Position numbers and translations under genes: made by a program | Notes under the pieces: model-generated | Databases searched by the model: none | Told to the model about the DNA's origin: nothing | Seen by the model: the letters and a program-made list of their open reading frames with translations, nothing else | NCBI RefSeq assembly: GCF_006345805.1 | Contig: NC_043014.1 | Coordinates: 11,842,001 to 11,906,000, forward strand | Direction: 5' to 3' | Origin: Octopus sinensis | Lineage: Eukaryota | DNA: 64,000 nt | Part shown: positions 1 through 64,000 of the stretch, one piece after another | Numbering within the stretch: the first letter of the stretch is position 1 | Layout of the letters: each line of letters opens with the position of its first letter

Positions 1-12
1 AAATAAAACAAG

Positions 13-50
13 TCTTTTACGTTTCGAGCCTACGCTCTTCAACAGAAAGA
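13..50 (-). ncRNA. Hammerhead-like fold, second family (CUGUUGA core variant)
   Basis: Reverse complement: TCTTT-CTGTTGA-A-GAGC(GTAG)GCTC-GAAACGTA^AAAGA; perfect 5-bp stem I. Confidence 0.4.
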
Positions 51-95
51 TACACAGAAAAGAAACACGGAAAGAAACAAGGAGAAAAAAAATGC

Positions 96-132
<37 letters not shown>

Positions 133-444
133 GTTTAAAACACTTATGTGGAAATATTCGTATGTCATCTTTTGCAGCTTAACTTTTCTAATATTTGGCA
201 TGTTGCCTTCATATGAACAGTAACAACACACGTCTGAATATCGGACCAATCATAACGCTCATGTTTTTATGTATAAATATATGTCAAAACGGGTCGCTCA
301 GTGGTTAGAGTGTCGGGTTCTCAATCGTGAGGTTGTGAGTTCGAATCCCAGACCGGGCCGCATGTTGTGTTCTTGAGCAAGACACTTTATTTCACGTTGC
401 TCCAGTTCACTCACCTGTAGAAATGATTTGCGACGTCACAGTGC

Positions 445-960
445 TGACCACACCACTGCCGCCATCACCATCATCACCATCACCAACAACAATTTTACCA
501 CTAACATCACCACCACCACCACCACTACTACTACCACTACCACCAGCAACAGCATCACCAATACCACTACCACCACCACTACCAACATCACCATCATCAT
601 TTCCAACACTATCACCAACAATGACAATACAACTACCACAGCCGCCGCCACCGCCACAGCCAGCACCGACTCCACAGCCGCCAACGCCACTAACAACAAT
701 ACAATCACCACTACCACCACCACCACCACCATCACCACCACCACCACCACCACCACCAGCATCGTCATCAATAATAACAACAACAACACCAAGCAGCAGA
801 AACAAAATCGCCACCATCTCCATTCACATCACCCCCCCACCACCAAGAAAACTAACACTTTTCTGCACCACCACCACCACCATTATCACTTTTACCACCG
901 CCATTTTCACCACCACCACCTCCACCATTTCAATCATCGCCATTATTTCCACCACCACCT
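445..960. repeat. Degenerate (ACC/AAC)n trinucleotide tract
   Basis: Directly visible; explains the poly-T/P/H/V/G ORFs. Similar tracts: (GGT)n at 13275-13820 and (TAG)n at 14280-14390. Confidence 0.95.
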
Positions 961-1391
961 GCATCTCTACCAAGTACGACAACATCCTCATAACTTCTTG
1001 GTAAAATCTGAATCGTAAGCCTATTATACGAAGCCAAATGTAGCGTTATGTAAATTATTTATATAGCGAAATCCGGAATTCAAGAACAGTCGATGATGGT
1101 GATGGTGGTTGTGGTGGAGCCAGCATGGTTAGCGATAAATCAAAGAAGAGAATGAGGAATGCTGAATAAATTAAATTGCCATATGGAGGAATAGAAAGGG
1201 TGATGCTATGGGCTCCATGAAGAATTTCCAGCAAGACGAGGGAATTAGACTGGGATGGTGGTGTGTCTAATAGTATAGTGAATGTCTAATTGTGTATGTC
1301 GGATGCCATTTCTGTCTTCGTCTGTCGCTTGCTTTTTTTTTCATTCTGTCTATCGATTAGACACGCGTGCACATGCACACACACATGCATG

Positions 1392-1422
<31 letters not shown>

Positions 1423-3234
1423 ACACATAAACATGCAGAAACTCGCATATATAAGGTTAACACATATGGCGTATAATATGTCTTCTACTATAGCCTCGGG
1501 CCGACCAAAGCTTTGTGAGTGGATTTGGTAGACGGAAACTGAAAGAAGCCCGTCGTATATATAAGTATATGTATATATATGTATGTGCGTGTATATGTTT
1601 GTGTGTCTGTGTTTGTCCCCCCAACTTCGCTTGTCAACCGATGGTGGTGTGTTTAGGTCCCCGTAACTTAGCGGTTCGGTAAAAGAGACCGATAGAATAA
1701 GTACTAGGCTTCCAAAGAATAAGTCCTGGGGTCGATTTGTTCGACTAAAAAGCGATGTTCCAGCATGGCCACAGTCAAATGACTGAAACAAGTAAAAGAG
1801 TAAAAAGAGTGAGTAGTCGCAATGAGGATATTCAAATCTCTTATAGGGATATTTATCCAAGATACATTGGTTTAATATATTAAATTTTGAAGAGATAATT
1901 CTTCAGTGAATATATTATATAGAATATCGTAAGCTATCAAACATTTTGATTGAGTTAGAAAACAGAGATGGATATAAATTATTTTGTTAATTAACTAGCA
2001 AGAGTAACCGGCGTTGTCGAGTATTAAATACTCGGCAATGGTCTTAATAGGTTTTACCATTTTTTTTCGTTGTACATCTCTGAATATTTTTTGCGTTAAG
2101 TTGCAAACATTGACATTGAGGCAGAAGTGATTTTTCCTTAGATCATAAATAAAGTAGAAACAACGGAGTGAAAAGCCTTGGAGAAGCCACAAGAGCATCG
2201 CAGGGGGTGCAACAATTGAATATAAAGTGGCCCTGAAAAGGGCTGAATTATCGTTTTCACAATAGCTCTGAAAAGGACTGTTAACCATTCACAGGTATAA
2301 ACGTCCTTTATCGTTCACATGAAAAGCAGTAGTTGCACTGATTACAAAACTCAAGCCATCTGCAAGGAAATTGAGAAGATGTAGTGAACAAAATAAGAAA
2401 AAAAAAAGACTTAAGAAAAACAGGTAATTTTGAAAGAATGGCAACAGTAGTACTCACTTATCATAAACCGGTTCGGTAGGGAAGCTGCGGCATGAATTCG
2501 CAATTGTTGGTCATACGCGGATGAATTCTGTGCAAATTGGAGTCTCCTAACGTTATCGGAAGGATGAGTAAATAATGTGTAAAGTTTGAACGCAATCCAC
2601 CGAAGTAGTGAGAAGTTTTTGAAGATTTAAAAGGGAAAAAGTGTATAAAAATCAATGTTTCCACAGGTTTTCGCGGTTTTTTTGTCACACAGGTATACGT
2701 TTGGACATAAAACAGATACTTGATAGAACCGCCGTTACATGGTGGTTTTTAGCTATAAAAAAACCCCCAAGGAAATCGGACTTTCCAGTAAAAAATTTTC
2801 TACCATGTAACTTAGCAAAAATGCCAAAAATCGATTTTTTCCAAAGTTTTTTTGCAATTTTCTTGGGAATCAGAAGCGTCAAGACAGTGCCAAAATATTT
2901 GTCTGAAATGACGCAACATGATGGTCCTTTTGACACCAGAATTATAAAAATCGGACGTTCCTGTAAAAACCTTTCTCAAGTGCAACTTTTGCCTGTTTTG
3001 CAAAAAGTAGGGGTCCCTTCAGTTTTATTGATTTTTCTCCTAGAAGGATGTATCTCTAGGAATCGGTTATGTAGGCAGTGACCTGCCTGAGTAAATTTGC
3101 CATTTTATAAAAAAAATTTCATCAAAAACGGACGAAAAATGTGGTAACGCATAAAAAGCATACACATACACACACACACAGACAGTTTGAGTTTTATAGA
3201 TATAGATGACTGGTCTCAATTTGTTTATAAAAAG

Positions 3235-3650
3235 GATTTTCATGATTTGGAAGGTGACCCTGTTGCGTTGATTGGTACCGATGGATACCTTAATATCCTG
3301 GGTCTGGCACATCTTCAGGTGTTTCTTTATTGAAGTGTCCGTGTACATATGTTTTTTATTCGAATATGCAATTTCCTGGTACTCCCTATGTAGAATTCCC
3401 CACATTGCAAACTACATCTTCTAAAACCTAGGCACCGGACATGTTTTGACATCGATGATGGGGCATATAGATAGTGCGCAGCCCACGATGCTATCTGTGG
3501 TATTATTCCTCGACAGAAATTTCCTCAGAGATTGACCGGTGTTTGCTTTGGCTTATTTTCCTATTCCATTTGTAGCTTACTTTGTACTTTCTCACATTGT
3601 TCCGGCCTTACACAACAACCTTCTTTAAAGTTATACCACACGATGCTTCA
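3235..3650 (-). pseudogene. Decayed GIY-YIG endonuclease of a Penelope-like element
   Basis: The minus strand with a frameshift reads SLRKFLSRNN...CALSICPIID and then CSLQCGEFYIGSTRKLHIRIK (YIG motif at 3384-3392), matching the PLE EN YIG.T.R.L..RI pattern. Confidence 0.65.
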
Positions 3651-3664
3651 TCAAATTTTCTCCA

Positions 3665-3700
<36 letters not shown>

Positions 3701-3801
3701 TGTGAAATTTGATTTAGTATTACTAAATTGAATTTCTGCCTGTAAGTTTGGAATCATATTCCCTAATATTATATATATATATATTATATATATATATATA
3801 T

Positions 3802-3848
<47 letters not shown>

Positions 3849-3930
3849 AAATTAGTATATTTTGAGAATATTTGTGCAAGTTATTACGCTATATCTATTT
3901 TTCATATCAAAATTATTTTACTGATATCGG

Positions 3931-3967
<37 letters not shown>

Positions 3968-3993
3968 CCACCTCGGGATCTTCTTTCTCCTAT

Positions 3994-4028
3994 GTTTCCG
4001 ACGAAGAGCTCCGCTCGAAACGTCATAC
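3994..4028 (+). ncRNA. Minimal PLE-type hammerhead (U4C variant)
   Basis: GTTT-CCGACGA-A-GAGC(TCC)GCTC-GAAACGTC^ATAC; one mismatch in stem I. Lies inside a TA-flanked repeat at 3965-4122. Confidence 0.45.
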
Positions 4029-4613
4029 CCTCCTTCTTCCCTTCTTTCCTGAGCGTCCAATAATACTTTATTTGTTCCACATCCTCGCGTTGTTGTCTTT
4101 TTGTTTTCTTGTTTGGATTAACTATATATATATATATATTATATATATATATCTATATATATATATAATTTTAAAGCTGAGTGTACACATCTGCGCCGAA
4201 TGATGCACTACAACCAGTTGTACAGTATTTCACCCGCGAGGGACCGATGAAAAATGGGTCGAAACGATCGTTGTGATTAATAAAGATTCTCGTGAATTCC
4301 GCTTTCTCCTTCTCTCATTTGTTACACACACACACACGTATGTATGTATGTATGTATGTATGTATGTAGTATGTATGTATGTATGTATGTATGTATGTAT
4401 GTATTATGTATGTATGTATGTATGTATGTATGTATGTATGCATGCATGCATATATGCATATATTGTCTCTTTTATCGAAATATCAGAGTGTATCTGCACA
4501 GCAATTTTGATTTGATAGATATAATTTAAATATTTTAACAAATTTTCTCAAATTATTTCAAAGGAAAACGTTGTAATCACTTATTTTTAATGAAAACAAT
4601 TGAAAAGAGCGGA

Positions 4614-4654
<41 letters not shown>

Positions 4655-5189
4655 GTGTGTGTGTCTGTGTATGTGTGTGTGAGATAGGGCGTTGGCAATT
4701 GTAAATGACAGTATGTTCGGGAAGTGGGGAAGACAAATGCATTTACTGCAATGATTCTGCAGTCGTTATGAACAAAGCTTGTGCGAGAGGAGGTAAAAAC
4801 AAGGGTTGAAAACATTGACAAAAAAAAGGTTAATATATTAGCCATCAATAATCGCAAATTCGATTTTGACAGAAAATAATCAAAACCTTTGATTATTCAA
4901 AGAGCATGGTTATCGCGTTTGTCTATAAGAAAATGAAATTTTTAGACGTGGCTGTGTGATAATGTTCAGTCCTGTAACATAGCTATTCGGCAAAAGAGAC
5001 CGACAGAATAAATATCGGTCTTGAAATAAAGTGAAAGACGTACTGGGGTTAATTCATTCGACTAAAAATTCTTCATGGCCGCAGTCTAATGACTAAATTT
5101 TCACAAATATTCTCAAAATATTTTAAAGAAAACTTCTGTAATCATGCATTTTTAAGGAAAGCAGTTGGCGAGAGTAGAGAGCGAACATG

Positions 5190-5312
5190 TGCGTGTGTGC
5201 GAGAAAGAGAGGGGGAGGAGAGAGAGAGGAGAGAGAGGGAGGAGTTAGATAGGAGAGAGCGGGAGAGAGAGAGGGAGGAGAGAGAATAGAGAGAGGGTGG
5301 AGAGAGAGAGAC

Positions 5313-5343
<31 letters not shown>

Positions 5344-5730
5344 GAGACAGGTAGACAGAGACAGAGAGAGGGGGAAAAGGGACGTATGTTGGGAAGAAGG
5401 AAAATATTTCAATGAAAACAATCGAACAGAGGAGTCTAGAACGAGCGAGCGAGAGAAAAAGGGGGAGGGGGCAGACAGAGGGAACGGAGAGAGGGGAACG
5501 GAGAGAGGTGAACGGAGAGAGGGGAACGGAGAGAGAGGGAGAGAGGGGCATGGAGAGAAGGAAAGGGATAGGGGGAGAGAGGGGAAAGGAGATAGGGAGA
5601 GGAGGAAAGGAGAGAGGAGAAAAGTGAGGGAGAGAGAGAAGGGGAAGAGAGAAGGAAACCGAGAGAGAAACCGAGAGAGAGATAAAGAGAGAGGGAAACC
5701 GAGAGAGAGAAAGAGAGAGGGAGATGGAGG
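5190..5730. repeat. Purine-rich (GA/GGA)n low-complexity tract
   Basis: Directly visible; one strand is almost entirely purine. Confidence 0.95.
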
Positions 5731-6329
5731 GACAGACCCATGTTGCAGCATTACCTTTACTATAGTATTCTTCTGCTATCATCCCGGGCCGACCATTATC
5801 TTGTGAGTGAATCTTGCAAACGGAAACTATGCGGAAGCCTGTCATGTATAGATGTGTATGTGTTTGTATTTGTGTGAGTGTGTTGTGTGAGAGACTGACA
5901 AACAGACTTTGTGCCTGTATTTGTTGCTTCTCACACCGCTTGACAACCGGTATTGGTTTGTTTACGTTCCTGTATCTTAGCGCTTCGGCAAAAGATACCG
6001 AACGAATAAAGTATCAAACTTTAAAAGAAAAACTTAAGTACAGGATGAATTTCTTCGACTAAAGCCCTCCATGGCAGTACTCCAACATGGCCGCAGTCCG
6101 ATGTGTGAAAGAAGCAAAAGATCAAAGATAGAAGAGAAACAGGAAAGTTGCGATTATAAAGTAGTTTGATCACTAGCGTAGATAGAGTGTGTGCCGCCCG
6201 GGGTGGTCCTTCCGTTTGCCGCTCCGGACACCACAAAAAACACATTGCCTACAGCAGAGCCAAAAGTCATGCATTTTCAGTAATTTTTGTCTTATAATAT
6301 CGGGGATTATCGCATACCGGATTATTTTA

Positions 6330-7140
6330 AGATAATCTGCCCTGGTATTTTGTCTGTCTTTACGTTCTGTGTTCAAATTCCGCCAAGGTCGACTTTGCCT
6401 TTCATCCTTTCGGGGTCGATAAATTAAGTACCAGTTGCATACTGGGGTCGATCTAATCGACTGGCCCTCTCCCACCAAGTTTCGGGCCTTGTGCCTAGAG
6501 TAGAAGGGAATATAATCTATCTTCAAGGGGGCGAGCTGGCAGAAACGTTAGCAGGCTGGGCGAAATGCTTAGCGGCATTTCGTCTGCGTTACGGTCTGAG
6601 TTCAAATTCCGCCGAGGTCGACTTTGCCTTTCATCTTTTCAGGCTCGATTAAATAAGTACCAGTTACGCACTGAGGTCGATATAATCGTCTTAATCCGTT
6701 TGTCTGTCCTTGTTTATTCCCTGTGTGTGTAGCCCCTCGTGGGTAGTAAAGAAATAAGAAATGTTAGCACGCTGGTCGAAATGCTTAGCAGTATTTCGTC
6801 TGCGTTACGGTCTGAGTTCAAATTCTGCTGAGGTCGACTTTGACTTTCATCCTTTCGGGGTCGATAAATTAAGTACCAGTTACGCACTGGGGTCGATCTA
6901 ATCGACTTAATCCGTTTGTCTGTCCTTGTTTCTCCTCTCTGTGTTTAGCCCCTTGTGGGTAGTAAAGAAATAGGTATTTCGTCTGTCTTTACGTTCTGAG
7001 TTCAAATTCCGCCGAGGTCGATTTGCCTTTCATCCTTTCCGGGTCGATAAATTAAGTACCAGTTGCGTATTGGGGTCGATCTAATCGACTAGTACCCGAC
7101 TCCCTCAAAATTTCGGGCCTTGTGCCTAGAGTAGAAAAGA
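6330..7140 (+). mobile_element. tRNA-derived SINE with Meta-domain-like body, head-to-tail multimer (family M)
   Basis: Head GGCGAGCTGGCAGAAACGTTAGCA, B-box GAGTTCAAATTCC, body GCCTTTCATCCTTTCGGGGTCGATAAATTAAGTACCAG. Other copies at about 7925-8165(-), 12940-13075, 17020-17770, 18365-18800, 19425-19640, 21745-21950(-), 23120-23350(-), 25150-25440(-), 27695-27925(-), 28945-29590, 33005-33375(-), 38088-38290, 53535-53770(-). Confidence 0.85.
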
Positions 7141-8834
7141 ATATAATTTATCCTGGCTTATAGCCTACAACAGGATGAAAAGTGCCGCCCCTTCAAAAGT
7201 GCCGCCCGGGGCAGACCACCCCTATCTCACCCACTCCTAGCTACGCTAGTGAGTTTGATCTGTGCAACGAACAAAACTCAGCTCTGGAGTCATTTGTGTA
7301 CATTTTCAGCCGTATCGTGTGTGTGTGTGTTGTGTGTGTGTGTGTGTGTGAGTGTTTGTGTGTGTGTGTGAGTGTTTGTGTGTGTAAGTGTTTGCGTAAG
7401 CCCATTCTGTACAAATACACCGTCATGCGTCAACAGCATACACATCAGCAAACACCTACACACATGCTGATTAACATAGACATAGACACCCGCGCACACA
7501 TACATAAGCACATGAACATACATCTGCGAATGAGACAATACCACACACACACACACACACACACAATAAGACCTGTCTACGTCTGTTTCTGACACGTCTA
7601 TTCACTCTGGCCTTTACGCAATTTCCCCTAATTTCCATTCTGTTTTACTTCTTTCTGACTGTTGACTTTATTTACATTCTTCTGTCTTGTTAGCCTCATT
7701 TTTTTTTCAGTTTTCATTATATCCACGACTCTCTCTCCCTCCCTCCCTCCCCCTCTCTCTCTCTTCATATTTTTTTCTATTGTGTTTCTGCATATACACG
7801 TGCGCAGGCATGTGCATACAAAGGCATCGCTGGGGTTGGGAGTCGGGGGTTAAGAAGTTCGCTTTGCAACCACGTAGCTTCGGGTTCCTACTGTACAGGC
7901 ACCTTAAAGAACCGACTTCTATTATAGCTCCAGCCATACCTATTTCTTTATTACCCACAAGGGGCTAAACATAGAGGGGACAAACAAGGACAGACATAGG
8001 TATTAAGTCGATTACATCGACCCCAGTGCGTAACTGCTACTTAATTTATCGACCCCGAAAGGATGAAAGGCAAAGTCGACCTCAGCGGAATTTGAACTCA
8101 CAACGTTGCGCCAGACGAAATACCGCTCAGCATTTCGCCCGGCACGCTAACGTTTCTGCCAGCTCCAGCCATACCAGTACCTTGTGACTGGTTTTGCCAA
8201 ACAGGAACAACCTGCGGGAGAAGTTCAGAAGGGATGTTCATCAACAGTTATGTCTCTTGGACAGGGATCAGAGCGCTTTCATAGTGAAAGGATTAACTGC
8301 CTACAGAGTGAAATTGGGAGGGAGCTAGGATGCGGATGGCGTATGTGTATGTCCATGAGGGGCTTGGAAAGTATTGATGTGGGTGGTCCACCTTAAAATC
8401 ATGTGTGGACACGTATGTGTATATGTATGTTTGTGTCTGTGTGTAATAAGTTGGGTGTGGCAAACCTTGTGCTGCACCCTCAGACTGGCGGTGCAAGGTA
8501 CTGATGTCTGAAACTTAACGTTTTACATTCATGATGCAGTCTTCAGGTAACCACACACATATTTCCTTCATTGTGAGGAGGGTAGGAAAATTTTATTTTA
8601 GGTAGGTATTCTAGTGGAGAGTCCTATAACATAATTCTTTTCTTCACCAGGCACAGCCTGCACCTCTTACGGTTATCGAAGTAAAATTTGCACCTTTCTT
8701 CTACTCTCGATTAAATAAGTACCAGTTACGTACTGGAGTCGATGTAATCGACTTAATCCCTTTGTCTGTCCTTGTTAGTCCCGTCTATGTTTAGCTCCTT
8801 GTGGGCAATAAAGAAATAAATATAATCTATTCTG

Positions 8835-9066
8835 CAACATGTGGCGCGTTCTTTCGCCGACCATATATGGCTGATCTGGAACCCAACCTAGGCCCCCATA
8901 TCTACGGCGTTCGCCGCTGGAATAAGGAGTGGTTGGAGATCACGCGTCCGTTAGCCTCAAATCGCCAGGCCTGGTCGGCGTTTGTGAGTGATGCAGCATT
9001 GAGGATGAATGAAGCCAGCTCAACCTACCCCGGGTGAATGCTGTCTCAAGACAAGACAAGACAAGA
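8835..9066 (+). mobile_element. RTE-clade LINE 3' terminus (5'-truncated)
   Basis: DLEPNLGPHIYGVRRWNKEWLEITRPLASNRQAWSAFVSDAA...STYPG* (TGA 9035-9037) followed by a (CAAGA)n tail. Confidence 0.7.
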
Positions 9067-10074
9067 AAAATATATGTCTATCAAGGATTGGCATTTCGCG
9101 TCTCCTCGATAATAAAGGTTGCTAAATTTGGCACCCAAAGGATTTTCTGTCGTGTCCACATATTTTTCAGGTCTGTTTGCTTGCTGGGATCTTTTGACAT
9201 TACCATCGCTTCATATATGACTGTGTGTTTCATTGACCGTTAAGTGGACATGCGTTGCTGTTTCCGAACGAGCTTCCTGCCCCTGTCTCAGATATGGGCC
9301 TTCACACTACGATATTTTTCATGCTAGGCGTACAGCTAAAACAAACTTTGAAGATACGTCTATTAAATACATTTTTGGATTTATGAGTTTGGGAAAGTAT
9401 TTATCGACTAAATTAAGAAAGATTAGTGAAGGAAAATTATTAATATTCATTTTCTATTTCTACCGCTTAGAGCGACTTGATGAGATAATTCAGCGACTAT
9501 AACCAGACTCGAGTATTGCGTAACACCGTCATACAGAAATGATATAAGTTTATTTCCTAAGTCTAAGTATGCGAAGCTTCGCCATGCGATACGCACGTGG
9601 CAGCTACATTCGCTGAATTATCGCAAAAACTCGTTATAAACGGTGTAAACAGAAACTGAACGTTAAATCAATATTTTCATTCGTTGGTGTAAACTTCTGT
9701 GTAGATAATATGTCAGAAGCTCTTGAATGTTTGGATGGTTGCAAATTGGCTCCGAGACACGATGAAAATTACACGGTTGACTGACAATGGTAAATATTTT
9801 TTATTTTTCTCACTGGTGTACCCGCAACGCAACAAGCTTTATTAACTAAGGGAGGTTAGTTGGGCATAAAAGTAACAGTTATTCTGCGTTGACACTTTTA
9901 CTGAGAAAGAGTGTGAGTGGACAAGTGGAAATGAAACGAAGCAAAAATTTAATAAACGTTAATTTCCTCACGAAATCAGATGTACTCTTAAGATATCCAA
10001 ATGGGCCGCATGCGGCCCGTGGACTGCAGTTTGCTCATGACTGCCCTGTACAAAAGAACCACTCAGCATCAAAG

Positions 10075-10445
10075 TCTCCATCAAAAGAAGTGCACTTGCG
10101 TCACTTTGAACCCAACTCTTGAATCCTCTTTGAAAATATTCCGATGTGCGCAGTTGCAGCCATTTTTTCACCGTCACTTTTACCTCCGTTATGTCACCAA
10201 ATCATGGTTCCTGATGACTATCCCTCCTTGGATCCAACAGGTGGAAGTCAGAGCCCAGTTGACCAATTGCTTGATTTGTTGCCAAAGATAGATATGGTCA
10301 CGTACTGCTATGGTGAATGCAGATCGCTTTCAGATTCTTTTTCAGTCTCGTCCTCTTTATGGCTTCTTTAAGCTTTCCGATTGCCTCAATGTACGACTCG
10401 ATGTTCATGGCACACTACGTTCCAGAAAAACCAAGGACAATGACA
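10075..10445 (-). pseudogene. Tc1/mariner transposase C-terminal fragment
   Basis: ESYIEAIGKLKEAIKRTR...HH... and EVKVTVKKWLQLRTSEYFQRGFKSWVQ, the mariner EV...V..WL......F...G...LV pattern. Confidence 0.65.
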
Positions 10446-10461
10446 TCCTTGTCATACTCCG

Positions 10462-10562
<101 letters not shown>

Positions 10563-11119
10563 TAAATAAATAAATAATTACCATGGCTCTTCAAAAAATC
10601 GCAAGCTGTTGAAGTTCCTGGATCTTAGAAAATAACTGTGACGCCATTCCTTGCAGTGGATCTTTATTTCCAAATTAAAGGTGCGCCCTCGTAACATCCT
10701 CTTTCACCAACTCGGGGGAAAGGAAAAAAATACCTTTTTTTTTCATTGGCTTCAAATGCTTCTAGCCGATTGAAGCAGTCTCCCATCCTTCTCTGTTTCA
10801 AATCACGTGACAACTGCGATACCCAAAGTCTTATTCCATCTTCTGTGCTATGATTATAGTCTTGTACAGCAAGCTAACAGAACGTGATTCGTCAATCGGC
10901 GCGAACCACTTCGTCCACCCGCTGTCGATTCGTGTCGGTGGTCGCAATTGTTGGTCTTTCACTGAGCGGTTTGTTTTTAACGTTAGTCTCCCTTTCTTCA
11001 AACTTCTCCAAACATCTGTTAAGGGTGTCGCCTTTGTAAACAACATATAACATGTTGTGAACACAACGTTAAATATGCTTAAAAAACATTATTTGCCTGC
11101 CATAAAGAAGAACATGTCG

Positions 11120-11360
11120 AAGCGCGTGGCTTAGTGGTTAGGGTGTCAGCATCATGATCGTAAAATTGTGGTTTCGATTCCTGGACCGGGTGACGAGTTG
11201 TGCTCTTGAGCAAAAGACGTCATTTCACGTTGCCCCAGTCCGCTCAGCTGGCAAAAATGAGTAACGCTGCGATGGACTGGCGTCCCGTCCAGCTGGGAAG
11301 CACATACGCCAATAAAACCGGGAAACCGGGCCCATGAGCCTGGCTAGGTTTTAAAAGGGT
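11120..11360 (+). mobile_element. tRNA-head CORE-SINE
   Basis: A/B boxes, CORE-like TTGAGCAAGAC...TTCACGTTGC.CCAGT, tail GCGATGGACTGGCGTCCCGTCCAG. Relatives at 290-445, 20630-20940, 28685-28850, 43505-43720, 53915-54195(-). Confidence 0.8.
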
Positions 11361-12064
11361 GCTCTTTACCCTCTTTTACTCGTTTCAGTCATTTGACTGT
11401 GGCCATGCTGGAGCACCGCCTCTAGTCGATCGAGCAAATCGACCACAGGACTTATTCTTTGTAAGCCTAGTACTTATTCTATCGGTCTCTTTTGCCGAAC
11501 CGCTAAGTTATAGGGACGTAAACACACCAGCATCGGTTGTCAAGTGATGTTGAGAGGACAAACACAGACACACAAACATACACACACACACACACGCACA
11601 CACACGTACACACACACGCATATATATTTACATATACACGGCAGGCTTCTTTCAGTTTCCGTCTACCAAATCCACTCACAAGGCTTTGGTCGGCCCGAGG
11701 CTATAGTAGAAAACACTTGCCCAAGGTACCATACATTGGGACTGAACCCGGAACCACGTGGTTCGTAAAGAACAACAAGCAAACGTGTTAATCTACCAAT
11801 ACGTGCAACTGAGAACTATTTATATAAAGTAATATAAAAGTTAAGTCCGCTTTTGCATCACTTCCTGTACATCTCTTGTAGTGAATATGCAGAACGCTAC
11901 GCTACTATGTCCCCCCTCCCCCGCCGCTCAGTTGTATTGTTGATGTATTGGATAGTTGGCTGAGATTTAGTGTTTGGTAAATAAAGACTGGTGCCAAGAC
12001 AAAAGCAAGAAATCTTCACCTTCTGGCACACTGCCAGCAGTTAACATGACTGGTGATATCATTC

Positions 12065-12430
12065 GCTGTGTGTGTGTGTGTGTGTGTAACGTGCCTGTGC
12101 GAAACCTGTGTGAGTGTGGGGAGTTCGTGTGTGCTTCTGGTTCTGACTAATTATGTATGTATGTATGTATGTATTTATATGTATGTATGTATGTGTGTAT
12201 GTGTGTGTATGTATGTGTGTATGTATGTATGTATGTATGTATGTATGTGTGTGTATGTGCGTATGTATGTATGTGTATGTATGTATGTATGTGTGTGTAT
12301 GTATGTTTGTATGTATGTATGTATGTATGTATGTATGTATGTATGTTTGTATGTATGTATGTGTATGTGTGTGCCTGTACGTGTATGTATGTATGTACGT
12401 GCATGTATGTATGTATGTATATGTGTATGC
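12065..12430. repeat. (TATG/TG)n microsatellite
   Basis: Directly visible. Similar tracts at 4335-4440, 20365-20630, 45068-45380; (CA)n at 10461-10560; (TCTA)n at 58552-58805; (TA)n at 48720-48995 and 62160-62490. Confidence 0.95.
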
Positions 12431-14031
12431 GCGCGTGTGTGGTGTGGGCAAAAGTGGAGGAGTCTAGTTAAAGATAATTTATACCATTTGTTATTCGTAA
12501 CGACAGAAGCGGTGTCTTTGTGGTATTTATACAAAAGTGGGAGAAGAAAAATAATTAAAAGTGATCAATGACTCGTATTTGAATAACGCAGACAAATACA
12601 GGTATGTCAAATACCATACAACAAATTCTTAGTATTTGTCTGTTCTAGACCCGGGGTAGTTGTTGATGTTGTTGGTTAGCCGCAGGTCAGCCTTCATCAA
12701 GTGAATTTATGACCAAAGGCATTCCGGTCACGGCCATCCTGCCTTTTCCCTCCGTGCCAATAAGCCAGGACTACATTATTCATTGTATCCTTTCTTAGGT
12801 GGAAGGATGTGATTTATGGAAGATTTAGCTATTTTTTCTTGCAGGTTAGAAGATCACATAGAGTTGCTATTGTTTGTCCAGGATGACCACTCCGTGCTGG
12901 ACAAAACGCTCATCGACATTTGTTTCGGCTCTTTCAAATGCCGCCAAGATCGACTTAATCTTTCATCCTTTCGGGGTCGATGAAAAAATGACCAGATGAA
13001 CAGTGGGGTCGATTCAATCGGCTGGCCTTCTTCTCCAAAATTTCAGGCCTTGTGCCTATAGTAGAAAATTATTTATAATCAGTCAAGGGTAACCTGCGGC
13101 CCATGGTAGTTTCTGAATTGTATGTCTCATAAAAAATTACCTTCGTTTTTACTAGCAGTGCGGCCCGTAAGTTTCTAAATGACACGCCTCAGAAAAAAAT
13201 TACTTTCACTTTTTTAATAATGCGGCCCGCTTCTTGAAAATGGCTGCCCACGTCTGGTTTCTAATGATGGTCAGCAGTTGGTAGTGGTGGTGGCGGCGGC
13301 GGTGGTGGTGGTGGTGGTGGTGATAGGCGGTTGCTGCAGCGGTGATAGTGTTAATGGTTTTGGTGTAGAGGTGGATGCGTTCGTAAAAGAACGGTTCGTG
13401 GGGGTGATGACGGTGTGTGGAGGTAGGACAAAACGATGTTTAGAGATGTCGGTTGCCGTAGTAATGGGGTAACAGTTGTACTGTTGAGGATAAAAAGTAA
13501 TTGTAAAGTAGTATTAGCAGTAGTAGTACTTAGTACTTGTGGGTGGGGTGTTGATAGTAGTAGTAGTAGTAGTAGGCGAGTTATTAATAATGGCATCGGA
13601 AGTGAAAACAACGAGAGTAATGATGCACGGGTGTTTATGTTGGTGGTGGCGGTGGTGGTGGTGGTGGTGGTGGTGGTGGTAATGGTGGTGGTGGTGGTGG
13701 TGGTGGTGGTAGTGGTGGTGGTGGTGGTGGTGGTGGTGGTGGTGGTGGTGGTGGTGGTAGTGGTGGTGGTGGTGGTGCTGGTGGTGCTGGTAGTGGTGGT
13801 GGTGGTGGTGGTGGTGTGTAATATTGCGCGAAGATGTCGGCAGAGAACGAGCTGAGTGGTGGAGGGTAGAGGTGGGCTGCGGTGTGGGAGTAGGAAAGAG
13901 ATTCTGTGTGCCTGACGAACGAACGAAGATGAAGATTGGCTGCGAGGGAGATGATATACTATAAGATGAACGTGGGACATAAAAATTATAACCAACGAAA
14001 GTGATACACACATACATGTGTGAGCGTGCAT

Positions 14032-14083
<52 letters not shown>

Positions 14084-14179
14084 AAATCAAAATAAGCAAC
14101 AAGTATATCCAATTTTGCTGATATATATATATATTGTAAATTCTCACTATATTATATATATATATATATACGTGACTAA

Positions 14180-14211
<32 letters not shown>

Positions 14212-14296
14212 ATAAAAAATATATGAATAAATATATATACATACACACTCATACACACACACTTGCACTCTCTCCCACACATATAGTAGTAGTAGC

Positions 14297-14340
<44 letters not shown>

Positions 14341-14779
14341 CAGTAGTAGTAGTAGTAGTAGCAGTAGCAGCAGTGGTGGTGGTGGTGGCGGACCACCTGG
14401 CTGAGAACGTGGAGGCTGATAAAACCAGATGTGGTCGAAATTAAGAATTAAAAACAAAACAAAAAATAATAATAATAATAAATAATTTTTAAAAAATGGC
14501 AAGAGCAAATAAGAGTAAAAACTAATAAACAGATAAAGAGACCAAGGAAAGAAAGGCAAGCATAGATATAAATAGATATAAATAGACATAAATAGATATA
14601 AATAAAATGAAAGACAGAAATGAAGGCAGGAGGAAACCAACCAACGAACCCGCCAGCCAGCCAACAACCAGCCGACAAGCCAACCAGCCGACAAGCCAGC
14701 CGACCAACCAAATTAACCTAAACAAGTTAACTACGCTCAAAAGACACAAAACGGTGTGAAGTTTTCGGCTGCAGTCAGG

Positions 14780-15209
14780 CTGGCTCTGCATTCTTCTGGT
14801 TAAATACAGCAACTGTGAGATTTTATATACTTTTCGAAGAGGATTCTTTATAAGTTCTTCTTAATTTTTGCTCTTTCTTGCCGTCGCTGTCTTTATAATT
14901 TTCTCTGTGGTCTCTCTCTTTTCCGTGTGTCTTTCGTACTCTGCTACTGAAAGAAGATAATAGCAACAGCAACCAGGATAATAACGACAACGAAGACAAA
15001 CGTTATCGTATTTATGGATCAATGACTACGGTGTCACTACCATCACAATCACCGGCACCACCACCAAGAACAACGACAACAACAGTTTGACACGGACACA
15101 CAGACACACATATAAAACATAAAACATTAAATCATAACGATAATATTTAATAAATACAATCAAGCTGAAAGATTGAGAGACGAAGGAAAACTTAAGAAAT
15201 CCAAGCTTG
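14780..15209 (+). other. Candidate non-coding 5' exon of the FGF gene (start uncertain)
   Basis: Consensus donor TTG|GTAAGT at 15210-15215 ends a CpG-containing stretch free of the SINE families. An in-frame TGA at 15174-15176 would make the exon non-coding. No transcript evidence. Confidence 0.3.
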
Positions 15210-15480
15210 GTAAGTACCAAAAAAAAAAAAAACCCAAACAAAACACAGACAGGTTTTTGTTTTCTGTTTATATATAGAGTAGTTTTGACTTTAAGAGTCC
15301 CTCCTAGCATGTGGCATTTATGTGTAGTAATGCCCTCTATATAATATAAATAAATATATTTAAGTGAAAAAATTGGTGGATTTTTTCTCTTTTGAGGTTT
15401 TTCACGCTAACTACTTGATAAATTCTTATGAAGATTTTATCCTATTTTTAAATTGTATATATATATATATATATATACAT

Positions 15481-15764
15481 ATGGCATTCCTTCGATATAA
15501 CTCGACAAAATCAAAACATTTCACTTCGGGTATATCCGTGGGTTGTGGAATATAGATATAACGAAATTATGCCAGCAATGTTTCGTTTTAAACTTGAAGA
15601 CAAAAAAAAAAAGCCTTGCATATTTGTTCTTACCTGTTTCATGTGTGTAGGTAAAATCCGAAAATTTCCAAACAGAAAACAGAAGAATCGAACTGTCATT
15701 TGCTTCCATGGAAATAGACGAAGTGAAATGTTTTGATTTTGTCGAGTGATATCGAAAGAATGCC

Positions 15765-15766
<2 letters not shown>
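15481..15766. mobile_element. MITE with 48-bp TIRs inside a (TA)n tract
   Basis: 15481-15528 and 15719-15766 are reverse complements with 2 mismatches; (TA)n on both sides. Confidence 0.75.
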
Positions 15767-15799
<33 letters not shown>

Positions 15800-15843
15800 A
15801 TATATATATAATATAATATAATATGATATAGTATAAGGCAATC

Positions 15844-15965
15844 AGTTGTCATAATAATACTCAGAGTTTCAGATGCCAGGGCTAATGGACATCCTCATCA
15901 GTTAGTAAGACAGAGGATGTCCTTTAGCTTTGGCATCTGAAATTCTGAGTATTATTATGACAACT
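15844..15965. repeat. Long near-perfect inverted repeat (53-bp arms, 16-nt loop)
   Basis: 15844-15896 versus 15913-15965: 4 differences, three of which give G:U pairs in a + strand RNA. Confidence 0.9.
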
Positions 15966-16059
15966 AACTGATTGTCCTATATTATATATTTATAGATAAA
16001 TTCCTCTATTTACATAATATCGAAGTCTCATTCATTCTTTTGTTGTCATATTATTATTA

Positions 16060-16098
<39 letters not shown>

Positions 16099-16105
16099 GA
16101 TTATG

Positions 16106-16139
<34 letters not shown>

Positions 16140-16140
16140 A

Positions 16141-16368
16141 TGTGACCGCGCGTGTACCGTTGGCGATTTTTTTTTCCTCCGTCTTCCCTTCTCTGGATCT
16201 TTCCTTTTCCTATGTTTCTGACATAGTATTATTGGACGCTCAGGAAGGAAGGGAAGAAGGAGGGTTTAACGTTTCGAGCGGAGCTCTTCGTCGGAAACAT
16301 AGGAGAAGGAAAGATCCAGAGAAGGGAAGACGGAGGTAAAAAAAATCGCCAACGGTACACACACGGTC

Positions 16369-16371
<3 letters not shown>
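16141..16371. mobile_element. PLE pseudo-LTR remnant in inverted arrangement
   Basis: 16141-16222 is the reverse complement of 16290-16371 (about 82 bp, few mismatches). Same family as 3965-4122, 40350-40510 and 42560-42780. Confidence 0.6.
16264..16298 (-). ncRNA. Minimal PLE-type hammerhead (U4C variant)
   Basis: Reverse complement: GTTT-CCGACGA-A-GAGC(TCC)GCTC-GAAACGTT^AAAC. Confidence 0.5.
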
Positions 16372-16419
<48 letters not shown>

Positions 16420-19059
16420 CGTGTGCATATGTACATGCATACATGGATAATTTGTCAAAAGCGTGGATTAGAGAATTTTGGCGTTTGTGTGTGTGTGTGT
16501 GGTGTGTGTGTGCGTTTCTTAACGCTTTGATCACATTTAATGACAATTATAATTCTCATTTTGGTTGCAACCTGTTGTTTATATTAATTTTATATAGATG
16601 TATATATATAGAGAGAGACATATATGTACGTTTGTATGTATGTACCTTGGTGTTTGTCCCACTCCACGATTGCTCGAGAACCGGTATTGATTTGTTAACG
16701 TTCCCGCAACATAGCGGTTTGCCAAAAGCGACCGATTTGACTAAAACCCTTCAAACTGGTGCCCCAGCATGGCCACAGTCCAATAGTTGAACCAACAAAA
16801 AGATAAAAGATAGACTGTAATTCATGATACGTTGGCCAGGGTTTGTTTTCAAAACAAATAAACATGAAAAACAATTCTATCGTAAAACTTGAATGTTATA
16901 TTATTTTCTTCTCCAGCAAGACGTTCCGAGGTGAAATAGTTATCATGGCTGCTTTACACGTGGGAGGTCGTTAGTTCGAATCTTGCTGGAACCTTAGATG
17001 CGTCGTTAGTTTCACTTTAATGCGACGAGCTGGAAGAGTCTTTACCTCGTCGGATGAAATGTTTAGTGGCAATTCGTCCGTTTTTAAGATGTGGGTTCAA
17101 ATTCCGCCATGATCGACTTTGCTTTTCATCCTTTCGGGGTCGATAAATTCCCCTGTCGATCACTGGGGTCGAAACAATTGACTAGCTCCCAGTCCCTAAA
17201 ATTTCAGGCTTTGTACCTAGAGTGGAAGGGATTATGTTTTTTCTCAAGCAAGAAAGCCGAGAATAGCAAAGTCGGTAGAGCTTTGGACAAAATGCTGCGT
17301 TGTATTTGGTTATATCTTTCAATGTTCTTGTTTCAAATCCCACCAGAAGCTAAAGGAGGCGAGCTGGCAGGAACGTTAGCACGCCGGGCGAAATGCGTAG
17401 CCGTATTTGTCTGCCGTTACGTTCTGAGTTCAAATTCCGCCGAGGTCGACTTTGCCTTTCTTCTTTTCAGGGTCGATAAATTAAGTACCAGTTACGCATT
17501 GGGGTCGAAATAATCGACTTAATCCGTTTGTCTGTCCTTGTTTGTTCTCTCTGTGTTTAGCCCCTTGTGGGTTGTAAAGAAATAGGTATTTCGTCTACCG
17601 TTACGTTCTGAGTTCAAATTCCGCCGAGGCCGACTTTGTCTTTCATCCTTTCGGGGTCGATAAATTAAGTACCAGTTACAAACTGGGGTCGATATACTCG
17701 ACTTAATCCATTTGTTTGTCCTTGTTTGTCCCCTCTACGTTTAGCCCCTTGTGGGTAGTAAAGAAGTAAGGAGCTAAAGGAGGTGTTTTTCATACTTGCT
17801 GAGTTTATAGAATAACTAACAAGTAAAGTGTTGGTTGGACGTGGGGGTGGAGTTAAATTAATTGACCATACCTCTACTTCCTTCGCAAATGTGGTATTGT
17901 ACTGAAATTAAAAATGCGTATCATTCCATTCAGATTTCAGGTACTGCTGCGGTCAACGTTGCTTTTCATTATTCTTTGATTGATGAAATAGAGTACATCT
18001 ATCCTCGTTTGCCACCGATCCATTTATCACTGATTCATTTATCATCGATTCATTTATCACTGATTCATTTATTATTGATTCGATATGCTTAGTTGTGAAC
18101 CGTGTGAGCTTTTAACGAACCGATCTGTGATAGCAGAGGGTGGTGAGCAGTCAAAGATCCTGTTTGGGCCATAAAAAAAAGAAAAAATGCGCCCTTGCGA
18201 TCATCCACAGAGCTCAGGATAACTTGGAGTCTCACAAGAAAACCTATTCCACCGCTACCCTCCATAAGTTCTATTATTCAGTCATCAATGATTCATTTAA
18301 CACGTAGTTTTTTTGTTTTTTTTGCCACTAAACATTCGTGACAGATCAATTAGATCAATTAAAAGACGGCGAGCTGGTAGAAACGCTAGCAAGCCGGATG
18401 AAATGCTTAGCGATATTTCGTCTGTCTTTACGTTCTGAGTTCAGATTCCGCCGAGGTCAACTTTGCCTTTTATCCTTTCGGGGATCATTAGATCAATTGC
18501 TAGTCGCTCTAATTGACTGGCCCTCTCCCACAAATTTCAGGCCTTGTCCCTACAGTAGAAAGGATTATTATTATTATTAAGATGGCGAAGTAGCAGAACT
18601 TTTAGCCCCCCGAACAAAATGCTTAGCGGTATTTCATCCGTCTTTATGTTCTGAGTTCAAATTCCGGTGAGGTTGAATTTGCTTTCAATCCTTTCGGGGT
18701 CGATAAAATTAGTACCAGTTCAACAGAGGGGTTGATGAAATTGACTTATCCACTCCCAAGAAATTGCTGGCCTTGTGCCAAAATTTGAAACTAATATTCG
18801 TAGAGTTTAGAGCGTGTTGTTCAATGTGACTACCCCTAATTCGGGAAAACCAAAAACCAGATCGATGTTGTACCTGTATTCTCATCTTTTGACCTTATCA
18901 CATCCTTCGTATCATCTCTATAACGATAATTGCCAAGTGTATTATAATGAAGAGCCCTTTGATTATTTATTCCTTTGTATATATGGTTTAATACAGTTTA
19001 CTACGACAGCTTCGTGATGTAATCAATGGTACGTCATTAGCAATTTATTTAATAATACG

Positions 19060-19375
19060 GGGGTGCAATGGTCCAGTGGTTAGGGCAGCGGACTCGCGGT
19101 CGGAGGATCGCGGTTTCGATACCCAGACCGTGCGTTGTGTGTGTTTATTGAGCGAAAACACCTAAAGCTCCACGAGGTTCTGGCAGGGGTTGGTGGCGAC
19201 CCCTGTTGTACTCTTTCGCCCCAACTTTCTCTCACTCTTTCTTCCTGTTGAGTAACGCTGCGATGGACTGGCGTCCCGTCCAGCTGGGGGAACACATACA
19301 CCACAGAGACCGCGAAACCGGGCCCGTGAGCCTGGCTAGGCTTGAAAAGGGCGCATAAATAAATAAATAAATAAA
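19060..19375 (+). mobile_element. tRNA-head SINE with a non-CORE middle and the same tail as 11120-11360 (family R)
   Basis: GGCGCAATGGCCCAGTGGTTAGGGC head and GAGCGAAAACACCTAAAGCTCCACGAGG middle. Copies at 40555-40865(-), 41478-41785, 61093-61410, and head plus middle only at 24600-24800. Confidence 0.8.
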
Positions 19376-19979
19376 TTTAATAATACATCTATCACTTTTG
19401 TTTTTAATGTTCATATCGCTAGTTAAAGGCGGTGAGCTGGCAGAATCGCTACACACCGGGTAAAATGCTTAGCAGCATTTCGTCTGTCTTCATGTTCTGT
19501 GTTCGAATCCCGTGGAGGTCGACTTTGCCTTTCATCCTTTCTGGATCGTTAAAATAAGGACCAGTTAAACACTGGAGTCGATCTAATCGATTTACACCCG
19601 CCCCCAAAATTGCTGGGCATGTGTCAAGATTTGAAAACAATGTTGATACTGCTAGGTGTTGGTCTGTTCATTTTGTTTTGTTTCTAAAATCTTCCAGAAT
19701 ATACTCTTTACTCTTTTACTTGTTTCAGTCATTTGACTGTGGCCATGCTGGAGCACCGCCTTTAGTCGAGCAAATCGACCCCGGGACTTATTCTTTGTAA
19801 GCCTAGTACTTATTCTATCGGTCTCTTTTGCCGAACCGCTAAGTTACGGGGACATAAACACACCAGCATCGGTTGTTAAGCAATGTTGGGGGGACAAATA
19901 CAGATACACAAACTCACACACACACACACACACATACACACACACACACACATGCACACACACACACACACACGCATAT

Positions 19980-20015
<36 letters not shown>

Positions 20016-21204
20016 CCTATATACGACGGGATTCTTTCAGTTTCCGTTTACCAAATCCACTCACAAGGCTTTGGTTGGCCTGAGGCTATAGTAGAAGACA
20101 CTTTGCCCAACGTGCTACTCAGTGGGACTGAACCTGAAACCATGTGATTGTTAAGCAAGCTACTTACCACACAGCCACTCCTTTTTTTTCCTATTTAAAC
20201 TCAGTGTTCTGCAACATACTCTGCTATACATTTCTCAAAATGAATAACCATGAAATGAATGGAAACCAGACCTCTTGGTTTCAGCTTCAGTCCCACTGTC
20301 CAATGTCTTGATCAGGCGTACTATATACCTCCGGCCAACTGGACGGAAACTGAGTGGCAGCCTGTCATGTATGTGTGTATGTGTGTGTGTGTATGTATAT
20401 GTGTGTATATATGTGTGTGTATATGTGTGTTTATGTATGTGTACATATGTGTATGTGTGCATGTGTGTGTGTGTATATATGTATGTGTATATATGTGTGT
20501 GTATATGTGTGTGTATATGTGTGTTTATGTATGTGTACATATGTGTGTATGTGTGTATGTGTGCGTATGTGTATATATGTGTGTGTATGTCTGTGTATGT
20601 GTGTGTGTACGTCTGTGTGTGTGTGTGTCTGAAGGCGCGTGGCTTAGTGAAGGTATTCGGCTCACAATCGTAAGGTCGTGAGTTTGATACTCGGCGGCGC
20701 GTTGTATCCTTAAGCAAGACACTTTAATTTCACGTGGCTGCAGTCCACTCAGTGAGTTGTACATGTTAATTCAAAGGGCTCTCGATGTTAGATTCTGTGT
20801 CACACTGAGTCTCCCTAAGAACTACATTAAGGGCAGGCACCTCCGTCGTGTACTCAGCCACTTTCCCTTTAATTCCACGATTCACAAGCAGACCGTTCCA
20901 TTGATCGGATCAAGCGAAACATTCGTTCGTAACCGACGGTGTAGTGCTGCGCGGTAAGAGGCTTGCTTCCCAACCAATATGGTTCCGGGTTCAATCTCAC
21001 GGCGTAACATCTTGGGCAAGTGTCTTCTACTATAGCCTCGGGCCGACCAAAGCCTTGAGTGAATTTCGTAGTGAGAAACTGAAAGAAACCTGTCGGGACA
21101 AGAACGCAAAACATCCAGACAGATGATATAAAGAAAACAAGGACGGGTCATTCGGAGTATTCTTTCCTCAGTCGAGTTCCAGATTATCTTTGCAATTTCG
21201 GATG

Positions 21205-21268
<64 letters not shown>

Positions 21269-22472
21269 GTGTCTGTGTTTGTCCTCCCACCAATGCTTGA
21301 CAACTGATGCTGGTGTGTTTACGTTCCCGTAATTTAGCGGTTCGGCACAAAAGACCGATGGAATAAGTACTAGGCCTAGGATCGATTTGTTCGACTAAAA
21401 CCCTTCCGAGCTATACTATGACTAAAACAAGTCAGAATAGAAATAAATTAGTTCTGCTCTTTATAACAACTGTATGCTATGAAGGCTAAGTGTCATCAGA
21501 AGTTTGTGTGTGTGTGTGTTTTTGAAGGGAACAAATATTGAATTATATCTTATTATTTCGATACATTAAAGGGGATTCAGCTTTGTATACATTGAAATTA
21601 TCAACCGAAGGTTTTGAAAGAATTACTTTTCTGAGAATCAAAGCTACATCAACGGTTACGAACAGTAGACCCAGTTGCTAAAATGAAACGTTACTAGATC
21701 AGTTCCTGTTCTATCTAAGTGATGTCACATAACAATATTCTTTTCTACTCTAGGAGCAAAGCCCCAAATTTTGGGGGTGGGGGCCAGTCGATTAGATCGA
21801 CCACAGTACGCAACTGGTACTTAATTTATCGACCCCAAAAATAGGATGAAAGTCAAAGTCAACCTCGGCGGAATTTGAACTCAGAACATAAAGATAGAAG
21901 AAATACTGATAAGCGTTTCGCTCAGCGTGCTAACGATTCTGCCAGCTCACCGTCTTATAACACCTGGCAATATTAGTATATGAACTCAAGGCGATGAGCA
22001 GGTAGAATCATTCGCATGCCGAATAAAATGCCTGGCGGCATTTCTTCCGGTTTTACGTTTTGAATTCGAATTCCGCTGAAGTCGTCGTTGCCTTTCATCC
22101 CTTAATAAAGTAACAATTGAATACTGGTCCTGATGTAAGCGACTTACTCCCTCCCCATAAAGCGTTGCCCTTGTACCAAAATTTGATATCAATAATAATA
22201 TACGAAGTGAAGGAGGCAAGCTAGCAGAAACCTTAGCACGCCGAGACAGGGGGTTATGTAATCGACTAGTCCCCTCCCCACAAATTTCAGACCTTGTAGA
22301 AAGGATTATTAGATATTTAATTTTTTTTTAAATTCTTAAAATATTTGCTGTATTGTAGGGTTAGGGTTAGGGTTTTATTGCTCATCAATTTTAACAAAAA
22401 GTTTTATATGGACCCCAGTTCAATACCACTAGTCTACCCGATCCCAAAACGGTCATGACTTAAGTACTACTT

Positions 22473-22646
22473 GTGGGCAAGCCCAAAATGGGCAGGCCGA
22501 AGATCACTTGGCAGCAGATATTTCAAGGTGACTTGAAGTCATTTGACATTACATGGAAAGGATGGGCAAGAGTAGCAGTCGACCAAATCCGGTGGAAGAA
22601 GCTTGCTGCCCAATTCTTTGAGCAGAACAGAAGAACCTAAATCTAA
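22473..22646 (+). mobile_element. RTE/RTE-X-type LINE ORF2 C-terminus
   Basis: GKPKMGRPKITWQQIFQGDLKSFDITWKGWARVAVDQIRWKKLAAQ...RRT* matches the GRP..TW...DR..W C-terminal pattern of RTE-like elements. Confidence 0.75.
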
Positions 22647-23690
22647 GAAAAAGAGGGATGAGGCATAAGGCTGTCATACAAGTTGGGGTTGGTTGGTGAG
22701 TCAGTGAGAGATGATTAACCCTGATTTTGTTTGTTTGGGATAGGTCTGGAGTGGGTTAATTAGAAGATAGTATCTCAGAGCACAAGATCTACAAGCTTTC
22801 ATTTTAATTGCGAAAGATATTATGCAGTTCAATGGTCAATATTCACTTTCGAAGTTTTTCTCCAAATATCTTCTTTCATGAACAGAATTTTGAGATCTTG
22901 AGATTATTCTACAGCTTGAAGTAGGGAGCTTATTAAAACTCATCAAATTTAAGTGGATAAAAATTAAGTTTTGTATTTCCAATATTGACATTATACGTAT
23001 ATTGATGTTTAAAATTATTATATGTGTATTCTGAGACACGAGGAAAAGATTCGCTGACAGTAGTCGGAAGTCATTTGATAGCTGGGATACACTGTGGCAG
23101 AGTGATTCTAGCAGCTATACCTATTTCTTTACTACCCACAAGGGGCTAAACACAGAACGGACAGACAAGGACAGACAAACGGATTAAGTCGATTATATCG
23201 ACCCCCAGTGCGTAACTGGTACTTATTTAATCGACCCCGGAAGGATGAAAGGCAAAGTCGACCTCGGCGGAATTTGAACTCAGAACGTAACGGCAGACGA
23301 AATACCACTAAGCATTTCGCCCGGCATGCTAACATTTCTGCCAGCTCGCAGCTATACCTAAAAAGTTTCTTTTTGATACACTGTGTGGGAAATATTTTTC
23401 ACATATAAGGAGCTTCTTTTCACCAGTGTAAGTTCTGGATACTAGAATGTTTCATTAGCTTTCGACTGAAGAGTTCAAATTAATCATTAGTGACACTTAT
23501 AACCAAGGAAAGGAGCTATCTGTGATAGGCACGTAACATGAATATTTTGTAGAGTCCTAAACACTGTCTTGGAATCGAACCAGGATCGCTGTGTTCGAAC
23601 GACCAGGATTTGTTAGAGATTTATAACGTCAGCAAAAAAACCGACCAGTTAGGTCTCTAGTAGAAATCGCAGCATCAACACAATCGTGAT

Positions 23691-23713
23691 CCGCCCATTG
23701 GTTTATGACGTCA
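23691..23713. promoter_or_regulatory. Compact GC-box + CCAAT + CRE motif cluster (candidate)
   Basis: CCGCCC (23691-23696), ATTGG (23697-23701) and TGACGTCA (23706-23713) within 23 bp of non-SINE sequence. Confidence 0.3.
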
Positions 23714-23782
23714 GGAACGAACTGACCACTAAAATCTCTGGTAGAACAGGATGTCTTTAACAATTTCCTTTTTCGGAAAGGG

Positions 23783-24362
23783 TGGTGAGCTGGCAGAAAC
23801 TTTAGCACTCCGGGCTAAATGCATAGTGATACTTCCTCTGTCTTTACGTTCTGAGTTCAAATTCCGCCGAGGTTGATTTTGCCTTTCATCCTTTCGGGGT
23901 CGATAAATTAAGTACCAGTTACGCACTGGGGTCGATGTAATCGACTTAATACCTATGTCTGTCCTTGTTTGTCCCCTCTGTGTTTAGCCCCTTGTGGGTA
24001 ATAAAGAAATAGGTATTTCGTCTGCGTTACGTTGTGAGTTCGAATTCCGCCGAGGTCGACTTTGCCTTTCATCCTTTCGGGGTCGATAAATTAAGTACCA
24101 GTTACGCACTGGGGTCGATGTAATCGACTTAATACCTATGTCTGTCCTTGTTTGTCCCCTCTGTGTTTAGCTCCTTGTGGGTAATAAAGAAATAGGCACT
24201 TCCTCTGTCTTTACGTTCTGAGTTCAAATTCCGCCGAGGTCGACTTTGCCTTTCATCCTTTCAGGGTCAATAAATTAAGTACCAGTTGCGTACTGGGGTC
24301 AATCTAATCGACTGGCCTCCTCCCCCAAAATTTTGTGCCTTGTGCCTAGAGTAGAAAAGAAT
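23783..24362 (+). mobile_element. Family-M SINE trimer
   Basis: Head, then two units of about 180 bp ending AAAGAAATAG, then a terminal unit ending CCTAGAGTAGAAAAGAAT. Confidence 0.85.
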
Positions 24363-27098
24363 TTCCTTTTTCGGCGCTTTTCATTCAGATCTTATTTCGC
24401 TCAATAAAGAAGGATTTTCAAATTTTGATATCGCCAGCTTTTGTTATGCGCATTTTGTTATGTTTCTAAGATCCTTTAGATTTTCTTTTATATATTACAT
24501 ATCACTTTATTTATTTTTGCCATTTCAATTCATTATATTACAGCACACTCTACTATACATCTCCCACTCTCAAGTCCTCATCACCACCACAGCAACAACA
24601 GTGGAGGCGCAATGGCCCAGTGATTAGGGCAGCAGACTCGCGGTCGGAAGATCGCAGTTTCGATTCCCAGACCGGGCGTTGTGTGTGTTTAGTGAGCGAA
24701 AACACCTAAAGCTCCACGAGGCTCCGGCAGGGGGTGGTGGCGACCCCTGTTCTACTCTTTCGCCCCAACTTTCTCTCAATCTTTCTTCCTGTTTCTTGTC
24801 CCCGATTTCCTACACAACCGCTGAGCCTGGATGCGCATTCATCCATCCGTCGATGCTCTCGGTGTCGGGGGTTGACCTGCTTTCAATTCTGCGGGTCTTA
24901 CGAATAGCAAAGGACCACGATTCGGACTTCTCCCACTGCGAGCTCTGGGACGAAGACCGCTTCGTTCAACAGCAACAGCATCGTCAGCAACATCGACACC
25001 CCCTGAACGTTACTGCCCCAAGTTTTAGGACCTGTAGGGCCGGTTACCTGGTTTTCGTAAGCGACCGAGAGCACAACATTCCCACCCCCCAACCCTGTAC
25101 AGAATGCCAACCCATTGTAGGGTTCTAAGTCACTGATTTTGAGGGGAAGGCTGAAGTCGATTCGAGTCGACCCCAGTACCCGACTGGTACTTTAATTTAT
25201 CGACCCGATGCCCGACTGGTACTTTATTTTATCGACGCCAGTACTCGACTGGTACTTTATTTTATCTACCCCAGGACTAGACTGGTACTTTATTTTATTG
25301 ACCCCATTTCATCGACCCCCGAAGAGATGAAATACAAAGTTTACCTCAGTGGGATTAGAACTCAGAACATCAAGAGTTACGGAAGAAATGACGGTAAGCA
25401 TTTTGTCCGACGTGCGAAAGATTCTACCAGTTCGCCGTTTTACGATTAGATGGTCCGTTGGAAAAAATTATTTCCACATTTTTTCGTCAATTAATAAACA
25501 CAGGATACTTTCTCATTTAAACGTGACATTTTCTGAAATGATATTTGGTATTATATTTCGGTAGTCTTTAGTAACAGAGTAAATAGTTAGAGCTAGGGGG
25601 GGACTCGCCTACGAACATAGCTGAATGACATTAACGAGATATGACCTCTTTATCTGCTATCTTTTACTTCTTTCAGACATTAGACTGCGGCCATGCTGGG
25701 GCACCACCTTGAAAAATGTTAGTCGAAAGAATCTATCCCAGCACTTATTTTTTAAGCCTGGTACTTATTCTATCAGTATATTTTTGCCGAACTACTACGA
25801 TACGGGGACGTAAACACACCAACACTGGTTGTCAAGCAGTAGTAGAAACAAACAGACGCAAAGACACATACACACGTCTGGCTTTGGGTAAAAGGAAATA
25901 CAGGGAATCAGTTAATTAGGATTTTATTCAACATATTCCCCTCTCAGATTCACACACTCACTGCAGTGGTCCTTCAGTTTTTCTAAGCCTTGTGAAAGGA
26001 CTCTGGAGGTTGGCCCTCCAACCAAGCCTTTCGCAAAACCCTTAAAGCTAAGAACTTTTCAGCACTTACTTTTATTCAACATATTCCCCTCTCAGATTCA
26101 CACACTCACTGCAGCGGTCCTTCAGTTTTTCTAAGCTCTGTGAAAGAACCCTGGAGGCTGGCCCTCCAGCCAGGCCTTTCGCAAAACCCTTAAAGCTAGG
26201 AACTTTTCAGCACTTACTTATATATGACAAACATCTTTCAGTTTTTCACTTCCAAATCCACTCACTAAGCTTTGGTCGGCTTTGGTCCCACTTGCCTTAG
26301 GTGTCACGCAGTGGGACCGAACCCGGAACCATGTGGTTGGGAAGCAAATTTGTTACCACAAAGCCTCGAATTGGTTACAAAATCTTCCTCAATTTTCAAA
26401 TTTGAATGAGAGCAAGGGGGGTCCGTCATTCTAAATATAGTATTTTCTGCATTGGTGCGTAAAAGCCTATAGAACAGGGACCTCATAGTATAACATCTCT
26501 AATGGTTGTAGTTTGTTCATGTTTTAGGACTTATCTCTATATTTCTAAACATCACATTAGCAAAAGAATTTCATCAGAACTAACGTTAAACATTTACGTT
26601 TTCTGAATCTATTTTCAAATTTTTCATATTTTATGATGAAATATTTGGATTGCAAAATGGAACAGAATGATATGATGATCCTTTGGTTCCAGGTTCAGTC
26701 CCACTCTGTGGCATTTGGGCAAGTTCCTTCTACTATAACCTCGAGCCGGCCAAAGCTTTGTCAGTGGATTTCGCAGACGGAAACTGAAAGAAACCCATCG
26801 TATATATGTCTATATATGTGTGTGTATGTGTGTGTGTGCGTGTGTGTGTGCGTGTATGTGTGTGTGTGTGTCTGTGTGTGCATGTGTGTGTATTCTACCA
26901 CCGCTTGATAACTGGTGTTTGTGTGTTTACATCCCCTTATCGTAGCGGTTCGGCAAAAAGGGACGATAAAATAAGTAGCAAAATTTAAAAAACAAGTCCT
27001 GGGGTCCATTTGTTGGACCAAAAGTTCTTCAAGGCGTTGCCCCAGTATGGCCACAGTCAAAAGACTGAAACAGATAAACGATTAAAGATATATCTGGA

Positions 27099-27360
27099 AT
27101 TTATTTACATTATTTACATTTGGCGGATATTTGTCGTCATCTCGTTTGTTGTTAACACAACATTTCAGGTGTCTTGGGGGAAATTTCGAACCTGGGTTCT
27201 CATTCTTAAGGTATTTTTCGATGTTATTATTATTATTAGTAGTAGTATTAGTATTATTGTTCAGGTCACTGCTTGGAATCGAACTCGGAATCTTGAGGTT
27301 AGTAGCCCGCACTCTTAACCACTACGCCATATGCCCGAATGTAAATAATGTAAATAATGT
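27099..27360. mobile_element. Small inverted-repeat-bounded element containing a tRNA-like head
   Basis: Arms (ATTATTTAC)x2-type at 27099-27120 and 27338-27360. The minus strand at 27265-27335 has an A-box (TGGCGTAGTGG) and a B-box (GTTCGATTCC). Confidence 0.55.
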
Positions 27361-29832
27361 ACATAATTCCAGTCTCTTAAATATAGAACTATAATATCTA
27401 GAATTGTTCATTTTTGGTTGTCCAAGCACACAGAACACGTTTTATTGATGTGTTTATGTATCCAAATTACCCCTTCCTCTTTACATGTTTCAGTCAATGG
27501 ACTGCGACCATGCTGGAGCACCTCATGGAAGGGCTTAGTCCAACAAATTGACCCCAGAATTTTTTTATTTGTTTTTAATCTGCCACTTATTGTATCTCTC
27601 TGTTTTGTTGAATTTCTAAATTATGGAGACGTAAACAAATGCAAACCCGTTGTCACACACACACACACACATACACATACGACTTGCTTCCACACAGTTT
27701 CCTATTTCTTTATTGCCCACAAGGGGCTAAACGTAGAGAGGACAAACAACGACAGACAAACGGATTAAGTGGATTACATCGACTCCAGTGCGTAACTGGT
27801 ACTTAATTAATCGACCCCGAAAGGATGAAAGGCAAAGTCGACCTCGGCGGAATTTGAACTCAGAACGTAATGGCAGACGAAATACGGCTACGCATTTCGC
27901 CCGGCGTGCTAACGTTTCTGCCAGCTCTTTTCCGTCAACCGAATTCATTCACAAGGCATTGGTCGGCCTAGGGTTATAATGCAACACACTCTCCCAAAAC
28001 GCCACGCAGTGGGTGGGAGTGAACCCCTAACCACGTGGTCGTCTTGTAAAACGAGCTTCTAAACCACGCACCCATGCCTGCACCTATTGTTTAAGAACTT
28101 GTGGGTTCGTTAGTTTATTTTAACCATCATCGCTTAGACCACGCTGGAGCATATCAAATGAACACGCCACATCATTTCGTAAGAACACATCACCTACACT
28201 CCCGCCTACAATTAGCCACCACCTACGCCTAATCACTATGCATTCATCAGTTTACATATTTGTGTATTCATTCGTTGCAGGAAGTCCTTTTAAGCCCCTA
28301 TTTTATTCATTTACTGTTCATGACGTTATAGCTTTTGAGACAACTTGATTCACTTTTTCTGATTCATCATTAGTCACTTACAATGTTTTATATATCATGT
28401 ATCTAACCGACATTTTTATTTTGCAGTAGTAAACCAGACCTAGTTTCATCATCGAGAAAGCAGTCTTTATTGTGTGCAAAGGTAAATCTCATTCCTTTAT
28501 TTACTTGCCAACACAAATGGTTTCGTCTGTCTAAATCTTCTTTTCATGTTTTAATCTCATTTATATTTTTAGATTCTCCCAAGAACTACTAACTTTTGTT
28601 ACATTTACCAGACTCCAATTACAATCTTATACGATTACGTGACTTATAACTCACCCGTCCCTTCATTAACGTGTACCATATTGAATTGCGAAAGTGTGTG
28701 GCCAAATGGCAAGGATGTGGATCTTAAGATCGTAGTTTCGATTCGCGAACCGAGAAGTGCATTGTATTCTTCAGCAAAACACTTCATTTTATTTTGCTCG
28801 TGTCCACTCAGCTGTAAATGAGTAATCCTGCGAAGGAGTAGTTTTCTATTTAAGAGTAAAGTTGTAATCTTGGTCGCCTGTAATGCCATAGAAAGCGGAC
28901 AACTGGATCTATGAGTCCAAGGAGTCGAGCAAGAGGAGTTAAGTCAGCGAGCTGGCAGAATCGTTAGCACGCCGGGCGAAATGCGTAGCCGTATTTCGTC
29001 TGCCGTTACGTTCTGGGTTCAAATTCCGCTGAGGTCGACTCTGCCTTTCATCCTTTCGGGGTCGATTAAATAAGTACCAGTTACGCACTGGAGTCGATAT
29101 AATCGACTTATTCCGTTTATCTGTCCTTGTTTGTCCCCTCTGTGTGTAGCCCCGTGTGGGCAGTAAAGAAATAAGAACAGTTGGCACGCCGAGCAAAATG
29201 CTTAGCAACGTTTCGTCCGTTCTGAGTTCAAATTCTGCCGAGGTCGACTTTGCCTTTCATCCTTTCGGAATCAATAGAATAAGTACCAGTTTAGTACTGG
29301 GGTCGATCTTATCGACTATCCCCCTCACCCAGATTCCAGGCCTTGTGCCTATAATAGAAAGGATTATTATTAGTATTATTATGGCAGCGATCTCGCAGAG
29401 TTGTTAGCACGCCGGGAAAATGCTTGGCGGTTTTTCGTCCATCTTTACGTTCTGAGTTCAAATTCTGCCAAGGTCGACCTTGCTCTTCATCCTTTCGGTT
29501 TCGATAAAATAAGTACCAGTCGAGTACTGGGGTCGATTTAATCGACTATCCCTTCTCCCAAATTTCAGACTCCTGTGCCTGTAGTAGAAAGAGAAAGTTC
29601 ATTAACGTTTCCGACATCAGTGCTTCTTCAAATGAAAACGAGAAGCATATAAGAAATGAGAAAGAGAAGTAATGAGGAGAAAAGAGGCGAAGGAACCAGA
29701 GGGAAATGCTATTCTATGAGGTAGTAAAGAAAGAAGGAAGAAACCGCTGTGTAGATGCAAGTATAAGAGTGAGTCTGCGCTTGGAAGTTGTATAAGAAGA
29801 GAATATTGTGATTATCGTGAGCACGTGTGTAT

Positions 29833-30100
29833 ATCTCTTATATAAAATCCGTTTGTCTGTTTGTCTGTGTGTGTGTGTCTTCTAGGATCTCGGGCATCCT
29901 CCATCCGATTGTGCTCACATTTGATATGTAAATAGCGACGGTATCAGGGCGTGTATAAGTCTTGAAAAAAATTATAAAAATCGATTCCAGGTGAGAATGC
30001 GATCGATAAAGCCGTGGGAACGTGCATTTATACGCGCAAGTATATAGTTCCCTAGGTTGTTGCTTTTCATTAAAAATCGCCCCAAGTTGATTTCCTATAT
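29833..30100 (+). mobile_element. Probable Helitron 5' end, third variant (3' end not found)
   Basis: TCTCTTATATAAAATCCGTTTGTCTGTTTGTCTGT start, same pattern as the two complete copies. Confidence 0.4.
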
Positions 30101-31354
30101 GTTTTATCGGATAAACTTATTGTCCCATCTACGTTCTCATAAATTCATCATGCTTTTCCATCTAGATTTACCTCCAGCTAACCCATTTGCGTGCATCGTT
30201 TTTGTCCTGCTTTTCTTACGTCAACCTGTACATAACTGCACCTTCCATTTTTTGTTGTTTTTGTACTGCTTAAAGGCACGTTTCTTTCCTGCCAAGCTTA
30301 CTATTTAAACCATGTTTGTGTTCTCCCAGTCAACAGCCTTATCATTACTGGTACTTTAAGCTCTTCGGTTGCATATTTGTGTGTATAAAATCGTTTTTCT
30401 TTAGAATAGAAAAAAAGTCTATCTTTATTTCTTCTTTTGCTGGTGTCTCAAATTTAGGTTAAATCAGTGATTCTCAAAGAGGCGGCCTATGGGACGGTCG
30501 TACAAGTTGTTTTGAGAAAATTTCGTTTAAATGTTTGACATGAGTTTGACATTGGACGGGATGCGTTTTGCTCGTGTATATAAATAGCGACATGGAAGTG
30601 TAATGGCGGTAGTTAGTGGGTGTATGGCTATTAGAGTTTGTTAGATGGGCGGTGTGAAAGCATGTCTGTGAGGAAGTGAGAGCTAGTTGCGAGTGTGAGC
30701 TAACGATATTGATAAGACACGTGTGTGTGTGTGTTTCGAAATTGCATACTGGTGAAAGATATAAAGATCGGAAACAAACCTACAATCATTCAAGTCGCTA
30801 GAAATTCAGTGAACTGGCGGAGTCTGTCCTGCTGAAAGCCTGCATCCAACGATGCCATTATCAGTTTAAGTCATTGAACTGTGGCCATGTTTGAGCGCCC
30901 TCTTGAAGGATTTAATCCAACAAATCAATAACAATATTTTTTTTAATTAAAATATGATACTTACTTTTTCGGGCTCTTTTACCGAATCGCTAAAATTACG
31001 GGAACGAAAACAGACCAACACCGGTTGTCGTGTGGTGGGGAGCAACTACAAACATGCGCGCACATATATTTATACACGACTATCTTCCACGTAGTTTACG
31101 TCTACCAAATTCACTCACAAGGTGTTGGTTGGTCCGGGGCCATAATAGAAAACACTTGCCCGAGGTACCCCGCAATGGGACTGAACCCGAAACCACGTCG
31201 TTACAAAGCAAGCTTCTTAACCACACAGTTTAACCTGCACAGTTTATCGCAAATTACCAATAACAACTAAAAACATTGGTCTGTATCATACATACATCAA
31301 AGAAGAAATAATTTTATAGTTTTCTGGTCTAACCTAAATTAGACAACTAAAAAT

Positions 31355-32275
31355 GACGGCGAGCTGTCAGAAACGTTAGCACGCCGGGCGAAATGCTTAG
31401 CAGTATTTCGTCTGCCGTTACGTTCTGATTTCAAATTCCGCCGAGGTCGATTTTGCCTTTCATCTTTTCGGGGTCGATAAATTAAGGACCAGTTACGCAC
31501 TGGGGTCGATATATTCGACTTAATCCGTCTGTCTGTCCTTGTTTGTCTCCTCTGTTTTTAGCTCCTTGTGGGTAGTAAAGAAATAGGTATTTCGTCAGTC
31601 TTTATGTTTCGAGTTCAAATTCCGCCGAGGTCGATTTTGCCTTTTATCCTTTCGGGTTCGATAAATTAAGAACCAGTTGCGTAATCGGGTCGATGTAATC
31701 GACTGGCCCCCTCCCACAAAATTTCGGGCCTTATGCCTAGAGTTGAAAAGAATATTGAGCAATGTAGTAAGGCGGCAAGCTGGCAGAATCGTTAGCACGC
31801 CGGGCGAAATGCTTACCGGTATTTCGTCTGTATTTACGTTCTGAGTTCAAATTCCGCCGAGGTCGACTTTGCCTTTCATCCTTTCGGGGTCGATAAATTA
31901 AGGACCAGTTACGCACTGGGGTCGATATAATCGACTTAATCCGTCTGTCTGTCCTTGTTTGTCCTCTCTGTGTTTCGCCCCTTGTGGGTAGTAAAGAAAT
32001 AGAAATATGTATTTCGTCTGTCTTTACGTTCTGAGTTCAAATTCCGCCGAGGTCGACTTTGCCTTTCGTCCTGCCGGAGTCGATAAATTAAGAACCAGTT
32101 GCGTACTCGGCCCCAAAATTTCAGGCCTTGTGCCTAGAGTAGAAAAGAATATTGAGCAATGGAGTAAGGCGGTGAGTTGGCAGAAACGTTAACACGCCGG
32201 GCGAAAACTTCAGCGGTGTTTCGTCTCTGTTTACGTTCTGAGTTCAAATTCCGCCGAGGTCGACTTTGTCTTTCA
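31355..32275 (+). mobile_element. Cluster of family-M SINE dimers
   Basis: Two dimers of the same structure plus a partial third head. Confidence 0.85.
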
Positions 32276-32519
32276 CATATTTCATCAGATGTCTCTTTAT
32301 AGAGCTTGAATCAAATACTTTTAGTGGATATGAGAGACTGAAAAAGTATTGCAAAAACAAACAAATATCAATTCTACATTTTGGTAGATAATTAACATCA
32401 TTAAGAGCATGCCCATGATATTTAAGCGTACAGTCAAAGGCTAACGGCTGGCGTGAAACAGTGGCGCCCAACGCGGATCTATGGGAAAGGGTAAGGTAAT
32501 AGATAGAGTGTAAAAATTG

Positions 32520-32940
32520 CTATGCTTGGTCCCTATTTGCTTCTCATAATGTTGTCAGACATACACAAATGTGTCCAATTGACCCCACTCAGTAGCCATG
32601 CAGACTACACTAAACTGATACTAGAGGTAAAGATAAATAATGATATGCGTTCAGTGAGATCCTGACCACATGCATCTGGCTGATAGATAATAACACCACA
32701 AAAGTTTTCTATCCTCCATTATGCAAGGTAGATAGATCGCCAATGAAATGTCTACCTTATCCCAAAATAAGGAAACAATTCAAAACTCTGATCATGTTCA
32801 TAACCTGGTAATAGCTCTATTTAAAGATGAATGTTTTCCAAGACATATTTACAAGTTGTTCACAGCCTGTCCAAATCACAGAGGCTTACTCCAAAGAATT
32901 ATGAAGAGCGATCAAAGTTTCCCTCGGGCTGATTCATGAA
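32520..32940 (+). pseudogene. Decayed LINE reverse transcriptase fragment (CR1/L2/Jockey group)
   Basis: LGPYLLLIMLSDI...SSHADYTKL (degenerate LGP.LF...SSFADDT), then VHNLVIAL...RHI...RGLLQR; internal stops. Confidence 0.6.
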
Positions 32941-34149
32941 CGCTGGATTTTTTAGGAAACGCACCTAAATTATCTCAAACCTTACCCGATCATCTTTAAC
33001 AGAAAAGGGCTGAATTCAAATATGTGAAAGGCGAAGTCGACTTCGGCGGAATTTTAATTCAGAACGTAAAGACAGACGAAATACCTATTTCTTTATTATC
33101 CGCAAGGGGCTAAACACAGAGGGGGGCAAACAAGGACAGACATAGGTATTAAGTCGATTACATCGACCCCGGTGCGTAACTGGTACTTAATTTATCGACC
33201 CCGAAAGGATGAAAGGCAAAGTCGACCTCGGCGGAATTTGAACTTAGAATGTATTGGCAGACGAAATACCGCTGAGCATTTCGCTCGGCGTGCTAACGTT
33301 TCTCATTTCTTTACTGCCCACAAGGGGCTACACACAGAGGGGACAAACAAGGACAGACAAACGGATTAAGTCCAATGTAACTCGCAAAAGACTGAATGTC
33401 TTTGATCATAGGTCCGTTTTTGTAGATCTGACGCGGACTTAACTCTTTTGCTACCATATTTTTTTTAAGATACCACTGACTTTGTGCCAATTAATTTGGA
33501 AAATAACGAAGAATTTAATAGGATAACTTTTTCATTGCTGAGCTGAAGTTTGGAACATTTAAATTTTTGCTGTTTGGAATATTTAAATTTTTGATCACTT
33601 TAGAGCAAGACTTTTGTTTCATAGAACAGATCGGGATCAAAGGAGGATTGAAATATCGACCCATATAGAACAACGCATAGCCATCACACAGTAACACAAT
33701 ACGCAACACACAACGCAGTCAAACAACACTACAACGCAACAGAGTTATTCTACAGCACAACACGGTTGTACAACAGGTCAAAATCATACAACACGGCAAA
33801 AGGATATCTCATTAATGCATCGTCATGCCAGAGCAAACCACTGCCGTGTTTCGGCGCAGTCACAAAATGTCATAGAACATAACGCTTTACGTAACAATAC
33901 TTATGAATGCGCGTATGAATAAATATGCAAATTCGCACACGTGAGTGTGTTAACATCGCTGGTAGAAAAAACCTGAAACTTTTGAATTATTCCTAGGTCA
34001 TATTCAGGAAAAATGACTCTTGGGAATTTGAACTAGACAGAGCACTACCTACCGACCCACACACCCACCTACCTACTTACCTACCTACCTAACTACCTAT
34101 GCACATGTGTATGCCTGTATGTATGTATGTATGTATGTATGTATGTATG

Positions 34150-34216
<67 letters not shown>

Positions 34217-34463
34217 GTATGTACGTACACACACACACACACATACACACACACACACACATACAAACACATACACACACAGATACACAGACACACACAC
34301 ACACATATATATAAATCCCAAAAATGGAACAAGAATGCAACAGACGACAATAAAATATCTGGACAGAGACGATGCGAATACAGACATATATATATATGTG
34401 TGTATATGTATATATATATTATAAGTGTGTATGTATGTATATGTATATATATGTATATGTATA

Positions 34464-34847
34464 TCTCTCTCTATATAAACGGCAGTTTGTCTGTGCGTGT
34501 TTCTGTGTGTCTGTTTGCTTGTACCCTCACCCTGACCACGGCTGTCAACCGATTCTGATGAAACTTGACACACACATAGCCCAATGTCATAATTCAAAAC
34601 TAACGCAGCGAAAATTTTGAAAAGTTCCCCCAGTTCTGAAAAAAATCGATAAATTCGACATGGGGTCGAGAATCAGAAACACGAACCACAAACTGTCTAG
34701 GGGACGCAACTCCACCTTTTTTAAATCTCAAAAAAAAATTTACCATAATTTTTTTCCATTTTTTGCTATTTTTTGGCTATAACTCTCTAAAAATTCTTTA
34801 TAGTTATTTCCCTTACAAACCTGAGCAACGCCGGGCGATACTGCTAG
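34464..34847 (+). mobile_element. Non-autonomous Helitron
   Basis: 5' TCTCTCTCTATATAAACGG...TGTCTGT; 3' GAGCAACGCCGGGCG hairpin then CTAG; inserted between A and T. Confidence 0.8.
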
Positions 34848-34877
34848 TATATATATATATATATATATGAATATATG

Positions 34878-34931
<54 letters not shown>

Positions 34932-35127
34932 GCATGTATGTTTATACACATATTCGCTAGTGTTTATAAGCATAAAGAAGCAAGAATATAAATCAGTATA
35001 ACCTATTTCGACCTCCAAGTCCTTACCTAAGGTTTCATATAGTTGACTTCGTAATAGCGGGATGTGTAATCTACTTTTGCGTGGAAACGATACCTGAATG
35101 CGTCAGCTGTGCAATAAAACTTTCTAG

Positions 35128-35170
<43 letters not shown>

Positions 35171-35735
35171 CACATACACACACACTCACATATACTCACA
35201 TGTAATCCCACCTCTCACGTGCATAGGAAACAAATCGACTGAATATGGAAATTGTATGAATAATTGTGACTGTATAAGTAGTAGTAGTAGTAGTGAAGGT
35301 GGTGGTGGTGGTGGTGGTGTAACTGCTTCTGTGCGAAACGTAATTAGCTGCGAGCCATCAATCCTCATTTATTTTCTCTGGCACTTCCTCTCATTCCCCT
35401 ACGTCATTCACCTGCCTTCTAAATATCCTTCTTAAACGTTGAGAGACTGCGTCACGTTTTTTTTTTTTTTTACTCATTTCATTCTCAGGTGGTGGATGTC
35501 TCATTTTGTAACCCCTCACCCCTCCACACACGCACACACTTTCTATTCATCTTACAAAAATTTGGTTATCATTTTACGATATACCCTAATGGTGAGAGTT
35601 TTCTTTCTATCATGCATTTTTCTCCCTTCCTTTCCTTCTTTCTTCCCTTTCTTTCGTTGTATCATCTATAAAACAATCCCTCATTTAAGGTTCATACAAA
35701 GGCGTTCCATCCGTGAACATCCCGTGTTTTTTTAT

Positions 35736-36199
35736 AGGATTTTTACCTTTTGACCGACAGATTAAAAAAATTATTCTTTGTAACTAAACATTTTCAAACT
35801 TCGGACACTGGTGGAATGTGTCATATAAAACATCTTTTACTCTTAGCACTTTTGAGAAAAACTTATATTTACGACGTTATTTCGTGTTAAAGTTGTCGTA
35901 TTTCGGTAATTTCAACCAATGAATTACGTGTATTCAGCTGAATAAAATTACTGCCGTTGTTTGTCAACAACTATCGACGGTGTATTTTTCGTTTCTCACT
36001 GTTATTCATGACATCGTTCGTGCGTTTGTACTGGTTTTAAGGTTTTAGGGTTAGGGTTAAGGTTAGGGCTTTAGGGTTAGGGTTGGGATTTTAGGGTTAA
36101 GGTTGTTATATATGACACATTCCACCAGTGTCCGAAGTTTGAAAGTATTTAGTTACAAAAAATTATTTTTTAAATCTGTAAGTCAAAAGGTAAAATCCT
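35736..36199. mobile_element. MITE with TIRs of about 95 bp and internal TTAGGG-like repeats
   Basis: AGGATTTTTACCTTTTGAC...GGAATGTGTCATATA versus TATATGACACATTCC...GTCAAAAGGTAAAATCCT; degenerate (TTAGGG)n at 36046-36103. Confidence 0.75.
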
Positions 36200-37097
36200 T
36201 TTTATATATTAAAGTGTAGCTCGTTCTTCGTTATCCAACGACTTTTTTTTTTTAGGACGATAGGATGTGATTTGAGGGTGGTATTGATGCTGTTTCCCAC
36301 TATTTCGAGTGACCGCATAGACGTTGCTTCATTAGCTCATTGGCTGAGTCAAAATAGATGAGAAGTCACTGCAGTATCCAGTTTTGTCACACTTGGATCA
36401 TGGTTCAGATCACAGTGGAATATATTTCGTTTTTCATTCTTTCGTATAGCTGGGTCGATTAAACGGAAATACCAGTGATACACTGGGCGTCTGCTAAATA
36501 CTTGTCATATACTGGGGTTTAGTCGGTTACTTTAATTTTCCGCCCTTCGATTTTCGTACTTCATAAAAAGAAATATTACTGGTACATCATCGATTTTCTG
36601 GAACCGTTAGTTCCAAAGCCTTCCCGAATTACTGATTTTTTGCGAAATACGGGTGGTCACCTTGGTCAACACATTCTACATTAAACAAATACTGTCAGGT
36701 CATCCCATAAGTTCTGTTCGATTTTACCTTTTTTTTTAAATCGAATGAAATTTAATAGTATTTTAGAATGTCTAATGGCATTAAAAATTATTTTTATGCA
36801 TTTGTGTACATTTAACCTAATTAAATATTATTTTACAGAATAATAGAATTAAAATTTCTTTGATTAAAACCCTTTCTAACATTGAAGTATCCAAAGAGCA
36901 TTTGAGGCACATAATACTTTATGAGTACAAATCCACTAACAAGGCTTTGGTCGACGCGAGGCTCCATAGCAGAAGAACTTTTACCCAAAGAGCCACACAG
37001 TAGGACCGAAGCCGGGACCGTGAGTTTGGGAAGTAAACTAAACTTCTTTACCACACAGCCACACCTAAAAAAACATTTGTTACTTTTATCTTTACAG

Positions 37098-37266
37098 GGA
37101 ACAATGACTTTGGAAGAACCAATTCCATTACCTAACGATTTCAGATTCAATCCAAACCCAAACAAATGGCAACCTACGAAGAAATTAATCAGTCGGACAG
37201 GTTATTTCTTATGCATCAACGAAGATGGACTCGTATACAGCAGCATCGAACACGTGGATTGCAACG
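37098..37266 (+). CDS. FGF: FGF coding exon 1 (ATG at 37104)
   Basis: Acceptor tttgttacttttatctttacAG ends at 37097; donor G|GTAGGT at 37267 (phase 1). Encodes ...KKLISRTGYFLCINEDGLV... The acceptor implies at least one further upstream exon. Confidence 0.9.
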
Positions 37267-38610
37267 GTAGGTTTAGCTTTGACAAAATGGTTCTGTTCAG
37301 GGAAGAAAAAAAATAATGAAGACGGCGAGCTGGCAGAAACGTTAGCACGCCGGGCGAAATGCTTTGCGGTATTTCGTCTGCCGTTACGTTCTGAGTTCAA
37401 ATTCCGCCGAGGTCAACTTTGCCTTTCATCCTTTCGGGGTCGATTAAATAAGTACCAGTTACGCACTGGGGTCGAGATAATCGCTTAATCCGTTTGTCTG
37501 TCCTTGTTTGTCCTCTCTGTGTTTAGCCCCTTGTGGGTAGTAAAGAAATAGGTATTTCGTCTGCCGCTAATTTCTGAGTTCAAATTCCGCCGAGGTCTAC
37601 TTCGCCTTTCATCCTTTCGGGGTCGATAAATTAAGTACCAGTTACGCACTAGGGTCGATATAATCGACTTAATCCGTTTGTCTGTCCTTGTTTGTCCCCT
37701 CTGTGTGTAGCCCCTTGTGGGCAATAAAGAAATAAGAATGGTTCTGTTTCATGACAGAATGGTTCTGTTCAGGGGTGGGGAGAAAGCCGTGGAGCTGGCA
37801 GAAACGTTAGCACGCCGGAACAATGTGGGTTGTAAAGAAATAGATATTTCGTCTGCCGTTACGTTCTGAGTTCAAATTCCGCCGAGGTCGACTTTGCCTT
37901 TCATTCTTTCGGGGTCGATAAATTAAGTACCAGTTACGCACTGGAGTCGATGTAATCGACTTAATCCGTTTGTCTGTCCTTGTTTGTCCCCTCTGTGTGT
38001 AGCCCCTTGTGGGCAATAAAGAAATAAGAATGGTTGTTTCATCTTTGGTTACTTGTGCTCCCTAATACTTTCTGAACGTTACTAGGACAGTGAGCTGGCG
38101 GAACCTTTCGCACACCGAATAAAACGCTTAAGGGCAGAATGCTTGCCGTTCTTAGTTCAAATCTCGCCGAGGTTGACTAAGCCTTTTATTCTTTCCGGGC
38201 TAATAAAATAGGTACTATTTAGACACTGGGGTTGATGTAATCGACTTGTCCCTTGCTTGTTCCTGCTGACCTTGTGCCCAAATTTTACACCTATATTTTT
38301 GAGTGCTTCAGCTAGGTGATCTAACAGTCATAATTAGTAAAGTGATGATGAACAGGTTTTTTTAAAGATGTTTAGTTATGTTCTTTCATCATCTTTTATT
38401 TGTTTCAGTCATTAGACTGTGGCCATGCTGAGGCACCGCCTTGAAGAATTTCATTTGAACGAATGGATCCCAGAACAATTTTTAACGCCTAGTACTTATT
38501 TTATCGGCGTTACGAAGGCGTGTGCAAACCATACTGATTGACAAGCGGTGGTGGAGGACAAACACACACACGCACGCACACACACACGCACGCACACATA
38601 CACACACACA

Positions 38611-38664
<54 letters not shown>

Positions 38665-39372
38665 TTTAGGAATTTAAAAGTTATGGTCGGTCATAGAGTG
38701 AGCACCTATAAAACACTTAGCAGTATAAGGTGACTCATTAGACTCAAATGGCTGAAGGTGCATAACCTCTCTACAACCGAAGGAAGCGATACATAACAGT
38801 CAGTTGGTTTTGTAAACAAAAAATAATCTGTCCCTGCTGGGGGAGGGACGGGGTTATCCTCCTTACATCGACTCCAGTGTTGGTAAGTTTACGCCTCCGT
38901 ACATAGCTGTTTGGCAAAAAAAAAAAAATCCTATAAAATTATTTCTAGACTTAAAGAGAAAAATAAGTACTATGGTAGTTTTGTTCAAGCAACACCCTTC
39001 AAGACAGTGCCCCAGCATGGTCGGAGTCCAGTGACCTAAACAAGTAAAAGAAGGTAAATAAGTACAAAACAGCCCCTAAAAAGCACTGTAGCGATAAAAT
39101 AGCCCAGTATTGATAAAGCAGTAGATTCAAGACTTCTATGCACTTCTATAAAAATTGAAAAAATTTGAAATAATTTGAAGTACACCTTTGAAAGTATAAT
39201 GGCGAAAAATCATACTTTAGTAATCACGAAGCGATAAACGATATCCTTAGAAATTTCACTGGTCATGTTCTGTATTTGGCGTGGAAGGGAAGTACTGACA
39301 CTCGAAAGGGAGGATATAAGTAATATCTTTACGGTCTTACCTTTGAGACCGTATATGTGCGTGTCCAGACAC

Positions 39373-39414
<42 letters not shown>

Positions 39415-39824
39415 GTGGCTGTGTGGTAAGTAGCTTGCTTACGAACCACATGGTTCCGGGTTCAGTCCCACTGCGTCGCACCTTGGGCAAGTGTCTTCTA
39501 CTATAGCCTCGGGCCGACCAAAGCCTTGTGAGTGGATTTGGTAGACGGAAACTGAAAGAAGCCCGTTTTATATATGTGTATATATGTATGCGTGTGTGTT
39601 TGTGTGTCTGTGTTTGTTCCCCCTCCCTAACATCGCTTGACAACCGATGGTGGTGTGTTTACGTCCCCGTAACTTAGCGGTTCGGCAAAAGAAACCGATA
39701 GAATAAGTACTAGGCTTACAAAGAATAAGTCCTGGGGTCGATTTGTTCGAAATTAAAGCGGTGTGCTCCAGCATGGCCACAGTAAATGACTGAAATAAGT
39801 AAAAGAGTAAAAGATATATATATA

Positions 39825-39863
<39 letters not shown>

Positions 39864-39996
39864 TATAGATATATATATATATATAACGTGATCACGTGAC
39901 CGACCAGTCCATCCGATGTAGTTACACATCGCGTCACAATGCGTTCGCATTGTTTTAGCCTTCGAATGACGCCACCCCGATGGCTAAGCGAGCAGG

Positions 39997-40054
<58 letters not shown>

Positions 40055-40504
40055 GTAAGAATTTACAAAAAAAAATAGAAAGACGAAGACGGGTGTGTAA
40101 ACAACAAACAGATGTATTAGTTTAACGCTCGGGAAGTGAGAAAGTCTTTTACGTTTCGAGCCTACGCTCTTCCACAGAAAGGAACACAGAAATAAACATG
40201 GAGAGAAAACAAATAATAAAGACAGAAAATGGAATGTACGTGAAATTTTGTTACTCACAACAACCATTTCAATCCATCCTGCATCGATTCCTCGCAGGTG
40301 AGGTACTGTGCGACAGTTCCGAAACAGCTTCATGCATTTCACCGAAGACGTCTTTCCTTCTCCTATGTTTCCGACGAAGAGCTCCGCTCGAAACGTTAAA
40401 CCCTCCTTCTTCCCTTCTTTCCTGAGCGTCCAATAATATTTTATTTGTTCCACGTCCTCGCGTTGTTGTGTTTTTTTTGTTTTTTTGCGTTTTCTTGTTT
40501 GGAT

Positions 40505-40539
<35 letters not shown>

Positions 40540-42093
40540 AGAGAAATTTTAATTATTTATTTATGCCCCCTTTTCAAGCCTAGCCAAGCTCATAGGCCCA
40601 GTTTCTCGGTTTCTATCGCGTATGTGTTCTATCCAGCTGGACGGGACGCCAGTCCATCGCAGCGTTACTCAAGAAACAGAAAGAAAGAGTGAGAGGAAGT
40701 TAGAGCGAAAGAGTACAACAGGGGTCACCACCACCCCTGCCGGAGCCTCGTGGAGCTTTAGGTGTTTTCGCTCAATAGACACACACAACGCCCGGTCTGG
40801 GAATCGAAACCGCGATCCTCCGACCGCGAGGTCCGCTGCCCTAATCACTGGACCATTGTGCCTCCAGTTAGCTAGCTAGATATAGATATCAATTTGATGT
40901 GCATTTACAAATTTTGTACATTTTGTATATAAGCTTATTCAAGCCGAAAAATAACTTACAATCTTCCACGCCAATGATAATCACGTACGAGAATAAAATC
41001 TACGTTATTGGCAGTACATGAAGTAACATCTTTTTCTAGTTACTTGGTGGTGGTGGTGGTGGGGGGGATTATGAATATTCTAAATTATTATATAGAGTGT
41101 CAATACATTAGATGTTCGTAACGAATATGATAGAAGTAGTAAAAATAATAGCGAATCAAAATATATTAGATTAACGATACTGCTTATCTTTATTCCACTG
41201 GTAGCAGCAGGGACACCGCCAACAGTAATTCTTATATGGTAACCATAATAATCATGCTGTTCGTGATAGGTTCATTAATATTGTTATAGTTCGTAATAAC
41301 GAGACTACCAAATCTGTAGTCGTGGAGGCGCAATGGCCCAGTGGTTAGAATAAATATCGGTCTTGAAATAAAGTGAAAGACGTACTGAGGGTTGATTCAT
41401 TCGACAGAAAATTCTTCATGGTCGCAGTCTAATGACTGAAACAAGTAAAATATAAAAGGAGAGTGTAAAAATTTTCAGTGGAGGCGCAATGGCCCAGTGG
41501 TTAGGGCAGCGGACTCGCGGTCGGGGGATCGTGGTTTCAATTCCCAGACCGGGCGTTGTGTGTGTTTATTGAGCGAAAATACCTAAAGCTCCACGAGGCT
41601 TGACAGGTGGTGGTGGCGATCCCTGCTGTACTCTTTCGCCCCAACTTTCTCTCACTCTCTCTTCCTGTTTCTTGAGTAACGCTGCGATGGACTGGCGTCC
41701 CGTCCAGCTGGGGGGAGCACATACGCCACAGAAACCGGGAGACCGGGCACATGAGCCTGGCTAGGCTTGAAAAGGGCGCAGAAAAAAAATGTGTTGTTAA
41801 ACAATCCATTGCCTTCGGTTTCAGTCCTACTGTGCGGCATTTTGTGCAAGGGTCTTGTACTATAGACCCAGGTTAACTAATGTCTGCGAGTGAACTTGGT
41901 AGACGGAAATTGTGTGGAATCCTGTCGTATGGGTGCAAGCGTGGATGTGTGGTGAGAAGTTTGCGTCCCAACCATATAGTCCCAGGTTCAGTCCCTCTGC
42001 ATGGCATCTTGGGCACGTGTCTTCAACTATAGCGTCAGGCTGACCAAAGCCTTGTGAGTGGATTTAGTAGATGGAAACTGAAAGAAGTCCGTC

Positions 42094-42171
<78 letters not shown>

Positions 42172-44666
42172 ATCACGTGACCGACCAGGCTATCAGATGT
42201 TGCTACACATCGCTGGTCACAACCGATGCTAGTGTGTTTACGTCCCCGTAACTTAGCGGTTCGGCAAAACACACCGATAGAATAAGTACTAGGCTTACAA
42301 AGAATAAGTCCTGGGGTCGATTTGCTCGACTAAAGGCGATGCTCCAGCCTGGCCGCTGTCAAATGACTGAAACAAGTAAAAGAGTAACTGCAACGTAGGT
42401 GTTCTCTTTTTCACTGATCTTCAGCTTTATATTAACATCCGCTGGGCAGTTAATTTGAAATTAGGCATCCTCGCTTTCGGCCTCGTGAACCCCATCAAAC
42501 CTATATATGTACGCATACGACGCATACATAAGTACATACATACACACACACACGCACGCATTGTTATGACCACGTGTGTATCGTTGGCGATTTTCTTTCT
42601 CCGTTTTCCCTTCCTTGGATCTTTCCTTTTTTTCTATGTTTCTGACGAAGAGCTCCGCTCGAAACGTTAAATCCTCATTCTTTCTTTCCTTTCCTGAGCG
42701 TCCAATAGCACTATATATGTTCTACGTCCTCGCGTTGTTGTGTTTTCTCTTTGTTCATGTTTGGAGTAACTACATATATATATTTCGTTTTTGGATTTGG
42801 TTTGCAAGATTCTTTATATGAGTTCGTGTGTTGAAGCATATTCTGTTGTGTCTGGGGAGAGTCATTTTCTTTTTGTGCCTTATAATTTAACACACTCACC
42901 GGTAAAATTTCCACTTATTTCTTATTTTTATTTTCACAAAATTTTCGTTGCGTCTTGCAACCTTTTCAATAGTCTTGACTCTGTTATTTACACTGCGTTC
43001 CTTTTTGTTTGTTTGTGCGCATGTGCGTGGGTCAGTGTGTGTGTGTGCCTATGCATGCATGCACGTACATATGTATGTGTGTATGTATGTATGCATGTGT
43101 ATGTATGTATATATGTGTGTGTGTACATCTGTATGTATGTGTCCTGTATATTCATGTACTTGCATGTCCGTGTTTGCGTATTTTCTACGTATGTGTGCGT
43201 GTGAGCGTGTGTTTGTATATGTATGCACCTCTGTCTCCTTGTGTGTATATACAGTATATATATATACATTTTTTACTGACAGCTTTGTTGCAGTTTGAAA
43301 CAGTGGATACAGGAATAGTAACAATCAAAGGAGTGCAGAGCGGCCGATACTTGGCATTCAATAGCAAAGGAGTTTTATGTGGTGTGGTAACTATATATTT
43401 TATTGCTTCTCTCTTCTTTTTTCATTGTCATTCTTTATCTCTCTCCTTTCCCCTCTCTATCTTTCCCCCCTCTCTCTCTGTCATTGTGCATGTCTGCGTG
43501 TGTGGACGCAGGAGCCCTAGTGCTTAGGGTGTTGGGTTCAAGATCACGTGATTATGGTTTCAGTTCTCAGATCGGCGAAGTGTTGCGTTCTTGAGCAAGA
43601 CACTTCATTTCCCGTTGCTCCAGTTCATTCATGTATAAAATGGATAACCCTATAACAGACTGGGTGTTTGCCTGCCCACCCAACCAGCTGGGTGGTACCA
43701 TTCGAAAGCTACATCAATGTGACGAAGCCGTATTGTGTCTATAACAACGTCCAATAGATGTCGCTACAGAGACACAGAGGCACAGTGATATATATATATC
43801 CTGTTGTGTCACTTCCTTAGTTGTTTGCTCAGCGAAACTTATATTATTAATGATGTTTGTATCAATATTATGAACTAGCACTATGACCTGACAACGCCGG
43901 ATCATAGTGCTAGTGCATGCATATACAGCTGCGATTACTGTCCAAATCTCCAACCAATCACATACAGCTAGCTGGCATTCAATTAGTGTATCAAGTTTCG
44001 GGCATTTTGATTGGGTTTTGGATAGAAAATTCACAAAAAGTCACTTCTATTGATTTTTTAATGGCTTTGCGGGGTGACTGGGGAAATGTAAAGATGTGCA
44101 CGACCACCTTTGGACGGTTTTGAATGACCATAGAAAGTGCGAGCCCTCTAACTGAAAAATTGTAGATTTGTATAAAGGACACATAGACAGACATTTTGCC
44201 GTTTATATAGAGAGATTAGATAAAACTTGCTGCTGTAAGCAACAAATGAACACCAAGCATCGTCTCGTGGCACACCTAGCATCGTCTCGTGGCACACCTA
44301 GCATCATCTCGTGGCACACCTAGCATCGTCTCGTGGCACACCAGTGTGCCGCGACATACCGATTGCAGAGCACTGATCTAGACAAAACGTTAATTAATAT
44401 TTCAAAATGCTAATTAATATTTCGACCTCCTTTCCTCAACTTATTCTTTACTTTCCATTTCCATTCTTTTTTTTTTTCAGCCAACCAAAGATGAGTCTTG
44501 TAGTTTCCACGAAAGGATGAAAAGCCTATACACGCTTTACAAATCAGAGAAATATTCCAAGAAAAAATGGTTCCTTGCTATTAGCAAACGCGGCAGAATA
44601 AAGAACGGCAGAAAGTCACGAACACGAAAGAAACATTCCCAATTTTTACCAATAAAAGATATGTGA
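37104..44666 (+). CDS. FGF: Fibroblast growth factor, spliced model join(37104..37266,43283..43386,44481..44666), 150 aa, no signal peptide, subfamily unresolved
   Basis: Hand-spliced protein: MTLEEPIPLPNDFRFNPNPNKWQPTKKLISRTGYFLCINEDGLVYSSIEHVDCN-ALLQFETVDTGIVTIKGVQSGRYLAFNSKGVLCGV-PTKDESCSFHERMKSLYTLYKSEKYSKKKWFLAISKRGRIKNGRKSRTRKKHSQFLPIKDM*. It has the FGF beta-trefoil motifs (G.FL.I..DG, G.V.IKGV.SGRYLA....G, conserved C..F.ER, WF.A...G, FLP). Total CDS 453 nt, intron phases 1 and 0, GT-AG sites. Confidence 0.93.
37320..38035 (+). mobile_element. Family-M SINE multimer about 55 nt downstream of FGF exon 1
   Basis: Same head and body as the other family-M copies; three units. Confidence 0.85.
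39050..39372. repeat. Dispersed repeat ending in a hairpin, possibly a rolling-circle element terminus
   Basis: Homologous to 57510-57785 and 47946-48000; ends with TACGGTCT-TACCTTTG-AGACCGTA (8-bp stem). Confidence 0.6.
39412..39815 (+). mobile_element. Composite SINE (tRNA head + CORE-like domain + microsatellite + Meta-like domain + RTE-type tail), family C
   Basis: GTGGCTGTGTGGTAAG head, CCTTGGGCAAGTG core, (TA/TG)n linker, tail GCATGGCC.CAGTCAAATGACTGAAACAAGTAAAAGAG. More than 25 copies, e.g. 1478-1810, 5755-6130, 11365-11770(-), 19705-20125(-), 26660-27085, 30860-31230(-), 36920-37065(-), 38395-38700(-), 41935-42390, 47375-47890, 48008-48415, 49002-49405, 52500-53350, 59540-60025(-), 62995-63375. 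Confidence 0.85.
39886..40000. mobile_element. 115-bp element inserted in (TA)n
   Basis: ACGTGATCACGTGACCGACCAG...GCAGGCCAA between TA tracts; partial second copy at 42166-42221. Confidence 0.6.
40145..40182 (-). ncRNA. Hammerhead-like fold, second family (CUGUGGA core variant)
   Basis: Reverse complement: CCTTT-CTGTGGA-A-GAGC(GTAG)GCTC-GAAACGTA^AAAGA. Confidence 0.4.
40367..40401 (+). ncRNA. Minimal PLE-type hammerhead (U4C core variant) in FGF intron 1
   Basis: GTTT-CCGACGA-A-GAGC(TCC)GCTC-GAAACGTT^AAAC; 4-bp stem I. Confidence 0.5.
42638..42672 (+). ncRNA. Minimal PLE-type hammerhead (canonical CUGACGA core) in FGF intron 1
   Basis: GTTT-CTGACGA-A-GAGC(TCC)GCTC-GAAACGTT^AAAT, with palindromic ACGT stem III as in dimer-cleaving PLE hammerheads. 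Confidence 0.6.
43283..43386 (+). CDS. FGF: FGF coding exon 2 (104 bp)
   Basis: Acceptor ttttactgacAG (43281-43282), donor GTG|GTAACT (43387). The length is exactly the 104 bp typical of the FGF middle exon. Encodes LLQFETVDTGIVTIKGVQSGRYLAFNSKGVLCGV. Confidence 0.95.
44256..44342. repeat. 22-bp tandem repeat x4 in FGF intron 2
   Basis: AGCATCGTCTCGTGGCACACCT x4, followed by GTGTGCCGCGAC...CACTG-ATCTAGAC, which resembles a decayed hAT/Charlie end. Confidence 0.85.
44481..44666 (+). CDS. FGF: FGF coding exon 3 with stop codon
   Basis: Acceptor ttcttttttttttttcAG ends at 44480, phase 0. 61 codons then TGA (44664-44666). Contains CSFHER, WFLAISKRG and QFLP. Missed by the ORF track. Confidence 0.94.
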   Translation, partial: PTKDESCSFHERMKSLYTLYKSEKYSKKKWFLAISKRGRIKNGRKSRTRKKHSQFLPIKDM

Positions 44667-44899
44667 AGGAGTAACCAAGACGACCAGAATAAAGGAAATA
44701 ACTAAAATAAATTATTGTAGCTGGAAAACAATAAAAACAAAAAACAAAAATGAAGCCAAAAACAAACAAAATAACAAATAAAAATGAAAAATATTATACA
44801 ACTAACGAAAGAAAGTGAAACCTCTTGATCTATCAATGGTAAATTCTAGAATCATTTGTCTACCGTCCATTTATTAGAATTTCCTTCATTAATAAATAT

Positions 44900-44943
44900 A
44901 TGATCTGACGAAGGCTAGCAGGCCGAAACTTCGAAGTCATTGT
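44900..44943 (+). ncRNA. Type-I hammerhead ribozyme fold with canonical core, in the FGF 3' UTR or 3' flank
   Basis: ATGAT-CTGACGA-A-GGCT(AGCA)GGCC-GAAA-CTTCGAAG-TC^ATTGT. Stem I is 5 bp with two G:U pairs, stem II is 4 bp, stem III is the palindrome ACTTCGAAGT, and the GUC cleavage triplet ends at 44938. Confidence 0.75.
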
Positions 44944-45067
44944 CACCCTTTCTTGTAAAGATTTAATAAACATATTCTTTACTAAAATGTATAAATGTTC
45001 GGAATAATTTTTCAATTTAATATTGGAGTATTTTTTTACATATGACTTGACATAAAAACAAACATTC

Positions 45068-45098
<31 letters not shown>

Positions 45099-45309
45099 TG
45101 TATGTATGTATGTATGTATGCATGCATGCATGCATGCATGTATGTATGTATGTATGTATGTATGTATGTATTTTTGTATGTATGTATGCATGTATTATGT
45201 ATGTATGTATGTATGTATTTATGTATGTATGAATGTATGTAGTATGTATTTATGTATGCATGTATGCATGTATGTATGTATTTATGTATGCATGTATGTA
45301 TGTATGTAC

Positions 45310-45340
<31 letters not shown>

Positions 45341-45535
45341 TGTATTTATGTATGTATGTATGTATGTATGTATGTACATACGTACGCACGTAAGTGTATA
45401 TATGTGGTGTGCCACGTAAAATCATCATTTGAAATCTTTGTTCGTCATCTCACTAGAAGCTTCCTATCTTTGAGAATTGTGTTTTTCTATCGGTTTGAGA
45501 TTCACTCTGGAACAAACTTATTGCATATGTCATGC

Positions 45536-46169
45536 ATGATCGTCATAAAGTGCTGTAGCGTTATGATCGTCATAAGTGCTGTAGCTTTATGATCGTCATA
45601 AAGTACTGTAGCTTTATGATCGTCATAAAGTACTGTAGCTTTATGATCATCATAAAGTACTGTAGCTTTATGATCGTCATAAAGTGCTGTATCTTTATGA
45701 TAGTCATAAGTGCTGTAGCATCATAATCGTCATAAGTGCTGTAGCTTTATGATCGTCATAAAGTGCTGTAGCTTTATGATCGTCATAAGTGCTGTAGCTT
45801 TATGATCGTCATAAAGTACTGTAGCTTTATGATCATCATAAAGTGCTGTAGCTTTATGATCGTCATAAAGTGCTGTAGCTTTATGATGGTCATAAGTGCT
45901 GTAGCTTTATGATGGTCATAAGTGCTGTAGCTTTATGATCGTCATAAGTGCTGTAGCTTTATGATCGTCATAAGTGCTGTAGCTTTATGATCATCATAAA
46001 GTGCTGTAGCTTTATGATCGTCATAAAGTGCTGTAGCTTTATGATCGTCATAAGTGCTGTAGCTTTATGATCGTCATAAGTGCTGTAGCTTTATGATCGT
46101 CATATGTGCTGTAGCTTTATGATCGTCATAAAGTACTGTAGCTTTATGATCGTCATAAGTGCTGTAGCT
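45536..46169. repeat. Minisatellite, about 24 copies of a 26/27-bp unit
   Basis: Unit GTGCTGTAGCTTTATGATCGTCATAA(A); 24 CTGTA cores counted by hand; no unique spacers. Confidence 0.95.
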
Positions 46170-46460
46170 ATGTGTAGAGAGTCTGGTAGACGAGTAGTGT
46201 TCCAAGACCATTTTTTGAATACCTTTCCAATCAGCCTTATGAAAGTTCAGGCAGGAAAGGAGTCGAATGCTTCTAGTAGCCTGCACACCTGCAGTTCTCT
46301 GTGGACTATACATTGTTAGTTCTATTAAGCTCGGGTCCGAGAAAGTAGCCATTGTCACCGTAACATTATGGATGAGCGTTTAGTTATTTGCGAAGCCAAG
46401 GTTCAGAACATTTTTAATACCTTCTCATTCTTAAATGTGCCATTTAATGTCTCTCAGGTG
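46170..46460 (-). pseudogene. LINE endonuclease-linker fragment (CR1/L2/Jockey group)
   Basis: The minus strand reads SDPSLIELT...CLNFHKADWKGIQ, resembling the SDH...LNF.KADW motif that follows the APE domain. Confidence 0.55.
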
Positions 46461-47256
46461 AACTTCCAAATGTTGTTGTTTGTTTATTATTCACCTTACT
46501 CGGAATTTGCAATTTAACGTGGATCTGGAAATTTATATCTAGTACTATATCCTCCTCCATTTCTAAATTAAGGGTAAAAATAAAGCAACTCTACAAAATA
46601 CAACTGATCTTTAATAACAGACGCACAGAGTAACAACAGTCAAATAACGACAACGGAATGCATAACAAACATCGGTTATCTGACTGTCGCCTGTACTCTC
46701 GACAAGAGAATTAGTCTTTTACAGCTATCTGTCTTTTACACCTACCAGGCTTGTTTGTATATGCACGAGTTGCTGGATAATTTCTCGTTCCTTTAAGAAT
46801 ATTGTAGAACGGAAACTTTTCATAGATTGGAAATTAAATCCTAGTCTCTATAGAAATTTATTGTTTCTGGACAAAATTGAATTTGAATTACTTAAAATTT
46901 TTACGGTTATAGATAACAGCTCGGGCTGTAACTTCTGAGCCCGAGTCAGGCGCGTGTGAACGATGTCGAGAGAACGTCTGCTACGAATGATATTTTTTGA
47001 CACAGGGCATCTCTAAGACGACCGCCAGACGTTGACGAAAATAAATGAACTAAGACTAGATTTGATAAAAGGTGCCCGAGTTATTGGCTGAAATTACATA
47101 CAAATACACGTTCACTTTACTAAATTTATACTCGGGCTACGCCCAAACGGACTAAGTGCCGGAGTGCCTATATATATATATAAATATACCGGTTGCTACT
47201 CCGGCGCTCAGGCTGTTTATTATCAATTTATCAGCATAAGGTCAGTTTCTTCTTAT

Positions 47257-47359
<103 letters not shown>

Positions 47360-47619
47360 GTATGTATATATAGGCCTGGCTGTGTGGTAAAAAGCTTCCG
47401 TTCCAATCACATGGTTCCGGGTTCAGTCCCACTGCGTGGTACCTTGGGCAAATGGTTTCTACTATAGCCTCGAGCCGACCAAAAGCTTGTGAGTGGATTT
47501 GGTAGACAGAAACTAAAAGAAGCCCGTCGTGTATATATATATATGTGTGTGTGCGTGTGTGTTTGTGCGTGCGTGTGTGTGTGAGTGTGTGTGTGTGTGC
47601 GCGTGCGTGTGCGCGCGCG

Positions 47620-47650
<31 letters not shown>

Positions 47651-48437
47651 TGTATTTAGGTATTTCTGTGTTTCTGTGTCAGTGTTTGTCCCCGCACCAT
47701 CACTTGACAACCAATGTTGGTGTGTTATGTCCCCGTGATCTAGCCGCCCGGCAAATGACACCGATAGAATAAGTACAAGGCTTACAAAAAATACGTCCTG
47801 GGGTTGATTTGTTCGACTAAAAGCCCGCAAGGTGGTGCTCCAGCATGGCCGTAATCAAAAGAAAATAATCGAAACAAATAAAAGTGGCAAGTAGCTTGCT
47901 TATCAACCACATGGTTCTGGTTTCAGTCCCACTGCGTGGTACCTTGTAATATCTTTACGGTCTTGCCTTTGAGACCATATATGTGCGTATCCAAACACTA
48001 TATATATAGTGGCTGTGTGGTAAGTAGCTTGCTTACGAACCACATGGTTCCGGGTTCAGTCCCACTGCGTGGCGCCTTGGGCTAGTGTCTTCTACTATAA
48101 CCTCGAACCGACCGAAGCCTTGTGAGTGGATTTGGTAGATGGAAACTGAAAGAAGCCCGTCGTATATATATGTCAATGTATATATATGTGTGTGTGTGTG
48201 TTTCTGTGTCTGTGTTTCTCCCCCCAACATCGCTTGACAGCAGATGCTGGTGTGTTTTTCGTCCCCGTCACTTAGCGGTTCGGCAAAAGATATCGATAGA
48301 ATAAGTACTAGGCTTACAAAGAATAAGTCATGGTGTCGATTTGCTCGACTAAAGGCGGTGCTCCAGCATGGCCGCAGTGAAATGACTGAAAGAAGTAAAA
48401 AATAGTAAAAATATATACATACATACATACATATATA

Positions 48438-48469
<32 letters not shown>

Positions 48470-48842
48470 GAAACAACAGGACTCTTTTAAAGGTGTTGAG
48501 GTATATTTGAGGCTGATTTAACTGCTACTTCTAGTAAGAATTCAAACAGACATTAGTTGTGTATTTAACACATATATACACGACGGGCTTCTTTCAGTTT
48601 CTGTTTACCAAATTCAACTCACAAGCCTTTGGTCGGCTCGAGGCTATAGTAGAAGACATTTGCCCAAGGTGCCACGCAGTGGGACTGAGCCGGAACCAAG
48701 TGGTTGGAAAGGAAGATTTTTACCCCACAGCCAGGCCTATATATATATACATATAATATATTATATATATATATAGGATATATATCTTTATATATATATA
48801 TATATATATCATCTTTTATATATATTATATATATATATATAT

Positions 48843-48880
<38 letters not shown>

Positions 48881-50227
48881 ATATATATATATGTATATAT
48901 ATATATATATGTATATATTATATATATGTTATAATATATATATATATATATATATACTATATCTATATATATATATATATAGATATATATATATATCTTT
49001 TATGTGGCTGTGTGGTAAGTAGCTTGCTAACCAACCACATGGTTCCGGGTTCAGTCCCACTGCGTGGCATCTTGGGCAAGTGTCTTCTGCTATAGCCCCG
49101 GGCCGACCAATGCCTTGTGAGTGGATTTGGTAGACGGAAACTGAAAGAAGCCTGTCGTATATATGTATATATATATATATATGTTTGTGTGTGTGTTTGT
49201 GTGTCTGTGTTTGTCCCCCTAGCATTGCTTGACAACCGATGCTGGTGTGTTTACGTCCCCGTCACCTAGCGGTTCGGCAAAAGAGACCGATAGAATAAGT
49301 ACTGGGCTTACAAAGAATAAGTCCCGGGGTCGATTTGCTCGACTAAAGGCGGTGCTCCAGCATGACCGCAATCAAATGACTGAAACAAGTAAAAGTGTAA
49401 AAGAGTATATATATATATATATATAATATATATATAAGATAAGAAGAAACTGACCTCATTATTGTTGTGTATTCGAGGCTATAGTAGAAGTTATCTGCAC
49501 AAGGTACCACGCAGTGGGACAGAAACCAGAACCATGTGGTTGATAAGCAAGCTACTTGCCACAGGTAATTTTAGTGATGGGAAATGGGAGAAAACTATAA
49601 TTGCTCTGAGAATAAATTTCCTCAGTCGCCTCCCCTGCTTGCTAAACTTACTAAAATATTATTTCATTGATATTTTGTATTTCTCCATCACATTATTACA
49701 CATATCCCCTTTTGTCACTAATCCATTCTTCACTGATGCTGGGGATAATACGGTTCACTAATACTGAACCGTGTTATGCTTATCACGAATTGATTTTTAA
49801 TAAAACGAATCACGAAAATCCGTTCCAATTTCCACTCACAATGTTCAGAATAACTTGGTGACTCGGAGCGAAAACTTACGTCTTATCCATATCATCGATT
49901 ATTCATTTATCACTGATTCATAGCTTCTTTCTTTTAATCAGAACACAAACCAAACATCCGCGATAAACGAGGATAGACGTATTTCTATTCAAATTCTAAT
50001 ATTTCCTGCTCTGGTTATAACAGCAATTTTTCGTGCCCCTTAGCTTCTCTTACGTGATTTATTTACCATAAACATTAAGTGATTATAAATTAGTAAATGT
50101 TGGAAAGATTCAATTTCAGGGAAGTGATACAATTTAAAATCTTCGATTGCAAAGCACTTTATTTTTCTCCACTGAAATTCCTGATAGCCTTATAGAAGTC
50201 ATAAGCATCCCATTCCCAATGTAATTA

Positions 50228-50624
50228 TCTTTATATATAAAAGAGAAGTTGTGTGTCTGTCTCCTACGATTTAGATTCCTAACTACTCCCACATTTTGCG
50301 GTGCAGTTTAACCAAAACCGGGTATCTTATAGTCGTCATTCATATCGAGCCCTTCTGGGTATTAGCGTGTGTCTACGATGAGTCTATGATTTTAAAAAAT
50401 TTACCATCATTTTTTTCCATTTTAATGCATTTTTTTCGCTATTATATAAGGGAAGTAACTCTCTAAAAGTGTCTACGATGAGTGAACGATTTAAAAAAAA
50501 ATTTACCATCATTTGTTTTCCATTTTTAATGCAGTTTTTTGCTATTTTTTGGCTATAACTCTCTAAAAATGCTTATATAGTTATTTCCTTTACAAACCCG
50601 AGCAACGCCGGGCGATACCGCTAG
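50228..50624 (+). mobile_element. Non-autonomous Helitron sharing its 3' module with 34464-34847
   Basis: 5' TCTTTATATATAAAAG...TGTCTGT; 3' CCCGAGCAACGCCGGG hairpin then CTAG; A|T target; internal tandem duplication of about 100 bp. Confidence 0.8.
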
Positions 50625-50648
50625 TAGTACATAAGATTATTATTATTA

Positions 50649-50686
<38 letters not shown>

Positions 50687-50690
50687 CATT

Positions 50691-51220
50691 GTGTGAGAGA
50701 GCAGTGCATGCCATCAAAGTGACACTGGGGTAAAATATACGAAGCCCAATATACCCATCATGACTACCCGTCTGATAAAGGTACACTAGGCACATGCATC
50801 ACAACGATGTGTGCGCGACATGGTGATCTCATATCAAGATAAACAGCACATGACCTTGCAGGTGGGGCCCAGTTAGAATCTTCTTCTGGTCGAGTAACCC
50901 ATCCCGCTCAAAAGGTCCCTGAATAAGGGTTGGTTAAGGATGTTGAACGAAACACCCATGTTTCCAGAGGTGAATTATTCAAACCCCAAAGAATCCCTCT
51001 CAACACATGACAATGATGCTCCCTCACTACTTCTGCTCGTGATCAGAGATGCACATATCGTCAGCCACTAAGGGACATGCTCAACTGGTTAAGGTTAAAC
51101 AACTGACAAGCAAATCTGTGGTATTGAGCAGAATATTTGCTGTAGCCCATCTTTTATACCAAGACAAAACAATTAACATGATAACACTTCCAATCAGTTA
51201 AGATCAGAAGCTACGAGAGC

Positions 51221-51221
<1 letters not shown>
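50691..51221 (-). mobile_element. Non-coding retroposon-like insert of about 530 bp embedded in (ATT)n
   Basis: Complex sequence bounded on both sides by long (ATT)n tracts; no ORF; orientation inferred from an assumed (AAT)n tail. Confidence 0.5.
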
Positions 51222-51298
<77 letters not shown>

Positions 51299-51414
51299 CA
51301 TTATTATTATTATTATTACTGTTATTATTATTATTATTATTATTATCACTTCTTACTTTCTCCTTATTCTCTCTTTTTTCTCTTCTTTTTCTCTTTCTTT
51401 ATTCCTCTCTTCCT

Positions 51415-51720
51415 GTTTTCGATTTGACCCTATTAATACACTCCCTATTTTTAGGTCTCTATAAATAAAACCCTAGATTCAATAACACTGTGTGTAAACT
51501 CTATACTTGGAATGACCAATATTAAATACTATTGGATTTTTGGAATCTTATATGTATACCATTCTGCCTTAAAAATTGATCTACAAATACAATATCCCCA
51601 CATATCTCACATCTATTTTCCTAACCATCCTCTCACACCGTCTCCGATGAAGGGATATGATAAATATCCTGGAAACAGCTGTAAGACCTTCTACCTATAA
51701 ATGTTCTAAAATCTACACAG
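51415..51720 (+). mobile_element. PLE 3' end / pseudo-LTR remnant
   Basis: Weak translation DLTLLIHSLFL...NPRFNN resembles the GIY-YIG C-terminus (ESL.I...P.LN) and is followed by a hammerhead fold. Confidence 0.4.
51640..51687 (+). ncRNA. Hammerhead fold, fourth family
   Basis: GTCT-CCGATGA-A-GGGATAT(GATAA)ATATCCT-G-GAAA-CAGCTG-TA^AGAC; palindromic stem III ACAGCTGT; one extra G before GAAA. Confidence 0.5.
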
Positions 51721-54700
51721 CCTTGGATTTTTTTTATCTCATTACGAAAAAAAAATTATATACACACGCTGACATATGACCAACGTTGAACCTCTTAATC
51801 GCATAATCACCGAACCTGGAACTTAACTATGTTCTATCTATAGCACTTATTCGACATTACCTGACACCTTCGGGTCCCAATGACCTCCATGTATATATAT
51901 ATATATATATATATATACTCCACAGACACCGGTACCTTTAACGCAGTTCCCGGGGAGATTCAGCGTGACGCAGAGTGTGACAAGGCTGGTCCTTTGAAAT
52001 ACAAGCACAACAGAAACAGGAAGAAAGAGTGAAAGTAGTGGTGAAAATTCCTATTTTGGGTTTTCACACATCAACTTATGTAGGTTGAACTATGTAAAAT
52101 CTAGCTATTCCTTGCAATGTATACCAATACATACATCTAAAGCAACATTTTTTAAGGGCCCTTGAAATACTGTTGTGGATCCCCAATGAACTATTTTGTT
52201 TTGTGGACCCACAAAAATCTTATACGGACCTTCAGAGGCCAAATGGAACCCGGTTGAGAACTGTTGGACTAAAACCTTCAATGCATTTCCATTATGGCTG
52301 CAGTCCGACGACCGAGACAAGTAAACGGATAAATGATAATAGTCGTAGAGATATATTGCTTATTGACCCATTCGTAGTACTCCTTCCTTCGCATGCATGT
52401 TTCAGTTCAAACCAGTAATTTCGTGATCCTTACAATGATTAAAATAAAAGAAAAAGGAGAAGCAACAAGAGCGAAATCAGGAATTAAAAGTGTTTTCATG
52501 CTTGGCTGCGTGGTAAGTAGCTTGCTTACCAACCATATGGCTCTGGGTTCAGTCCCACAGCGTGGCACCTTGGGCAAGTGTCTTCTGCTATAGCCTCGGG
52601 TCTACCAAAGCCTTGTGAGTGGATTTGGTAGACGGAAACTGAAAGAAGTCCGTCGTATATATGCATATATATATATATACATGTGTGTGTGTGTGTGTGT
52701 GTGGTTTGTGTGTGTGTGTGTGTGTGTGTGTGTCTGTGTGTGTTTGTGTTTGTGTGTCTGTGTTTGTCCCCCCAACATCGCTTGACAACCGATGCTGGTG
52801 TGTTTACGACCCCGTAACTTAGCGGTTCGGCAAAAGAGACCGATAGAATAAGTACTACGCTTACAAAGAATAAGTCCTGGGGTCGATTTGCTCGACTAAG
52901 GCGGTGCTCCAGCATGGCCGCAGTCAAATGACTGAAACAAGCAAAAAAGTAATTCAAGCATGTGATTGGCTGTGTGGTAAGAAGCTTGCTTTCCATCCAC
53001 ATAATTCCAGGTTCAGTTCCACTGCGTGGCACTTTGAGCAAGTGGCTTCTATCATAGCTTTGGGCCGACCAAAGCCTTGTGAGTGGATTCGGTAGACGGA
53101 AACGGAAAGAAGCCCGTCGTATATATAATTTATGTGTGTGTGAGTGTGTGTATGTGTGTGTGTCTTTGTGCCTGTGTATGTAACCCATCGCCGCTTTACA
53201 ACCGATATTGGTTTGTACGTCCCTGTAATAGCGGTTCGTCAAATGTGACCGATAGATTTAGTACCAGGTTTGAAAAAGTAAGTCATGGGGTCGATTCATT
53301 GGGCTAAAAACTTCTTAAAGGCGATGCTCCAGCTTGGCCGCATCTTAACGCCTAAAACAAGTAAGAAAAAATGTAAGTTTAAAAAAGGCATCAAAGAGGC
53401 AGAATCGTTAGCTTAGCAGCATTTCTACCGGCCTAACGTCACGCCGAGGTCGACCCTGCTTGTCATCCTTTCGGGGTCGATAAAATAAACTATTTGTTGA
53501 GTATGGTGGTCGATGTAGTCGACTAATAAAATGTAAGTACCTATTTCTTTACTACCCACAAAGGGCTAAACACAGAGAGGACAAACAAGGACAGACAAAG
53601 GGATTAAGTCGATTATATCGACCCCAGTGCGTAACTGATACTTAATTTATCGACCCTGAAGGATGAAAGGCATAGTCGACCTCGGCGGAATTTGAACTCA
53701 GAACGTAACGGCAGACGAAATACAGCTACGCATTTCGCCCGGCGTACTAACGATTCTGCCAGCTCGCCGCCTTCATGTAAGTACCGTCTCGAGTACCAGA
53801 CCTCACAAAGCCTGTTACTCGGTTCCCATGGTGCTTAAGTCACCGATACAGCAATTCAATTTGTCAGAGGATTTCTCGGATACAGCTTAGTGGATTGGAG
53901 TAACGTGAAAAGAATAACTGGTCCTCTGTCGGTTACGACGACGAGGGTTCCATTTGATCCGATCAACAGGACAGTCTGCTCGTGAAAGTAACATACAAAT
54001 GGCTCAGTACTCCACAAACCCGCATGCCCTTAATGTAGTTCTCAAGGAGATTCAACGTGACGCAGAATGTGATAAAGCTGGCCCTGTGAATTACCGGTAG
54101 TACTCATTTTTGTCAGCTGAGTGAACTGGAGCAACGCGAAATGAAGTGTCTGGCTCAACGACACAGCGCGTCGCCGGAAATTGAATTCGATCGTGAGCCG
54201 AAAACCCTAAACCTTAAACCACACGTGTTCACTTTCTTCAAGAATACAACGCCTCAGTTACCGGACCGGGTGATGCGTTATGTTCGAATCGACTCACCGT
54301 CTTCCCTAAGTTTCATACTTTGTGCCTATATTAGAAACAATAATTACAAATTCGCCTCGTTAATTTGATATATAATAATTATTTGCCATTAGAATTTGAA
54401 GTGCTTCATGTGTACTTAAACACTCGTCATCGGTAGCGTTAGGCAGAATTTGTAATATTAAAATACGTCTTGAGATTTTAAACTAAATATATACTCCGTC
54501 AGGGACGTAGAAAAATCTAGACCAATAAAAGAGCATCATTTTAAAAACAATATGAAAATTCTAAAACATATGCAGCTACTACAGACTGTATCCAACTGAT
54601 AAGGTGTGGGGACAAAAGTACACAAATATATATATATACATGTATACTCTTTTACTTGTTTCAGTCATTTGCCTGTGGCCATGCTGGAGCACCGCCTTTT

Positions 54701-54789
54701 AGTCGAGCTAATCGACCCCAGGACTTATTCTTTGTATCGGTCTTTTGCCGAACCGGTAAGTTACGGGAACGTAAACACACCATCATCGG

Positions 54790-57060
54790 TTGACAATCGG
54801 TGGGTCGTACCCCACAAAAAGGTGCTTTGCAAAACATTTCATGCACACATCAACGTTGAATTCAAACATGAAAACAAGGCCGGCTTACGCAGTTGGATCT
54901 AGCGGTATACAAAGGAAGGCGACACAATTGGATGCGTCGGCACAGTTCACCCCTGAACTCCGAATGCTTCCATTTGCGGCTCTTACATTATGTCATTAAG
55001 GGACCAACCTCCTTCTACGACCTTCGCATAGTGGACGGCTACCTATGCTGCACTTTGAAAGATGCCTGCTCCAAACGGATACAGATGATCAATATGATAA
55101 TGCACTTGAAGGGGTCTCGTTGCCGTTCTCCGCACAAGCTCTGATACCTTTTCGCAATAATGCTAGTCTTCTGCAACCTGACAGACGCACATCCACCTTG
55201 GAATGAATACAAAACTCAATGTGCCATGACATTTTGCTGGAGCCAAATTAACTAACTAACTAACTAACTCACAGGTATCGCTGACACTCCCACTACCCCT
55301 GCCATTTACAACAGAGGGCTTCTTCTCTTGGAAGACTTGGTTATAGCAATTGGAGGTCAACGATTGGACGATTATTCTCTCAACTCTTCAGGCAGAAATG
55401 AAGACAACTGTCCCAATCGCCTCATTCTCAGAGAAACATCCTACAACATCCATAAACTCAAACATTACATTACTGACAACGAGCCCCTTCTGAATTCCGA
55501 TCAAGCTGACGTATACAATTTCGTCCTCGGAAACATCTACACACACACTGGCGGAATCACCTTCTTAGACGAACCTGGTGGAACTGGGAAAACATTCCCC
55601 TTGAATCTTCCTTTTGCGAAGTTGTGGCATAATGGTGGCCTTGCTATTGCTGTTGCCTCCTCAGGAATAGCCTCGACTCTTCTCGACGGCGGACGAACAG
55701 CACACTCTACATTCAAATTGCCTTTCAATGTAGCACATCAAGAAAATTCAACGATCCACATATTGCATTCCTCGGACGAAGGACAGTTTTGAAAAAGTGC
55801 CAACTCATTGTTTGGGATAAAGCAACAATGTCCCACAAATGTTTCCTACAATAAGAGACCTTAGATCAAACAACAACATCCTTGGAGTTGCGACTCTACT
55901 TCTTGCAGGAGATTTTTGACAAACTCTGCCTATTATACACAAAAGAAAACCCGCTGGTGAACTTAATGCCTGTCTTAAAAATCCCTCCTTTGGCTGCGTG
56001 TTCAAGTGAAACAACACACCATCAACATGAGATCACTCCTACAGACTGGTCAGCCTACAACCCAGTTCTCGGAAATGTGCCTTAAAATTGGCAATGGACA
56101 AATTACGTCCGACGACAACGTATGCATTGACACTACCATCATTGGCCACACTGTCTCCAGCCCTGATGACATGTTCTGCCGTTTACCCAAATCTTACAAC
56201 GGAATAAATAAAACCAGATTAGCTTCGCGACAAGGCTGTTCTTACACCTACAAATGCAGCTGTCAACATTCTTAACTATGACATAGCTACCTTCTCAAGA
56301 ACATTGTTAGCCGTTCAAGAATTTGGACCTGGAGATCTCCATTTCCAGCGACTTCGAGGACCACTTTCTAGTGGTGTCGGGCGTCAACAAAGAGCCCTCG
56401 ACTACAACAAGACGACCAAAGATTTCTTTTTTCCAAGGTCTGGGATCTCCGCCCCTAAGCCCTAGGTCATCACCTAAACGTCCTTACCCGTCTTGTTGCT
56501 TAACAACAATAACAACAAGAACATTGTTACAGATCAGTTGACACCGTTACCGACCTCGATCAGGTTACACATTTTCCAACTGAATTTCTCAACTCCCAAG
56601 ATCCTCCAGGACTCCCTCCCTATGAACTTCACTTAAAAGTCTGTTGCCCTGTCATCCTCCTACGCAATCTAAACGCACCCACACTATGCAATGGAACTCG
56701 CCTTGTGGTCAAATAAATGATGGACCACGTTATTGAAGCCCAAATTATCACGGGACTCGGCAAAAACGATACCGTTTTCATTCCGAAAATTCCGCTAACC
56801 CCCCAAAACAGCCCCTAACCTATGCAGAAACTTCAGTTCCCTCACAAACTCAGCTTCACCATGACAATTAACAAAGCACATGGTCAGTCGCTGAAAGTTG
56901 TCAGATCGGACCTTCGAACATTGTGCTTGTCACATGGACAGTTCTACGGCGGTTGTTCCAGAGTTGACCACCCGGACAACTTATTCATCTATGCACCTGA
57001 AGGAAAAACAAAAAATGTCATCTACAAAGCAGCCCTACATAAGTTATTTCTCTACTGCAC
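54790..57060 (+). pseudogene. Helitron Rep/Pif1-helicase remnant (frameshifts and stops)
   Basis: VDNRWVVP...KTFHAHINVEF (Rep C-terminal part); ECFHLRLLHYVIKGPTSFYDLRIVDG; FLDEPGGTGKTF (P-loop); IAVASSGIASTLLDGGRTAHSTFKLP; LLRNLNAPTLCNGTRL; QFPHKLSFTMTINKAHGQSL...HGQFYGGCSRV. Confidence 0.9.
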
Positions 57061-58141
57061 TCTTCATATCTCCGCCAAACTCTAGCCGTTAGTAATCAGA
57101 CCTCCAGCAAGCATTTCATTGATATTTTGCTTCATTTCCCTGATTGCTGTTTACAGTACATTACCTTCAATGACCCTTCTTACTTCACGCACGCTGTTCG
57201 CTCATAAGCATGCTCTGACATCTATTTTTGTACATGTCATTACTCTATTTGCCTCTTTGCTATAAATGTTTGCTTTTCTTTATCATACATGACTTTCATT
57301 AAAAAAAAAAGAAGTTTCAATGCGGTTGTGTCAGGCATTACGAGAAAAATAATACATGATACAAAACGCTTCAAGTAAGATATAGGATCCCTAATGCCTA
57401 CTGAAATTGCGATCTCATTTCATGAACTTTCATTTATTACTAACGGCAAAATTTGTGTTCAAAACATTTTATTCATTACCTAAATTGCTTACTACTGGGC
57501 CATTGCGCCTCAAATAAGTACAAAACAGGCCATATAGTGATAAAATAGCCCAATATCGATAAAGCAGTTGGTTCAAGACCTATGCACATTGATATACTTC
57601 TGTAAAAATTGTGAAAATTTGAAATTATTTGAAATATAGCTTGGAAAGTATAATGGCGAAAAATTATACTTTAGTAATCACGAAGCGATAAACGATATCC
57701 TTAGAAATTTCCCTGGCCATTTTCTGTATTTGGCGTAGACGGGAAGAAACGACACTCGAAAGGGAGGATATAAGTAATATCTTTATATATATATGTGTGT
57801 GTGCGTGTGTGTGTATGTGTGTCTGTAACGGGTGTTTATACAGTTGTCAACTAAATTCACTCAAGGCAAAATTGCTCGGCCAGGCGCTGTAGTAGGAGGC
57901 ACTTTCCCAAGGTGCCACGTCGTGGGACCGAACCCGAAAACATGGTGTTGCAAAGTGAGTTTCTTAACCACACAGCCATGCCTGCGCGTGACTACGACTG
58001 CGGTAAAGATCAACTCCAATGCATGTTTGCTAATATCGAGCATATATTCTATGTTCTTTCTCGCGTTTTCTTTTAGTTTTCTTTCTTTGCTTCGTTCGTT
58101 CTTTCTCTGATGTTTTCTAATGTGTCTACGCACACACACAC

Positions 58142-58174
<33 letters not shown>

Positions 58175-58581
58175 CACATACACATCCCTACCATTGTCGT
58201 CCTGCCTTCTCGTTTCTTTATCTCTTCTCGTTTCTATATTGTTTTAGTACTATGTACAGAAGGATTTAAAAGACGCTCACTGAGGAATTCATGCTGGAAA
58301 GAAAAAAAATCGAACCAAATCAGAAAAAAAAAAGAAAGGAAAAATGACAAAAAAGGGGGAAAAAATCACACAGTAACACTTCGGAACTTTGTGACTTTTA
58401 TTGTGCCAACATCTTTGCCACATCTTTTAATGTGTTGACATCTGTTGTACCAATAAATGCTTGGATTTCCATGGGTACCAGAGAATTGCCATATGTTTCG
58501 TAATCCTTCCTTACATGATCCAAGGAAGTTGTGACATTTTCTTTCTTTCAGGATCTATCTATCTATCTATCTATCTGTCTG

Positions 58582-58648
<67 letters not shown>

Positions 58649-58661
58649 GTCTATCTATCTA

Positions 58662-58708
<47 letters not shown>

Positions 58709-58731
58709 GTCTGTCTGTCTATCTATCTATC

Positions 58732-58782
<51 letters not shown>

Positions 58783-58900
58783 GTCTGTCTGTCTATCTAT
58801 CTATTCGTGTATTCATCTTATTGCAGCGCGTGTGTGTGTGTATGTGTATGTGTGTACCACTACTTTTGTTGTTTTTGTTATTGCTATTGTTGTTGTTGTT

Positions 58901-58951
<51 letters not shown>

Positions 58952-59074
58952 AATTGTGTTGTCTCTAATACTTTCTATTGGAAATCATTTTCGTGTTATT
59001 CTTTCTTCTCTAAGAGATTTTTTTACCTAGATTCATGGGAATTCAAGAACGCCTTATTCGATAAAACTGTTATA

Positions 59075-59115
<41 letters not shown>

Positions 59116-59792
59116 CACACACACACACACGCACACACATACATTGTTTGCATCCTTAATGGCGTCTCTCTGCACCAAGACAAAAAAACAAAATGAAGAA
59201 CTGGTTAATGGCAAACGGATATGAATTGATTTACTTTTTCTTCACACTAAACTTCACCTCTGCATTTATCAAAACCTTGTTTCTTTTCGTTTTTTTTTCC
59301 TTATGGCCTGAGTGGCGCATGTTAAATACTTAATAATCTCCCCTGTAGTCGTATCCAAATGCGTTCGAATTTCAGCCGTTGATGAAGAGGAATACAGAAT
59401 ACAACTATAATTATTCCAGTTGTTTGAGCGTTAAAAATAAGTCTTGGGGGTCCATTTTGTCCGACTAAACCCTTCAAGGCGATACTCCAGTATGGCCGCA
59501 CTAAAGGGCAATAAAAGATACTTTCATTGTTTAATTCTTTTACTTGTTTCAGTCATTTGAGTGCGGCCATGCTGGAGCACCACCTCGAAGGGGTATTTTT
59601 GGTCAAAGAAATTGACTCAAGGACCTATTCTTTGTAAGCCTAGTACTTATTTCATCTGTCACTTTTGCCGAACCGCTGGATTACGAGGACATAAACATAG
59701 CGACATCGGTTTTCAAACGATGGTGGGGCGACAAACATAGACGCAAAGACATACACACATACATACATATATATATATGTGTGTGTGTGTGG

Positions 59793-59835
<43 letters not shown>

Positions 59836-60293
59836 GATATATATAAATATATATTTATACACACACACACACACGACGGGCTTCTTTCAGTTTCCGTCTG
59901 CCAAGTCCACTCACAAGGCTTTGGTCGGCACGCAGCTATAGTAGAAGATATTTGCGCAAGGTGCCACGCTGTGGGACTGAACGTGGAACCATGCTGTTGG
60001 GAAGCAAGCTTCTTACCACACAACCACACTTTTTCCTTATCATTTCACTTCACTCGGGCATTTATTAAAACTATGTTTTGTTTCCGACGAGAGAGATGCG
60101 TATTACGCACCTATATAATATATTTTTTTTGTACGTTCCCGTAACTTAGCGGTCTGACGAAAACGACCGATAGAGTAAGTAACAGACGTAAGACATAATA
60201 AGTACTGAGGTCAGTTTGTTCGACTAAACCCTTCTTGACCAATGGGGTACAGTCCAATGACCAATGACTGAAAAAATATTAAAAAATTAAAAA

Positions 60294-60517
60294 TACGAGT
60301 GGGTGCTGAAAAGTCCCTGGCTTTGAGTAAAAGAAAATACAGGAGGATCAGTTAATTATGATTTTATCCAACATATTCTCCTCTCAGATTCACACACTTA
60401 TTGCAGTGGTCCTTCAGTTTTTCTAAGCCCTGTAAAAGAACTCGGAAGGTTGGGCCTCCAGCTAGATCTTTCGCGAAACCCTTAAAACCAGAAACTTTTC
60501 AGCACCCATTTCGCATA
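60294..60517. mobile_element. Mariner-type MITE
   Basis: TIRs GGGTGCTGAAAAGT / ACTTTTCAGCACCC with TA-like flanks. Related sequence at 25878-26218 carries a tandem duplication of about 147 bp. Confidence 0.7.
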
Positions 60518-61975
60518 TCTAAAATCCTTAACATTATACCTTACCAGTGCATTTATCAAAACAATTTTTCTGACAGTGACGCATCTTAAGGACTTATACA
60601 ATATTCTCCTACTAGCTGGCCCTGTGCCATCAAAACGATGGCTAATTGTAGTATGTTATATATAAATATGGATGGTAAATCAAATTAATACACTTCTCAG
60701 TGTTATCCAGTGGTTGTCTTTTGAAATGTGACTACGATCATTGTTTGTTACTGAAAGAACACTGGTTCACACATACAAACGTTCACATACTTCCCTTGAA
60801 CATGCACTCACACAGAGTTGAAACGCTGTTTGATTTTTCTTTTCAGCGTTGAACGTTCATGTTGTGACGGAGAAAAACACAAGAGTATTATTATAGTAGA
60901 TTAATCATATCCGACAGCGTTCGAATTTCTGTCGTTGATTACAACAATGATAATTCAGATTGCTTTTGATTTGCCCATGGAATTATGATGTAAATATGAT
61001 TGATTAATCCGCATGCATTTGTAGACTTAACGTAAAACAGCCTGTAGCAGTGCCGGGACCATTAAATTATATGTACAGTACACATGCGGTTATGTGGAGG
61101 CGCAATGGCCCAGTGGTTAGGGCAGCCGACTCGCGGTCGAAGGATCGCGGTTTCGATTCCCAGACCGGGTGTTGTGTGTGTTTATTGAGCGAAAACACCC
61201 AAAAGCTCCACAAGGCTCCGGCAGGGGGTGGTGGCGACCCCTGTTGTACTCTTTTGCCACAACTTTCCCTCACTCTCTCTTCCTGTTTCTTGAGTAACGC
61301 TGCGATGGAGTGGCGTCCCGTCCAGCTGGGGAGAACACATACCCCACAGAAACCGGGAAACCGGGCCCATGAGCCTGGCTAGGCTTGAAAAAGGCGAAAA
61401 AGAAAAGAAGGTACATGTGGTTATGAGTCAGTTCATGAATCTAATCACAGGCTGATGATATCTGCTACTGGTACCATGCAAACTAGTGCTACATGTTCCA
61501 TGGTCGGGTAGTCGGCCTCTAAACTACCTCTCGCCAAACGTGAGTAGCTTGCTTCTCTTGTGAGGAGGGTGTCTCGACACCCAGCAAGACTAAAAACAAA
61601 AATCTGTCGAAGGACGTATAAGCTCCTAATGGGCCAACGGTCATCCAGTTGGAGAAGACAATGAGAAACCAACCCAATATCTTTGCCAAGAAAATACTAT
61701 GAGAAAGCCAGAATGCAGTAACGCTAAGGCTTCATCCGATGACAGAACTCGCCTTTAATCAGGAAAGTTTCGCTATCGTACCATCAACATGCTGCAAAAA
61801 CGATACATAGCGACGATGATACGTGCGGTGAAGAAGCTCGGTTTTGCAACCACGTGGTTTCAGATTTCAGATCTCACTGAGTGGCATTATGGACAAGTGT
61901 CTTGGACAATGGCCCCAGGCCAACCAATGTCTTGTGAGTGAATCTGGTAGACGGAGTTTGTGTGGAAGCCCACCG

Positions 61976-62052
<77 letters not shown>

Positions 62053-62205
62053 CATACGATTTGTTCGACTAAAGGCGGTGTTCCAGCATGGCCGCAGTCA
62101 AATGACTGAAACAAGTAAAAGAGTAAAAGAGATATGCGCATGCTTATAGATACACACACACATATAAAAATATATATATATATATATATACATACATATA
62201 TACAT

Positions 62206-62238
<33 letters not shown>

Positions 62239-62257
62239 GTATGTATATATATATATT

Positions 62258-62288
<31 letters not shown>

Positions 62289-62444
62289 TACATACATATA
62301 TATATATATAATATTATATATATAATATATATACATATATACATACATTAATATATATTATATATATATATATATAATATATATATATAATATATATATA
62401 TATATATTATATATATATATATATATTACATATATACATACATA

Positions 62445-62490
<46 letters not shown>

Positions 62491-63409
62491 AAGCAAATTG
62501 GGAGAGAGCGCTGGGGAAAGAAGGCAAAAACAAGGACAGCGTAACGTGACGTTGTTACAAGTAAAAATTTTTATTACTTCTCCATCAAAACATTGTATAT
62601 ATTTAAGTAATGTTTCACCAATTTTTACAGCACCCCATGTGTTTCCGGTTTCAGTTCTCACATTGGTATCCTGCAAAACAAAATGATAATAATAACACAA
62701 AGCGTTAAACATTAATCAACGGCATACTGTTTACAAGGATATAATGACACACAATATAAGTAATTGCTTTAAAATAACCGTCTGTGTGTCATACTTTATG
62801 TAAATACCTTGCAAAAAAGTAAATTTACTGCGGATGTAGTCCAGAGGTAAGATATTTTATGGGCGTGCTGTGTTTGAAAACAACAGTTTTATCAGTAGCA
62901 GACGAACATCGTCCAGCAGCATCGGCCAATATTTTTTTTGTTTGTTTCGGATTAAACACTAAACACTACTTGTTACAGATAACTAGTCTATAGGCGTAGG
63001 AGTGGCAGTGTGGTAAGTAGCTTGCTTACCAACCACATGGTTCCGGGTGACACCATTAGTAAGTGTCTTCTATAGCTTCGGGCCGACCAAAGCCTTGCGA
63101 GTGGATTTGGTAGACGGAAACTGAAAGAAGCCCGTCGTATATATATGTATATGTATATATGTGTGTGTTTGTATATTTGTGTTTGTCCCCCCAACATCGC
63201 TTGACAACCGATGCTAGCGTGCTTACGTCCCCGTCACTTAGCGGTTCGGCAAAAGAGACCGATAGATTAAGTACTAGGCTTACATACAATATGTCCTGGG
63301 GTCGATGTGCTCGACTAAAGGCGGTGCTCCACCATGGCCACAGTCAAATGTCTGAAACAAGTAAAAGAGTAAAAAAATCTGCAGAATGTAGTTGAGACAT
63401 TCGAAAGGT

Positions 63410-63690
63410 CACTATGAAATACGATTTTGTGTTAAAAGTTGCAAAATTGCTAGAGAAACTTATGAAATGCTCCATATTGCTTATGGATTAACTTTTTTGG
63501 TGGCGCAAGAGGTTCAAAAGCGGTACAGAAGTGAGAGACTATGAGGTACGTGAGAACTTCAGACGTGGTACAAAAAAAATACTTGCAGCTTTCTGAATGA
63601 TGACTATCATGTATCTATAAAGACGATACGAGTACAATATGGACTGGCAACTGTACACGGGATTATTCATGAAGATCTGGACATACATAA
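63410..63690 (+). pseudogene. Mariner transposase N-terminal fragment
   Basis: IRFCVKSCKIARETYEMLHIAYG...FWWRKRFKSG, the mariner HTH region. Confidence 0.6.
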
Positions 63691-63694
63691 AATC

Positions 63695-64000
63695 TTATTT
63701 CTTTATTGCCCACAAAGAGCTAATATAGAGGGGTCAAACAAGGACAGACAAAGGGATTAACACAGTTATATCGACCCCAGTGCGTAACTGGTACTTATTT
63801 AATCCACCCCGAAAGGATGAAAGGCAAAGTCGACCTCGGCGGAATTTGAACTCAGAACGTAGCGTCAGACGAAATACCTATTTCTTTACCACCCACAAGG
63901 GGCTAAACACAGAGAGGATAAACAAGGACAGACATAAGTATTATGTCGATCACATCGACCCCAGTGCGTAACTGGTACTTATTTAATCCACCCCGAAAGG
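63695..64000 (-). mobile_element. Family-M SINE multimer, truncated by the window end
   Basis: Reverse complement of the same units, with the same junction GACGAAATACCTATTTCTTTA. Confidence 0.8.

What the first reader, a model, noticed from the sequence alone, without database searches (positions are those of the whole stretch)
44880..44975. Intact-core hammerhead ribozyme in sense orientation just after the FGF stop codon, between two poly(A) hexamers
Seen: all canonical core nucleotides (C3UGACGA9, G12AAA, GUC17) with stems I-III. The core starts 239 nt after the TGA, and the predicted cut after C44938 lies 42 nt downstream of AATAAA 44891-44896 and 27 nt upstream of AATAAA 44965-44970. Established: an extra A between A9 and G10.1 occurs in an active viroid hammerhead (CChMVd); small hammerheads with palindromic stem III accompany Penelope-like elements; a 3' UTR hammerhead lowers expression of rodent Clec2 genes. 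Inference: this PLE-derived ribozyme could destabilise long FGF 3' UTR isoforms, or aid termination after the proximal poly(A) site. That would be a self-cleavage switch coupled to alternative polyadenylation on a growth-factor mRNA. Stem III (ACTTCGAAGT) can form 3 bp plus a 4-nt loop, so it might work as a monomer. It may equally be a neutral transposon relic.
Basis: partly seen in the sequence, partly recalled or inferred. Interest (0 to 1): 0.8.

Follow-up and report, generated by a model that had tools for sequence, protein, structure and literature searches.

The report
Relic transposon hammerhead in octopus FGF 3'UTR
A real but minimal hammerhead-ribozyme motif, of the kind that Penelope-like retrotransposons scatter by the thousands through animal genomes, sits in the 3' untranslated region of an Octopus sinensis FGF1-like gene; everything tested says it is a stranded, drifting transposon remnant and not a self-cleaving switch.

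Summary
At 44900-44943 (+) every hammerhead core nucleotide is present with stems I-III, 239 nt after the stop codon of a three-exon FGF gene (100% identical to O. sinensis 'fibroblast growth factor 1'). It is not chance: 0 of 1,000 dinucleotide shuffles of the window give any hit. Its oddities (extra A between A9 and G10.1, 5-bp helix I, 10-nt palindromic helix III, no loop-loop contacts) are the published hallmarks of Penelope-like-element (PLE) minimal hammerheads. Single copies of those showed no detectable cleavage in vitro. The regulatory reading is not supported. No Rfam hammerhead model matches. The hammerhead fold costs 8 kcal/mol more than a competing hairpin, with stem I pair probability 0.00. 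The site is orthologous in O. vulgaris and O. bimaculoides but diverges at the local background rate. Every substitution in stem I weakens or breaks a pair, with no covariation, and both orthologues fail the descriptor that O. sinensis passes. The proximal AATAAA is O. sinensis-only and is one of seven such hexamers in this A-rich UTR. A second such motif, in intron 1, belongs to a decaying dispersed repeat. Verdict: an ordinary solo PLE-type hammerhead relic.

The parts
37104..37266 (+). FGF1-like exon 1 (coding part), GT donor at 37267
   Evidence: tblastn and splice-site reading; the product is identical to XP_029647533.1, and the NCBI CDS span of 7,563 nt matches
43283..43386 (+). FGF1-like exon 2 (104 nt)
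   Evidence: Pfam FGF profile positions 33-66
44481..44666 (+). FGF1-like exon 3 coding part, stop TGA 44664-66
   Evidence: translation; Pfam FGF E=1.7e-13, profile positions 71-124 of 124
44667..44899 (+). A-rich 3'UTR upstream of the motif. It evolves more slowly than intron and includes a 79-nt block (44816-44894) with no substitution in three species and five further AATAAA hexamers.
   Evidence: 4.7% versus 9.2% intron divergence, P=0.008; alignment A2; hexamer count. The extent of the mature UTR is inferred, not shown.
44891..44896 (+). Proximal AATAAA, specific to O. sinensis (AATATA in the other two species), lying within a (TA)n-like tract
   Evidence: position 44895 is A/T/T in O. 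sinensis/O. vulgaris/O. bimaculoides
44900..44943 (+). HH1, the reported PLE-type minimal type-I hammerhead motif (whole)
   Evidence: sequence; descriptor hit and 0/1000 shuffles
44900..44904 (+). Helix I 5' strand (AUGAU). It is continuous with the (TA)n tract and reads ATAAG in O. vulgaris and ATAAT in O. bimaculoides.
44905..44912 (+). Core box C3-A9 (CUGACGA) plus the bulged A between A9 and G10.1
   Evidence: invariant in three species; the bulge is a conserved PLE min-HHR trait
44913..44924 (+). Helix II (GGCU/GGCC, 3 G-C plus 1 U.G) with loop AGCA (AGCG in O. vulgaris)
   Evidence: pair probability 0.36-0.40 in context
44925..44938 (+). G12AAA, palindromic helix III/loop 3 (ACUUCGAAGU, 44928-37) and the cleavage-site nucleotide C17 (44938)
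   Evidence: invariant in three species; helix III pair probability about 0.08
44939..44943 (+). Helix I 3' strand (AUUGU; ACAGU in O. bimaculoides)
44965..44970 (+). Distal AATAAA, conserved in all three species; the likeliest terminal poly(A) signal (inference)
   Evidence: orthologous alignment continues only to about 45037
42638..42672 (+). HH2, a second core-intact PLE-type min-hammerhead with the same bulged A. It lies in FGF intron 1, inside a dispersed repeat.

Best explanation
HH1 is a solitary minimal type-I hammerhead motif of the kind carried in the terminal repeats of Penelope-like retroelements (PLEs). It was left in the terminal exon or 3' flank of the Octopus FGF1-like gene by an old, probably 5'-truncated insertion next to a (TA)n tract, before O. 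sinensis, O. vulgaris and O. bimaculoides diverged. As a lone copy inside an mRNA it has no partner for the double-hammerhead conformation these motifs use. It also lacks the loop-loop contacts that make hammerheads active at cellular Mg2+, and it is out-competed by a local hairpin. It is therefore catalytically silent or nearly so, and is drifting neutrally, with helix I already eroding. Shown here: the motif, its non-random nature, its PLE-type anatomy, orthology in three species, background-rate divergence, non-compensated helix I changes, and unfavourable folding. Inferred: PLE origin (from architecture only), lack of activity, and the position of the mRNA 3' end.
For: Anatomy matches the published PLE min-HHR criteria: catalytic boxes, a nucleotide between 9 and 10.1, G10.1-C11.1, palindromic 15.2-16.2/loop 3, and a 4-5 bp helix I. 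A (TA)n-like tract abuts the 5' side, and (TA)n is a preferred PLE target. Such motifs are reported in thousands per metazoan genome, mostly as solo copies from truncated PLEs. The same window holds a second one (HH2) in a repeat family flanked by (TA)n, including a head-to-head inverted pair, which is a PLE signature. Divergence O. sinensis versus O. bimaculoides is 6.8% for HH1, against 9.2% intron and 4.7-7.1% flanking UTR; versus O. vulgaris it is 6.8%, against 1.7-2.6%. All helix I changes weaken or break pairs, and the orthologues fail the descriptor. The HHR fold is -0.7 kcal/mol against an MFE of -8.7, P about 6e-7, with helix I probability 0.00 in 200-nt context; z-score is -0.5. The double-HHR homodimer is +0.3 kcal/mol relative to two folded monomers. 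There is no Rfam hammerhead hit. In the literature, a single min-HHR showed no detectable cleavage. An Anolis PLE hammerhead cleaved only with the element's protein, and no RNA-seq reads ended at its site. In Xenopus, retrozyme copies overlapping exons lie mostly in 3'UTRs.
Against: The 13 core nucleotides and helices II and III carry none of the five substitution events seen in the 44 nt (post hoc P about 0.003), which could hint at constraint. However, a 79-nt invariant block lies just upstream, and two of the events are in a hypermutable (TA)n tract. No paralogue of HH1 and no PLE reverse-transcriptase or GIY-YIG remnant was found in 143 kb examined, so PLE ancestry rests on architecture alone. 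Helix II has 4 bp, not the 6-8 bp typical of many PLE min-HHRs. Nearest-neighbour energies ignore core tertiary stabilisation and protein chaperones. No cleavage or transcript data were available.
Confidence: 0.8

Rival explanations
1. Exapted 3'-end module. The PLE-derived fragment (HH1 plus the roughly 100-130 nt downstream) supplies the gene's terminal poly(A) signal (AATAAA 44965-70) and downstream element. The hammerhead sequence is then a passenger inside a co-opted transposon end, retained because it lies in the mature UTR, not because it cleaves.
For: The distal AATAAA is conserved in all three species, and orthologous alignment persists about 70 nt beyond it and then stops. The (TA)n tract marks a plausible insertion boundary right at the 5' edge of HH1. 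PLE hammerheads lie near element 3' ends in pLTRs. Exon-overlapping retrozyme copies concentrate in 3'UTRs in Xenopus.
Against: Five other AATAAA hexamers lie upstream, so the mRNA may end before HH1. The segment from HH1 onward evolves at a rate indistinguishable from intron (7.0% versus 9.2%, P=0.25), and O. bimaculoides has a 10-nt deletion right after the hexamer. No element boundaries or paralogues could be defined.
Confidence: 0.25
2. One reading: HH1 is an active or conditionally active self-cleaving ribozyme that removes the poly(A) tail from long 3'UTR isoforms, or aids termination, tuning FGF1-like expression in the way the Clec2 3'UTR hammerhead does.
For: The core is intact and sense-oriented, and lies 27 nt upstream of a conserved AATAAA. 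The core and helices II and III are unchanged in three species. A PLE hammerhead can be activated by protein, so poor in-silico folding does not exclude assisted cleavage.
Against: Helix I is broken in O. bimaculoides (2 of 5 pairs) and at the critical 1.1-2.1 pair in O. vulgaris, without compensation. Divergence is at the background rate. The proximal poly(A) hexamer is lineage-specific. There are no tertiary loop contacts, and the hammerhead fold is about 8 kcal/mol above the MFE. Dimerisation has no driving force. There is no Rfam hit. Solo min-HHRs are inactive in vitro. Clec2 is a different architecture, a discontinuous type III hammerhead.
Confidence: 0.05
3. Chance resemblance: an A/T-rich UTR happens to contain CUGANGA...GAAA with foldable spacers.
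For: Rfam models do not recognise it. Helix I may be fortuitous pairing with a (TA)n tract. The fold is not more stable than shuffles.
Against: There were 0 hits in 1,000 shuffles with helix I required, and 0.002-0.008 expected per window without it, against 1-2 observed. It also has features the descriptor did not demand: a perfect 10-nt palindromic helix III, the bulged nucleotide, G10.1-C11.1, and the same CUGACGAAG string as a bona fide repeat-borne motif 2.2 kb away.
Confidence: 0.03

Closest known systems
Minimal hammerheads of Penelope-like elements (min-HHRs; Cervera & De la Pena 2014, PMC4209133)
   Same: Type-I topology; full catalytic boxes; an unpaired nucleotide between A9 and G10.1; the G10.1-C11.1 pair; a short (5 bp) helix I with no loop 1; a small palindromic helix III/loop 3; no helix I-II tertiary contacts. 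It occurs as a solo genomic copy next to a (TA)n tract.
   Different: Helix II has only 4 bp (many PLE families have 6-8). No flanking pLTR or ORF and no family of paralogues could be shown with the sequence available. It sits inside a host gene's terminal exon.
Dimer-dependent type-I hammerheads of satellite or retrozyme repeats (newt, Schistosoma Sm-alpha, metazoan non-LTR retrozymes; PMC7229834, preprint 10.64898/2026.07.22.740005)
   Same: A short palindromic helix III that implies a double-hammerhead active form; association with PLE-related retroelements; a reported tendency of exon-overlapping copies to lie in 3'UTRs.
   Different: Those are tandem arrays carrying canonical loop 1-loop 2 tertiary contacts, and they are expressed as circRNAs. 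HH1 is single-copy, lacks those loops, and has no tandem partner within the loci examined.
Discontinuous hammerhead in the 3'UTR of rodent/platypus Clec2 genes (Martick et al. 2008, as reviewed in PMC6155905)
   Same: A hammerhead core in sense orientation in the 3'UTR of a protein-coding gene, upstream of a poly(A) signal; a proposed link to polyadenylation-site control.
   Different: Clec2 is a type III hammerhead split over 150-1500 nt, with demonstrated cleavage and conservation across mammals. HH1 is a compact minimal type I with decaying helix I and no activity data.
The HH2 repeat family in the same window (42638-42672 and copies)
   Same: The identical CUGACGA-A-G string, a 4-bp helix II, GAAAC, a palindromic helix III, an A/U helix I, and the same strand as the FGF gene.
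   Different: A covariance model of that family scores HH1 at only 11.8 bits (E=1.6), and the flanks are unrelated. The family's subfamily consensus cores are already defective (U4C; A6U).

Membership tests
PLE minimal hammerhead (min-HHR) | Catalytic boxes C3UGANGA9, G12AAA, and H17 after U16.1 | tested here: met
   44905-11, 44925-28, U44937-C44938; invariant in three Octopus species
PLE minimal hammerhead (min-HHR) | [quoted passage not shown] | tested here: met
   A44912; criterion taken
PLE minimal hammerhead (min-HHR) | G10.1-C11.1 closing pair of helix II | tested here: met
   G44913-C44924
PLE minimal hammerhead (min-HHR) | Palindromic positions 15.2-16.2 and loop 3 (capacity for a double hammerhead) | tested here: met
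   ACTTCGAAGT at 44928-37 is a perfect 10-nt palindrome. However, the double-HHR homodimer is no more stable than two folded monomers.
PLE minimal hammerhead (min-HHR) | Short helix I of 4-5 bp | tested here: inconclusive
   5 bp (3 A-U plus 2 G.U) in O. sinensis; 4 bp with the 1.1-2.1 pair broken in O. vulgaris; 2 of 5 pairs broken in O. bimaculoides
PLE minimal hammerhead (min-HHR) | Enlarged helix II (6-8 bp) in most metazoan families | tested here: not met
   4 bp including a U.G. This is typical of, not obligatory for, the class (describes variants).
PLE minimal hammerhead (min-HHR) | Location in a PLE pseudo-LTR, or membership of a genome-wide consensus family with covariation | not testable with these tools
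   No paralogue in the window or in L001/L002 (143 kb). No RT or GIY-YIG in the ten largest ORFs. The octopus genome is not searchable here.
PLE minimal hammerhead (min-HHR) | Self-cleavage (weak, dimer- or protein-assisted) | not testable with these tools
   Folding only: the HHR fold is -0.7 versus an MFE of -8.7 kcal/mol
Canonical type-I hammerhead (Rfam Hammerhead_1 and related models) | Match to an Rfam hammerhead covariance model, including the loop 1/loop 2 tertiary-contact architecture | tested here: not met
   No hammerhead family at gathering score, nor at E<=10 on 401 nt or 76 nt
Regulatory 3'UTR hammerhead (Clec2-type) | Discontinuous type III architecture | tested here: not met
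   HH1 is a contiguous 44-nt type I; Clec2 is described
Regulatory 3'UTR hammerhead (Clec2-type) | Structure maintained by selection across species (covariation, or slower evolution than the flanks) | tested here: not met
   6.8% divergence versus 4.7-9.2% background; helix I changes are all disruptive; no compensatory pair
Regulatory 3'UTR hammerhead (Clec2-type) | Demonstrated cleavage and an effect on expression | not testable with these tools
   No transcript contigs encode this protein in the collections
HH2 dispersed repeat family of this window | Significant match to the family covariance model or to its flanks | tested here: not met
   11.8 bits, E=1.6, against 58-69 bits for members; no flank similarity

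The most novel reading that the evidence does not exclude
A PLE-derived minimal hammerhead has been kept in the FGF1-like 3'UTR, 27 nt upstream of the conserved poly(A) signal, as a conditionally active cleavage site. It would be silent on its own but switched on by a chaperone or by PLE-encoded protein, as reported for an Anolis PLE hammerhead. Bursts of retroelement expression, or a host factor, would then detach the poly(A) tail and down-regulate a growth-factor mRNA. The invariance of the core and helices II and III in three species would be the trace of that constraint.
Probability: 0.04. Interest if true: 0.65.

Novelty: new member of a known kind. Interest (0 to 1): 0.15.

Why it matters
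If it were active, it would be the first invertebrate example of a hammerhead controlling a developmental signalling mRNA, and a compact type-I counterpart of the Clec2 case. As the evidence stands, its value is practical. It shows that an 'intact-core' hammerhead in a UTR is the expected by-product of PLE activity in a repeat-rich cephalopod genome. It also shows that core intactness among congeners only about 9% diverged says nothing about function. Finally, it shows that helix I covariation and lineage-specific poly(A) hexamers are quick discriminators between relic and ribozyme. It adds an octopus data point to the reported tendency of hammerhead-bearing retroelement copies that overlap exons to lie in 3'UTRs.

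Tried and rejected
(1) Rfam at gathering score on the whole window, and at E<=10 on 401 nt and 76 nt, gave no hammerhead family, only microsatellite-driven miRNA noise.
(2) MFE folding of 44893-44950 gave a competing hairpin, z=-0.5.
(3) A protein search with the 61-aa exon alone found nothing. The full 150-aa product found only the Octopus cluster.
(4) An exhaustive HMMER search of 1.84 billion representatives gave a next-best FGF at only 34-45% identity. No further orthologues are reachable, so no outgroup is available to polarise 44940-41 or to find an empty site.
(5) A lookup of contigs encoding the exact protein returned only the genome record and no transcripts, so the true 3' end is unknown.
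(6) BLAST of the HH1 flanks against the window and both orthologous loci found no paralogue.
(7) A covariance model built from the HH2 family did not significantly recover HH1, so I rejected the idea that HH1 and HH2 are copies of one element or the two ends of a retrozyme or PLE. No direct repeats link them.
(8) I rejected an HH1-HH2 heterodimer by inspecting the helix III strands: only 2 bp are complementary at each end.
(9) Pfam on the ten largest ORFs found no RT or GIY-YIG remnants.
(10) I considered the 0-of-5 substitution pattern in the core and helices II and III as evidence of constraint (P about 0.003). I discounted it as post hoc: a 79-nt invariant block lies adjacent, and two of the events fall in a (TA)n tract.
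(11) The cmsearch hit at 29595-29638 (-) has no pairable helix II, so I did not count it.

Full report
OBSERVATION.
- Helix I: 5'-AUGAU (44900-04) with AUUGU (44939-43).
- Core: C3UGACGA9 (44905-11), then an extra A (44912).
- Helix II: GGCU/GGCC around AGCA (44913-24).
- G12AAA (44925-28).
- Helix III: ACU/AGU around UCGA, i.e. the perfect palindrome ACTTCGAAGT (44928-37).
- C17 = 44938.
The TGA at 44664-66, the 239-nt distance, and the two AATAAA hexamers (44891-96, 44965-70) are all correct.

The upstream ORF is the C-terminal exon of an FGF (Pfam FGF, E=1.7e-13). I located exon 2 (43283-43386, the classic 104 nt) and exon 1 (37104-37266) by tblastn and splice-site reading. The 150-aa product is 100% identical to 'fibroblast growth factor 1 [Octopus sinensis]' XP_029647533.1. 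The NCBI CDS span of 7,563 nt matches my model. The window is therefore O. sinensis chromosome CM016876.1.

IS IT MORE THAN CHANCE? Yes. I wrote a descriptor just permissive enough to accept this instance: 5-bp helix I with G.U allowed, an optional bulge, helix II of at least 3 bp closed by G-C, and helix III of at least 3 bp. It finds only this site in the real window and nothing in 1,000 dinucleotide-preserving shuffles or in the reversed sequence. With helix I dropped entirely, the expectation is 0.0017-0.008 per window against 1-2 observed. The shuffler was validated on the CTGANGA count, 24.2+/-4.9 against 28 real. Features the descriptor did not demand are also present: the full 10-nt palindrome, G10.1-C11.1, and the bulge.

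WHAT KIND OF HAMMERHEAD? No Rfam hammerhead model matches, neither at gathering score nor at E<=10 on 401 nt or 76 nt. That is because the motif lacks loop 1 and the loop-loop contacts of canonical type-I ribozymes.

Its apparent anomalies are the published hallmarks of the minimal hammerheads of Penelope-like elements. [quoted passage not shown] They report thousands of copies per metazoan genome, mostly solo and probably from truncated PLEs. The extra A is therefore a family trait, not a CChMVd-like curiosity.

A (TA)n-like tract (AATATATATATAAT in the other two species) abuts the 5' side. (TA)n is a preferred PLE target, and PLE hammerheads lie near element 3' ends. PLE ancestry remains an inference from architecture. 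I found no paralogue of HH1 in 143 kb and no RT or GIY-YIG remnant in the ten largest ORFs.

A SECOND COPY AND ITS FAMILY. The pattern search turned up 42638-42672 (+), in FGF intron 1: GUUU-CUGACGA-A-GAGC-UCC-GCUC-GAAA-CG-U-U-AAAU, with the same CUGACGAAG string. It lies in a dispersed repeat with at least six copies in the window. The copies are flanked by (TA)n, and one forms a head-to-head inverted pair at 16143-16222/16223-16369, which is a PLE signature.

Across the copies helix II is conserved while its loop differs (UCC versus GUAG). The two subfamily consensus cores, however, are defective: CCGACGA (U4C) and CUGUKGA (A6U). HH2's intact CUGA is thus probably a CpG-to-TpG change. A decayed copy also exists in O. 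bimaculoides.

A covariance model built from this family alone recovers its members at 58-69 bits but scores HH1 at 11.8 bits (E=1.6). HH1 is therefore a different element, and the two are not the ends of one retrozyme or PLE. No direct repeat links them. The point for the finding is density: hammerhead-derived debris is common here, so one landing in a UTR is unremarkable. In Xenopus, exon-overlapping retrozyme copies lie mostly in 3'UTRs.

CONSERVATION TEST. I fetched the orthologous loci of O. bimaculoides (L001) and O. vulgaris (L002). Exon 3 and the UTR align contiguously to about 45037 in both, so the insertion predates these species. The variable sites, in the order O. sinensis/O. vulgaris/O. 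bimaculoides, are:
- 44895 A/T/T
- 44902 G/A/A
- 44904 T/G/T
- 44920 A/G/A
- 44940 T/T/C
- 44941 T/T/A

Consequences:
(i) The proximal AATAAA exists only in O. sinensis. It is also one of seven AATAAA between 44651 and 44970, against 1.8 expected from composition. The 'between two poly(A) hexamers' geometry is therefore neither conserved nor distinctive. The distal hexamer is conserved.
(ii) Helix I is not maintained. O. vulgaris has G.A at the 1.1-2.1 pair. O. bimaculoides has A.C and A.A. The O. sinensis-specific A-to-G change turns an A-U into a G.U. No change is compensatory. Both orthologues fail the descriptor that O. sinensis passes.
(iii) Rates: O. sinensis versus O. bimaculoides gives intron 9.2%, CDS 5.4%, UTR before HH1 4.7%, HH1 6.8%, and UTR after HH1 7.1% plus a 10-nt deletion. 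O. sinensis versus O. vulgaris gives 2.6, 1.1, 1.7, 6.8 and 2.1%. HH1 is not slower than its surroundings. The UTR upstream of it is constrained (P=0.008 against the intron rate), whereas HH1 plus the downstream segment is not (P=0.25).

The core and helices II and III carry none of the five substitution events (post hoc P about 0.003). However, a 79-nt invariant block (44816-44894) lies adjacent, two of the events are in the (TA)n tract, and at about 9% neutral divergence only about 3 changes would be expected in those 30 nt. I treat this as at most a faint hint of constraint.

FOLDING. For the 44-mer the hammerhead secondary structure scores -0.7 kcal/mol, against an MFE of -8.7 for a hairpin that pairs G8/A9 and neighbouring bases with the helix III loop. 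P(HHR) is about 6e-7. In O. bimaculoides the hammerhead fold is +3.6. In 200-nt context, pair probabilities are 0.00 for helix I, 0.36-0.40 for helix II, and about 0.08 for helix III. The local fold is no more stable than shuffles (z=-0.5).

The double-hammerhead homodimer that the palindrome would allow scores -17.1, against -17.4 for two folded monomers, so two separate mRNAs have no driving force to pair. From inspection of the helix III strands, an HH1-HH2 heterodimer would offer only 2 bp at each end.

One caveat: nearest-neighbour models ignore core tertiary interactions and chaperones. Published experiments agree in direction. A single min-HHR gave no detectable cleavage, and dimers only weak cleavage, mostly at non-physiological Mg2+. 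An Anolis PLE hammerhead cleaved only when the PLE protein was added, and no RNA-seq reads ended at its site.

MECHANISM AND VERDICT. Best explanation (confidence about 0.8): a solo PLE-type minimal hammerhead left by an old, probably 5'-truncated insertion at a (TA)n tract in the terminal exon or 3' flank of the FGF1-like gene. It is catalytically silent or nearly so, and is drifting.

A reasonable secondary reading (about 0.25, and compatible with the first) is that the same fragment donated the conserved distal poly(A) signal. Pure chance is excluded (about 0.03).

The Clec2 comparison is functional only. Clec2 is a discontinuous type III ribozyme with shown activity.

Noticed in passing
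window 42638-42672 (+), FGF intron 1: A second core-intact PLE-type minimal hammerhead (GUUU-CUGACGA-A-GAGC-UCC-GCUC-GAAA-CGU-U-AAAU) with the same bulged A. It is present in O. vulgaris (L002 43119-43160, with helix I weakened to GCUU). The surrounding region found no orthologous match in O. bimaculoides.
   Followed up: yes
window 3984-4135 (+), 40351-40521 (+), 16223-16369 (-), 16143-16222 (+), 15-93 (-), 40147-40196 (-); L001 17815-17855: A dispersed repeat of about 240 nt carrying a hammerhead-derived segment. It is flanked by (TA)n, and one locus is a head-to-head inverted pair (a PLE-like signature). Two subfamilies each have a different core defect in their consensus (CCGACGA = U4C; CUGUKGA = A6U). 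Helix II is conserved while its loop differs, which suggests the family spread without an intact catalytic core.
   Followed up: partly
window 44816-44894 (and 44667-44899 overall): The 3'UTR stretch upstream of the hammerhead is more conserved than intron (4.7% versus 9.2% between O. sinensis and O. bimaculoides, P=0.008). It contains a 79-nt block with no substitution in three species, which makes it a candidate regulatory UTR element unrelated to the hammerhead.
   Followed up: no
window 44651-44970: There are seven AATAAA hexamers in about 320 nt of A-rich sequence (1.8 expected from composition). Which one is used is unknown.
   Followed up: partly
window 45060-45420; 45509-46174; 44250-44359: A long (ATGT)n/(ATGC)n microsatellite lies immediately after the conserved UTR block. 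Downstream is a minisatellite with a 26-27 bp period, about 25 copies, also present in O. vulgaris. A 22-bp tandem repeat (4 listed copies) lies in intron 2. The microsatellite generates spurious miRNA hits in Rfam E-value mode.
   Followed up: no
window 39415-39663, 41941-42189, 47376-47624, 48009-48257, 49004-49252 (and inverted copies near 48611-48691, 49472-49563): Multiple copies of a SINE-like repeat of about 250 nt with a tRNA-like box-B-type segment (GGTTCCGGGTTCAGTCCC), inside and downstream of the FGF gene. They account for much of the intron 1 size difference from O. bimaculoides (gene span 4.1 kb there, 7.6 kb here).
   Followed up: no
window 16922-16994 (+): The only Rfam gathering-level hit in the window is a borderline tRNA match (30.0 bits against a cutoff of 29, with several mismatched pairs). 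It is probably a tRNA-derived repeat, not a functional tRNA gene.
   Followed up: no
window 40556-40830 / 41514-41788: A large inverted repeat (275-nt arms, 87% complementary, 683 nt apart) in FGF intron 1, possibly a foldback or MITE-like element.
   Followed up: no
L002 (O. vulgaris) 10001-45171: The O. vulgaris annotation of the orthologous gene gives a 181-aa product from a 35-kb gene model, against 150 aa in O. sinensis and O. bimaculoides. This implies an extra upstream exon or a different start. In O. sinensis the frame is also open upstream of the ATG, back to 36921.
   Followed up: no
window 29595-29638 (-): A weak covariance-model hit (13.3 bits, E=0.68): UUCAU-UUGAAGA-A...GAAACGUU-A-AUGAA. 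Helix I is a perfect 5 bp, but the core box is altered (UUGAAGA) and helix II cannot pair. It is either a heavily decayed hammerhead relic or chance.
   Followed up: partly
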